Source: Octopus vulgaris (taxonomy: Eukaryota). Taken from it: a DNA stretch of 64,000 bases. Positions 1 to 64,000 of the stretch are shown piece by piece. The notes under the pieces are model-generated. The model saw nothing but the letters and a program-made list of their open reading frames with translations. It was not told the DNA's origin and made no database searches. The first letter of the stretch is position 1. Each line of letters starts with the position of its first letter. The stretch spans positions 9,424,001 through 9,488,000 of the forward strand of contig OX597823.1 of the NCBI GenBank assembly GCA_951406725.2, read 5' to 3'. Both the position numbers and the translations under genes were made by a program.

Positions 1-239
1 TTGTCAAGCAATGCTAGAGGGGCAAACACAGACACACAAACATATACATACACATACATACATATATATACATATATACGACAGGCTTCTTTCAGTTTCC
101 GTCTACCAAATCCACTCACAAGTCATTGGTCGGCCCGAGGCTATAGCAGAAGACACTTTCCCAAGATGCCACGCAGTGGGACTGAACCCAGAACCATGTG
201 GTTAGTAGGCAAGCTACTTACCACACAGCCACTCCTGCG

Positions 240-241
<2 letters not shown>
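1..241 (-). mobile_element. SINE family A copy (cut by window start)
   Basis: Reverse complement of the GGCGCAGGAGTGGCTGTGTGGTAAG...GGGTTCAGTCCC head (pol III A/B-box-like), plus body shared with >10 other copies in the window. Confidence 0.9.
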
Positions 242-292
<51 letters not shown>

Positions 293-706
293 TAAAGTTA
301 TTTAATGCTCCTGTAAATGGGCATTTGTGTGTGTATGTGGTGGTGTGTGTACGTGCGTTTTACTATATTTTTTATTGTATTATGTTTTTATTGTATTGTA
401 TTATTACGTGAGTGTGTGTTTCAGCATGTTCTACGCACATATCAATGGTGAGTAGGCGATTCTCTTCCTATCTCGCATATGTTCCCTCACTATGTATTTA
501 ATGCTTTTCCCAATCAATGAGGAATTATTCACAGATATCAGTTCAATAATCGGTCAACCGAAATCTCTCTTGAAAAAAAGAAATATATATAAAGGAAATG
601 GAGGATTATGTAAAATATAAAAGCAAAATTTAATGGAAATGTATTGGTTTATTGCTAGACTTTCTTTGCTCTTTTACATATACACATTGCATATTGTATA
701 CATGCG

Positions 707-738
<32 letters not shown>

Positions 739-1026
739 ATCACACATATAGGTATATTTGTCAAAGTGGGTGTATGTGTGTAAGCGCGCGCGCACACACA
801 CACAAACACGGATATATATACAGGCATATATATATATATATTCACGAATGGTATTAAAATGCCGAAACGTGATTTTTCAGTCTTGAGCAGAGAAAAGAAA
901 TGAATCATAGGATAACTTTTATGTGTCTAAGTAAAATAATAGTAATACTGGCGAATACGATGTTGATGATGATGATGATGATGACGACGACGATGATGAT
1001 GATGATACAAATGATGATAATAATCA

Positions 1027-1219
1027 TTTCTACGATAGACACAAGGCCTGGGGGAGAGAGTAGTCGTCTACATCGACCTCAGTACAAAACTAATACTTTT
1101 TTTTTCGACCTCCAAAGGATTAAAAGTAAAGCCGATCTCGGTGAAATTTGAACTCAGAGCACAAAGACGGACGAAATGCCGGTAAGCATTTTGTCCGGCG
1201 TGCTAACGATTCTGCCAGC
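1027..1219 (-). mobile_element. SINE family B, diverged copy with tail type 2
   Basis: Reverse-complement match to family B head (CTGGCAGAATCGTTAGCACGCC), core and ...AGGCCTTGTG..TA..GTAGAAA tail. Confidence 0.75.
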
Positions 1220-1879
1220 AATTGCATACCAATTGGTCTGATATGAAGAAATGAGATTTAAAAATCGGGGGGAAAAAATGCTTGTAAAAATCACTCAAAT
1301 ACAATGACGTGAAATGTAAAGTAAATGTATGGAAGATGGGATACACGAAAGTATATCATTACTGAACCGTTAAGGGTACAGGAAATAACGAAAGATCTGT
1401 CTGGGCTATATTCTGGAGATGAAGTTAAGAGGATATATCCCATTCAAGTGACTGATATTCTCACGAAAATACCAACTATAATTGCAAGAAAGTTTTTTTC
1501 TCAAGATCAGGCTCGCCTTAAAGAAAAGGAAGGGCTTCTGTAGATTAGAACAAATACAGCAAAAATAATAATAGTAATATTAATGGTGGTGGTGATAATG
1601 ATGATGATGATGATGATGATGATAAGGATAAGTATGTCCAAATACGACCTGTTATACATACATACACACATACGTACGCACACAGATACGCTCAAATATA
1701 TGTACATATATTAACAATGACTATAAACGCCAGGCGCTATGTGGTGCCATAAAGAAATATTCAATCGTCACTAAAAGTGATTAAAGGTGCCGAAGCAGCC
1801 ACTTTGCTAGAAATAAAAGTTAAATATCCTTAATAATGTAAGAATAGCCGAAACATATATATATATATATATATATATA

Positions 1880-2016
1880 ATAAATATTAGGGAATAAATC
1901 CAAATTTACAGGGAAAAAATCAGATTTAGGATTAAATCCAATTTTATAGTAAAATATTATATAATATTAATTAGAGACAAAACCACTATTTTGCAAAATA
2001 GTGGTTTTGTCTCTAA

Positions 2017-2029
<13 letters not shown>
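1880..2029. repeat. Short AT-rich insert in (TA)n ending in a 72-bp perfect palindrome (1958-2029)
   Basis: 36-bp arms with no spacer, centred at 1993/1994 (…CACTATTTTG|CAAAATAGTG…); (TA)n on both sides. Confidence 0.85.
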
Positions 2030-2077
<48 letters not shown>

Positions 2078-2134
2078 ATAAGAGCACAGAAAGTGTACCT
2101 AAAGCCAGCTGGAGACGATGGTCTCCTGGGGCTA

Positions 2135-2216
2135 AAAGCTACAGTAACACCGACCCTTAGTGGTTAGCCATATTGAGATGGCTAGTATACTTTACATTGT
2201 CGAGCGATTACTGTTT
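2135..2216 (+). mobile_element. Internal fragment of the non-autonomous Helitron family
   Basis: AAAAGCTACAGTAACACC...GTGGTTAGCCATATTGAGATGGCTA.TATACTTTACAT matches the body of copies at 22496, 27405, 29894 and 57494. Confidence 0.75.
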
Positions 2217-2268
2217 ACATCTCGTTCTGAGATTTATTATTGCTATATATATATATATATATATATAC

Positions 2269-2549
2269 GAGGCGCATGGTCAATGTGTTGCACTCACAAT
2301 TAAGAGATCGTGGGTTCGATTCTCAGACCGAACGTTGCGTTGTGTTCTTGAGCAAAGCACTTCACGTTACTCTGCGATCATCTCTTCATCTGATATGTGG
2401 CACCCATTGTATATGTACAGGCAATATCGGTCTGTTGGAGGGAGTGAGCTTATGTCTACACAAACATTTGATCACTATAAGCAAATCATCCCTATGGTTG
2501 TTCAGTAATAAATTGTCGAACTCTCATACGTCGTCTAACGACGTATGAG
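2269..2549 (+). mobile_element. Diverged tRNA-derived SINE (related to families C/D)
   Basis: GAGGCGCATGG...GGGTTCGATTC head, TGTGTTCTTGAGCAAAGCACTT CORE-like block, CGTCGT..AACGACG tail. Confidence 0.7.
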
Positions 2550-2563
2550 TCCATGGTAACATA

Positions 2564-3440
2564 CGAGGGGAACTGACAAAATTATCCACACTTTCGCTAT
2601 AACATATCCTTATTAATGACACATTGCCTTCTCTGCATGCACGTTATTGTGGTTACGTAATCGAAGTTTGAGCCTGATCGCGCCATTTTTCTTTTCTGGT
2701 TTATACTGTAAGCATGGCTGCCCCACTAGTAATGTGCATCAAAGAAGAACAAAGAGCTATGATCCGATTTCTTTGGTCGGAAGGTGTATCACAGGTGATG
2801 AAGCATGGGTCCATCATATGAGGCAAAATCCAAAAGAGAGCACAGTATAGAAACATCTTGGCTCGCCGGCGACAAAGAAGTTCAAGGTTCAATCTTCAGC
2901 GAGAAAGGTGATGCTAACCATTTTTTTTTTTTGTCTCTCAAAAGGACCTATACTGGAAGACTACCTGCAAAATTGGTGTACGTTTAATAGTGCATGATAC
3001 AGTGTTTTGCTGGCCAACAGACTGAAGCCAGCAATTTGCAACTAACGCCGAAGCTTATTGCCGAAGTAATTTTGTTGTTGCATGAAAATGTATGCTAACA
3101 CACGACCGCCCAAACCGTTGAAGCTATTAACCGGTTGAGTTTTTAGGTGCTGGAACAGATCTCATCCCTTCTGACTATCATATCTTTGGACTGCTCAAAT
3201 ATTGTTTACGAGGTCGTTGATTTCCTACAGATGAGGATGTGAAGAAAGCGCAGCATAAATTGTTGCACGACCAACAGAAAACCTTCTTCTTGGAAGGAAT
3301 ACATAAGCTTGTTCACTGCTTGATTAAGTGTATCGAAAAGGAAGGAGACTATATAGAAAAATGAGTTACTTGTTTATCTCCTACTTTTAGGTAAACACAT
3401 TGTAAAACCAAGAGTGCCTATAATTTTTTACGCTCCCTTG
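2564..3440 (+). mobile_element. Decayed, internally deleted mariner (Tc1/mariner DD34D) transposon; transposase pseudogene
   Basis: TA|CGAGGGG start with imperfect TIR at ~3412-3440. Frameshifted peptides RCITGDEAWVHH (2782), KKFKVQSSARKVMLTIF (2875), LLLHEN (3072), DLIPSDYHIFGLLK (3158) and KCIEKEGDYIEK* (3326-3364) match mariner catalytic-domain motifs. Confidence 0.92.
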
Positions 3441-3465
3441 TCTGTATACATACATACATTCATGG

Positions 3466-4017
3466 TAGATGCCCCCTCGTTATCGAGTATGACCATTGCA
3501 CGAAGCTTAATCAATGTTGTTATCGTGCAATGCCTGTGCAAGAAGATTTGTTTAAAGTGAAGAAAGGCTGTGCACTGAGTCAATCCCACTCACTAAGCAA
3601 CAGTAGCCATAATCCGAAAAGAAAAGCAAGTCAACATCATCGGTAACCACTGAGCCGCAGGTTTTATGTCGGAGCTATCCCAGTTACCTGAGTTACCTTT
3701 TCCTAGAAGGATTCCCTAACAAAGGCTAGGGGTGCTTCACTCCCAATGAACCGCGCGATCGGGTATTCAGTTCGATTATTTCTACGTCCCCGCGCATGAT
3801 ACAGCCTTAAGACATTTATTGGATGGCCGTTGACTCTCATGAGTTCCTCCGCCCTTTGATGGGTTTTGTTTTTCATCCCGCAGGGTGTCCAATAAACACC
3901 CTCCTCACCAAGCAAGCAAGCTTGGTGGGGTTGTCGGTTTAGTCGCCGATGACTCGACCATGCAACAGGTTGTACTGGGTTACATGTTACCAGTAGCACT
4001 CGAAAGTGACCTGACAT
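3466..4017 (-). mobile_element. Non-autonomous RTE-derived element (5'UTR-like part joined to an RTE-type 3' tail, no ORF)
   Basis: Minus-strand 3' end ATGGTCATACTCGATAACGAGGGGGCATC resembles the RTE/BovB terminal stem-loop; GC-richer, hairpin-rich 5' part; no RT ORF. Family assignment is from memory. Confidence 0.6.
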
Positions 4018-4274
4018 AATACATGCACACTTACATACACACACACATATCACATATATATATTTATATATGCATTTTCTTCACTAGTCTCAGTTCGGGA
4101 TCTGCGGCCATGCTAGGGCACCATATACATACATAGAACATACATACATTCATGCATACAAACACAAAACATATATAAATACACACACACATATGTGTGT
4201 GTGTGTATATACTAAAACCTCATGGGGTTTTTTGAGCAAAAAATACTTATAACTTATAACCCAGAAGCAAACTG

Positions 4275-4325
<51 letters not shown>
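4275..4325. repeat. (CTA)n microsatellite
   Basis: Direct reading. Confidence 0.95.
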
Positions 4326-4812
4326 GGCAGAATTAAACTAATGTAGATTATATAGTGATGAAGTAGAGGATGTAGCCTTTATGGTAATTAGCTATACAAA
4401 TGGACTTCAAACATTTGATGTTCGTGTACAAGAAAGTAATGGAGAAACAGGAAATACGTGCAAAGTAGTCTTCAAAATATAAAGACTCCCAGAACGTGAT
4501 GGAAACCATGTTGCGCTTCAACCAGTTGCTCTATTCTGACAGAATACAACAAGCAGATTTCAATTACTCTTCCTCTCACAAGAACCAGTGTTGCCACTTT
4601 TCCCATATACCTTTCATCATGTCTTTAAAAGGGAATAATATCAGCTCCCGTCACCGGCTGATTTACTTGGCATTTGAAGTTGATGTGGACTTATCCTGAG
4701 AAATGGGGATCTCTCCTCAACTCTTTCAAACACGTCTACGAATCCACGAAAATTGTTTTCTTTTCATCACAAACGGATTATGCTGGGACAATAATCACGA
4801 TAGAATCCACCT

Positions 4813-4966
4813 GAGTGGCTGTGTGGTAAGTAGCTTGTCTACCAACCACATGGTTCCGGGTTCAGTCCCACTGCCTGGCACCCTGGGCAAGTGTCTTCTA
4901 CTATAGCCTTGGGCGACCAAATCCTTGTGAGTGGATTTAGTAGACGGAAACTGAAAGTAGCTTGTC

Positions 4967-5021
<55 letters not shown>

Positions 5022-5240
5022 TGTGTGTGTTTGTGTGTCTGTGTTTGTCCCCTAGCATTGCTTGACAACCGATGCTGGTGTGTTTATGTCCCCGTTACTT
5101 AGAGGTTCGGCAAAAGAGACCGATATAATAAGTACTGGGCTTACAAAAGAATAAGTCCCGGGGTCGAGTTGTCGATTAAAAGGCGGTGCTCCAGCATGGC
5201 CACAGTCAAATGACTGAAACAAGTAAAAGAGTAAAAGAGT
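4813..5240 (+). mobile_element. SINE family A, near full length
   Basis: tRNA-like head, internal (TA)n(TG)n, 3' tail GGCGGTGCTCCAGCATGGCC.CAGTCAAATGACTGAAAC and (GTAAAAGA)n end. Confidence 0.92.
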
Positions 5241-6689
5241 ATAACCTAATTTATCCTGCATGCAAAAACAGCCATTGGTCTTATCTTTATAAGTCAGTAA
5301 TGTTCAAGCTCGGAATGAGGGCAAGAGTAACCAGTTAATCGCACTCGGACAATACTGAGAGGCAACTGACGACCGACCACTGCGTATCTGTATTGCTCAA
5401 ACTGAACGTATTAGTGTCGTATATAAAACCGTATTTCTAATGATCAGATATAGCGGCTATGGTTTTTCCGTTATGTTCTTACCTCAATGTATACTTTGTA
5501 CTTAATTATCTTTTAAGGTTCTAGAACATGATTTGAGGGTAATTTGATTTGCAGGGATCATGTAGACTCTACCTTTGTATCGTATCTCGTTGGAAGGATG
5601 TTGTTGTTGTTGGTTGGATGCTGATGGTTATCCACTGGTCAAACAAGAACGAATGGATCCTTAGGTTAATATGTTAATGATGTAGTGACGGCAAACACCC
5701 AGTCCGTTTTCAGTCTATTTAGGTCTATGTTATACGCTATATCGTTTCCTTTTTGAACACTGTAGTATGGGTTTTGAGAAAAATGTAACTGCTCTTTTCA
5801 GCAGTTTGAGGCACTGCTAAATATATTTACGATCTTAACTGTTGTATTGATTCATTTTTGTAGTGGACATTGATAATTGCTTTACTTTGTAAATTAAATT
5901 CAGTTTTGTACATCATAACAAAGATGTATTCCTCCTAGGGGTATTTAATTAATTTTAAAAGCATTTAGTTCCATTTTAGTAGATTTATTACATTCATTTA
6001 TATTTAGTGAAATTGTGTTCGCTTGTAGTTAAATTCGTTCGTCTTAAAACAATTTACTGTATTTTAGTTAATGATTAGTGAATCACGTTCCGTTATTATT
6101 AAATTTAGTTAATTTTAGTTGATTTCTTAGCTGCTTTCGATAGACGTTGGTAATTCTGTGAAATAATTTTAGTATACTTAAAAACACTGAAACGAAATTG
6201 AAGGAAACTTACAGACAGCAACTCTTCACATCAATCCTTTCAAGTTTCTGTATCTCCTGGCTCTATTTTCTTTAATCTTGTGTTTATTTGTAATCTATCC
6301 TCTTCCTTATCTACTTCATTATCTCTTTTGCAATTTTTAATACTTTTTCCCCGCCTCGTTCTTTTGTTCTCTTCTTTAACCCGATACACTTCTGTCTCCA
6401 TATTTTGATGCGCTTAATCTACCAATTTCTTTATTAGTTATCGTCCTTATTTTCCTTTAGGGCCTTTTTGTACTCACTTTCACATTTCCTAATTTTCTAC
6501 TTCGAAACAGGGATAAAAATAAAAGCAGGCTTTCTCATATAAATTTCAATCACTTTTGATTCACCCACTCACTCCTCAATTTTCTCAGGTTTCATTTCCT
6601 TATATCTTCTATTTCTTCCTCGGAATATTTTTCGTTCGACGCCGAGCAATAAACGATATTGGTTTCCTTATTCGTTTATCCGTTTTGTT

Positions 6690-7546
6690 TCTCCTCCTCC
6701 ATTTCCTCTTCTTCTTCTTCTTCTTCTTCTTCTTCTTCTTCTTCTTCTTCTTCTTCTTCTTCTTCTTCTTCTTCTTCTTCTTCTTCTTCTTCTTCGTCTT
6801 ATTATTATTATTATTATTATTATTATCCTCTTCTTCTTCTTCTGCTTCTCCTTCACTTCTTATTCTTCTTCTTCTTCTTCTCCTCCTCCTCCTCTTCTTC
6901 TTCTTCTTCTTCTTCTTCTTCTTCTTCTTCTCCTCTTCTTCTTCTTCTTCTTCTTCTTATCCTCTTCCTCCTCCTCCTCTTCTTCTTCTCCTCCCCCTCC
7001 CCCTCCTCTTCTTCTTCTTCTTCTTCTTCTTCTTCTCCTTCTCTTTTTACTCCTCCTCTTCTACTTCTACTCCTCCTCCTCCTCCTCCTCTTCTTCTTCT
7101 TCTTCTTCTTCTCCTCTCCTCTTCTTCTTCTCCTCTTCTTCTCCTCCTCTTCTTCCTGTTCTCCTTCTTCTTCTCCTTCTTCTTGTTCTTGTTCTTCTTG
7201 TTGTTGTTCTTCTTCCTCTTCTTCTTCTTCTCCTCCCCTCCTCTTCTTCTTCTTCTTCTTCTTCTCCTCTTCCTCCTTCTCCTTTTCTTCTCCTCCTCCT
7301 CCCCCCTCCTCCCCTTCCTCTCCTCTTCTTCTTCTTCTCCTCCCCCTCCTCCTCTTCTTCTTCTTCTTATCCTCTTCCTCCTTCTCCTCTTCTTCTCCTC
7401 CTCCTCCCCCTCCTCCCCCTCCCCTCCTCTTCTTCTTCTTCTCTTGCTCTTCTCCTCCTCCTCTTCTTCTTCTTCTTCTCCTCCTCCTCCTCCTTTTTCT
7501 TCTTCTTCTTCTTCTTCTTCTTCTTCTTCTTCTTCTTCTTCTTCTT
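6690..7546. repeat. ~850-bp (TTC/TCC)n polypyrimidine tract with a short (TTA)n interruption
   Basis: Direct reading; source of the poly-F/L/S/E/K ORFs. Confidence 0.97.
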
Positions 7547-7683
7547 GTGATTCAAACACGGGCCCTTTAAATTATAGATATAAGTCATACGACGACCTTT
7601 CACACAGCTTCAGTGCACTATATAATCGCTAATTTCATAAGCGATCTTGTAAGATGAATCTTGTAAGGTTGTGAAGCGGTCAT

Positions 7684-8115
7684 CGGATCTTTACGGTTTG
7701 AACGGCAGTTTTTTTCTAGCGGTGTCATATGAAATTGTCACCCATAATTATGACCCTAGTATCGATCTATTGCATTTCAATCTGTTTTAGGGTTAGTTAG
7801 GTTTAGGGTTAGGGGTGGGGGGAAGGGTATCTTTTTTTTCTTCACAAATGTAAATAAACCCAATCTGTTTCTTAACCGAGGGACATATTCATACGGCACA
7901 GAATGATTTTTAACTCAATAGACGTATTTGATTGGTTAAAATTGCAGAAAGTGAAGAAAATAAACGACAAATATCTTACAAACTATGGAATTTTCTCAAG
8001 AAAGCCAAGAGAAAAAGATGTTTTATAAACACATTCTACCAGTATACGAAGTTTAAAAGTGTTTAGTTATGTGGAAATTATTTTTAAAAACTGCCGTTCA
8101 AACCGAATACATCCC
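7684..8115 (+). mobile_element. Non-autonomous TIR DNA transposon (MITE) with internal TTAGGG repeats and 6-bp TSD
   Basis: ~30-bp TIRs (GGATCTTT.CGGTTTGAACGGCAGTTTTT / AAAAACTGCCGTTCAAACCG...ATCCC); TSD GGTCAT at 7678-7683 and 8116-8121. Confidence 0.9.
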
Positions 8116-8254
8116 GGTCATCTTAGATTTATGAAGCTTATTAGATTTGATATTCAGTAGGTTATCAAGGAAAAATAGCTTGCGTTTAGAATGTGCATGT
8201 CATGAACTGCCTCCAGTCAGGAACTATATACACTCATGAAATATTTTCAAATAT

Positions 8255-8496
8255 ACTCTCTTACTTGTTTCAGTCATTTGACTGCGGCCATGCTGGAGTA
8301 TCGCCTTTAGTCGAATCAAATCGACCCCAGGACTTATTCTTTGTATACCTAGTACTTATTCTATCGATATCTTTTGCCGAACTGCTAAGTTACGGGGACC
8401 TAAACACACCAGCATCGGTTGGCAAACGATGTTGGTGGGGACAAGCACAGATACACAACATATACACGCACATACATATACGTATACATACATTCG

Positions 8497-8531
<35 letters not shown>

Positions 8532-8690
8532 GGTGGGCTTCTTTCAGTTTCCGTCTACCAAATCCACTCACAAGGCTTTGGTCGGCCCGGTGCTATAGTA
8601 GAAGGCAGTTGTCCAAGGTGCCAGGCAGTGGGACTGAACCCGGAACCATGTGGTTGGTAAGCAAGCTACTTACCACACAGCCACTCCTGC
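8255..8690 (-). mobile_element. SINE family A, full length
   Basis: Reverse-complement match to the other family A copies over head, body and tail. Confidence 0.92.
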
Positions 8691-9007
8691 ATTTTACATA
8701 CTATATATAGGTTGGCAATCTTCGACCAGAAATGCTATGCACTAAGTCATTGTTGTGACTTGAGTGTGAAGAAATGTATTGACTCATGAAACTGTAAATT
8801 AAATATCAAGACGGTAAATCATTTTAGTCGTTAGTGCTCGATGCATGAATGCACGTGACATTACCGATCTTCAATCACTCCGCAATGCAATAATTGTTAT
8901 TAAATAAAAAAAATGTTTATCTTCGAATTGTCCACAGAATTCTAGCATTTTATCTCAGCAAAGCAGTAATGTTATCATGTTATCTCTAGTAATGCTATCA
9001 TGATCAT

Positions 9008-9222
9008 CCTTTCTACTATAGGCACACGGGCTGGAAGTTGGAGGAAGGAGATTATTCAACTACATCGACCTCTGTACTTGACTGAACTTTATTTCATCCT
9101 TCACGAAAGGGTGAAAGGCAAGGTCAACTTCAGTGGTATTTGAACTCCGAACATAAAGAACCTGAAGAAATTTCGCCGAGCATTCTGCCCAACACTGTAA
9201 CGATTTAGTCAGCTAACCACCT
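9008..9222 (-). mobile_element. SINE family B, old diverged copy (tail type 2)
   Basis: TCCTTTCTACTATAGGCAC... tail and degenerate core (GAAAGGGTGAAAGGCAAGGTCAAC). Confidence 0.7.
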
Positions 9223-9664
9223 TATAATGTTGTAGTTATAAGGAAAATGAAAATATTAGACTGTTATACTAATCGTATAGTTTCTAAAAAAAACCCTCAC
9301 AACTCACACCATATTAAATCTATCCGGAGGATTCATAATCACTCAAATATTTTGCCGGGCGGAAAATTTCTAACTTTGCTTTAAAGTTTTTGTATCACTA
9401 TTATAATTGTTTTATCACCGACACAGTTATGGTTTTACTCAACTTCTCACTGAAACCGCTTGTTACTCAATTTGTAATTGTCTCAGTAATTTATTTGTGA
9501 CAAAGATGCCACAAGGAAAATGTTCCACACAGAAACTGTGTTACGATGAATAACGATACACATCTTCCGTTATTCATTTGCTATGTATATCATAAACATT
9601 CATATAAACACATTACACTATTGCCAACTCATTGTTAGGATGAACAATTCTAAATCTATATATT

Positions 9665-9990
9665 CCAGCTGCCACAGCTGTGTAGTTAAGGAGATCACTT
9701 TCCAACTACGTCGTTTCATGTTCATTTCGACTGAACCGAAGCGTGGGCAAGTATCGTCTACTGTAGCCCCGAGTTGACTAATATCTTGTATATGAATTTG
9801 GCTGATGGAAACTGAGTGGAAGCTTGCTGGTTATATAAATACATACTCACATTTGTGTCTATGGCTATATAGATACGTGCGTATATCTTTGTGTCTGTGT
9901 TGGTCCAGTCTCACCGCTTCACGACCAGTGTGGGTTTTTAACGTACACGTTATGTTGTGGTTCATCAAAAGAAAACGATACAACAAGTGC
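9665..9990 (+). mobile_element. Highly diverged SINE family A relic
   Basis: Degenerate GCTGTGTAGTTAAG...GGGCAAGT..CTACTGTAGCCCCGAG...GATGGAAACTG blocks in family A order. Confidence 0.55.
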
Positions 9991-11082
9991 CAAACTTAAA
10001 GACAAAACGAAGTGCTGAAATCTCTGCCAGAGCTGTAAACATCAAATAACATGCTTCACGAAGGTCTGAAGACTAACCAATAGGATTAAACGTTAATTGC
10101 AATATGAAGAGCTACAACTATGCTATGGACAAAAAAGCTACAGCTGAATTTCATGAATTTAGCAAATATATGCATTACTTTGTTTTTAGTATGCTGTTTG
10201 TTGGAAAAAAGCCTACATATTTTCGTCCAAAATGGTTAAAAACAGGAAATTAATCGATTTAAACTATATACCGGCAGCTGAAATTAGTATAAAATAGACA
10301 TATTATTAACGTAAACCCATCCAGTTGGGGAACACATGATTTAAAGTGGACAATTCTTCTTTAGAACAATTTCACAATATATTATTTCTGCTGTGAAAAT
10401 AATTCAGCAATAGTACTTTTATAATTGCAACAGATTTCAGTAGACTGAGTGAAGCTTCAGAATGATATTATTCAGTTGGAAAGACAGCCAGGTTTTCATT
10501 GTAAATAATATAAATTATGCATTTTACTGCGCTGCTCTGTATTGTGTTGCAGCGTTACCACTGTTACAGTGAACATAGCGGAAATATTTTAACGCTTTCA
10601 TATAGATTGTCTTTCACCGTTTATACGTACTATTAAATTCTTCCTGTAGAGATATTCATTGATACAAGAAAGGTTAAATATTCATTGAGTGAATATTTGT
10701 AATACTCATTTGTGTTCTCACATAAAGTTACTTTCCAATGATAATTGAAAAAAATTTCTTAGACTTGTCTGATATTCTTTTCTGTATTAAAGAATTAACG
10801 TAACCCTTTAACAATTACAATAATAGCAGAGACTATACTATAATGAAATACCGTTGCTAAGCTCTCGTACGTAACATTTATGTTAATCAAGAGTCTGGGT
10901 AGACATGTTCTTCGACCTCCAAGTACAATTGGCATATTTCGCACCAGACTGAATTCGATCACTTAATCTGCAGGAGACAAATTTACGTATATCGAATCTA
11001 ACATAAAAATATGGCTTAGTGAATCAGAAATTCTGTTGCGCACAAATAAGTAAAACATTTTCTCTGTTATATTATGCCTTTG

Positions 11083-11330
11083 TGGAGGAGCGTGGCTTAG
11101 TGGTTAGGGTGTCAGCACCATGATCGTAAGATTGTGGTTTCGATTCCTGGACCGGGCGACCTGTTGTGTTCTTGAGCAAAACACTTCATTTCACGTCGCT
11201 CCAGTCCACTCAGCTGGCAAAAATGAGTAACGCTGCGATGGACGGGCGTCCCATCCAGTTGGGGAACACATACGCCATAGAAACCGGGAAACCTGGCCCA
11301 TGAGCCTAGATAGGCTTTAAATGGGCGCTT
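11083..11330 (+). mobile_element. SINE family D copy 1 (tRNA head + CORE-like domain)
   Basis: TGGCTTAGTGGTTAGGG A box, GGTTTCGATTCC B box, TGTGTTCTTGAGCAAAACACTT CORE-like block. Confidence 0.88.
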
Positions 11331-11337
11331 TTATCTG

Positions 11338-11590
11338 TGGAAGCATGTGGCTTATTGGTTAGGGTGTCAGCACCATGATCGTAAGATTGTGGTTTCGATT
11401 CCTGGACCGAGCGACGCGTTGTGTTCTTGAGCAAAACACTTCATTTCACGTTGCTCCAGTCCTCTCAGCTGGCAAAAATGAGTAACGCTGCGATGGACTG
11501 GCGTCCTATTCAGCTGCGGAACATATACGCCATTGAAATCGGGAAACCGGGTGCATGAACCTGGCTAGGCTTTAAAAGGGTGCATTTATT
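11338..11590 (+). mobile_element. SINE family D copy 2, head-to-tail with copy 1
   Basis: Collinear with 11083-11330 with scattered substitutions; (TTTA)n tail. Confidence 0.88.
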
Positions 11591-11950
11591 TTATTTTATT
11601 ACTAAATTATGACTTTAAATATAGGTCAATCCTATCATCATAATCTATTTGTGCAATCTGGCCTTTTTTTATAGATATTAATGCAAAAACCTAACCTGAA
11701 AAATCGCTATTGATTCTCGCAACAATGGAGGAACTCACTTCCTTTGTAATTATCATCAACTCTGCATATGGAACGGCCAATCATGTGTTGAATATATACA
11801 AGGAAACCGAAAAATACTCGGAAACAAATAGCGCTTTTGATAAAACAAAGTCCAGAAGTAAGATTTTAAATACTTAGAATTATAACGGAAAATTGAGATA
11901 TTTTAAAAATCCGTCTAGAGCAATGCAACAATTGAAGAATTTACGGCAAT

Positions 11951-12395
11951 GGGATCTTTTCGGTTAGAACGGCAGTTTTTAACATAATTTCTAGGTAACT
12001 AAAAAATTTTAAACTTCGTATACTGATAGAATGTGTTGATAAAACATCTTTTTCTCTTGGCTTTAATGAGAAAATTCTATAATTTGTAAACTATTTGTTG
12101 TTTTTTTCTTCAATTTCTGCAATTTCAACCAATCATTGACGTCTATTGAGGTGAAAAACATTCTGTGCCGTATGAATATGTCCCTCGTTTAAGAAACAGG
12201 TTGGGTTCATTTACATTAGTGAAGAAAAAAAAAGATACCCTTCCCCCAACCCTAACCCTAACCCTAACGAACCCTAACTAACCCTAAACCTAAAACAGAT
12301 TGAAATGCAATAGATCGATACTAGGGTCATAATTATGGGTAGCAATTTCATATGACACCGCTAGAAAAAATTGCCGTTCAAACCGACAAGATCCC
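11951..12395 (-). mobile_element. Second copy of the TTAGGG-containing TIR element, inverted
   Basis: GGGATC...GATCCC termini, TSD GGCAAT at 11945-11950 and 12396-12401, (CCCTAA)n at ~12247-12292. Confidence 0.92.
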
Positions 12396-12771
12396 GGCAA
12401 TGTATTTATTAGAGATGATTCTAGAATACTCGAGAGTGAATTCATATATTAGACGATGAGGAATAGAGAAGACAAGATATGAATAATGAGGAGATTAGGT
12501 TAATAAAAGAGCAATAAGGAATTAAGGAAACTCATTTTCAAAAGACCTAAAACAGACTATGGCTGCAACACAAATGCGACACTTATTGAGACGATAAACA
12601 ATGATTAAGAAGCTAGAGGAAGATAAAAGAAAAGGCAATGTAACAAAAGATGCGAAATATATTTTCTTGTTTATTGTTGACGATGACAGAGACGATTGCT
12701 TATTTATTGCTTCCTTGTGTAATTGAATTTCTTTATTCAATGATTCACACACAATCTATCTGTCTCTTTCG

Positions 12772-12807
<36 letters not shown>

Positions 12808-12881
12808 CTCGCTCTCTACCTCTGTCCCTCACACACATACACACATATGCGTTAATGATTAATCATGGATTAAATGATTGC

Positions 12882-13507
<626 letters not shown>

Positions 13508-13883
13508 CACTGACATATATCTGCATTGTGCAAAGTATTGTGTGTATGCGTCAGTGTTTATGTCTAATAATAAAACAATAGATAGAGGGGTAAACATTGT
13601 CAAATGATTTTTTTTTTAAAGTGCTTGAAATTGAGTCATGTAGAACAATGTAATCTAATACTTCAAGAAAAACAGCTCTTGCTACTGCTGCTACTGCTGC
13701 TACTACTGCTACAGCTACTGCTGCCATTCTTACAAGTACTGCACCTGCCGCTGCAATTCCTATTCTTTCTTCATGCTCACAGAAGTTTCCGCTAATGTGG
13801 CGCTGCAAAAAATGTAAAAACTTTCCCTTGGCAATCCAAGAGCCAGCCCTTGGTTCGATCTTAGTACGTGGCGTTTGAGTATC

Positions 13884-14098
13884 CTCTTTTACTCTTTTAC
13901 ATGTTTTGGGTCATTTGACTGTGGCCATGCTGGAGCACTGCCTTTAGTCGAGCAAATCGACCCCAGGTCTTATTCTTTGTAAGCTTAGTACTTATTCTAT
14001 CGGTCTCTTTTGCCAAACCGCTTAGTTACGGTGACATAAACACACCAGCATCGGTTGTCAAGCGATGTTGTGGGGACAAACACAGACACTCACACTAA

Positions 14099-14154
<56 letters not shown>

Positions 14155-14316
14155 GATGGGCATCTTTCAGTTTCCGTCTACCAAATCCACTCACAAGGCC
14201 TTGGTCGACCCGAGGCTATAGTAGAAGACACTTGCTGAAGGTGCCACGCAGTGGGACTGAACCCGGGCCCATGTGGTTGGTAAACAAGCTACTTACCACA
14301 CAGCGACTTTTATGCC
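13884..14316 (-). mobile_element. SINE family A, full length
   Basis: Reverse-complement match over head, body and tail. Confidence 0.92.
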
Positions 14317-14489
14317 TATAGTTTGTTAGTTTTTATAATCTGAAACTGTAGAAACCGTCGGGGGCAAGAAATATAAATGTTCGGCCTTGTAGTACATAAT
14401 CTATCTCCTAGTGACTGATAATTGTATTAAATATACACGCGTTTGTAAAATGCTCCACCACTTAAAATTTAGTATAGGAATACTTAAAT

Positions 14490-15100
14490 GCGACGAGCTG
14501 GTAGAATCGTTAGCACGCCGGGCGAGCTTAGCGGTATTTCGTCTGCCGCTACGTTCTGAGATCAAATTCCGCCGAGGTCCACTTTGCCTTTCATCCTTTC
14601 GGGGTTGATAAATTAAGTACCAGTTACGCACTGGGGTCGATGTAATCGACTTAATCCGTTTGTCTGTCCTTGTTTGTCCCCTCTATGTTTAGCCCCCTGA
14701 GGGCAATAAAGAAATAAGTATTTCGTCTGCCATTACGTTCTGAGTTCAAATTCCGCCGAGGTCGACTTTGCCTTTAATCCTTTCGGGATCGATTAAATAA
14801 GTACCAGTTACGCACTGGGGTCGATGTAATAATCTTAATCCGTTTGTCTGTCCTTGTTTGTACCCTCTGTGTGTAGCCCCTTGTGGGCAGTAAAGAAATA
14901 AGGATCGTTAGCTCGCCGGGCAAAATATTTAGAAGCAATTCATCTGTTCTTACTTTTCGAGTTCATATTCCACCGAGGTAGACTCTGCCGGTCGTCCCTT
15001 CGGGTTGATCAATAAAATATGTGCCAGTTTAGTACTGGGGGTCCATGCAATCATCTCACTCCTCCTCCGAAATTGATTTCTTTGTTCCAAAATTTCAAAG
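14490..15100 (+). mobile_element. SINE family B cluster (dimer followed by an older diverged copy)
   Basis: Head CGAGCTGGTAGAATCGTTAGCACG; two core+tail-1 units joined at GAAATAA|GTATTTC; then a degenerate unit. Confidence 0.9.
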
Positions 15101-15292
15101 GAACACAGGATCGAGTAATTGCTTGATACTCATCTTCAAACGGCGGAGTTCCGCTATTATCATTATTAGGTAACAAGGCAGCATATTAATGTTGCTAAGC
15201 CCACTGTAAATTGGATTCAAGTTTATTTAAATTAACTCTATACTGATATGTGATATGCAATATTGGATAAGACGAAATGGTACTGAATATAT

Positions 15293-15452
15293 GGCGTAGG
15301 AATGGCTGTGTGGTAAGTAGCTTGCTTACAAACTACATGGTTCCGGGTTCAGTCCCACTGCAGGGCACCTTGGGCAAGTGTATTCTATAGCCTTGGGCCA
15401 ACCAAAGCCTTGTGAGTGGATTTTGTAGACGGAAACTGAAAGAAGCCCGTCG
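15293..15452 (+). mobile_element. SINE family A, 5' half
   Basis: Head and CORE-like part up to the internal (TA)n. Confidence 0.9.
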
Positions 15453-15575
15453 TATATATGTATATGCATGTGCATGTATATGTTTGTGTGATTGTCCCTC
15501 CAACATGTATACGTACAAAAATTATGTATGGAATAGGTATACGTACCTCTGTGTGTTGCCCATATATACACACAC

Positions 15576-15608
<33 letters not shown>

Positions 15609-15613
15609 GGTGA

Positions 15614-15646
<33 letters not shown>

Positions 15647-15759
15647 TGGCCTGCTCGCTTAGCCAGCGGGGTGGCGTCGTTCGAAGGCTAAAACAATGCG
15701 ATCGCATTGTGACCAGTGATGTGTAGAAACACCTGATGGTTTGGTCCGTCACGTGATCG

Positions 15760-15764
<5 letters not shown>
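15647..15764 (+). mobile_element. Unclassified ~118-bp structured element embedded in (TA)n, copy 1
   Basis: TGGCCTGCTCGCTTAGCCAGCGGGGTGGCGTC...CACGTGATCGCGTGA; near-identical copies at 22023 and 55020. Confidence 0.85.
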
Positions 15765-15808
<44 letters not shown>

Positions 15809-15819
15809 GATATATATTT

Positions 15820-16117
15820 TGTTGTGATCTGAACATAACCGTTTCTGACACAGAGGATTCGGAAACCTTTTAGGCGTTCTATTTTCCTTGCTGGAAGGGT
15901 TCCCAAACCATGGGTAAAGGGGAGGGCGTTCGATCATGAGGTGGTGTTTTCAAAAGGGTTGCCATGTGCAACCTGATCACCTCTGCCGATTAAACTCCCA
16001 ACCCATGCGCACCTGTCGTGGCATTGATTCTGCAGAACTGGATTGGGCGTGAAAACCAATTTTAAAGTATAAATATAGATGTTTTTGAATCAGCAATGTT
16101 GTGTTCAGTTAAGTCCT
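15820..16117 (+). mobile_element. Possible truncated solo LTR
   Basis: Begins TGTTGTGA, GC-richer than flanks, TATAAATA at 16068-16075 with downstream TCAG motifs; no 3' CA end or partner LTR seen. Confidence 0.35.
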
Positions 16118-16566
16118 ATTTGGGATGAAAAATAAATATACTGATTCCTTATGGGGTTTTCCATTTCATCAGGATTTTAAAAAATCGATAAACTGATTCC
16201 TTATAGGATTTTTCACTAAAATTGGCTACACCTCATTTTCAACCGTAACTTTTACCAATTCTGATGTATTTTGCTCAAATTTGATGCCAGCATTACATAG
16301 GAGTCATAGGATCTTACATTGCTTTAAGTTCTCCCAAAACGAAAAAAGACAAAAACAATCGTTGAGAGGAAAATATCGATAAACCGCTTCCCTATGAGAT
16401 TTCCCAATCAAATTTTCAGCCACTCATTTTCAGCCAAAAGTTTACGAATTTCAACAGATTTCGCTCAAATTTGACGTCGATGTTACTTAGTTTGGTTTGA
16501 AATAAAGAGCTTGATTAGCTTAATAATCCTAACTTAATCCCGGGCAAAGCTGGACTATACTGCTAG
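16118..16566 (+). mobile_element. Helitron-type element (3' part) with internal degenerate repeats
   Basis: 3' end CCCGGGCAAAGCTGG...TACTGCTAG|T like the other Helitrons; three A.AC(T/C)G.TTCC.TAT.G blocks; 5' end not identified. Confidence 0.6.
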
Positions 16567-16883
16567 TGTTTTATGTATGTATATATATATATATATATAT
16601 ATAACGCTTGCATGGGTAATTTTGTGTCATTCTTTAACTAAAGCTTGCTTAAGCTCTTTCAGTGAATACGGCAGAGAGATGTAGCCCTTCACTTGCTGCT
16701 CGAGTATGCTTCTTGAATACATTAAGATCAGGTGCTTTCAGGGCCATTCCAAATGGTATACTTCAGTTTTATGCTCTTTGCACCAACTCTGAATAATATT
16801 AGCCTTGTAAATTGGTCCACCTTTATCCTAGTGACCGAGCTGCTAGTACGGAGGTCATTCACCCTGTTAGTTCATAGTTTATA

Positions 16884-17298
16884 TATTTCTTTACTACCCA
16901 CAAGGGGTTAAACATAGAGGAGACAAACGATGACAGACAAAGGGATTAAGTCGATTACATCGACCCAAGTGCGAAACTGGTACTTTATTTATCGACCCCG
17001 AAAGGATGAAATGCAAAGTCGACCTCGGCGGAATTTGAACAAAGAACGTAACGACAGACGAAATACCTATTTCTTTATTACCCAGAAGGGGCTAAAGACA
17101 GAGGGGACAAACAAAGACAGACATAGGTATTAAGTCGATTACATCGACCCCAGTGCGAAACTGGTACTTTATTTATCGACCCCGAAAGGATGAAATGCAA
17201 AGTCGACCTCGGCGGAATTTGAACTAAGAATGTAACGACAGACGAAATACCGCTACGCATTTCACCCGGTGCGCTAACGACTCTGCCAGCTTGCCGCC
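16884..17298 (-). mobile_element. SINE family B dimer
   Basis: Two core+tail-1 units under one head; flanking GTTAGT(T/A)CATAG is a probable TSD. Confidence 0.9.
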
Positions 17299-18129
17299 TT
17301 GTTAGTACATAGCTCATAGTTTCGCTTCTGAGTAACTAACTGGCTTTTCTTCTATTCTACTGGGGAATAATTCTTGATAAAATATTTATTGCAATATTTA
17401 CCTTGACATCGTTTAATCGATGTAAACCTTCTTTGTTTTTCCTTTTGGTATTTATGCTTCATTTATGGCTTCAGTATCTTGGTCCTCTGGCTAAACAAAG
17501 AAGCCTTCCTCATCTTATTCATTATTATTATTAGTTTTCTTTGAGTTGTTGTTGTTGGCGTTGCTTTTAAAAAAGCATGCAAGGAAAATCACGAAAAATA
17601 TTATTCAAGATAAAATATTGAAGTTTCCAACATATTTCAATTACTGTCCATATATATTTTGATTGCTGGAAAATACTAAAGGATCTACTCATGGATATGA
17701 ATGTAGATAAGGATGCGGACGTGGATGTATGTATGCATATGTTAGTGTTTACATAACTTTGTGTTTGCATATGACACACACACACACACACTCTCTTTCT
17801 TTCTCTCTCGATCGGTCGATCGACACAAACGCAGACACACACACACAAACACACAGACACACACACATACACACATGACTGTGATTGGATAAAAGCCATC
17901 TGGTTTTCCTTTTAATATAAGGATCGGTTGTTAAGCGCAGAATGATTTTTCGTAACTCGTTGAACATTACTTTCTAAAACTGATAGGTATGTTGCTGAAA
18001 TCCGCGCGGTTATCTTAGGGATATAACTTCGGTAGTGGCACTTTGAGCAAGTGTCTTCTGCTATAGCCTCGGGCCGACCAAACCTTGTGAGTGGATTTGG
18101 TAGACAGAAACTGAAAGAAGCTTGTCGTA

Positions 18130-18182
<53 letters not shown>

Positions 18183-18184
<2 letters not shown>

Positions 18185-18366
18185 CGGGAAGCTTTATGAA
18201 TATAAACAAACGACGAAGGCAGGTGGAATACAAACAAATAATTGTATTAGTATGGCGCTCAGGAATATAAATAAAACAAGTCTTTTACATTTCGAGCCTA
18301 CGCTCTTCATCAGAAAGATACACAGAAAAGAAACACGGAGAGAAACAAGGAGAGAAAAAAATGGCG

Positions 18367-18367
<1 letters not shown>
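18183..18367 (-). mobile_element. Short Penelope-like-element (pLTR-like) remnant inserted in (TA)n
   Basis: Homologous to 40213-40392, 56411-56590 and (reverse) 33090-33171; carries a minimal hammerhead motif. Confidence 0.7.
18281..18318 (-). ncRNA. Minimal type-I hammerhead ribozyme motif (PLE type)
   Basis: Minus strand TCTTT-CTGATGA-A-GAGC(GTAG)GCTC-GAAA-TG-TA-AAAGA: stem I TCTTT/AAAGA, intact core, 4-bp stem II, GUA cleavage triplet. Confidence 0.78.
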
Positions 18368-18445
<78 letters not shown>

Positions 18446-19196
18446 CTCAGGGGTCGATTTGCTCGACTAAAGGCGGTGCCCCAGCACGGCCAAAGTCAAA
18501 TGACTGGAACAAGTAAAAGAGTAAAAGAATAGAAGAGATGTGTTTGTGAGATTATGAAGTGTAGCATCTAACATATAAATTGATGAATCACACATCTGTT
18601 GCACACTCCTCAAACTACACATCTTAATTGACGAACAAATTTATACATATCCTATCTCTGCAGGGAAGCATCTGAACGTAATTTTATAACCAGAATATCA
18701 CGCTCAAAATCAAAACCTCGACACATAGTATTGGTAATCTGAGAAAGGAGGAGGAGAAGGTTATATATGTTAATGATTTTATCCATCAATCAAAACCTGA
18801 CAAGCTTAGCTAGATGGATGTGTCAAATTTCTCTGATATGCACAGGCATTCGGAGACAGAGCTTAATTATTTTCTCTTTACGAAGAGATCTTTTAAAACT
18901 GAAATATGGAGATATTATGTAATGATGTAAGCCGTTTATTTTTACGGTGTTGATTCATCCCTTTATTTCCAACGTGCATGAAGTGCCTCTTTGTAGTCAA
19001 GTTATACAAGCATACACCTATAGATACAAGTATGTGAATGTACAAACTGATTTACATACATATATAATTCCACACATTCACAATACATGAAAACACACAC
19101 ACACGTGTGTGCGTAATATTCATGTGCATTATTCATACACATGTACGTGTACACATGTGCACATCTACATGCTCACGCGTAAGTGCTCGCATACAC

Positions 19197-19861
<665 letters not shown>

Positions 19862-20220
19862 ACCTTCTTCAATCTGATTCCTAAATATACTTGCAAAAGA
19901 TTTGGAAGTACTCTGTCTTATCGTTCAAGGTGTGAGACTGAACAATACTAATTGGTCGATAACTGATGAAGAATTGTGGATATTCTGTTTGTCGCCCGTT
20001 CGAATATACACCACTCAGTATACGTTACGTCGTTTGCTTATATTTTTTAAGATTTATATATATATATATATATATATAAATATATACACGCACGTAAATA
20101 TTCGTATATCTCTATGTAGGCGCACACCTACAAAGCATGAATAGATTCATTTCTATCATTACAAAAAGTTGTTACAAGAATAAGGAACAGAATGTTGTTA
20201 GAGACATTACTTCTGTTTCA

Positions 20221-20270
<50 letters not shown>

Positions 20271-20344
20271 TTAACCTCATTTCTCGATAATGTTTTTTTC
20301 TTTAGAATTTTCGATTTTCTGCAACAGATTTTCTGCAACAGTTG

Positions 20345-20378
<34 letters not shown>

Positions 20379-20552
20379 CACATATATGCATATATATATA
20401 GAGAGAGATTTCTATGTATATACATATACATTTGCATATATCATACATTTATGATTGCTATATTTGAGGTTTTGATTTTATAATTCTGAGAGTGTTCATT
20501 TCCCAAGGCCTGTTCGTTTTAGATTCGAAGATACATGCATACATACATACAT

Positions 20553-20645
<93 letters not shown>

Positions 20646-20745
20646 TAACACATGCATATTCATCGATTTCATTAAATATATTATGTTTATGGATAGTTCA
20701 ACATGTGATCGTATATAGTTGAATACCTAATTTCATATATACATA

Positions 20746-20809
<64 letters not shown>

Positions 20810-20934
20810 GTGTGTATATATATATATATATAGTGAGAGAGAGAGAGAGCAATGGAGAGAGAGAAAGAGAGGGAGAGAGCGCGACAGAGTTATATATATC
20901 ATATGAATATATATACATCTCTCTCTTTCTCTTC

Positions 20935-20993
<59 letters not shown>

Positions 20994-21347
20994 TACATAT
21001 GTAAACATATGTAAGTATATACTTTTCTATGCATAGTTACATAAACATTTATATATATATTCATATTAGTTCCTGTTGTGTGTTTTGTGAAAATTTTCAG
21101 TTTCCCAATATCAACATCAAAGCGAATGATCAGCTTAGAACATACATTCTCCTAAAACATAATATTTACCGACAATATATTTTTCAACACATAATTAATT
21201 TTCTAATATCTTTCTTAAATAACACTTTACTCATTTCAATTCTTTTATCTGTGTAAAAACACAGATATTCAATGTATTCCTGTGTCTGTATCTCCACCTT
21301 TCATGAACACACACACACACAAACACACACACTAACATACACACACA

Positions 21348-21379
<32 letters not shown>

Positions 21380-21752
21380 CTAGCTGTAACTCTTTCTCTG
21401 TAACCTTCACTAACACTTCCCTTCACAACGTTGCAAAATATTTCGCACAACTTATGTTTCTGTATTATATGGCTCATATATTTTATGTTTTTATTAAAAT
21501 TTTTATATGCTTCAAAGAAGAAGTGTATGTCATTATTGTCATGTGACAGCAGATGTGGGACAGAATATTGTTGAAATACAACTACGTATTAGTCTTTAAA
21601 ACGTAATATTTTATAAACTAACATTTGAAAATTTTCTACTGTATTTTATGGTTAGTTAGTTTTATTTATGAAATTCAGAACAAAGATATAACAATTTAAT
21701 TTCACGGTCTTCGTACTGCTCTGATAGTAGTTGACATTGCTTGCAAACATGT

Positions 21753-21821
<69 letters not shown>

Positions 21822-21943
21822 AATCTATCTATCTATCTATCTACCTACCTACCTATCTATCTATTTATAGGTGTGTATGTATATATACAAATATACATAC
21901 AAGCATACATATATATATATATACACACATATATATATATCCA

Positions 21944-22022
<79 letters not shown>

Positions 22023-22140
22023 TGGCCTGCTCGCTTAGCCAGCGGGGTGGCGTCATTCGAAGGCTAAAACAATGCGAACGCATTGTGACCAGCGATGTGT
22101 AACAACATCTGATGGTCTGGTCGGTCACGTGATCACGTGA
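22023..22140 (+). mobile_element. Unclassified ~118-bp structured element, copy 2
   Basis: Homologous to 15647 and 55020; (TA)n on both sides. Confidence 0.87.
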
Positions 22141-22201
22141 TATATATATACATACATATATCCAACGGGCTTCTTTCACTTTCCGTTTACCAAATACATA
22201 C

Positions 22202-22248
<47 letters not shown>

Positions 22249-22495
22249 TATAGTTATATATAGATATTTAACAAACTCCTATCACTGCGTGAATATTTAT
22301 ATACTGAATACATAGATAAAAGTATACATACGTATAAGAATACACGCCTCAAGAAACAAATATAAACACGGACATTCATATATACATGAACACTTATATA
22401 GGTACGTACATGAATGTATTTACGCCAGCGTACGTCTTAAATAAAAAGATGCACTTAATTTAAAGTGCATGTGGCGCTGAGTGTTATAGCACATA

Positions 22496-22870
22496 TCTTC
22501 TTTATATATAAAAGTGAGGTTGTGTGGTGTCTGTCTCCTACGATTTAGATTCCTAACTACTCCCACATTTTGCGCTGCAGTTTAACCAAAACCGGGTATC
22601 TTATAGTCGTGATTCATATCGAGCCCTTCTGGGTATTAGCGCGCGTCTACGATGAGTCTACGATTAAAAATTTTTAATGCATTTTTGGCATATATAAGGG
22701 AAGTAACTCTCTAAAAATTTATTATTAAACCTCAGAACGTAAATAGCTACAGTAACCCCCCTCCCTTTGTGGTTAGCCATATTGAGATGGCTATTATACT
22801 TTACATCTTTAAAAATGCTTATATGGTTATTTCCCTTACAAACCCGAGCAACGCCGGGCGATACTGCTAG
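22496..22870 (+). mobile_element. Non-autonomous Helitron
   Basis: A|TC 5' end, subterminal hairpin CCCGAGCAACGCCGGG, CTAG|T 3' end, no TSD. Confidence 0.9.
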
Positions 22871-23090
22871 TATTTCATACATGGAAATATAAATGGTTTG
22901 GAACGTAGGCAAAATCTGATTGCAATAAATCATTGGCTTTGACCACAACTGAATTCTCGACGATTCTAATGATTATTGCACTTTGTAGCTAAATTAGCCT
23001 TTTCAAAGCAAAATTTCCATCGAGCAGACATTTTCACAATTCTTCTTTTCGTTTTACTCATGTTTTTCCTTTGTTTAACGCGCGCGCACT

Positions 23091-23123
<33 letters not shown>

Positions 23124-23456
23124 CACGTGCCTCTCTTTCGCTCTTTCTCACACTCTCACAAAAAAAAGATTTTTCTTTCTCGAGCAGGGTATAGGGAATA
23201 AAACCTCGCTGAATATTTGATGCAAAAACACAGTCTCAATCCCTTTTAAGACTTTAAAAATTTCACCCAGTGTGTAAGATTACGTAAAAGAAGTCTCACA
23301 GCAAAAGAAAATTAATCGTTTACTTAACATCTCCGACTATAAAATAAACTTCAAAAGACATTTTCATGAAATACTTAAAAAACTGTATAGTATATTGTAC
23401 AATAGTAAAAATGAACGTATATATGTGTACACACACGTACAGATCCAATCCCCTCC

Positions 23457-23490
<34 letters not shown>

Positions 23491-23559
23491 CAATTTAACA
23501 AATAAAACATATGCATACATACATATATGTACATACCTACATCTATGTGTATATATACA

Positions 23560-23612
<53 letters not shown>

Positions 23613-23614
<2 letters not shown>

Positions 23615-23785
23615 GATTACAGGACGCTACAAATAAACGTAGAACACAACGAGAAAAGAAAATATAAAAACAAACAAGGAAACGGACTTTTTTTTAACAA
23701 CGAAAAAACAGAGTACAAGACAAACAATACAAGGAATATTCCCCTTCATCAGCTGCCACTGGTTCGACCCAATGCGTGTTTCGAA
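23613..23785 (-). mobile_element. Short PLE-like remnant, second family
   Basis: Reverse-complement homology to 28700-28876; minus strand TCGAAAC...CAGCTGATGAAGGGG; abuts (TA)n. Confidence 0.5.
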
Positions 23786-24016
23786 AATGAATGAATGGAG
23801 TTAAACGCAGGTGTTATTCAAATTCTTTTACTTCCGACATATACATATCCATCATTTTCTGTTAAAATGCTTTATTGACGAGTTTCATTTCTTCACTTCC
23901 CTGAAAAGAAGATTACATTGTTTTACACCATTTTATTCCTTTGGAATAATACCAGTGATATCTTCGAAACATATGTCGGAAGTAAAAGAATTTGAATAAC
24001 ACTTGCGTTTAACTCC

Positions 24017-24065
<49 letters not shown>

Positions 24066-25661
24066 GATTCGGTTGTACATAAGGTAAATGTGTTTGCAAG
24101 TTGTGGTTTCTTTTTTCCCATGCAACACTTATTTTAGTGCTGTAAACACCGTCTGATTGAATGGTACTACCGAGGTGTCGAAACCATAAAGATATCCATA
24201 GGGCAGCTGATGATGGAGGTATGTTGGATTGTTGGTATGCATATTTTTGTATATATCCTTTTGATATATAAGCTATATATATCAAGAGAGAAAGAGAGAT
24301 AGAGAGAGAGAGAGGTGATAAAGCAGATGAGTATAAACAGAGATAAGTTTAAGGCATATGTATATGTAGCAGAAACTACAGATGGTACAGTATGAAAAAA
24401 ATGAAAAGAAAAACAGAAAATATATACACATATATACATGCATATGTATCATATAACTGGATGGAGCTGAATCTCCTGAGTTCGTGCGCCTTTGATACGT
24501 TTTGTGTTTGATTTTACTTCATCCACGCAACGGGCCTGGTATTTGTGTTAATGGTTCGACATCCCGATAATACAAGACCCTGTATTGGATTACGTATTAC
24601 CAAACTAGTTACACCGAAGTGCGAACATATATATCCAGAACCTTACGTGAAATATAAAAGAAAGAATTTTATTTGGAAACGTCATTGAACTTGAGTTTGA
24701 GAGTAAGCATAGCAGCATTTTGGTATCATAGTTTTAATTTCACTATCTACGGACAATAGCATCGTTTAATAGGCAAAAAGAAATCGAACCAATTCCCCCC
24801 ACCACCCACCCACCCACTTCATTTGCAAGTAGAAGTATTGCTATATATAACTGATTATTTTTCCGTCTTCTGTTTTATTTGTAAAACCACGATTCGACTT
24901 ATTTTCAAGGAGAAACACTTACTGGGAATCACAATAAACATTTATGCAAATATTCCAGAGTTGTATTTGCTCTTTTAATGAATATATCTCTTAAACTACT
25001 TGGCAAAGTGTATTTTTTACATGTAATCGATAGAGAATCTAAAGGTAAATACATTTTATTATTAATCTTAACATAATAACGTAGTTTTGATATTCATACA
25101 TTAATTATTTCAAAACTGTATAAGCAATATATTGAATAAAATAGTCTTTCCTTTAATTTTCTAGAATATTTAAGATGGACGGAATACTGTCAAGAAGTAA
25201 CTATCCATAATGTCGTGAATAATTCAGAAAGCTCAAGGTGAGATTGTATTTCTAGATAAATAAAATCGCCTTGGATTATATGATTGAGATTCCGGGAGAT
25301 ATGTATTGTTGATTAACATGTTCTAGGACTTGTTTAGTTCTTATATTAAACGAAAACAGAAACTAAAAGCCCAGTGAGACTTAATTCGTTAAAAGGGAAT
25401 TAAAACAATAATACAAAGCACTCTCTAAAATTAAAATGGGGAAGGAATCAGCCATTATATCAACCTAGTTTTTGAATCAGAAAGAATGAAGGAAATATTG
25501 ACCGCGTTTAGTTCAGAACGTAAAACAGCATACCTAACACCTAATCATATTCTGCTAATCAACCAGTGGATACAACGGAAATAATAGGTTAAAAAATATG
25601 AGATAGAAACGGCCGCATCTTGCAACTGTCCTAGTACACTTAATATTTACTGACTACAAAT

Positions 25662-26042
25662 GGCGAGATGGCAGAATCGTTAGCACGCCGGGCGAAATGC
25701 GTAGCCGTATTTCGTCTGCCATTACGTTCTGAGTTCAAATTCCGCCTAGGTCGACTTTGCCTTTCATCCTTTCGGGGTCGATTAAATAAGTACCAGTTAT
25801 GCACTGGTGTCGATGTACTCAACTTAATCCGTTTGTCTGTCCTTGTTCGTCCCCTCTGTGTTTAGTCCCTTGTGTGTAGTAAAGTATTTCGTCTGCCGTT
25901 ACGTTCTGCGTTCAAATTCCGCCGAGGTCGACTTTGCCTTTCATCCTTTCGGGAACGATAAATTAAGTACCAGTTACGTACTGGTATCGATCTAATCGAC
26001 TGAGCCCCTTCCCTAAAATTTCGGGCCTAGAGTTGAAAAGAA
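25662..26042 (+). mobile_element. SINE family B composite (tail-1 unit + tail-2 unit)
   Basis: Probable 20-bp TSD AATATTTACTG(A/T)CTA(C/T)AAAT around the whole composite. Confidence 0.9.
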
Positions 26043-27404
26043 TATTTACTGTCTATAAATGCAATTCTTTTTATTTTTATAAGGTAGCAAAATTATCAAC
26101 TTGGTACAATCAATGATTCGGTAATGCTATCATTCGGTAATGATATCATTTTCGTTTGTGTTGTAATCTTCATTCATTTAAAAACTGGTTGAAATTAGTG
26201 AGAGTGTCTTCGTGATACTGATTATTTTTAATGTTTAGTCTGGAACAAATGGTTATGGCTTTAGCTGGCTATGTGAAACAAGAGATATCAAAGCAGTGAA
26301 TATTCCCTTAAAAAGTTCCGAGTCGGTAACTTCAGAGAACATATATGTTGAGAGGAAATATTGCTGGGCCAACATCTATTTTACAAGATTTGACGCGGTA
26401 CAAGTTAGGTTAGGCCGGAGAACAAGTTACTACTCTAGGAGTATAATAAAAGTTTGAAAAAGCAATAGCAAGTGTGTGGGTCTCATACGAGCTCTGCAGA
26501 AAATTTGTAATTGTGGATGATGAATTTTTTTCTAGTTAGAAGAAGAAGCCATTCATTATGATGTTGAGAATATACATCAGACAGAAGAAATCACTCATAA
26601 AGAGGTAGAGTTATACGACCGAACTCGAAATTTCCATTTGCATGCTATTTATATCTTATAGCATCCAAGTATCCAAGTATCGATAATGCTGTAGCCGGCT
26701 TACAATAATGCACAACCTCTATCAGATTCCACAAATACGACGCTAGTCTCTTAAAAGACAAAAAAAAAGAAAGAAGAGTAAAATGCCATTTTCTTAAAAA
26801 GAGATAGGACATGTGTGACATGTCGCCTGAGATAAACTGACAGCAACATAAAAGTATGATCACGATTAGAACGCTTTTGGTCATAATTTAACGAAACAAA
26901 GATCAACCTAAGTGTTACGCAACAACAATAACTCTAACGATCGGAGAATTCATTCCTATATACATAAAAGAAATATGAACACCTGTAAGAAATACTAGAC
27001 AAATTTAAATCACATTTCCTCATCTGAAAGTGAAATAATGGCCCATTGCGTGGAGTACTCGTAAATATACAATGATAATCAAATGACTCTTGCGTAAAGG
27101 TTGTTCTGGGCTAAGCGGCATAACAAGAAGCGAGTATTTCTTATTTCAAAATGTGCAAATATATCCGATTTACGTGGGAGCTTAAAAAGCATAAAACACA
27201 AAGCTTGTGGATGTTGGATTACATTAAGCGGACATTGAATAATGAGACATTTGTCAGCGGATCATTGTAACTTATTATTTTATGTGACGCAGCTCCTATT
27301 GTCAAGAAATTAAAGTATGACGTCATTACAAATAAATTTAATACAAGGATCGGTGGACGCTGTGGTGTGCAGAAATAAGTTATATTCTCTCGCACTCTAA
27401 GATA

Positions 27405-27813
27405 TCTTTATATATAAAAGTAAAGTTTATATATAAAAGTAAAGTAAAGTAAATCTCCTACGATTTAGATTCCTAACTACTCCCACATTTTGCGGTGCAG
27501 TTTAACCAAAACCGGGTATCTTATAGTCGTGATTCATATCGAGCCCTTCTGGGTATTAGCGCGCGTCTACGATGAGTCTACGATTAAAAAAAATTACCAT
27601 CAATTTTTCCCATTTTTAATGCATTTTTGGCATATATAAGGGAAGTAACTCTCTAAAAATTCATTATTAAATCTCAGAACGCAAAAAGCTACAGTAACAC
27701 CCCTCCCCTTTGTGGTTAGCCATATTGAGATTGCTATTATACTTTACATCTCTAAAAATGCTTATATAGTTATTTCCCTTACAAATCCGAGCAACGCCGG
27801 GCGATACTGCTAG
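27405..27813 (+). mobile_element. Non-autonomous Helitron flanked by a 79-bp direct repeat
   Basis: A|TC...CCGAGCAACGCCGGG...CTAG|T; flanks 27326-27404 and 27814-27892 differ at 2 positions. Confidence 0.92.
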
Positions 27814-28469
27814 TTACAAGTAAATTTAATACAAGGATTGGTGGACGCTGTGGTGTGCAGAAATAAGTTATATTCTCTCGCACTCTAAGATATAATATAT
27901 ATTTATATATATATATATATATATATTCAACAATTTTCCTTTGATTTCTGAATTACTACTATTTAGCGGTTTGAGTTTAGCTGCTCGTTTTAGTGAGTTG
28001 AACGGCCTATTAAGGCCATTCCTTAATATTATTGTTGAATGTATATTATATAGTCTTTTGACTATTTTTTCTTTCTCACTAGACCGCTGGTGGCGAAAAA
28101 AAATTCTATTTAATTTTTTGCTACCCTTATATTGATTAATTATATATACATAAGATACAAATATAGGGTAGCGAATATTCGTTATAAATATCACCACCAG
28201 TGGCCTAGCATGTATAAATAGTCAATAGACAACATATTCATACTTTAAAATAGTGTACATTTAAACACAAAAGAAAATTACCGTTAACAGGTAATTTTTA
28301 CATGCTAGAAGAAGCAGCTAACACGACCAAAACCACGATTTAATAGCAATTTTCGAAGGAATTGAAAAATAAAAACTTTTACCTTGTTACTTTTATTTGC
28401 GGTTTCAAATTTCTTTAGCAAACAATATTATCTTCCACCTTTTAACAGGTAATTTAACATATATATATA

Positions 28470-28876
28470 TTCCCTGTCCTGTCTTTTACTGTTATATATA
28501 TTTTTTTACTGTTTATATACATTTTTACTGTTTTTTTACTGTTTATATTTTTGTACTGTCGTTACTGTCCTGTTTTTTTACCATTTTTTTTACCGTTTTT
28601 TTACCATTTTTTACCCCTCTGCGAAAAGATCTCAGAATTTTAATTGATTTGCTTTTCGCAGGAAGGAAAGTTTCTTGTCGAAGATACGTCTCGCTTTTAT
28701 CCTTCGAAACGTAGAGTAGATGAAACCTTAGCGACTGAAGAAGGAGTTTTTTCGTTGTGTTAATTGTCCTGTACTCCATTTTTTGTTGTTTTTAAAAAAA
28801 TGTCCAGTTCCTTCGGTTTGTGTCTATGTTTTCGTTTCTCTTTGTGTTCGACGTCCCTTTGGTGTCCTGTACTCAT
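28470..28876 (+). mobile_element. PLE-like remnant, second family, in TA-rich context
   Basis: T-rich body, CCTTCGAAACGTAGAG...CTGAAGAAGGAG motif, 3' part homologous to the reverse complement of 23613-23785. Confidence 0.5.
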
Positions 28877-28953
28877 ATATGCGTGTATATGTACATGTAG
28901 AGGTAGGTACGTACATATATTTTTATATATATGCATATGTTTTATTTCATTTA

Positions 28954-29001
<48 letters not shown>

Positions 29002-29893
29002 GACGACTGAATACTTTTCATGTTAAGTAACAATGAAGCTCTGATTCTGTTGATCTATGGCCAAACGCTTATAGGCTATGGTGAACCTGTAGTTTGACGG
29101 ATCTCTTGCACCACGTTATCGTATATGAACTGGTCTATAATGGTAGGATGCGATTTAATGTACATTTCACTGCCATTTCTAGGACCGAACGACCGCGTAG
29201 ATAAATTGATTGTGGACTCGACAATGAAAACTATATTTTTATCCAACGTGTCTCTTTTTTCAGTCGCGGAATCACGGTGCAATTTGAAAGATATATATGT
29301 AGTAAGTAAAATCACAGCGTAAAGGCTACGACTGTGTGCAAATTGTGAGGCAAATCTGTTAGTAATTTTACATTTTATAGAGATGGCTGTTTGTGTCTAT
29401 GTTGTCTTAATGATTAATATATACTAAATCAAATCACTGCTGGAACTCGAAAGCGTGGATGACTTGACTGCGGGAATGTACAGAACTTTCCGTAATTATT
29501 TAACATAACTATTTAGTCACCAGTAAACACAAATAAACCTTCGGCACTCCCATTCCTTGACCTAGTCTACTGGATCGCAAATGGGCTGCACTTGCACTGG
29601 ATTGGAACTCATTTGTCAATTAGGCGAAAAAAGAAATGGAGCGTTTGCCCAAGAACACAACGCCCCACACAATCCAGGAATCGAACTTATAGCCCTACTA
29701 TAATTTGTGGAATATCCTAATAATAAGATCATGAAATTTAAAATCAGTTATAAAAAAAAATGATGTCTGGTTTAAAGTTCTTACTCTATAATGCAAAATT
29801 TACAATTCACTGGAATGTTCCATTTTATACGTAGCTATCAATATTTCGTAAAGTGGAAAGAGAAGTTCCCTAGTAAAGTACTTTTATATTGTA

Positions 29894-30268
29894 CTAGCAG
29901 TATCGCCCGGCGTTGCTCGGGTTTGTAAGGGAAATAACTATATAAGCATATTTAGAGATGTAAAGTATAATAGCAATCTCAATATGGCTAACCACAAAGG
30001 GGGGGGTGTTACTGTAGCTTTTTACGTTCTGAGATTTAATAAATTTTTAGAGAGTTACTTCCCTTATATATGCCAAAAATGCATTAAAAATGGGAAAAAT
30101 TGATGGTAACTTTTTTTTTAATCGTAGACTCATCGTAGACGCGTGCTAATACCCAGAAGGGCTCGATATGAATCACGACTATAAGATACCCGGTTTTGGT
30201 TAAACTGCAACGCAAAATGTGGGAGTAGTTAGGAATCTAAATCTAAACCTCACTTTTATATATAAAGA
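29894..30268 (-). mobile_element. Non-autonomous Helitron
   Basis: A|CTAG...CCCGGCGTTGCTCGGG hairpin...TATATAAAGA|T; reverse complement of the 22496 copy. Confidence 0.92.
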
Positions 30269-31497
30269 TATTTAAATCAAGGTGTGTGTTTGGTAGGGAA
30301 GTGTGTTAAGCTTAGATTCGAGGCAATTGGAAATCATAATCTGTAAAATTATGAAAATTCTTATATATTTCATTGAAAGTTCTATTAAAAATATTATATA
30401 TGTAACGCTGAAAATAATGCATCTCTTATGTCATAATACAACTGGTCTTCCTCAATAAATCTCACAATTCTCCACATACTTTATAGATTATAGAAATTTT
30501 ATGGAATATAATATATCTGGCCATTCCCCATACGTCTGATACTATATGGTTCATTATATATTAGATACAACGTTATATATGTAACATAGATCATAAACAA
30601 AATCGATGATACATGATGAGAATTCTAACACTGTCTTTCACGATAACAGAAGCATATTTCTATCTTTCTTTTTTTACTCCAAAGTGTGCAATTGGTGTGT
30701 CAATTTAATTTAAAGCTCTCGTAGCTGACTACCGTCTATCGATCTGATATCTTCATATAAAGTCACTTAATTACACCTCAAAGGTTTTCATGATAGCAAA
30801 CAAGATATACAAGGGAATAAGAACTTTTTCGATATTATATACAATATATTGAGATTTATGAAATTCGCTAAGCTATGAAATTCCAACGTCACTTTCGCGA
30901 TTATACCGCTTAAACAGTCAACATGAAGGTAATATTTAATATATACTATAATATGATATAATGTAATATATTTATATACAAACATACACACATACATACA
31001 TACACACACATATATACGTATATATATGCATTGAAATATATTATATACGTAACTGAAGTTACATTAAATATGGAGATCATGTGGCAACGTATAATGCATT
31101 GAATTAACATTCACTTATCTATCTATCTATCTGTCTGTCTGTCTCATGATATATATATATATATATATATATATGGGGGTGGGGTGAGTTTGTGTCTGTA
31201 TAAGCATCTTAAAAGTAAATCGATATCATCATTTGCGCAAGATTTATTTCTCCTTTCGTTGGAAATTTGCTGGTAAAGCAAGATGTATACCTTTTACAGT
31301 TCTGGCATAGTAGTGGCATTGATGGAGATCCCACGCAGAGGTACTCCGATTCATTTGGTGCTGTTCTGCAACACCAGCTGTCTTACAACTGATATCATTT
31401 TCAACAATCAACTTGACAGTCCGAAGACACCTACCAGAGAACACAGCTCGAGATGAGAGGGTTGCTGTTTTCCTACGGCGGTTGTCGGTTTATTCTC

Positions 31498-31626
31498 CCT
31501 TAAGCTTTCTCTTAAGTTATATTATTTATTTAGGTTTATTCTACCTTAAGCTTTCTCTTAAGTTATATTATTTATTTAGGTTTATTCTACCTTAAGCTTT
31601 CTCTTAAGTTATATTATTTATTTAGG
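31498..31626. repeat. Tandem repeat, 46-bp unit, ~2.8 copies
   Basis: CCTTAAGCTTTCTCTTAAGTTATATTATTTATTTAGG(TTTATTCTA) repeated. Confidence 0.9.
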
Positions 31627-32668
31627 CTTTCCTCTGAGTAAGGGAAAACATAATGATTCAACGTCACTTATACTCAAGTGTTATCATCATATCTAAAACC
31701 CTAACTGCAGTTATAACATCATATAGACATATACGCATGGAACGCTACATCAACGACCATTTATGTTGAATATTTTAATCGTGTCCTTTAAACCGCTATA
31801 AGAAAAATAAATCAAAGATTAAAGAAATACATATTTATCTATGCTCAGTTGAAAAACAAACGTGAAGAGAAACATTCTTTTTAATCATTTTTATGATTGA
31901 TACTTTCGTCGTGAAGAAAAACGACTTTAAATTCCTTAGCTAATTTCTTCTTTCTATCTAATACGTTAACCAACAAATCAAAATAGATTTGTGACTAACG
32001 TAGACATGGCATAAAAATTTACCGATGTCTCCAAAAGAGTGATTGACGTGGAGTTGAGTGACTACCAAACGAACACTGATTTATTTTCCAAAATCCAGGG
32101 TTTTTATAACTGCTCAACTTGACTAAAAAGAATCGAAATTCATGACGGATATTCTTTACGAAACTTCTAGAATCTTTATATGAACAGTTATATTAACCAA
32201 TGAAAAAACGAAAATGATAATTCTTCGGCAAAGACATTACGTCATATTGCCAAATCGCGCCACAATTCAAAATGGCTAAAATGGTTATTGCTACACTGTT
32301 GTTACCTTATCGCTGCTATTGCATTATACAATTATTCTTTTGACTGTGTCGAGAGGAATCCTAATTTTTTTGCAATCTTGCAATGGTTAATTTTGGTCTC
32401 AGATTGACTCATAATACGCACTCTTTGAAAGTTAGACAACACTTTTGTTTCTATATATTTGCCATGGTTAGCTGCTATAAACCAGAATTTGAAAAATATA
32501 TATTAACATATTTGAAGCAGCAGTTAGTGTCTGCACTGATAAAACGATATATTGAGGGGTGTTTGTTTAATTTTGAGATGTCTGTGTATATGTATTCACA
32601 TGTACATGCATACACAACCAACCAAGCACACGCTCAAACCGATACAAACACACAAGCACACACACACA

Positions 32669-32762
<94 letters not shown>

Positions 32763-33190
32763 GAACGTTATATAGAATTCCTTTTCCGAACACTTGAATC
32801 ATTTAAATTCTAAAATTTTTTTATAACAGTCAATGCGTCTGAACATTTGTGATGAATAATATTAGTGCTGCTCTCTAAGTATTGAATAATTTGTTTACTA
32901 TTAAACGGATATTTAACTCACCCTCCCTATATATGAATACATGTATGCATATATGTATGTATGCATATATGTATGTATGCATATATGTATGTATGCATGT
33001 ATGTAGTATGTATTTATTTATATGTATATATATGTGAATGTACCTATGTGTGTGAGGATATATATATATATATATAGACATTTTCTATTCATGAGCGTTA
33101 TACTAATACCTCTGTTTGTTTTGTACACCACCTGTCTTCGCCTTTTGTTGTTTTTTCATAAACTCTCCCTCTCTCTCTCTATATATATAT

Positions 33191-33497
33191 ATGGTTCCGG
33201 GTTCAGTCCCACTGCGTGACATCTTGGGCAAGTGTCTTCTGCTATAGCCCCCGGCCGACCAATGCCTTGTGAGTGGATTTGGTAGACGGAAACTGAAAGA
33301 AGCCTGTCGTATATATGTATACATATATATATATGTATGTTTGTTTGTGTGTCTGTGTTTGTAACCCTAGCATTGCTTGACCACCGATGCTGGTGTGTTT
33401 ATGTCCCCGTTAATAAGTCCCGGGGTCGAGTTGCTCGATCAAAGGTAGTGCTCCAGCATGGCCGCAGTCAAATGACTGAAACGAGTAAAAGAGTAAA

Positions 33498-33499
<2 letters not shown>
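33191..33499 (+). mobile_element. SINE family A, 5'-truncated with internal deletion
   Basis: Starts at the B box; tail intact. Confidence 0.88.
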
Positions 33500-33553
<54 letters not shown>

Positions 33554-33561
33554 ATTTATAT

Positions 33562-33648
<87 letters not shown>

Positions 33649-33769
33649 TATATATGATGGTATGTACACTCAATAAACACAATAGAAAACTTTTAGATTT
33701 TGTTATATTCGCCATTTTCTTCTATATTTCATCCCTGACTAGCGATACTCTTGTGAGTGTATTACAATA

Positions 33770-34050
33770 ATCCTACCGGATTATTGTCATTACCAGCATC
33801 TCTAATGGATACTACCTGATGCGCTTTACGGTGCAGTTCAGCTGATTGGTAATCAGTCATCTTCCCTTCCAGCCTTCATCGATGGAGCCTAATGGATTTC
33901 AGATTTCCCATTTGCATTGCAGCATAAATGTCATCATGATCGATTGTGAACTGGAAAGAATAGTTTATGAGAAAACACAGCAAATTTATAACTTTTACGT
34001 AAACTTGATAAACACATCTAATGGCCGTGCCTTCATCTTGGGTTATCAAG
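33770..34050 (+). pseudogene. Very old RTE-like reverse-transcriptase fragment
   Basis: GFQ...SINVIMIDCELERIVYEKTQQIYNFYVNLINTSN aligns in register with the non-LTR RT motif GFR..TxDMIFxxRQLQEKxxEQxxxLYxxFVDLxKAFD; upstream YRIIVITS resembles YRGISLLS. Confidence 0.4.
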
Positions 34051-34693
34051 TTTTGAGTTTCACTATATTGACATAAGATTGATATTCTCGTTCATTTTCT
34101 GAAATATGTCAATTATATGGAGATGATTGTGGAGTTCAATGACCAAGGTATACTATTTTATTAGCTTCAGGTATTAACCTAGTCGTATAATTGTCAATAA
34201 AATTTGTAAAGTAGATAAGTCGGTGTGCCATAAGAGGAAATAAAATCCTGACCTTTCGCACAGGACCCATATAAGAAAAAAATAAAATACTCAGTATTTT
34301 AATGGTTGTATATTGGTTCCGATCATTGTAAAGATGAATCTGGTCGTTTGTGTTGAAAGGAATATTTTGCGTTATTTAGCGCAAATTTTCCGGCTTCACA
34401 TTTGCCTTTCATACTTTCATTCTAACATAGTTTCTCTTATTATTTGGCACCAGTTTACAAGTGATCATGTGAGAGTACAAGCAAAGATATTCCTGGCATG
34501 GTTATCCTGTCACTTTTTAATGCTAGGATCTTCACTGTCCATGTTTTTCTTTCTGATATATTATGCAAGTCAGGTACGGGTAAAATATCCACTGTTTCTA
34601 GTAACGGATACAAGCATGTAAATTCTTCCTTTCTCGTTGTTAAATCAAGGTCAATGGCAGAATGATAAATGATTATAATATATATATCATAAA

Positions 34694-35080
34694 CTAGCAG
34701 TATTGTCCGGCGTTACTCGGGTTTGTTTCGACCCTTTAGAATTGGAATTTTTGAAAAGTAAAACGTTTGCCTTATGTAGCTTGTTATTCTCTTTAAGTGA
34801 ACGTTTTACTGGTTGAAATACACCGAAAAATGGCGAAACAGCAGTAAAAAAATCGTAAAAAGATAGGGATTTTCATAGAAAAAAGCACCTTTTTGATGTA
34901 AATAATTTTTGGTCTTATGGTTCCATTTGAATTTTATTTTCTACAGAAGGAAGAGCCAGCCTTCTTCTATCATACTCTCAATTTTGGTCAACCTGCGCCG
35001 CAGGGTCCCGGAGGAGATAGTGTTAGTTGAAGGCTACCAAACCTGCCACACACAGAAAACTTCAGCTTTAAATAGAGAGA
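34694..35080 (-). mobile_element. Non-autonomous Helitron, different body with the same 3' terminus
   Basis: A|CTAGCAGTATTGTCCGGCGTTACTCGGGTTTGT terminus; ...AATAGAGAGA|T other end. Confidence 0.75.
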
Positions 35081-37251
35081 TTATTATAATACATATATTA
35101 TAAATCATAAATAGATGACTAATAAACTTTTTACAGTTGTGCACTCATTATGTTAGCTAGTCACATCTGTTGCATATATCCCAGCAGGGCTAAACCGTAA
35201 AATACAGGTTCGGATAACTAACAATATTTGCTTTGCACACTCTTGATTTCGTTTCCCCCGGTAATCAGACATCACCTCATGTAGGATAATGAATGTTGCA
35301 TGAATGAGATGCTCAAAATTTATATGTGAGGCGCAAAACCATAACGCAGGTACAGTACTTAGACGGCACTCTATTATATAGGTCCCTGTGGGGCGGGAGG
35401 CGTAGTTAACCGCTACGGGATTTGAGTTCATAATGCAAAGACCAGAAATAACACCGTGCGAACTTTTCTCTGGCGCACAAACGAGTTTTCCAAATCCATT
35501 AATATCTTTATTTATTAAAAAAATGTATCGAATTTGCGTTCAATGCCTGCAAGATTTTAGAGGAGGGGTTAGTCGCTTACATTGACCACAGTAATTGATA
35601 GCTACTTATTTTTATCTAAATCTGGAGGAATAAAAGGCATTGTTGGCATTAGCAAGATTTGGGCTCAGAACGTAAAGCAGCGAAGCGCTGATTCACTTGG
35701 GTGAATAATCCAATAGAGAAAGGAATTTACGTTAAAATTCGAATTTGTAAACCCCACCCCTTGAAATAAAAAAAAAACAACAAAACAAATAACAATTAAT
35801 AAAGAAATAATAATAAAACTCTAAATTATGCAGTTGAAACCAGAAATTAACTTAAACATGAAAATTTTTATCAAAATTTAAATTTCATATTACCGGAAAT
35901 ATGCTATTGATGTTGAATTAGTAATCAATACAGTTTCAAACTCCATTTCAACCAATGATATTGATGTGATTTGAGAATGAGAGTTACTATGATATGGACT
36001 TTACCATAGAATATTATTGTTGTAATGTCATTTGGAAAGAGATCAACTCATCTGATATATATGTTTTAAATTTCTGAGTATTTGGGTGGTTGAGGAGCAA
36101 TGTCTATTTTATTGTAGATGTTTATGGTATTTATTGTAGTTGTCAGTAGTATCTCTGTTGCTACTGAAACCGAGGACGTTGTTACACGCAAAACCTTAAC
36201 CACAATCTTCCTAGTCGTGATCATCAAGTCTTTATTTGTGAGACTGTATCTAGGAAGAGATTATCCAATGTGAACCTGGCAGATGATTTTGTCGCTCTTA
36301 TTTTTGATTAAACATTAACAAAAAACATCTATTCTTACTATGATCATTCTTGATCTTAGATGACATTGTGTAATGCATTTGGCTTTCAAATATGTTAGGG
36401 TGTAATTTGAGGAAAAATTGGCTGCTGTTTCTAGTGGCCAATCTCTGATTGGTTGTGGCACCACTTTGGTTGAAGACTTTAAAGCTATTGGAGCATTCGA
36501 GGAGCTTATTAATGTTCTTGTTGAAGCTGTTATTGTTGCGTTCGTGTTGTTAATTCCTCATTGAAAAATGATTAAGTTTTTGTTCTTGATTAAGTTGTTG
36601 GCAGCGATGAAAATGAAGATGATTAAGATGGAGATATGTTTAATGATATTGATGATACCGTTGCAGGTTTTCATATTATTGCTGTTCTTGTCGGTATTGC
36701 TTTTATGTTGGAGATCATGTATGTTAAATGAGTAAGGCGTGGAGGATGTTCGTGGAATTGCAGTTGGCTTTCACGGGAGTTGCAGTTGCAGTGGGTAGGC
36801 AGGGAACAGTGTGTGATGACGACGATGAAAGAGAAAGTGTATGTGAGTGAGAGAGAGAGAGAGAGAAAGGGAAAAGAGATAGAAAAGAGAGAGAGAAAGA
36901 GAATAGAGATAGAAAAGAGAAAAAGGGACAGGGATGGAGAAAAACGAACATTTTACATTCTTCATGTCATAGCAGGTGATAAATATGAATCATGTGATTA
37001 ATAAATCTGTCAAACAGAATATCTAATCAAACACTTCATGTAATTATTGTAAAAATCGAAGCTGCAAAGAGCTGCGCAGACGCTATGCAAAGGTAGAACC
37101 ACAATTAAATGAATACACGTATATATTAACACATGGATAGTTACATACCTATATACACATTCAAATGAGTTCGATTTCATATATACATATATAATTAGCA
37201 TACATATAAATATGCAAATATATGAATGCATATAATTACACATATCTATTG

Positions 37252-37294
<43 letters not shown>

Positions 37295-38295
37295 CACACG
37301 CATAAGCACACATGCATATATATTTAAGTATATGTTTTTGCATATGTATATTTATGTCTATAGACACACACACATACGCGCGCATATGCACATATATATA
37401 TATATGTATACCTATATGTTTATGTATATAATATAAATATATTTACATATATATATATATATATAATACAATTATGATTTTATATGCGTGTATGTGCATA
37501 TATGTACACACGCACACACACACACACAAACACATATATATATATGTATGCGTGTGTGTGTATGTATAAATTCTTACACACACAAACAAACGCATGCATA
37601 TAGCTACATATACATACGCATGCCTATACAGAAAGATATTTACTGATAGAGCCACAAACATGCATATTGATATGTGTGTGTGTTTATGCTTATTTGTGTA
37701 CAAATAATATATCTTTATAGATGCATTTATATATATACATACATACATGTATACAAATACATATCTAAATACATACATATATGTACACATATAAGTGCTT
37801 GCACACACACAAACACACACAAGCACATGCACACACAAACTCAGATATATACATACATATATATATAGGTTTTTTTAATTGCTGTCTTCTACAATTACTC
37901 ATATATTTTAATCGCCTCATCATCCAAGCACGTTTCTTATCTTTACTGGTGTTGTTTTATAGTTTGATGCGGTAAATAATCTGTCAGTTCCGATTGATAT
38001 TTTACAAGGCACCCTCTGTAGCTTTATTTAAATGATTTTATTCCTTCAAATTATGACAGTTAAGAGCTAGCACCAAGAAATTAAAACATAGTCATCGTGT
38101 GTCAGGAAGCCATTCTTTATGCAGTTGTTCGACTTCCTCATTGCAGGAAGGAAAATGCCAGAAATCCACGATGGCGTTGTGTAAATTGAAGAAAGCGCGA
38201 ATAAATGGGTCTTGAAATATGTTCTGCATGGACGACGGGAAATAAAAAGGACTGATTGATTTAATCATAATTGGAAGACTAGATCAAGACAAATA

Positions 38296-39034
38296 CGACC
38301 AGCCAGTACGACCACACACTATCACCAGCGTCACCACCACCACCACCACCACCACCATCACCTCCACAAGTACGACCACAACGACTACCACCGCAGTTGC
38401 CGCCGCTGCCGACACCACCAAACCCACCACTGCACCCCCCCACCATCACCACCACCACCAAAACTACCACCATCACCTCCACAAGTACGACCACAACGAC
38501 TACCATCGCAGTTGCCGCCGCTGCCGACACCACCAAACCCACCACTGCACCCCCACCATCACCACCGCCACCACCACCACCAAAACCACCACCATCACCT
38601 CCACAAGTACTACCACAACGACTACCACCGCAGTCACGACCGCCGCTGCCACCGCTGCCGACACCACCAAACCCACCACTATCACTACTACCACCACCAC
38701 CACCACCAAACCCACCACTACCATGACCACCACCACGACCACCACAACGACCACCACCAAACCCACCACCACGACCACCACCACTACCACGACCACCACC
38801 TCGACCACCATCAAACCCACCACGACCACCACCGCTACCACCACCACTACCACCACCACCACCACCAACACCACCACCACCAAAACCACCACCATCACCT
38901 CCACAACTACGACCACAACGACTACCACCGTCACTACCACCCTAGTCACCGCTGCCCCCGCCGCCGCCGCCGCTGCCGACACCACCAAACCCACCAATAC
39001 CACCAATACCACCACCACCACCACCACCACTACC
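38296..39034. repeat. CCA/ACC-rich minisatellite with ~120-bp higher-order units
   Basis: ACCATCACCTCCACAA.TAC.ACCACAACGACTACCA...GCCGACACCACCAAACCCACC recurs 4 times. Confidence 0.85.
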
Positions 39035-39816
39035 ATATATATAGACATACATATATAACTATTGACATATGTGTATTTACAAATGTTTAAATAGGCATGA
39101 AACTAGCAGACTATATACATATAGATACATATAGATATTCTCTGCCAAAGACAAGGAATGTGTTGCTCTTCATTGCAGGAAAAATATCCATTCAATTGAC
39201 AAATAGCTGGATTATATACATCCCGACAGAACTTACTGCTTTTTCATTTGTATTTTTTAAAAGTAGTGACTGCATTATGAGAAATATTATCTGGAAGAAG
39301 TAAAATGGCGTCTAGATTAGCTCTACAATGAAGCTTTGGATGTTTTAGTTAAGTTTACAATACGTTCGGAAATGGCGCACCTATATTCCGGTTGGTATTC
39401 ATATATGGCTATTAGATTGGGCGTGATTTGAATCATTATTTCCATTTATGGGAATGTCTGCAGACATTAAGCACTCAACTCCAATTTTAATGTGTAGATT
39501 GTTATTAAAATATATACATATTTAGACTATTAGATTCTGCGCACAACCGTTTTTAATGCATGGCATAAAAAAACAAGCCAAGGAATCAAACTTGATTCTT
39601 CTCTTTCTTTCTTTATTCTATAAGAATCCTCCTCTCTCTCTCTTTCTGTCTCTCTTTCTGTCTCTGTCTCTTTCTCTCTTTCTCTCTCTCTTTCTGTCTC
39701 TCTTTCTGTCTCTGTCTCTTTCTCTCTTTCTCTCTCTCACGTGCTCTCTCTCTCTCTCTCTATCTATCTATCTACCTATTTAACTCATCTACCCATCTGC
39801 ATGTTTGTCTCATATT

Positions 39817-40107
<291 letters not shown>

Positions 40108-40212
40108 TTCTCATATTTGTACATGCTAATATATATCTTCGGCCTATATATGTGTGTGTATATACGTAGGCATCATGTACGTATGTATGTAAGTATGTAT
40201 GTATTTATGTAT

Positions 40213-40392
40213 GTTGAGAATTTACAAAAAAAAAAAACAAAACAAAAGATGAAGATAGGTGGTGTAGACAAGAAATAAATGTATTAGTATAACGCTCGGG
40301 AAGAGAAAAAGTCTTTAACGTTTCGAGCCAACGCTCTTCAACAGAAAGGAACACAGAAAGAAACAAGGAGAAAAAATAATGTGTAGTGGCTC
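40213..40392 (-). mobile_element. Short PLE-like remnant with minimal hammerhead motif (40313-40348)
   Basis: Minus strand CTTT-CTGTTGA-A-GAGC(GTTG)GCTC-GAAA-CG-TT-AAAG; homologous to 18183-18367. Confidence 0.7.
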
Positions 40393-40960
40393 ATATAAAT
40401 ATTAATTTATATATGTGTTTGTGTATGTGTGTATGTGTGTGCGTGTGTGTGTGTGCGTTGTGCTTGTGTGTATACAGCATTTTAACTCCAGCACACGAAA
40501 GACTTATGATCCAGCAACAATATGGAAGTAGGGAAGCCTGAATGTCAATAACGAAACAATACGACGAAGCAAAATAAACTGCAACATGGACGACGACAAC
40601 AACAACAACAACAACAATAACGGCAGCAGTAAACTAACTTCTCAAACGCCAAATCTTCACTACTATCGGCTTCTGGTAGATTAATCTAATCGGCTAACAT
40701 ATAACTTGATAACTTTCGAGTTACGTAGCTCGCAGCAAATTACCTAATGCACAAATAAGGAACTTCAGCGAATGGGCTCACATTAATAAATAGACATTCC
40801 GAACATGCGCGCACACAAACTCGCATAAGCATCTAACCAATGAAAATAGGCATGTGATTGTAAGTTTAGATGAATCGCAAACAATGTTAGAAAAGATACA
40901 ATTAATTATAGTTATGTCTACGATGGCGGTAATCTTACAATGTCAAAATACGAATGCTTT

Positions 40961-41021
<61 letters not shown>

Positions 41022-41055
41022 GCATTCGTATTTGACATATATATATATATATATA

Positions 41056-41207
41056 CCGGAGTAATCACATAAATGTGAAACAAGGTGGAAAAAAGAGCAC
41101 TCAAATTCCAGTGGTAGAGTAATATGCTTTATTTAAAGCAGCAGAAAATTCAACAAAACCTGTTACTCTGAGTTTCCCGTTGCCGTTCATCGGACAGTTT
41201 TTGCTAG
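41056..41207 (-). mobile_element. (TA)n-embedded element with a variant minimal hammerhead (41160-41197)
   Basis: Minus strand CTGT-CCGATGA-A-CG(GCAA)CG-G-GAAA-CTC-A-GAG-TA-ACAG. Confidence 0.55.
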
Positions 41208-41239
<32 letters not shown>

Positions 41240-42732
41240 TATATAATTTGAGAAAACCAACAAAACATACATTGATATTGATTCTATCGAATAATTGTAT
41301 TTTATATATTGCACACGAATTAAAATTTTTATTCTATTGTATCGGATCCATAAATCTGATCACTGAAAAGCGAAATTTAAACTCGTATTGCAAAAGACGT
41401 TTGACAGTAATGTACGTTTGCTCTGTAGTGTTCCTGCTTCTCTCAGCCGCCATTCTTAGCTTAATTATATGTGCTTATTACATTAATTAGAAATATACGA
41501 AAGTAAACGAAATATAAACAAAGACAGGTGAATAATCGCTTATAACGGCGCTAATAAATGACTGGTACCTTAATCTTTGTAAGTCGTGAAAGGATGAAAG
41601 TCAAAGCTGAACCCGTGGTGAGTTGAACTTGTAACGTTAAGAGCAACAAATTATTCGCCATTTTTATAATTATATTTTCCCCTGACAATTGATAGTTCAT
41701 TCATATAAGTTGACAATTACCTACCAAATGTCAGAAAATCAATAAAGAAGAGAATAACGAACGAAACAAGGTAAAAATAAAAAGAAAGAAGATGCGTGCG
41801 CCTAAGGTGATCATTGCTTATCGGTAGGTAATTAACGTTGACAACAGTAAGATATACAGTGTCTAAGTGGGGAAGATAGCGATACAGAAGTGCAGAGAAG
41901 CACAACTAATCCAGCTTATAGTACATCTTCAATGCGCCTGTAGCTACGTATGTGGCGTTGTTTCTTTATCACAAGTGTGTGATACAACTCATGCTGTAAT
42001 GATATGTCCACGGTTCGTGGTTTGAAGAAGTTTCAGCTATCTTCGAGCTATCAGAAAGCAATGAGGATCGTGACTGGAGGCAGTCACATTGTGGTTGCTG
42101 AAATATGATATTTAAATTACTCTAGAAGTCACAAATCTAAAAATTGACGGAAGTAATGTGAGTACTTTGGCGTCTGGGTTGGCAGGATCATTGACTCAAA
42201 ACATTTGGTGTATTCATCACTGAAAATACCAAATTAGGACGACGTTCTGTGTTTAGCGATGCACCGGGGATTTGAGCAAAACCCCGTACTTTCAAAGCAT
42301 GAATCTTTTGGAGAAATTTCCTCTCAGACAAAACGTTGCAGTTAAATCCAGTTCACGTTTATATACACGTTGATATTTTAATCGACAGATGTTTAAATGC
42401 ATGTGCTGATTTACTTCTACCTTGGCTAGCTTTCGCATAAATACATATTTTGTTTACCATTCAATATCGAAGCAAGCATTGTCTATTTGGTTCAGAATGT
42501 ACTGGTAATTCTTGATTGAGGTCATTAAATAATGTCAAAACACAGTGTCTGGCAAGGTATCGGCGAATTGAGCAAAGTCTTGTGATTTTAACGTACAATC
42601 TGTTCAAGAAAGTCTCTGAGACAAAATGTTATTGCTAGTGTTGTTCCACGTTTATAAAATCATTTTAACTGTTCTACACACCTGCAAACGTGATTGATAT
42701 ACTTGGGTGTTTTTCACAACGAATATACTCAT

Positions 42733-43312
42733 AGGCGGAGGTGTGCGTGTTTGTGGTAAGAAGTTTGTTCCCCACCAAATCATTACCGGTTAATTTCCAC
42801 TGCGTAACACTTTCTGCCAGTATGTTCACCTCTATCCTTTGACCATCCAAAGCCTTGTGAGTGAAGTTGGTGGACAGAAACTGAAAGAAGCCCGTTTTAT
42901 ATATTTACTCTTTTACTCTTTTATTTGTTTCAGTATTTTGACTGTGACCATGCTGGATCACCGCCATTAGTCGAACATATTGATCACAGGACTTATTCCT
43001 TGAACGCCTAGTACTTATTCTATTGGTCTATTTTACCGAACCGCTAAGTTACGGGGACGTAAACACACCAGCATTGTCAAGCGATGGTGGGGGACAAGCA
43101 CAGACACACAAACACACACACACACACACATGCATATATGTACATATATACGTCGGGCTTCTTTCGGTTTCCGTCTACCAAATCCACTCACAAGGCTTTG
43201 GTCGGCCCGAGGCTATAGTAGAAAACACTTGCCCAAGGTGCCACGCAGTGGGACTGAACCCGTAACCATGATGTTCGTAAGCAAGATCCTTACCACACAG
43301 CCACACCTACAC
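42733..43312. mobile_element. Two SINE family A copies in opposite orientation (diverged + strand 5' half 42733-42895; full-length - strand 42906-43312)
   Basis: Matches to family A head, body and tail. Confidence 0.85.
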
Positions 43313-43756
43313 CTAAATTAATTAACAGTTTGTTAATATACATATATATTCCCTTATATTCTTTTATTTAATTCACGAAAAAGTCGATTATAAAAGTCAA
43401 TCATAATTATCATATGAAACAGTAAGATAATTATATTCGTATTTAGTTATTGATTCATAGTTTATTTTATATAACATTATATATTTAAGTGTGTATGAGA
43501 CAGAACACATGTATACGCACGGGCTTACGTTACTCACAATTAAGATTAATACGTAGATATATTAAGTGTATTACGTCATCAAAATTTGTGCTATCGATAG
43601 ATTTATATTTGCATCTAAAATAAGATGTATTATATTATCTGATTAATTAATAAATATCACAACTCAATATTATTATGAAATTGATATTTAAGTATTATAT
43701 TATGTAATATATAATGTATATTATTTATATTTAAATTAATTGCGTGTATGTATTTG

Positions 43757-44001
43757 TGTGTGTGTGTGAGTGTTTTGGAGTCTGTGTTTGCCACCCACCC
43801 CCGCTCGACAACCGTTGTTGGTATGTTTACATCCCTGTAAGCTCGAAGTTTGACAAAAGAAATCGACAGAATAAGCACCAAGCTTTTAAAAATAAGCACT
43901 GGGATCAATCCATTCGACTAAAATTCATCGATGTGGTGCCCCAGCATGGCCGCAGTCTAATGACAGAAATAAGTATATGATAAAAGATAAGAGATAAAAG
44001 A
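43757..44001 (+). mobile_element. SINE family A, 3' half (diverged)
   Basis: GTGGTGCCCCAGCATGGCCGCAGTCTAATGACAGAAA tail with GATAA(A)A-type repeats. Confidence 0.75.
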
Positions 44002-44379
44002 TGAGGATCATATATATTTTTTACTGGATCCTACTATTAACGACTGCGTTGTAAGAAGTTTGCTTTCGACTACATCGTTGCAGGTTCAGTCCCACTGTGT
44101 GATAACATTAGCGGTTCGGCAAATAGTCAGACAGAATAGTCAGACATAATAAGGCTTTACAGAAAAAGTGCCTGGCGATGATTTGTTCCAGCATGGCCGC
44201 AGTCTAATAACTGACACTAGTAAACGATAAAATATGTGTGTATGTGTGTATGCAGCAGTGTTTGGAAATTTCCAGAATAACAAAAATATCATTAAACGCC
44301 ATTCACACCAACATATCAAAACTGCGCATCAGGGTGATCACGTGTTTCTGTGTGTGAGTGAGACAGAGAAAGAGATAGA

Positions 44380-44455
<76 letters not shown>

Positions 44456-44635
44456 AGAGATTCACCTGCCATTTCTACCAAGGTCAACGTCGTTGTAGCG
44501 GCTCGATTATTGTGCGTAGCACTCACTAAGTTGTTTTTCTATGCGGTTGAGTTTGTATGCGCGTATATTCATTTCTTATATTAAATACTGTGCAGACGCT
44601 TTCACATACATGTTTGTATATGTGTATACACGGGC

Positions 44636-44716
<81 letters not shown>

Positions 44717-44717
<1 letters not shown>

Positions 44718-44756
44718 GCGCAGGAGTGGCTGTGTGGTAAGTAGATTGCTATCCAA

Positions 44757-44814
<58 letters not shown>

Positions 44815-44984
44815 GCGCAGGAGTGGCTGTGTGGTAAGTAGATTGCTATCCAACCACATGGTTCCGGGTTCAGTCCCACTGCGTGGTATCTAGGGCAAGT
44901 GTCTTCTGCTAAAGCCCCGGGCGGACCAATGCCTTGTGAGTGGATTTGGTAGAGGGAAACTGAAAGAAGCCTGTCGTATATATG

Positions 44985-45017
<33 letters not shown>

Positions 45018-45224
45018 TTGTGTGTCTGTGTTTGTCCCCCTAGCATTACTTGACAACCGATGCTGGTGTGCTTACGTCCCCGTCACCTAGCGGTTCGGCA
45101 AAAGAGACCGATAGAATAAGTACTGGGCTTGCAAAGAATAAGTCCCGGGGTCGATTTGCTCGACTAAAGGCGGTAATCCAGCATGGCCGCAATCAAATGA
45201 CTGAAATAAGTAAAGAGTAAAGAG
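44717..45224 (+). mobile_element. SINE family A full length (44814-45224) preceded by a duplicate of its own head (44717-44758)
   Basis: The duplicated head shares the copy-specific variant GTAGATTGCTATCCAACC. Confidence 0.9.
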
Positions 45225-45248
45225 TATATATATATATATATATATATA

Positions 45249-45459
45249 GTTAATCCAAACATGAAAATACAAAGACAATACACAACAACGCGAGGACGTG
45301 GAACAAGTATACTGTTATTGGACGCTCAGGAAAGGAAGGAAAAAAGGGGGATTTAACGTTTCGAACGGAGCTCTTCGTCAGAAACATAGGGCACGGAAAG
45401 ATCCAAGGAAGGGAAGACGGAGGTTAAAAATCGCCAACGGTACACACGTGGTCACATTT

Positions 45460-45461
<2 letters not shown>
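45249..45461 (-). mobile_element. PLE-like short element in (TA)n carrying a minimal hammerhead
   Basis: (TA)n on both sides; GACGCTCAGGA block shared with the 18183/40213/56411 family. Confidence 0.7.
45351..45385 (-). ncRNA. Minimal type-I hammerhead ribozyme motif with canonical core
   Basis: Minus strand GTTT-CTGACGA-A-GAGC(TCC)GTTC-GAAA-CG-TT-AAAT; palindromic ACGT stem III. Confidence 0.75.
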
Positions 45462-45506
<45 letters not shown>

Positions 45507-45508
<2 letters not shown>

Positions 45509-45663
45509 CGCAGGCTTCGCTGTGTGGGAAGGGAAGAACCTTGCTTACCAACCACATGGTTCCGGATTCAGTGGCACCTTGGGCAAATGTCTTGTAATAT
45601 AGGCTCGGGGCGACCAAAGCCTTGTAAGTAGATTTGGTAGACGGAGACTGAAAGAAGCCCGTC
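45507..45663 (+). mobile_element. SINE family A, 5' half
   Basis: Head and body match. Confidence 0.82.
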
Positions 45664-45703
45664 TTATACATATGTTTGTGTGTCTATATGTATAGTATAT
45701 ATA

Positions 45704-45934
45704 TATTTCTTTACTACCCACAAGGGGCTAAACGCAGAGAGGACAAACAAGGATAGACAAAGGGATTAAGTCGATTACATCGACCCCAGTGCGCAACTGG
45801 TACTTAATTTATCGACCCCGAAAGGATGAAAGGCAAAGTCGACCTCGGCGGAATTTGAACTCAGAACGTAACGGCAGACGAAAAACCGCCACGCATTTCA
45901 CCCGTCGTGCTAACGTATCTGCCAGCTCGCCGCC
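45704..45934 (-). mobile_element. SINE family B monomer (tail 1)
   Basis: Full head-core-tail match. Confidence 0.92.
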
Positions 45935-46723
45935 TTAATGTATAATATATATATACGCACACATATATCCACATGAACGCACGTGTATGTACACATGCGT
46001 GAGTGTTTATGGATATATTGTGTTTTTGAGAGTGAATGTCTGAATAGATTAACGCGCTTCTGTGTCTGTGACTGGTTGAGTCCAAACATTGTATTGTGTT
46101 TATATGAACGTGTGCTTGTCTTTGCGTATGCGTGGCACATTTCTTTATATATCTCTCTCTCTTTCTTTCTCTCTTTCTCTTCCTCTCTCTCTCTCTCTCT
46201 CTCCCTCTATCCCTCTCTCTGCTATCTTGTATGTATATATGATCGTTTTGCATGTATATTGCGTGCACCTGTGTGTGATTGCGTGTGTTCAGGTGTGAAT
46301 GTCTGCTTGTATGTGCGTGCGTGTCTGTGTCTGTATGTGTGTGTGTGCGCGCGCGCTAGTGTGTATGTATGTGTGTGTTTACTCGACAGTCAATAATATT
46401 GTTGTCTGCAGTATAAACCAATAAATTAATCGTTGTCATGGAATTTCAAGAGACATTAAAATTATTCTTTCATTTTTCCGTTTTCCAATTTCTTTACTTT
46501 ACACTCGACACATTTTCTCTCTGGTTCGCTTTCTTCATTTAATTATTTATTAGCTTATCAAATAATATTTATATTCGAATTATTGCAAAAAAAACAATAA
46601 AATAATAATAATTTTTAATTATTACATTTCATTTTCAAGTAATGCTTTATATCTATTTTATTTATGAATAATTTTCTGTTCGTTTCCTGTTTTCCCTTCG
46701 CAATTCCTTTCAAAGTCAATTTA

Positions 46724-47697
46724 GGCGGCGAGCTGGTAGAAGCGTTAGCACGCCGGGTGAAATGCGTAGCCGTATTTCGTTTGCCGTTACGTTCTGAGTT
46801 CAAATTCCGCCGAGGTCGACTTTGCCTTTCATCCTTTCGGGGTCGATAAATTAAGTACCACTTGCGCACTGTGGTCGATGTAATCGACTTAATCCATGTG
46901 TCTGTCCTTGTTTGTCCCCTCTGTGTTTAGCCCCTTGTGGGTGATGAAGAAATAGCTATTTCGCCCGTCGCTACGTTTTGAGTTTAAATTCCGCCAGGGT
47001 CGACTTTGCCTTTCATCCTTTCGGGGTCGATAAATTAAGTACCAGTTACACACATGTAATTGACTTGATCCGTTTGTCTGTCCTTGTTTGTCCCGTCTAT
47101 GTTTAACCCTTTGTGGGCAATAAAAAAATATGAAACTTTAAGCACTCCGGGCGAAATGCTTATCGGTATTTCGCCCGTCGGCGAGCTGGCAGAAACGTTA
47201 GCATGCCGGACAAAATGCTTAGCGGTATTTCGTCTGCCATTACGTTCTGAGTTCAAATTCCGCCGAGGTCGACTTTGCCTTTCATCCTTTCGGGGTCGAT
47301 AAATTAAGTACCAGTTACGTACTGGGGTCGATGTAATCGACTTAATACCTATGTCTGTCCTTGTTGTCCCCTCTGTGTTTAGCCCCTTGTGGGTAATAAA
47401 GAAATAGGTATTTCGTCTGCAGTTACGTTCTGAGTTCAAATTCCGCCGAGGTCGACTTTGCCTTTCATCCTTTGGGGGTCGATTAAATAAGTACCAGTTA
47501 CGCACTGGGGTCGATGTAATCGACTTAATCCTTGTTTGTCCCCTCTGTGTTTAGCCCCTTGTGGGTAGTAAAGAAATAGGTATTTCACCCGTCGCTACGT
47601 TCTGAGTTCAAATTCCGTCTAGGTCGACTTTTCCTTTTATCATTTCGAGGTCGATAAATCATGTACCAGTTGAGTACTGGGGTCGATGTGGCCGACT
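46724..47697 (+). mobile_element. Nested SINE family B array (5 core units)
   Basis: Repeated GTCGACTTTGCCTTTCATCCTTTCGGGGTCGAT core; inner dimer 47180-47578 bounded by a 15-bp TSD GGTATTTC(G/A)CCCGTC. Confidence 0.92.
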
Positions 47698-47833
47698 GGC
47701 GATATTACACACACATACTTTTTATAACATAAGAAGAATTATTGCCTCTACCTCACCTCCTGCATACACTAAGACAAAACTATCTTAGATTCTTACTTTA
47801 TTCGTTGCTTTGTTCTCATCGCTCTCCCTCCCC

Positions 47834-47865
<32 letters not shown>

Positions 47866-48082
47866 GATATATCTGCACAGAGCCCTCCTTACCATAAAAT
47901 TTTTCTTACTACTTCGTTTTTTACCTTTATCTTACTGATTCTTTCTTCGTCAGTCGTTCTTTGTGGTGTCGTAATCATCTTTCCGTAACTGGTTCTGCTA
48001 TCACATATTTTTTTTAATCTATTTCTCCTTAACTATTCTCTTAATTGCTACTTTTTACTTCTCTGTCGATGAAAACCGACGC

Positions 48083-48086
<4 letters not shown>

Positions 48087-48179
<93 letters not shown>

Positions 48180-48344
48180 CACACTATTATAGACATTCAC
48201 ACACTCAGACTCACGCTCATACGTATACACATAATACATACACATATGCATTCTATGTGTGTATGTGTGTGTGTGTGTGTGTGTTGTGTGTGTATGTGTG
48301 TGTATGTGTGTGTGTATATAAATATAGATAGATAGGTAGGTACG

Positions 48345-48399
<55 letters not shown>

Positions 48400-48434
48400 G
48401 TAGGTAGGTAGGTAGGCAGATAGATAAATGGATG

Positions 48435-48473
<39 letters not shown>

Positions 48474-48597
48474 GGATGGATGGACAGATAGATAGATAGA
48501 TAGATAGATAGAGGTAGGTAGGTAGGTAGGTAGGTAGGTAGGTCGGTAGGTAGGTAGGCAGATAGACAAATGGATGGATAGATAGATAGATAGATAT

Positions 48598-48673
<76 letters not shown>

Positions 48674-48693
48674 CAGATAGACAGACAGACAGA
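48087..48693. repeat. Compound (CA)n/(TG)n/(GATA)n/(GGTA)n microsatellites
   Basis: Direct reading. Confidence 0.95.
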
Positions 48694-49081
48694 TTTAGTT
48701 GTACATATAGTTGTATAGGTAGAAAGCAGAAACCAAGGAAACTAATGCTTGTTTGCTTCGGCAGAAGATCAAAACATTGTATTGATTAAGTGTGAAGTTG
48801 TTAAGTTCGGATATCATTAGAAGACTCACCGTCGATAACTTCTTTCTTTGTGCAGAGAGAGAGAACAAATATACCATTGTCTTTAGTTCACGAGATCGTG
48901 GAAGTAGTGAAGGTTTACTTATAGAGAAAAAAAAGTAAAACAAATTAGTTTATTAGTTTCTGTGAATGTGTAGGAGGGAAATAATGGCCAAATAAAACAA
49001 AAAGAAATCAGAAGTACACGAGATGGGAAGTTAAGGTAGAATAAGAAGGAAAAAGCAACAGCGAGATTCTTCCCTTTTTCC

Positions 49082-49458
49082 CTCCGTCGGTTACGACGAC
49101 GAGTGTTCCGGTTGATCCGATCAACGGAACAGCCTGCTCGTGAAATTAACGTGTAAGTGGCTGAGCACTCCACAGACACGTGTACACTTAACGTAGCTCT
49201 CGGGGATATTCAGCGTGACACAGAGAGTGACAAGGCCGGCCCCTTTGAAATACAGGTACAACAGAAATAGGAAGTAAGAGTGAGAGAAAGTTGTGGTGAA
49301 AGAGTACAGCAGGGGTCACCACCATCCCCTGCCGGAGCCTTGTGGAGCTTTTAGGTGTTTTCGCTCAATAAACACTCACAACGCCCGGTCTGGGAATCGA
49401 AACCGCGATCCTATGACCGCGAGTCCGCTGCCCTAACCACTGGGCCATTGCGCCTCCA
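49082..49458 (-). mobile_element. SINE family C (tRNA head, RTE-like tail)
   Basis: Minus-strand head TGGAGGCGCAATGGCCCAGTGGTTAGGG...GGTTTCGATTCCC; probable TSD AACAG(C/T)GAGATT; second copy at 52105. Confidence 0.9.
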
Positions 49459-49929
49459 ACAGTGAGATTACCGTAGAGTTTAACGCCCAAGAGCTTTACG
49501 GCATTATGGAGTGGAAGTGAGTGATGATTAACAAATTGCTCCCACTCAGCAGCAACACGATAGTTTCGTTTCTTTTAGAGATAGGTTTCACCTTAACATA
49601 GAGCTTACTTGTACTATATCTGACACCTCTGACAGCTTATTAGTTATTCCTGTCAATATTGACAAACCCCACCTGTTCTTATATCGACTGAGTATAAAAC
49701 GTTGACTCGCAGTTCTATCTCTATTTCTCCTTTATCTGCTATCACATTCTCTCAATTTCTCGGACTTTACCGATTCTTAGTCAAAGTTTCGGATTCCAGC
49801 TTCAAGTCTGAAAGTTTGCAACATTTTCTCAAAGATATCGCCGACTCCACTTCCCGAGTAATATGTCTCTCCTACACACACTATGAACAACATACAAATC
49901 GGTGCACGATTTTCCTGCACCTATCACCT

Positions 49930-50158
49930 ATTTCTTTATTACCCACAAGGGGCTAAACATAGAGGGGACAAACAAGGACAGACATAGGTATTAAGTCGAT
50001 TACATCGACCCCAGTGCGTAACTGGTACTTAATTTATCGACCCCGAAAGGATGAAAGGTAAAGTCGACCTCGGCGGAATTTGAACTGACAACGTAACTGC
50101 AGACGAAATACCGCAAAGCATTTCGCCCGGCGTGCTAACGATTCTGCCAGCTCGCCGC
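49930..50158 (-). mobile_element. SINE family B monomer (tail 1)
   Basis: Probable TSD TCCTGCA(CC/TT)TATCACCT at 49913-49929 and 50163-50179. Confidence 0.92.
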
Positions 50159-50623
50159 GTTATCCTGCATTTATCACCTGTATAACCTCCCATTCTGAAG
50201 TACGCACCTTCGTAACTTCTTCATTCACTGCGGCACCCATAACCGTCAAGATTCTCCATGTACCACCTATCATCACAAATGAGTTTTACAACTTTCGTAT
50301 TAGAAGTTCCTTAGACTCTCGCCCAAACGCCAGAGTCTCTTCACCTTTTCCACGTATGTCCATAGATCAGTAATACCGCGAAAATTACGCTAAATCGTTA
50401 TCCATTAGATTAAAATATGTCGAGTTCCATCCGTTAACGAAACAGTCTGCCTCTTCGGGGATCTCTTTTACCAACGCCTTCATTGTGTTCACCAATTCAG
50501 TCTGGCCGAAACCGCGGAACTCACAAATTACACAACTTTGTCTTGCCAATAAACATTTCACAATACGGTCCACTATATTTATATACAAGTAAGCGCAGGA
50601 ATGAAAGAACAGGTAATAACATT

Positions 50624-50876
50624 ATTCTGTTGTGTTTGGGGAGAGTCATTTTTTTTTTTGTGCCTTATAATGTAACACACTCACCGGTAAAATTTCCACT
50701 TATTTTTTTATTTCTATTTTCCTAAGATTTTCGTTGCGTCGTGCAACGAAAAGACTATTGAAGAGTCAAGACTATTGAAAAGGTTGCAAGACGCAACGAA
50801 AATTTTAGGTGGAAATTTTACCGGTGAGGGCGTTACATTATAAGGCACAAAAAAAAAATGACTCTCCCAACAGAAT
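50624..50876. repeat. Long imperfect inverted repeat (fold-back element)
   Basis: Left arm 50624-50747 complementary to right arm 50783-50876 apart from small indels; spacer holds AAGACTATTGAA twice. Confidence 0.85.
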
Positions 50877-50976
50877 ATGTTTCAAAACACGAACTCATAT
50901 AAAGAATCTTGTAAACCAAATCCAAAAACGAAATAATAACATTATCTTCTTTCGAATTAAATGGACGCTGCTGCTG

Positions 50977-51130
50977 CTTCTTCTTCTTCTTCTTCTTCTT
51001 CTTCTTCTTCTTCTTCTTCTTCTTCTTCTTCTTCTTCTTCTTCTTCTTCTTCTTCTTCTTCTTCTTCTTCTTCTTCTTCTTCTTCTTCTTCTTCTTCCTC
51101 CACCTCCACCTCCTCCTCTCCTTCTTCTTC
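50977..51130. repeat. (CTT)n microsatellite
   Basis: Direct reading. Confidence 0.95.
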
Positions 51131-51150
51131 GTCACAAGCACATGACTATG

Positions 51151-51196
<46 letters not shown>

Positions 51197-51614
51197 CGCG
51201 TGTGCGTGGATATGCAGCTTAAAATCTTAACGTCCTCCGCGTTTCTTTATGCATATCAACCACATGAACGGGTGGATATCTTTGAAGATGTACAAGATAG
51301 CAGGTGAGATTATTATGCGTGCATTTGTTCAGACAGGCATGAGATTATTGTTATTGACAAGTTTTTTCGCAGTAACAAACCTCCGTATCATTAAAGAATC
51401 CCCTTTACTTTGTACTAAGCACAGATCCTGTCTTTGCTTCCTGCTATTATTTTTCTTTCTTTTGACAGTCTTTCTCTCACTGATATTCTCCATCTTTGCC
51501 TATCCTAAACACATGATTTTGAAAATAAATTCTTTAACCATTTCTCAAAAGAAATCCTTTACTAATTCTACGATATGATAGAATAACGACAAACAACCTC
51601 TTCCTCTCCAGAAA

Positions 51615-51960
51615 CAGACATAATCAGAAAAGTCGGGGTCTCTTTTCCAAATGGTATAGGAACAGCTATAAAATTATACATACATACAAACATACATACA
51701 TACAAACTTACATATATATAACACTATGCCGTCAGACATAATCAGAAAAGTCGGGGTCTCATTTCCAAATGGTATAAGAACATCTATAAAATTATACATA
51801 CATACAAACATACATACATACAAACTTACATATATATAACACTATGCCGTCAGACATAATCACTCATTTCCAAATGGTATAAGAACATCTATAAAATTAT
51901 ACATACATACAAACATACATACATACAAACTTACATATATATATAACACTATGCCGTCAG
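51615..51960. repeat. Tandem triplication, ~118-bp unit
   Basis: CAGACATAATC...TTCCAAATGGTATA...AACACTATGCCGT three times; third copy has a short deletion. Confidence 0.92.
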
Positions 51961-52104
51961 CATAAGATTTGTAAGCATAAAGAACCATTAAAAATTCTGA
52001 GTGTTTATTTTTTCTCTACTCCTGCCTAAATGAGTAACTGTTTTATTTCTCCTGCCTAAATGAGTAACTGTTTTATTTCTCCAATCATAAAAATAGAGTA
52101 GGAA

Positions 52105-52470
52105 GCACTCCGTCGGTTACGACGACGAGGGTTCCGGTTGATCCGAATCAACGGAACAGCCTGCTCGTGAAATTAACGTGTAAGTGGCTGAGCACTCCAC
52201 AGGCACGTGTACCCTTAACGTAGTTCTCGGGGTTATTCAGCGTGACACAGAGAGTGACAAGGCCGGCCCTTTGAAATACAGATACAACAGAAACAGGAAG
52301 TAAGAGTGAGAGAAAGTTGTGGTGAAAGAGTACAGCAGGGATCACCGGAGCCTCGTGGAGCTTTAGGTGTTTTCGCTCAATAAACACTCACAACGCCCAG
52401 TCTGGGAATCGAAACCGCGATCCTATGACCGTGAATCCGCTGCCCTAACCACCGGGCCATTGCGCCTCCA
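52105..52470 (-). mobile_element. SINE family C, copy 2
   Basis: Collinear with 49082-49458; probable TSD CATAAAAATA. Confidence 0.9.
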
Positions 52471-54001
52471 CCATAAAAATAAAAAACACCTAGCAAAGTA
52501 GAATTAAGTAGTTGTTGTTAATTAATGTTAGGCAGCTCTGATGAAGAATTCGTATCATTGATCAAAGACGTTGCTCTGTTAACCCTCTGGATTTGTGTAT
52601 CAGGAAACATATAAAAGTAGTACGGCATCATTTGTGTGCCATGGTCTGCTACTTCTATCGAAGTCACATCAGAGGTGTACTTTTTTTGTCAGAAGCGAAG
52701 ATATATATACTTCAGGGGTTTGAAAATATGTGAGGGAAGGATACTCCGAATGGCTGTTTACTGATTAGATCAGATAGTTAAATATGCTCGGATAATTTAT
52801 ATTTGTATTCAGCAGTGAAAGTAATTCGAACACCAAAGCAAGAGCTTTGAATACTATTAGAATTCTGTAAATATTTCCATAAATAGATCCAGGTTGTCGA
52901 GAGAAAACACAGGACACTTTTCGACCTTGTTGTATTTGACCCGGAGGCAAATAGGTACGCGAGTGTTGGAAAGTAAGACGGCCGCAAGGGCATTGAGTTG
53001 GTGCTTTCGATATTGAAACCAAAATTTTAAAACTCACAGTTGAACTAAGTGGGGATTGAACTCAGAGCACGTGTTTGTAGATGTGTGTGTGTGTGTGTGT
53101 ATTTTGGATAAATAGATTCCTCGTGATATATAGAGAATTGCATCCAAAAATTAATGACCATAGGGTATAGATAAATATGTATTCAGTTCGTCGAGATTTG
53201 GCACAAGTGGAATCCAATTATGAAACAATTGCAAAAGATGTATGTTTGGAGAATTTGTGAAAGCTGCTGCGAATATCATACAAACACGAAAGCACAGCAG
53301 GTTAAATTTCGTTAACAAGGAATAAGATAAAGCTTGAGGCAGAAACACAAATTTACTACACAGAGGTCATACCAATAAGGAATTCAGAAGAAGAAAAAAA
53401 ATGGAAAATATGATATGAAGATGTATAATGTGAATGGGAAAATCTCAGTGTGTGAAATGCCCCGAGAGAAATGACAGATCTGACTCTGATATTAAAAGTT
53501 CGCTCATGTTATGAACCAATGAAAGCGATGAATCTAGCAGGTTGTTAGAATGCTTCCATACCAATACCAAATTTGTGAGCATGGCCAAACAGTGAATTGT
53601 TCACTTTTGAATCAGACAATTTCTAGTTCAATTCTAGGGCATGGCAACATAGGTGAGTATTTCTATTTTACCATAATCGCAGGAGACGAAAGGATATTTG
53701 AGTGAAAATGGAAAGGCACAAACTGTGGAAGTCTGTCAATGAAGCCTGTAATTTAAAAAAAGCCAGATGTTGTCATGCTACTTAAAATATACGTTAATTC
53801 TCGCAAACATTGAAGTTGATGATACTATTGTGTATAAAATATTCAATCACTTTCACCTATGTATCTTTCAATGATGGAGAAAAGAATATTCATCATCAAA
53901 TCTGACTGAGACCTCCAATAGATGTCAACATTCCCCATGTAGACAGCTACATCTAGATAATTAGAAAACTTGCATTGTATTATGGAATAGTGTACTAATG
54001 C

Positions 54002-54311
54002 TTCATCTCGGGCAAGGACGATGTACTGCAATAGCTTGGGTTTCAAGGGCCCACAGCTATTTAACTGTCTGCCGAAGCATCTGAGGAGTCCCCATGGGGT
54101 GGATGTAGACGTTTTCAAACGTGAACTTGACCTCTGACACGCCGAGATCCCGGATGAGCCAATATCTAAACAAGAAACTCAAAAGAGGGCAGTAGCATCG
54201 AATTCCATCCTTCACCAGAAGCCACCCCGACAAAGGTGGAAAGCGGAAAGATGATTACAATGGCGGTGCTCCAGTATGGCCGCAGTCATTGGACTGAAAC
54301 ATATAAGAGAA
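54002..54311 (+). mobile_element. 5'-truncated LINE (CR1/L2-group) ORF2 C-terminus plus 3' tail
   Basis: Frame from 54000 reads ASSRARTMYCNSLGFKGPQLFNCLPKHLRSPHGVDVDVFKRELDL*HAEIPDEP...RAVASNSILHQ...* (NxLP / FKxxLD / PDEP motifs); possible TSD TAATGC at 53996-54001 and 54312-54317. Confidence 0.8.
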
Positions 54312-54966
54312 TAATGCGTTATTCAGAACTGCATTATTATCTCTGCAATATTCTTATAAACAGCAGCAAGTCTAAAGTGTTTTATGATGACGATTTGTCA
54401 CACAATATACTATAATGCTTTACGTAGCGATTACACTCCGCAACAACAACGTATCAACAGAGAAACAAACCTCTACATCAAATACCGGCCACTTTCAAAT
54501 AAATGCAGGAGTAAAAGGGAGGCAACTGACACCAACCGTACAACAGCAATTTTTTGAATCTCCCACTACAAATACTGCTACTAGTTTTGATGAAAATCCA
54601 CCAATAATATAGCCACAAATAATACAGCATTGCTGGTGCTGCCACTAATACACAGTTCTAGTGCTACTGCCATTGCTAGCAGCCACGTATGCAATTGCTG
54701 GTACAATAGCGTCCCAGCAACAATCAAAAGGCAACTGAATTTCAGCACTATATAACATTTATAAAAACATGTGAACTTCCACAACTGAATTGAATTTATT
54801 TAAATTCATTTAGTCATGTATTTCAGCACGACTAAATCCTAATTCCAACTGACTGAAACCGGTAACATATCATAAAAGTGTAAATGCGTGCTATCTCAAT
54901 TACTTTATCTTTTTTTTGTTTTTTTTTTTTGTTACAAACTATTTTTGTAAAACCTCTGAAACTTAG

Positions 54967-55019
<53 letters not shown>

Positions 55020-55023
<4 letters not shown>

Positions 55024-55140
55024 CTGCTCGCTTAGCCAGCGGGGTGGCGTCATTTGAAGGCTAAAACAATGCGAAGCGCATTGTGACCAGCGATGTGTAG
55101 CAACATTTGATAGCCTGGTCGGTCACGGTGATCACGGTGA
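55020..55140 (+). mobile_element. Unclassified ~118-bp structured element, copy 3
   Basis: Homologous to 15647 and 22023; (TA)n on both sides. Confidence 0.87.
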
Positions 55141-55441
55141 TATATATATATATATATATATGCGTGTGTGTGTGTGTGTGTGTGTGTGTGAGTTAGAGCT
55201 TACCATAACCATCTAAAGGATAAATAAATAGTAGATATAAATGAATGTCTACAGGCTGATGTTTATCGATTGATTATCCTCTCCATTTTCTTATTTACCC
55301 TACACACACACATACACATATGTATGCGTGCGTGCGTGTGTGTATGCATGTATGGATGCATGTATGTATATATACCTTTGGAAACACCACGGCATGCAGA
55401 CGCACCCACCCACCTCTACATACACATACTCTTTCTCTCAC

Positions 55442-55504
55442 TTTCTCTCCAAACAGACAAATATTGCTAACTTTGCAATTTTCTTGGTATGTCATAACTT
55501 TCCA
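55442..55504 (-). pseudogene. Possible decayed PLE ORF C-terminal fragment
   Basis: WKVMTYQENCKVSNICLFGEK resembles the W(K/S)IL..Y....K.C.LCL.EK motif at the end of PLE GIY-YIG domains; short match only. Confidence 0.3.
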
Positions 55505-56410
55505 TCATAGTTATATATTCCCCATAGAATTCAATTAGTTTCTTAATCATAGTTATCTCTTTTCTTTCGTGTATTTTAGCAGTTTCTTACAATCCCTCGA
55601 ACGCTATAACAAAGTCTCCGAAACTCACACTTGTGCAATTTTCATCAATTTGTCTGAATTTTCTTTTTTCATATAATTTATATAACTCTGTTTTGGAATC
55701 TGGGTTTCAAACCGATTTTTGTTAAATTACAATTTCACACCCGTGCGTATTTTTGTTATACGCAAGCATATACAAAAATAGCAATTTGCATATTCTTCGT
55801 ATTTTCTTACGAGCTTTATCAATATCTATATTCTCTCACTCGTGCTCACACCCACACTCCTCCCATGTACGCTTTCACATCAGCAATTTTACCATTATGA
55901 CACACACATAAACACAAACTCTAAATATATGTAGATACCCATACACACACACATACATATGCACATATTTTTGGCGTCATAAGAATGTAGAAAATTTCTG
56001 AACTTGAAATAATACTTCGTTCCTGATGTATATATATTTTTATATGTGTGTGTATACACACGCGCGAACATATGTATGTATGGATGCATGTAGATATACG
56101 TATATATATGTATGTATGTATATATATGTGTATATATGTATATATATACATATATCTTTATCTTTCTCTCTCTCTCCATCTCTCTTTCTTTCTCTCTCCC
56201 TCTCTCTCTATATATATATATACACACAGACATATATAAACACACAGACACAGACACTCTCTCACACACACACACACGCACACACTCACGCAAACACGTA
56301 GCTATGTATATTTATGTAAATATATATATACGTGTGTGTGTGTGTCTGTGTGTGTGTGTATGTATATATATCCATGTGTATGTATGTATATTTATATACA
56401 TACATATATA

Positions 56411-56590
56411 GTTCAAATTTAAAGTAAAACAGAGACGAAGACAGGTGTAAGAATAACAGACAAGTGTGCTAGTTTGACGCTCGGGAGAAATGAAGATTTA
56501 TTTTACGTAATGAGTCAACGCTCTTCGACAGAAATGAATAAGAGGAAATAAAGAGACATTGAAAAAGAAAACCTGTTGAGTTCAGTGAGA
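56411..56590 (-). mobile_element. PLE-like remnant with inactivated hammerhead (GAAA changed to ATTA)
   Basis: Minus strand ATTT-CTGTCGA-A-GAGC(GTTG)ACTC-ATTA-CG-TA at ~56500-56535. Confidence 0.6.
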
Positions 56591-56630
56591 GTTGCTTATT
56601 TGCAAAAAAAAAAAGAAAAGAAATATAACA

Positions 56631-56940
56631 TGTGACTTCATTGACCGAGGTTGCCGTGGTCTTTTCCGTAGACTTTTCTTTCCACGGGTAAACCTCACCT
56701 GTCCTCCCCTTTACACTTCATATTGACATTTCTGTGATAACGATCCCTATTGATCAATTTTTTTCCCTCCCCCCCTTTTTTAAAAAAATGTTATCCCCCC
56801 CTTTTTTTTGTCCTCTTTCTTTCCCTTTTTCGATCCCTTTTGATCGAAAACCAAACCCCCTTTTTTTACCCCCAAAAGAAAAGCTCTACCTTGTAATTTG
56901 TCCTGTCTTTGTGCAACCCTGTGTGGCTAATAAAGAAACA
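56631..56940 (+). mobile_element. Probable LINE 3'UTR (L1/Tx1-like) ending in AATAAAGAAA before (TATC)n
   Basis: Pyrimidine-rich UTR; terminal TGTCCTGTCTTTGTGCAACCCTGTGTGGCTAATAAAGAAAC resembles SINE-B tail 1; no ORF retained. Confidence 0.5.
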
Positions 56941-56947
56941 TATCTAT

Positions 56948-57005
<58 letters not shown>

Positions 57006-57493
57006 GTCTGTGTGTCTGTCTGTCTGCCTGTCTGTCTGTCTATCTATCTATCAATCTATCTATCTACACAGATAGTGACACAGAGAGAGACAAACAGCCA
57101 GGCAGCCAGCCAGATAGACAGAGAGTCACACGTACGCACGCACACACAAACACACACACACACACGCACACAGACACACACACAAGCTCATTCATACCTA
57201 TACACATATCGTTGACGTCGTAAGAATCTAGCAACTTCGATAACGCGAAATAGTATTTTGTTTATTTTGGAATTTTAAGGACACTGGATATGGAAGCAAA
57301 TAAATATGGAAATATTATCATGTGAATATTGAGTTGAAACCCTTTCGATACAGAAATTTGATGGTTGCCCGTGGGACTTGGGCTCATATCTATAAAGAAG
57401 AGAAACCACAGCCCCGGGCTGGCTCCGTCGTCTTGTATCCAAAGCTTTTTCAGCCCAATATTCACGCGCCATTATTCATAGATTTATATGCTA

Positions 57494-57889
57494 CTAGCAG
57501 TATCGCCCGGCGTTGCTCGGATTTGGAAGGGAAATAACTATATAAGCATTTTTAGAGATGTAAAGTATAATAGCCATCTCAATATGGCTAACCACAAAGG
57601 GTGGGGTGTTACTGTAGCATTTTACGTTCTGAGATTTAATAATAAATTTTTAGAGAGTTACTTCCCTTATATATGCCAAAATGCATTAAAAATGGGAAAA
57701 AATGATGGTAATTTTTTTTTTAAATTGTAGACTCATCGTAGACGCGCGCTAATACCCAGAAGGGCTCGATATGAATCACGACTATGAGATACCCGGCTTT
57801 GGTTACACTGCACCGCAAAATGTGGGAGTAGTTAGGAATCTAAATCGTAGGAGACAGACAGCACGCAACCTCACTTTTATATATAAAGA
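57494..57889 (-). mobile_element. Non-autonomous Helitron
   Basis: A|CTAG, hairpin, ...TATATAAAGA|T termini; body matches the other copies. Confidence 0.92.
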
Positions 57890-58088
57890 TAAACAATTGT
57901 ACAGCAACCAGCGGCATCACTGTCGTCATCAATAACAACCGGAACATCAGTAAGTCATCTCTGATTCCTCAACGTGTTTCCTCAATCCACTAAACGGTGT
58001 GTTCACGACCCCCTTAAATAAACATTGTATAGCTACGAAAAGAGATGGGTGGAAAAAAATAAAAGGCTTAGGTAAAACTCTTGGAAAA

Positions 58089-58960
58089 GGCGTGATATTT
58101 GCGGCAGGATTCGAGCGAAATGTTAAGCGGTATTTCGTCCGTATTTACGTTCTGAGTTCAAAATCCGCCGAGGTCCACTTTGCCTTTCATCCTTTCGGGG
58201 TCGATCAAATAAGTACCAGTTACGCACTGAAGTCGATATAATCAACTTGATCCGTTTGTTTGTCCTTGTTTGTCCTCTCTGTGTTTAGTCCCTTGTGGGT
58301 TGTAAAGAAATAGGTATTTCGTCTGTCTTCATGTTCTGAGTTCAAATTCCGCCGAGGTCGACTTTGCCTTAATCCTTCGGGGTTGATAACTTAAATACCA
58401 GTTGAGTACTGGAGTCGATGTAATCGATTATCCCCCTCCTCTAAATTTCAGGCCTCGTGCCTATGGTAGAAAGGATTATAAGTGTTAAAGAAAGGATTAT
58501 AAGAGTTAAGGTGGCGAGCTGGCAGAAACGTTAGCATGTCGGGCGAAATGCTTAGCGGCATTTCATCTGTCTATACCTTCTGATTTCGAATTCCGCCGAG
58601 ATTAACTTTGCCTCTCATCCTTTCGGGGTCGATAAATTAAGTACCAGTTAAGCACTGGAGTCGATGTAATCAACTTAATCCCTTTGTCTGTCCTTGTTTG
58701 TCCCCTATATGTTTAGCCCCTTGTGGGCAATAAAGAAATAAGAAAGGATTATAAGTGCTATCAAGGCGATGAGTTACCAGAATAGTTAGCGCGCCGAGCA
58801 AAATGCTTAGCGGCGATTCTTCCCTTTTTTACTTTTTCTGCAAACTCCACCGAGGTCAGCTATATAATTCAGGTTTTTCAGCGTCAACAAAATAAGTACC
58901 AGTTGAGCACTGCGGTTGGTAACAAATTTCAGGCCTTCTACCCAGAGTAGAAAGGATTAT
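58089..58960 (+). mobile_element. SINE family B cluster (4 units, mixed tails)
   Basis: Core repeats; GAAATAG|GTATTTC junction at ~58313; AGAAAGGATTATAAG.G repeated around the 58511-58740 unit. Confidence 0.88.
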
Positions 58961-59208
58961 AAAGATTCTCGACAAGATTGAATAGGAGGGTACACAGCAT
59001 AAGTGGTACTGTAGCATTGATAAATGTTGTTGTTGCGTTATAGCGAGGTTTCCATGGAACTGAGTACAATAAACATGATTGTTGAGAAATACGTATAAAA
59101 GTGTCTAAATGAACAATAGCTTTTACAATGCTTATATATATTTATATGCATAATATACATAATATATATATATATATATATATATACATACATACATACA
59201 TACATACA

Positions 59209-59244
<36 letters not shown>

Positions 59245-59298
59245 TACATATATATATGGATAGGTGTGGATGTGAGTGCATATACACATAAAATACTT

Positions 59299-59362
<64 letters not shown>

Positions 59363-59689
59363 TGTTTGTATTTATTTGTGTGTGTTTGTCTGTGCTTAGT
59401 GCGTGGTCGTTTGATTATTCATATAGGTTTGTTGCTTGTTAATCGATGTTCTACTAACATCCAGTTTGAGCCGGAATAATAATGAAAAAAAAAAAAAGTA
59501 CTCCCACGCACAGCAAGTGGTCCGACCAGTTTTCCAGTGATGGTCATTCACTCGTATTGTCCAATGATTACAAGCCGTTTCTCAGATCGGGCATCCTGTT
59601 CTCATAATGGCTCTGACCTGCCCAACTACCACTAACACCTAAACACCATCACCTCCAACGCCAAAGCCACCACCCGCACCGCCCCCGTT

Positions 59690-59864
59690 CCCCGCTGCTG
59701 TTGCTGCTGCTGCTGCTGCCACTACTACCACTACTACCACTACTACTGTCACCACCATCACCAGCAGCACCACCACTGCTGCTACCACTACTACTACTAC
59801 TACTAGCTACCTCTGCCGCCGCCGGCACAGTCCCCAAAGCCGCCACCGCCACCGCTATACTATA

Positions 59865-59910
<46 letters not shown>

Positions 59911-60085
59911 ACCACCACCACTAACCACCACCACCACCTCTACTACTACCTCCACCACTGCTGCTACTACTACTACTACTACTAGTACTACCACCATCAC
60001 CACCACTACTACTACCACCACCACCACCGCCGCCACCACCACCATCACCACCACCACTACCACTACTACTACTACCACCACCACC

Positions 60086-60135
<50 letters not shown>

Positions 60136-60312
60136 CCACCACCACTAACCACCACCACCACCTCTACTACTACCTCCACCACTGCTGCTACTACTACTAC
60201 TACTAGTACTACCACCACCACCACCACTACTACTACCACCACCACCGCCGCCACCACCACCATCACCACCACCATCACCACCACCACTGCCACTACTACT
60301 ACCACCACCACC

Positions 60313-60351
<39 letters not shown>

Positions 60352-60412
60352 GCTACAACTACTACTACTACTACTACTACCACTACCACCACTGCTGCTG
60401 CTGCTGCTGCTA
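59690..60412. repeat. (CTA)/(CCA)/(CTG) compound trinucleotide tract with internal duplication
   Basis: CACTAACCACCACCACCACCTCTACTACTACCTCCACCACTGCTGC block at ~59919 and ~60143. Confidence 0.9.
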
Positions 60413-60588
60413 GTGCTATCGTAGCAAAAACAAAAGCCATAGGCACACAGAAATTAGGAAGATTAAAGCAATTAGACAACTTTAAACAATGGAGATCATC
60501 AAAGACTTGGAACAAGCAAAGCAACACAGAAAGCATGCATTCACACAAATGCCTTATTATATACAAGGGTCCGTGTGTATGTGTGTCG

Positions 60589-60639
<51 letters not shown>

Positions 60640-60769
60640 GTATTTGAATATAGGACAAAGCAATTACATTTCTGTATGTGCGTATATAAGTGTGCAAACG
60701 GCTCGCACGCGTACACACACGCATGAGGAAAAATATATAGACACACACACGCGCGTGGAAAAATATATA

Positions 60770-60819
<50 letters not shown>

Positions 60820-61948
60820 AACAAACATGCACACTCACACATATTTTTCCGATGAAGGTGTAAAAAACAAAAACACATCTATACACAGACATACACATTT
60901 ATATATACTTTTGTATCTATGTGTATATTGCTGGGATCGAACAAATGCGCACACGTATGTACAACACATGCTTTGATAGATAGATACCCACCTGACGCGT
61001 ATATAGATGTATTTATTTCCGGACGTGTGTATATGTGTGTGTATGTGTGTATTTCTCCTCATGCGTAGTATATATACATACAAATTTGTGGTGAGATAGC
61101 CATAAATAGGTGTGTGTACGAATGTGTGACTTCGCGATTTCCATTCGATCATTATGCTACAAAGCGCAACATATATCTGCCAGATTTTGTTCGACAGGTG
61201 CAACAAGATGATACGTTATTAGAGCACAGAATTATTGATAATGCAAAATCATGTCGTTTTCTATTGTATTTCATGGCTTCTTTTACAGTTGCTTAGCAAT
61301 GGTTACATGTATTACCAGGACATTGCTATTGTTCGGCAGGAAATAAAAAAGGCAGTATGAAAAACTACTCATTTGCAGTTTCACTTCACATTTTATTGCT
61401 CTTATGCTAGCAATATATCTCTCGATATGAGAGATCCTCTTCGCAGTCCCTTGACCTGCTAGATATAGTAGCCAACAATTTTTCCTCAAATGTAACCTGG
61501 TTGTATGAACGTCAGCTTGGCGATACAAGTGCTAAAAATGAGTCCCTAGCCCTGTATCGAAGGACCGAATATCTGTCTGCTGCAAAACTAATAAGCAAAA
61601 AAACTCGCAATTCCCTCGGGTCAGATCTGAAGTAACACAAAGCCCCAAACAACAACGAAATATATTTTTAGCCAACGAATGAGCTTACAAGTGTTCACTC
61701 AACTCCATAGAAATAGTAACTAATAACACTTCAAATTACTGCATACTGTCATAAATAAAAAAAAAATGATAATACATTGGGAAATGCTATTTGAGATGCC
61801 ACTATTGGAAAAATCACTGGATGATCACTTTGAGACATGTTTGACAATAGATTTTCCCAACTTTCCATATGAGGAAATGCATAACCGATGTAGCTGACTT
61901 CACTACTTAACAATACTGCAAAATTATTATGATGTAAAATTATTATGT

Positions 61949-62290
61949 CCAGGAGTAGCTATGTGGTAAGAAGTTTGCTATCCAACTACAGGGTTCCGGG
62001 TTCAATCTTACTGCGAGGGCTTTTGCGAAAATGTTTTCTACTATAGACTCGGGCTGGGTCTATAATGTGTGTTTATATGTGTATGTTTTTGTGTATGTGT
62101 TTTTCCTCCCATCGCCGCTTCACGACCAGTAATTGTTTTGTTTACATCCCCACAACTTAGCTATTCAGCAAGAAAGTGCGATAGGTTAAGTGTTAAGCTC
62201 AATACATTAGTTCTTAAGTCCCTTTGTTCAACTAAACCCTCCAAAGCGTTGCCCTAGTATGGCCTCAGCCCGATGACTGAAAAAGTAAAA
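61949..62290 (+). mobile_element. Diverged SINE family A
   Basis: CAGGAGTAGCTATGTGGTAAG head ... CAGCCCGATGACTGAAAAAGTAAAAG tail. Confidence 0.65.
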
Positions 62291-62595
62291 GGTATATTCA
62301 TATGTTATTATTACAAAATCTATTCCACTGAGGCGAACTTGTCTTTCATGCTTTCGGGATCGATAAAATAAGAACCAGTTGAATACTTGTCCTCTTTCCT
62401 TAACGTACCGCCTCTGGGCCAAAATTTGACATCATTATTAAAGAATCTTAGATGTGTCGAGCTGGCAGAATCGCTAGCATATCGGATAAAATGATAAAAA
62501 AAACTTTTATTCCGATTCCTTGCGTTCTAAGTTCAAAATTCGCCGAGGTGCACATTGCCTTTTATCCTTCTGCGGTCAAAGAAAGGAATACCAGT

Positions 62596-62910
62596 GGATC
62601 TTTTCCTTTTGAACGCCAGTTTTCAGCACAATTTCTAGTTAACTAAACACTTTTAAACTTTGTATATTGGTATACAAAATAAAATTTAGGGTTAGCGTTA
62701 GTGTTAGGGTTAGTGACAGGATGTTGTCTCAGTTTTAGACGCAGCAAACGATTTTAGCACAATAGAGGCCATCGATTGGTTAACATTCGAAAAATTAAAC
62801 TACGTTAAACTTACAAATTACAATTTTCTGAAGAAAGCCAAGAGAAAAAAATGTTTTATTTTGACACATTCTACCAGTATACGAAGTTTAAAAGTATACG
62901 AAGTTTATGA
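62596..62910 (+). mobile_element. Diverged relative of the TTAGGG-containing TIR element
   Basis: GGATCTTTT..TTTGAACGCCAGTTTT TIR-like start, TTAGGGTTAGCGTTAGTGTTAGGG, and ACACATTCTACCAGTATACGAAGTTTAAAAGT shared with 7684-8115. Confidence 0.65.
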
Positions 62911-64000
62911 GCCAGGCGTGGCTCGAGAAGGAACAAACAATATAAAAACAACAATGGATGTAATTCCAAATAGAAGTGATAACAAGGTTTTTGGAGCAGA
63001 ATTTGTAAAGTGACACGAAGTAGAAATGAAATGCGGATTTTAACTTTGAATCGAACAGGATGGAACAACATACTACAGGGAATTAACATGAACTGCATTC
63101 TGTGTGTCTCAGGATAACGCTATTTTGTCTATAATTGTATTCCGAAAGGTTTTTGATTCGTCACTTTAACATATTTCGTCAGTATGAAATTGGAATGAAA
63201 AGTGATTGCTTGTACACCTGTCTAACATATTAGTAGATCTGTAAATTTTTCGGACTGGGTCACGAATTCCATTTTCAGAATTTACAAAGTTTATAACTAT
63301 CACGTCCAGCATGAGCAACAGTAGCAGCACTACCAACCACAACCACCAACACCAACACCAACACCAACACCACCCCCAATGCAACAACAATAAAAATAAC
63401 ATCAACTGCAAAATGACAACAACATAAATAACAGAGATAACAGTGGCCCACAACAAATTATATTTCTGGCATAGGACTTCTTTTCCATAAAATAGTAAGA
63501 TGAAGACGTGGAACCGATTGACTGGTGTCCAAATACTATTAGAGATTTGGCTCTTCTCAGGGGAAAAAGGCAAAATAAAATGCTCTAAACGTAAAGGGAG
63601 AATCATTTTGGAGAGCTTTTCTTTTCCTTTCTCACAAGAAATCTATTTAAATTACTTTATCGAACTCCATGTTACGAAGGAGCAGCGATTGCACGTAAAT
63701 GTAAAATCTGTGCTACTTGATTTACAGTACATAATTGTTTGGTGTAGTTTTGAGCTCAAGCTTTTTAGATAGATATGCTAAAGTTTCGATTCCAACTCTA
63801 GGATTCTTAAGGTATAAGTCAATAATATATCGATTTCTTATTCTGATACACACACCACTTTGGAGAAATATTAAGTTGGTAACATGTATATATATATATA
63901 TCCATCAAGCTTCTCGGGACCAGATGCAAAATGCACGGGCTACCCCCAGGAAGCAAACGGCGGTGAAAAGTCATTAATATAGATAAAGTGTATTATTGCA

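What the first reader, a model, noticed from the sequence alone, without database searches (positions are those of the whole stretch)
3920..4017. Candidate self-cleaving ribozyme at the 5' end of an RTE-derived non-autonomous element
Seen on the minus strand: ATGTC-AGGT-CAC(TTTCGA)GTG-C-TACTGG(TAACATGTAAC)CCAGTA-CA-ACCT-GTTGCATG. This forms a three-way junction (AGGT/ACCT, CAC/GTG, TACTGG/CCAGTA). The loop segment CATGTAAC can pair 8 bp with the downstream GTTGCATG as a pseudoknot. Its one G-U pair works only on the minus strand, the same strand as the RTE-type tail at 3466-3500. Further strong hairpins follow (plus-strand CACCAAGC/GCTTGGTG and AGGGTGT/ACACCCT). Known: RTE-clade 5' ends carry HDV-like and twister ribozymes that release the element RNA from read-through transcripts. 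The topology is twister/twister-sister-like, but it lacks their conserved nucleotides, and an HDV-like parse lacks P1 and has a non-consensus L3. Inference: a divergent or undescribed ribozyme, or another functional 5' structure.
Basis: partly seen in the sequence, partly recalled or inferred. Interest (0 to 1): 0.72.

Follow-up and report, generated by a model that had tools for sequence, protein, structure and literature searches.

The report
Flavivirus-type nuclease block heading RTE retrotransposons
The very start of this octopus jumping gene carries the sequence and pairing pattern of the knotted RNA that flaviviruses use to stop the cell's 5'-to-3' RNA-degrading enzymes, so it likely sets and protects the start of the element's RNA by blocking a nuclease rather than by cutting itself; this is untested at the bench.

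Summary
The structure is real, but it is not a known ribozyme. It is the first 58 nt (minus strand, 4016-3959) of a 555-bp non-autonomous RTE element; 1910 exact copies of its central hairpin lie in this genome. Its only Rfam match among 4227 families is the flavivirus xrRNA model RF01415 (23.6 bits, E 0.014, below the 54.5 cut-off). It shows the subclass-1a features: 5-bp P1, single C between P2 and P3, U.A-U triple positions, 2-bp PK1, PK2 three bases past P1, and a P4. An explicit descriptor passes it, 3 of 3 flavivirus loci, and 1 site in 24 Mb of random sequence. P2, P3 and the 4-bp PK2 core show compensatory changes across RTE lineages whose proteins share only 26-47% identity. In a young autonomous family, conservation begins exactly at the PK1 bases. 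Target-site duplications end 3-7 nt before P1, near the published Xrn1 halt site. Best reading: an Xrn1/Xrn2 roadblock that trims and shields element RNA. No RNA-end or nuclease data exist here, and I found no report in print.

The parts
3462..4018 (-). Bipartite non-autonomous RTE element (~555 bp): shared 5' module, family-specific middle, RTE-type 3' end; the exact 5' base is blurred by the (TATG)n flank
   Evidence: contig depth from four runs spans 3443-4017 and drops above 4017
3959..4016 (-). xrRNA-like core (subclass-1a fold)
   Evidence: Rfam RF01415 23.6 bits, E 0.014; parse; only descriptor hit in the 64-kb window
4014..4016 (-). 5' U-G-U: U4016 and G4015 are predicted to pair with A3971 and C3972 (PK1); U4014 is the predicted third strand of the U.A-U triple with A3994-U3974
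   Evidence: invariant in 10 of 10 aligned rows; conservation starts here in family 2
3966..4013 (-). P1, 5 bp: 4013-4009 with 3970-3966
   Evidence: 98% of cells paired, no compensatory change
3997..4008 (-). P2, 4 bp with UUCG loop; varies in sequence and length among families
   Evidence: 3 of 4 pairs with compensatory changes; longer forms
3996..3996 (-). Single C between P2 and P3 (subclass-1a discriminator)
   Evidence: invariant; defined in PMC8374639
3973..3995 (-). P3, 6 bp (3995-3990 with 3978-3973), and 11-nt loop L3
   Evidence: 100% paired, 2 compensatory pairs, both from the L192 family
3959..3986 (-). PK2 core: 3986-3983 with 3962-3959, three bases after P1; can extend to 7 bp in this copy
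   Evidence: 100% paired, 2 of 4 pairs with compensatory changes
3924..3958 (-). P4 hairpin directly after PK2
   Evidence: fold z -1.83; a hairpin forms here in the related families too
3812..3958 (-).
   Evidence: 64-91% identical between families; at shuffle level further downstream
3462..3500 (-). RTE-type 3' end, followed by a (TATG)n tail (3443-3461)
   Evidence: resembles the 3' end of autonomous L031/L032 by eye

Best explanation
The first 58 bases of this RTE element match the sequence and pairing pattern of a flavivirus subclass-1a xrRNA, and they likely fold into the same ring around their own 5' end and would stall Xrn1/Xrn2-type exonucleases a few bases upstream. Shown: the pairing pattern, its covariation, and its place at the exact 5' boundary of several RTE families. 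Inferred: (1) copies are transcribed inside longer host RNAs (introns, read-through) or as capped RNAs that are later decapped; (2) a 5'-monophosphate end arises upstream by debranching, decapping or an internal cut; (3) the exonuclease chews to the ring and halts about 2 nt before PK1, leaving unit-length, stable element RNA; (4) the element's reverse transcriptase, coming from the 3' side, unwinds the ring and copies to that end, so new insertions begin 0-4 nt before the PK1 U-G. The non-autonomous element keeps the module because it is needed in cis. This is the job that HDV-like and twister ribozymes do at other RTE 5' ends, done by a block instead of a cut.
For: Single Rfam hit of 4227 families is RF01415; it is also the top hit for L173 (22.6 bits, E 0.029) and L192 (14.9 bits, E 1.2). 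Same layout as three 10.8-kb flavivirus-sized genomes fetched by one pattern. A model built only from the retroelement sequences scores those three at 27.7-35.3 bits, while L138, a non-folding match to the same pattern, stays unlisted. Descriptor: 1 hit in the window, 3 of 5 viral-collection matches (the three flavivirus-sized ones), 0 of 30 copies of an unrelated octopus repeat, 1 hit in 24 Mb random. 7 of 24 pairs show compensatory change; 0 of 500 shuffles reach this, slid controls give 0-2. Core identity is 69-98% between families whose ORFs are 26-47% identical and whose later 5' UTRs do not align. Family 2 (17 copies): G 17/17 and T 16/17 at the PK1 positions, mixed bases one position upstream. 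Seven clear TSDs end 3-7 nt (median 5) before P1; the published halt is 5-6 nt before P1 (PMC5760640) or 2 nt before PK1 (PMC13161572). The L173/L217 family and the two L192 copies also start at this point with unrelated flanks.
Against: No nuclease assay and no mapped RNA 5' end. The Rfam score is far below the gathering cut-off, and the hit was not listed when 2 kb were scanned. Nested folding energy is ordinary. PK1, the triple and P1 never vary, so covariation does not test them, and for the metagenome hits those bases were imposed by my pattern. The PK2 changes come from two lineages and the P3 changes from one. The junction-closing pairs of P1 and P3 are U-A, whereas mosquito-borne xrRNAs have only C-G there. 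In family 1 the 5' bases can instead pair with the PK2 3' strand (MFE). The 0-4 extra bases could be untemplated additions after any precise 5' end. Only 16 of 30 position-ordered genomic copies still pass the strict descriptor, as expected for decaying copies but not informative. The descriptor was written after I saw the match.
Confidence: 0.7

Rival explanations
1. Same ring fold, but it only shields an RNA whose start is set by an internal Pol II promoter in the 5' module; it adds stability after decapping and does not define the end.
For: The ~130 nt after the core are also conserved across families (64-91%) and could hold promoter elements. A start site at the boundary would also give sharp 5' ends, and the autonomous RNA must be translated, which is easier with a cap.
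Against: The boundary coincides with PK1 and the published halt distance. The first extra base after the TSD is G in 1 of the 5 clear cases that have extra bases, whereas copying a cap tends to leave a G (recalled; small n).
Confidence: 0.14
2. An undescribed self-cleaving ribozyme that cuts just upstream of the U-G and releases the element RNA.
For: RTE 5' ends are known ribozyme sites (PMC5786205; PMC8501958). The 5' end is sharp and the fold has a twister/HDV-like order of strands.
Against: No ribozyme family at E<=10; twister core words absent; 0 HDV-like parses in 6 elements. The invariant bases are the ones the xrRNA model needs.
Confidence: 0.08
3. A structure with another role (binding site for the RTE protein, cap-independent translation start, or aid to 5' joining) whose likeness to xrRNA is a relic or a coincidence.
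For: The non-autonomous element keeps ~205 nt, more than the 58-nt core. A different octopus repeat matches a looser version of the pattern internally 254 times, so partial likeness can arise without this role.
Against: That repeat fails the full descriptor (0 of 30) and the model. The tertiary-contact bases stay fixed across lineages with 26-47% protein identity.
Confidence: 0.08

Closest known systems
Subclass-1a xrRNA of mosquito-borne flaviviruses (Rfam RF01415 Flavivirus_SLIV; PMC8374639, PMC7527734, PMC8571300)
   Same: Three-way junction with 5-bp P1 of nearly the same sequence, variable P2, single C before P3, U.A-U triple positions, 2-bp PK1, L3-based PK2 three bases past P1, P4 behind it; boundary at the halt distance.
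   Different: Sits at the 5' end of a nuclear-genome retrotransposon upstream of an ORF, in one copy, not in a viral 3' UTR; U-A instead of C-G at two junction pairs; 11-nt L3 on a 6-bp P3; scores below the Rfam cut-off; resistance not measured.
5' ribozymes of RTE-clade LINEs: twister in Perere-3 (PMC8501958) and HDV-like (Ruminski 2011, cited in PMC5786205; paper itself not held)
   Same: Same place (extreme 5' end of RTE elements, next to the TSD) and the same likely purpose: freeing unit-length RNA from host transcripts.
   Different: None of their conserved catalytic sequence; the end would be made by a host exonuclease halting, with the whole structure kept, not by self-cleavage.
Bipartite non-autonomous RTE elements (Bov-A, WALLSI3, RTESINE1/2; PMC5786205)
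   Same: 5' UTR start plus 3' tail of RTE, no ORF, no small-RNA head.
   Different: The retained head is an xrRNA-like fold; the 3' tail differs from that of the autonomous elements that share the head.
RTE-2_OV, the brain-expressed LINE of Octopus vulgaris (PMC9115989)
   Same: Family 2 copy L248 has an intact ORF of 1109 aa from its first Met, a ~600-nt 5' UTR, a C-terminal C2H2-like finger and a microsatellite after the ORF, as described for RTE-2_OV.
   Different: Identity rests on these features, not on sequence (not found in 8 supplementary files; 4 not searched). The passages read mention no 5' RNA structure.

Membership tests
Subclass-1a xrRNA | Three-way junction P1-P2-P3 with 5-bp P1 | tested here: met
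Subclass-1a xrRNA | Single conserved C between P2 and P3 | tested here: met
   C3996, invariant in alignments A1 and A2; definition
Subclass-1a xrRNA | PK1 of at most 2 bp between the 5' end and J3/1, second pair G-C | tested here: met
   U4016-A3971 and G4015-C3972 complementary in 10 of 10 rows; invariant, so no covariation support
Subclass-1a xrRNA | U.A-U base triple | tested here: inconclusive
   The three bases are in the right places and invariant; triple formation cannot be shown from sequence
Subclass-1a xrRNA | PK2 of 2-8 bp between L3 and the strand after P1 | tested here: met
   4-bp core, 2 compensatory pairs; range
Subclass-1a xrRNA | P4 helix after PK2 | tested here: met
   (prediction only, z -1.83)
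Subclass-1a xrRNA | C-G pairs closing the junction (typical of mosquito-borne members) | tested here: not met
   P1 and P3 close with U-A, P2 with C-G; described as typical in PMC13161572, where a design that only favoured G-C there still resisted
Subclass-1a xrRNA | Rfam RF01415 gathering score (54.5 bits) | tested here: not met
   23.6 bits; the model includes 3' flavivirus sequence that the element lacks
Subclass-1a xrRNA | Fold-dependent resistance to Xrn1, halt 5-6 nt before P1, 15-16-nt ring | not testable with these tools
   Only indirect: TSD-to-P1 distance 3-7 nt in 7 copies
Twister ribozyme | U-A-A cleavage loop, G-C of T2, conserved L4 and 3' G-A-G-G-G strand | tested here: not met
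   compared with Table 1 of PMC8501958; no Rfam hit
HDV-like ribozyme | Nested double pseudoknot with 3-bp P3, 7-8-nt L3, P1.1 and catalytic C in J4/2 | tested here: not met
   0 parses in 6 elements (descriptor without positive control); no Rfam hit
Twister-sister, pistol, hatchet, hammerhead ribozymes | Match to the family covariance model | tested here: not met
   no such family at E<=10
Any self-cleaving ribozyme | Site-specific self-cleavage in vitro | not testable with these tools
   bench assay needed
RTE-clade non-LTR retrotransposon (autonomous partner) | Single ORF with APE then RT, short 3' UTR ending in a microsatellite, TSDs | tested here: met
   Pfam PF03372, PF14529, PF00078; ORF and tails; clade name from this anatomy, no tree built

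The most novel reading that the evidence does not exclude
A lineage of animal RTE retrotransposons, probably including the brain-expressed octopus RTE-2_OV, uses a working flavivirus-type xrRNA, homologous to the viral one and exchanged between retroelements and RNA viruses, to turn host 5'-3' decay into the step that makes its RNA. It would be the first natural subclass-1a xrRNA with a job in a cellular genome, and a third way to make a LINE 5' end beside promoters and ribozymes.
Probability: 0.55. Interest if true: 0.92.

Novelty: new variant of a known kind. Interest (0 to 1): 0.83.

Why it matters
A 2021 review states that xrRNAs had been characterised only in viruses and asks whether eukaryotic genomes hold them (PMC8374639, section 7); the passages I read of a 2025 paper still treat them as viral (PMC12397905). 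This gives a 60-nt candidate that a one-day Xrn1 assay can test. If true, it explains how some LINEs without a ribozyme get exact 5' ends and why their short derivatives keep the 5' tip. It would put thousands of possible exonuclease roadblocks into octopus introns and termination zones, and raise the question of where the flavivirus fold came from. It would also supply non-viral xrRNA parts for RNA stabilisation.

Tried and rejected
Rfam scan of 2 kb: 24 weak matches, none a ribozyme, and RF01415 not listed. Manual twister, pistol, hatchet and HDV parses: none fits (known consensus partly recalled; twister). Loose hairpin pattern in the genome: 32 hits against 23 control, mostly chance, a few old copies. 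Two element-specific patterns in viral contigs gave 3 and 11 matches; none scored above 17 bits with my model. Of 49 metagenome matches to the 1a pattern, 43 fail the strict descriptor. Most are chance hits in bacterial-looking DNA; L192, L189, L190 and L203 fail it through a P1 or P2 defect but score with the model. A second octopus repeat (254 pattern hits) was rejected: internal position, P2 unpaired, 0 of 30 pass. RNA evidence: no RNA holder listed; both read-laying runs used contigs only and cannot show a start or strand. No clear TSD for the window copy (microsatellite flanks). TSDs in 8 of 15 family-2 loci were unusable: 2 without a 3' end in reach, 3 none found, 2 in (TA)n, 1 only 6 nt. 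L173's family was not found in G000, which suggests but does not prove another host species. Ruminski 2011 could not be read. Pfam did not confirm my hAT/BED label for L205. The RTE-2_OV sequence was not in the 8 supplements searched.

Full report
Observation. P1 is 5 bp, P2 is 4 bp with a UUCG loop, and the pseudoknot can have at most 7 bp because G3966 belongs to P1. Folding energy is not better than shuffles (z -0.10 and -0.61), so the case rests on other evidence.

The element. The window lies in a 2.8-Gb genome; that it is an octopus is my inference from its size and from the RTE-2_OV match below. A DNA search scored 40 of 1058 candidates and returned 30 loci. Most are ~555-bp copies of one non-coding element with an RTE-type tail; two (L013, L018) share only the first ~205 nt and run on into an APE-RT ORF (Pfam). 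An exact pattern for the P3 hairpin gives 1910 matches against 0 for the control. Of the first 30 by position, 19 start with the exact T-G-T-C-A-G-G word, 8 with a changed form at the same place, and 3 are clipped or rearranged (my count). This set was chosen by a hairpin 20 nt from the end, so it cannot measure deeper truncation. A pattern excluding the main family gave 250 matches (control 50) and revealed further families with different P2 stems.

What the fold is. A scan of the 81-nt region against 4227 Rfam families gave one match: Flavivirus_SLIV (RF01415), 23.6 bits, E 0.014, gathering score 54.5. It was not listed in the 2-kb scan. The defining features of subclass 1a come from PMC8374639 (parts 1-3 of 5 read), PMC7527734, PMC8571300, PMC13161572 and PMC5760640 (passages). 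They are a three-way junction, a single C between P2 and P3, a U.A-U triple, PK1 of 1-2 bp, PK2 of 2-8 bp, P4, and a halt 5-6 nt before P1. The window copy has bases for each in the expected register. One pattern for this core found 5 matches in 2.9 million viral contigs. Three are 10.8-kb genomes with the match near the 3' end; I read them as mosquito-borne flaviviruses from length and recalled sequence, not from a named record. Parsed side by side, they and the octopus element share a three-base spacer between P1 and the PK2 strand (read by eye for L137 and L139, where the script chose another register). A covariance model built from 10 retroelement sequences scores them at 27.7-35.3 bits; this is partly circular because the loci were found by shared bases. 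A strict descriptor, written after I saw the match, passes one site in the 64-kb window (G4015), the three flavivirus-sized loci, 6 of 49 metagenome matches, 0 of 30 copies of an unrelated repeat and 1 site in 24 Mb of random sequence.

Covariation. The metagenome scan (49 loci) gave homologues from other hosts. L173 has the fold at its 5' boundary and an APE ORF 400 nt downstream, 26-29% identical to the octopus proteins; L217 is a sister copy; L192 holds two copies of a third family. L173's family was not found in G000. On 10 rows, 95% of cells pair and 7 of 24 pairs change on both sides: 3 in P2, 2 in P3, 2 in the PK2 core. No shuffle of 500 reaches this, and slid structures give 0-2. The rows were chosen by me as family representatives and are related; the P3 changes come from one lineage and the PK2 changes from two; MAFFT shifts the L192 P2 by one column. 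PK1 and four P1 pairs never vary. The outer three pseudoknot pairs are not kept (73%). The core is 69-98% identical among six elements, the next 130 nt 64-91%, and the sequence beyond is near shuffle level.

The 5' boundary. Family 2 is young and inserts in varied sites. In 17 distinct copies the two PK1 bases are G 17/17 and T 16/17, and the base before them is mixed (A6 C1 G5 T5). Of 15 long loci, 7 gave clear TSDs of 8-13 bp, ending 2, 2, 0, 0, 4, 1 and 3 nt before the U-G, that is 3-7 nt before P1. This brackets the published halt site. It fits trimming of transcripts that carry each donor's own flank, but untemplated additions after any exact end would look similar. One copy (L248) has an intact 1109-aa ORF and a ~600-nt 5' UTR, as described for RTE-2_OV in PMC9115989 (passages). 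The sequence itself was not in the 8 supplements searched; 4 were not searched and may bear on this.

Mechanism. Shown: fold pattern, covariation, position. Inferred: the RNA forms the ring; upstream host RNA is removed by Xrn1 or Xrn2; the enzyme halts just before PK1; the reverse transcriptase passes the ring from the 3' side (recalled property of xrRNAs; primer extension was used to map halt sites). PMC5786205 (passages) notes that bipartite RTE derivatives keep the extreme 5' end and links this to ribozymes; an xrRNA head would explain it equally. An open problem is how an uncapped autonomous RNA is translated; the conserved 130 nt behind the core are a candidate. On origin: a designed xrRNA worked with only PK1 and triple bases fixed, so the near-identical P1 sequence favours shared ancestry over convergence. 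This is inference, and the direction of transfer is unknown.

Against. No nuclease or RNA-end data: no run on record as RNA held the stretch, and only contigs could be laid. Two junction pairs are U-A where mosquito-borne members have C-G. A competing 5' helix exists in family 1. The ribozyme reading fails every family test I could run but only a bench assay excludes a new class.

Novelty. Eight literature searches (listings and abstract starts seen) showed no report of an xrRNA in a retrotransposon. The library lacks most subscription papers. PMC13282606 (passages) has no mention of 'ribozyme'; the RF01415 mention in PMC12053375 is a benchmark row; PMC8501958 was read in part 3 of 9 and PMC12397905 in passages. 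One earlier unchecked note of this scan, e1-8666864, on another piece of the same genome, reached the same reading. I formed mine before seeing it (notes) and do not count it as support. Verdict: a real, conserved RNA element; works like a subclass-1a xrRNA with good probability; membership awaits the Xrn1 assay; new variant of a known kind; interest 0.83.

Noticed in passing
L175:1295-1364(-), L180, L185, L205, L215; L190:1834-1900(-), L210, L211: A well-formed 1a-like fold (C-G-closed P1, different PK2) inside two related animal-looking repeats from metagenomes. It is not at a LINE 5' end but downstream of a short ORF that looks like a DNA-transposon zinc finger (recalled; Pfam did not confirm). 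Model scores 20-30 bits.
   Followed up: partly
L203:1893-1953(+), L140: 1a-like fold just after the stop codon of an RdRp-like ORF (Pfam RdRP_3, E 0.01) in a contig that does not look like a flavivirus; its P3 opens with U-A as in the octopus element.
   Followed up: partly
L192:59-138 and 914-982(+): A ~180-nt repeat family from another metagenome begins with the same fold, has a longer P2 and its own P3/PK2 sequence, and ends in a LINE-like tail; two copies with unrelated flanks.
   Followed up: partly
L248 (G000:C5:3338200-3345200, minus): Full-length, intact RTE copy (1109-aa ORF, 10-bp TSD, about 98% identical to sister copies) that fits the description of RTE-2_OV.
   Followed up: partly
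window 24562-24630 (-): Old, decayed second copy of the same 5' module (16.8 bits, E 0.006).
   Followed up: partly
G000:C1:76632034-76632094 and C1:96231369-96231429: Further octopus subfamily with a 10-bp P2, showing that P2 length is free, as in flaviviruses.
   Followed up: no
L142-L171: An abundant octopus repeat with tandem hairpin units matches a looser 1a pattern 254 times, about 200 nt inside the element and on the strand opposite its apparent (GAT)n tail; it has an alternative A-U/G-C PK1 but no P2.
   Followed up: partly
window 2620-3365 (+): Broken mariner-like transposase fragment next to the element's 3' end (Pfam Transposase_1, E 0.014, weak).
   Followed up: partly
window 4810-5225 (+): tRNA-headed SINE-like repeat interrupted by a (TA)n run (label recalled, not tested).
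   Followed up: no
L031, L248, L173, window 3812-4016: The ~190-nt 5' module is far more alike between RTE families than their ORFs or 3' tails, which points to strong selection or to swapping of heads between families.
   Followed up: partly
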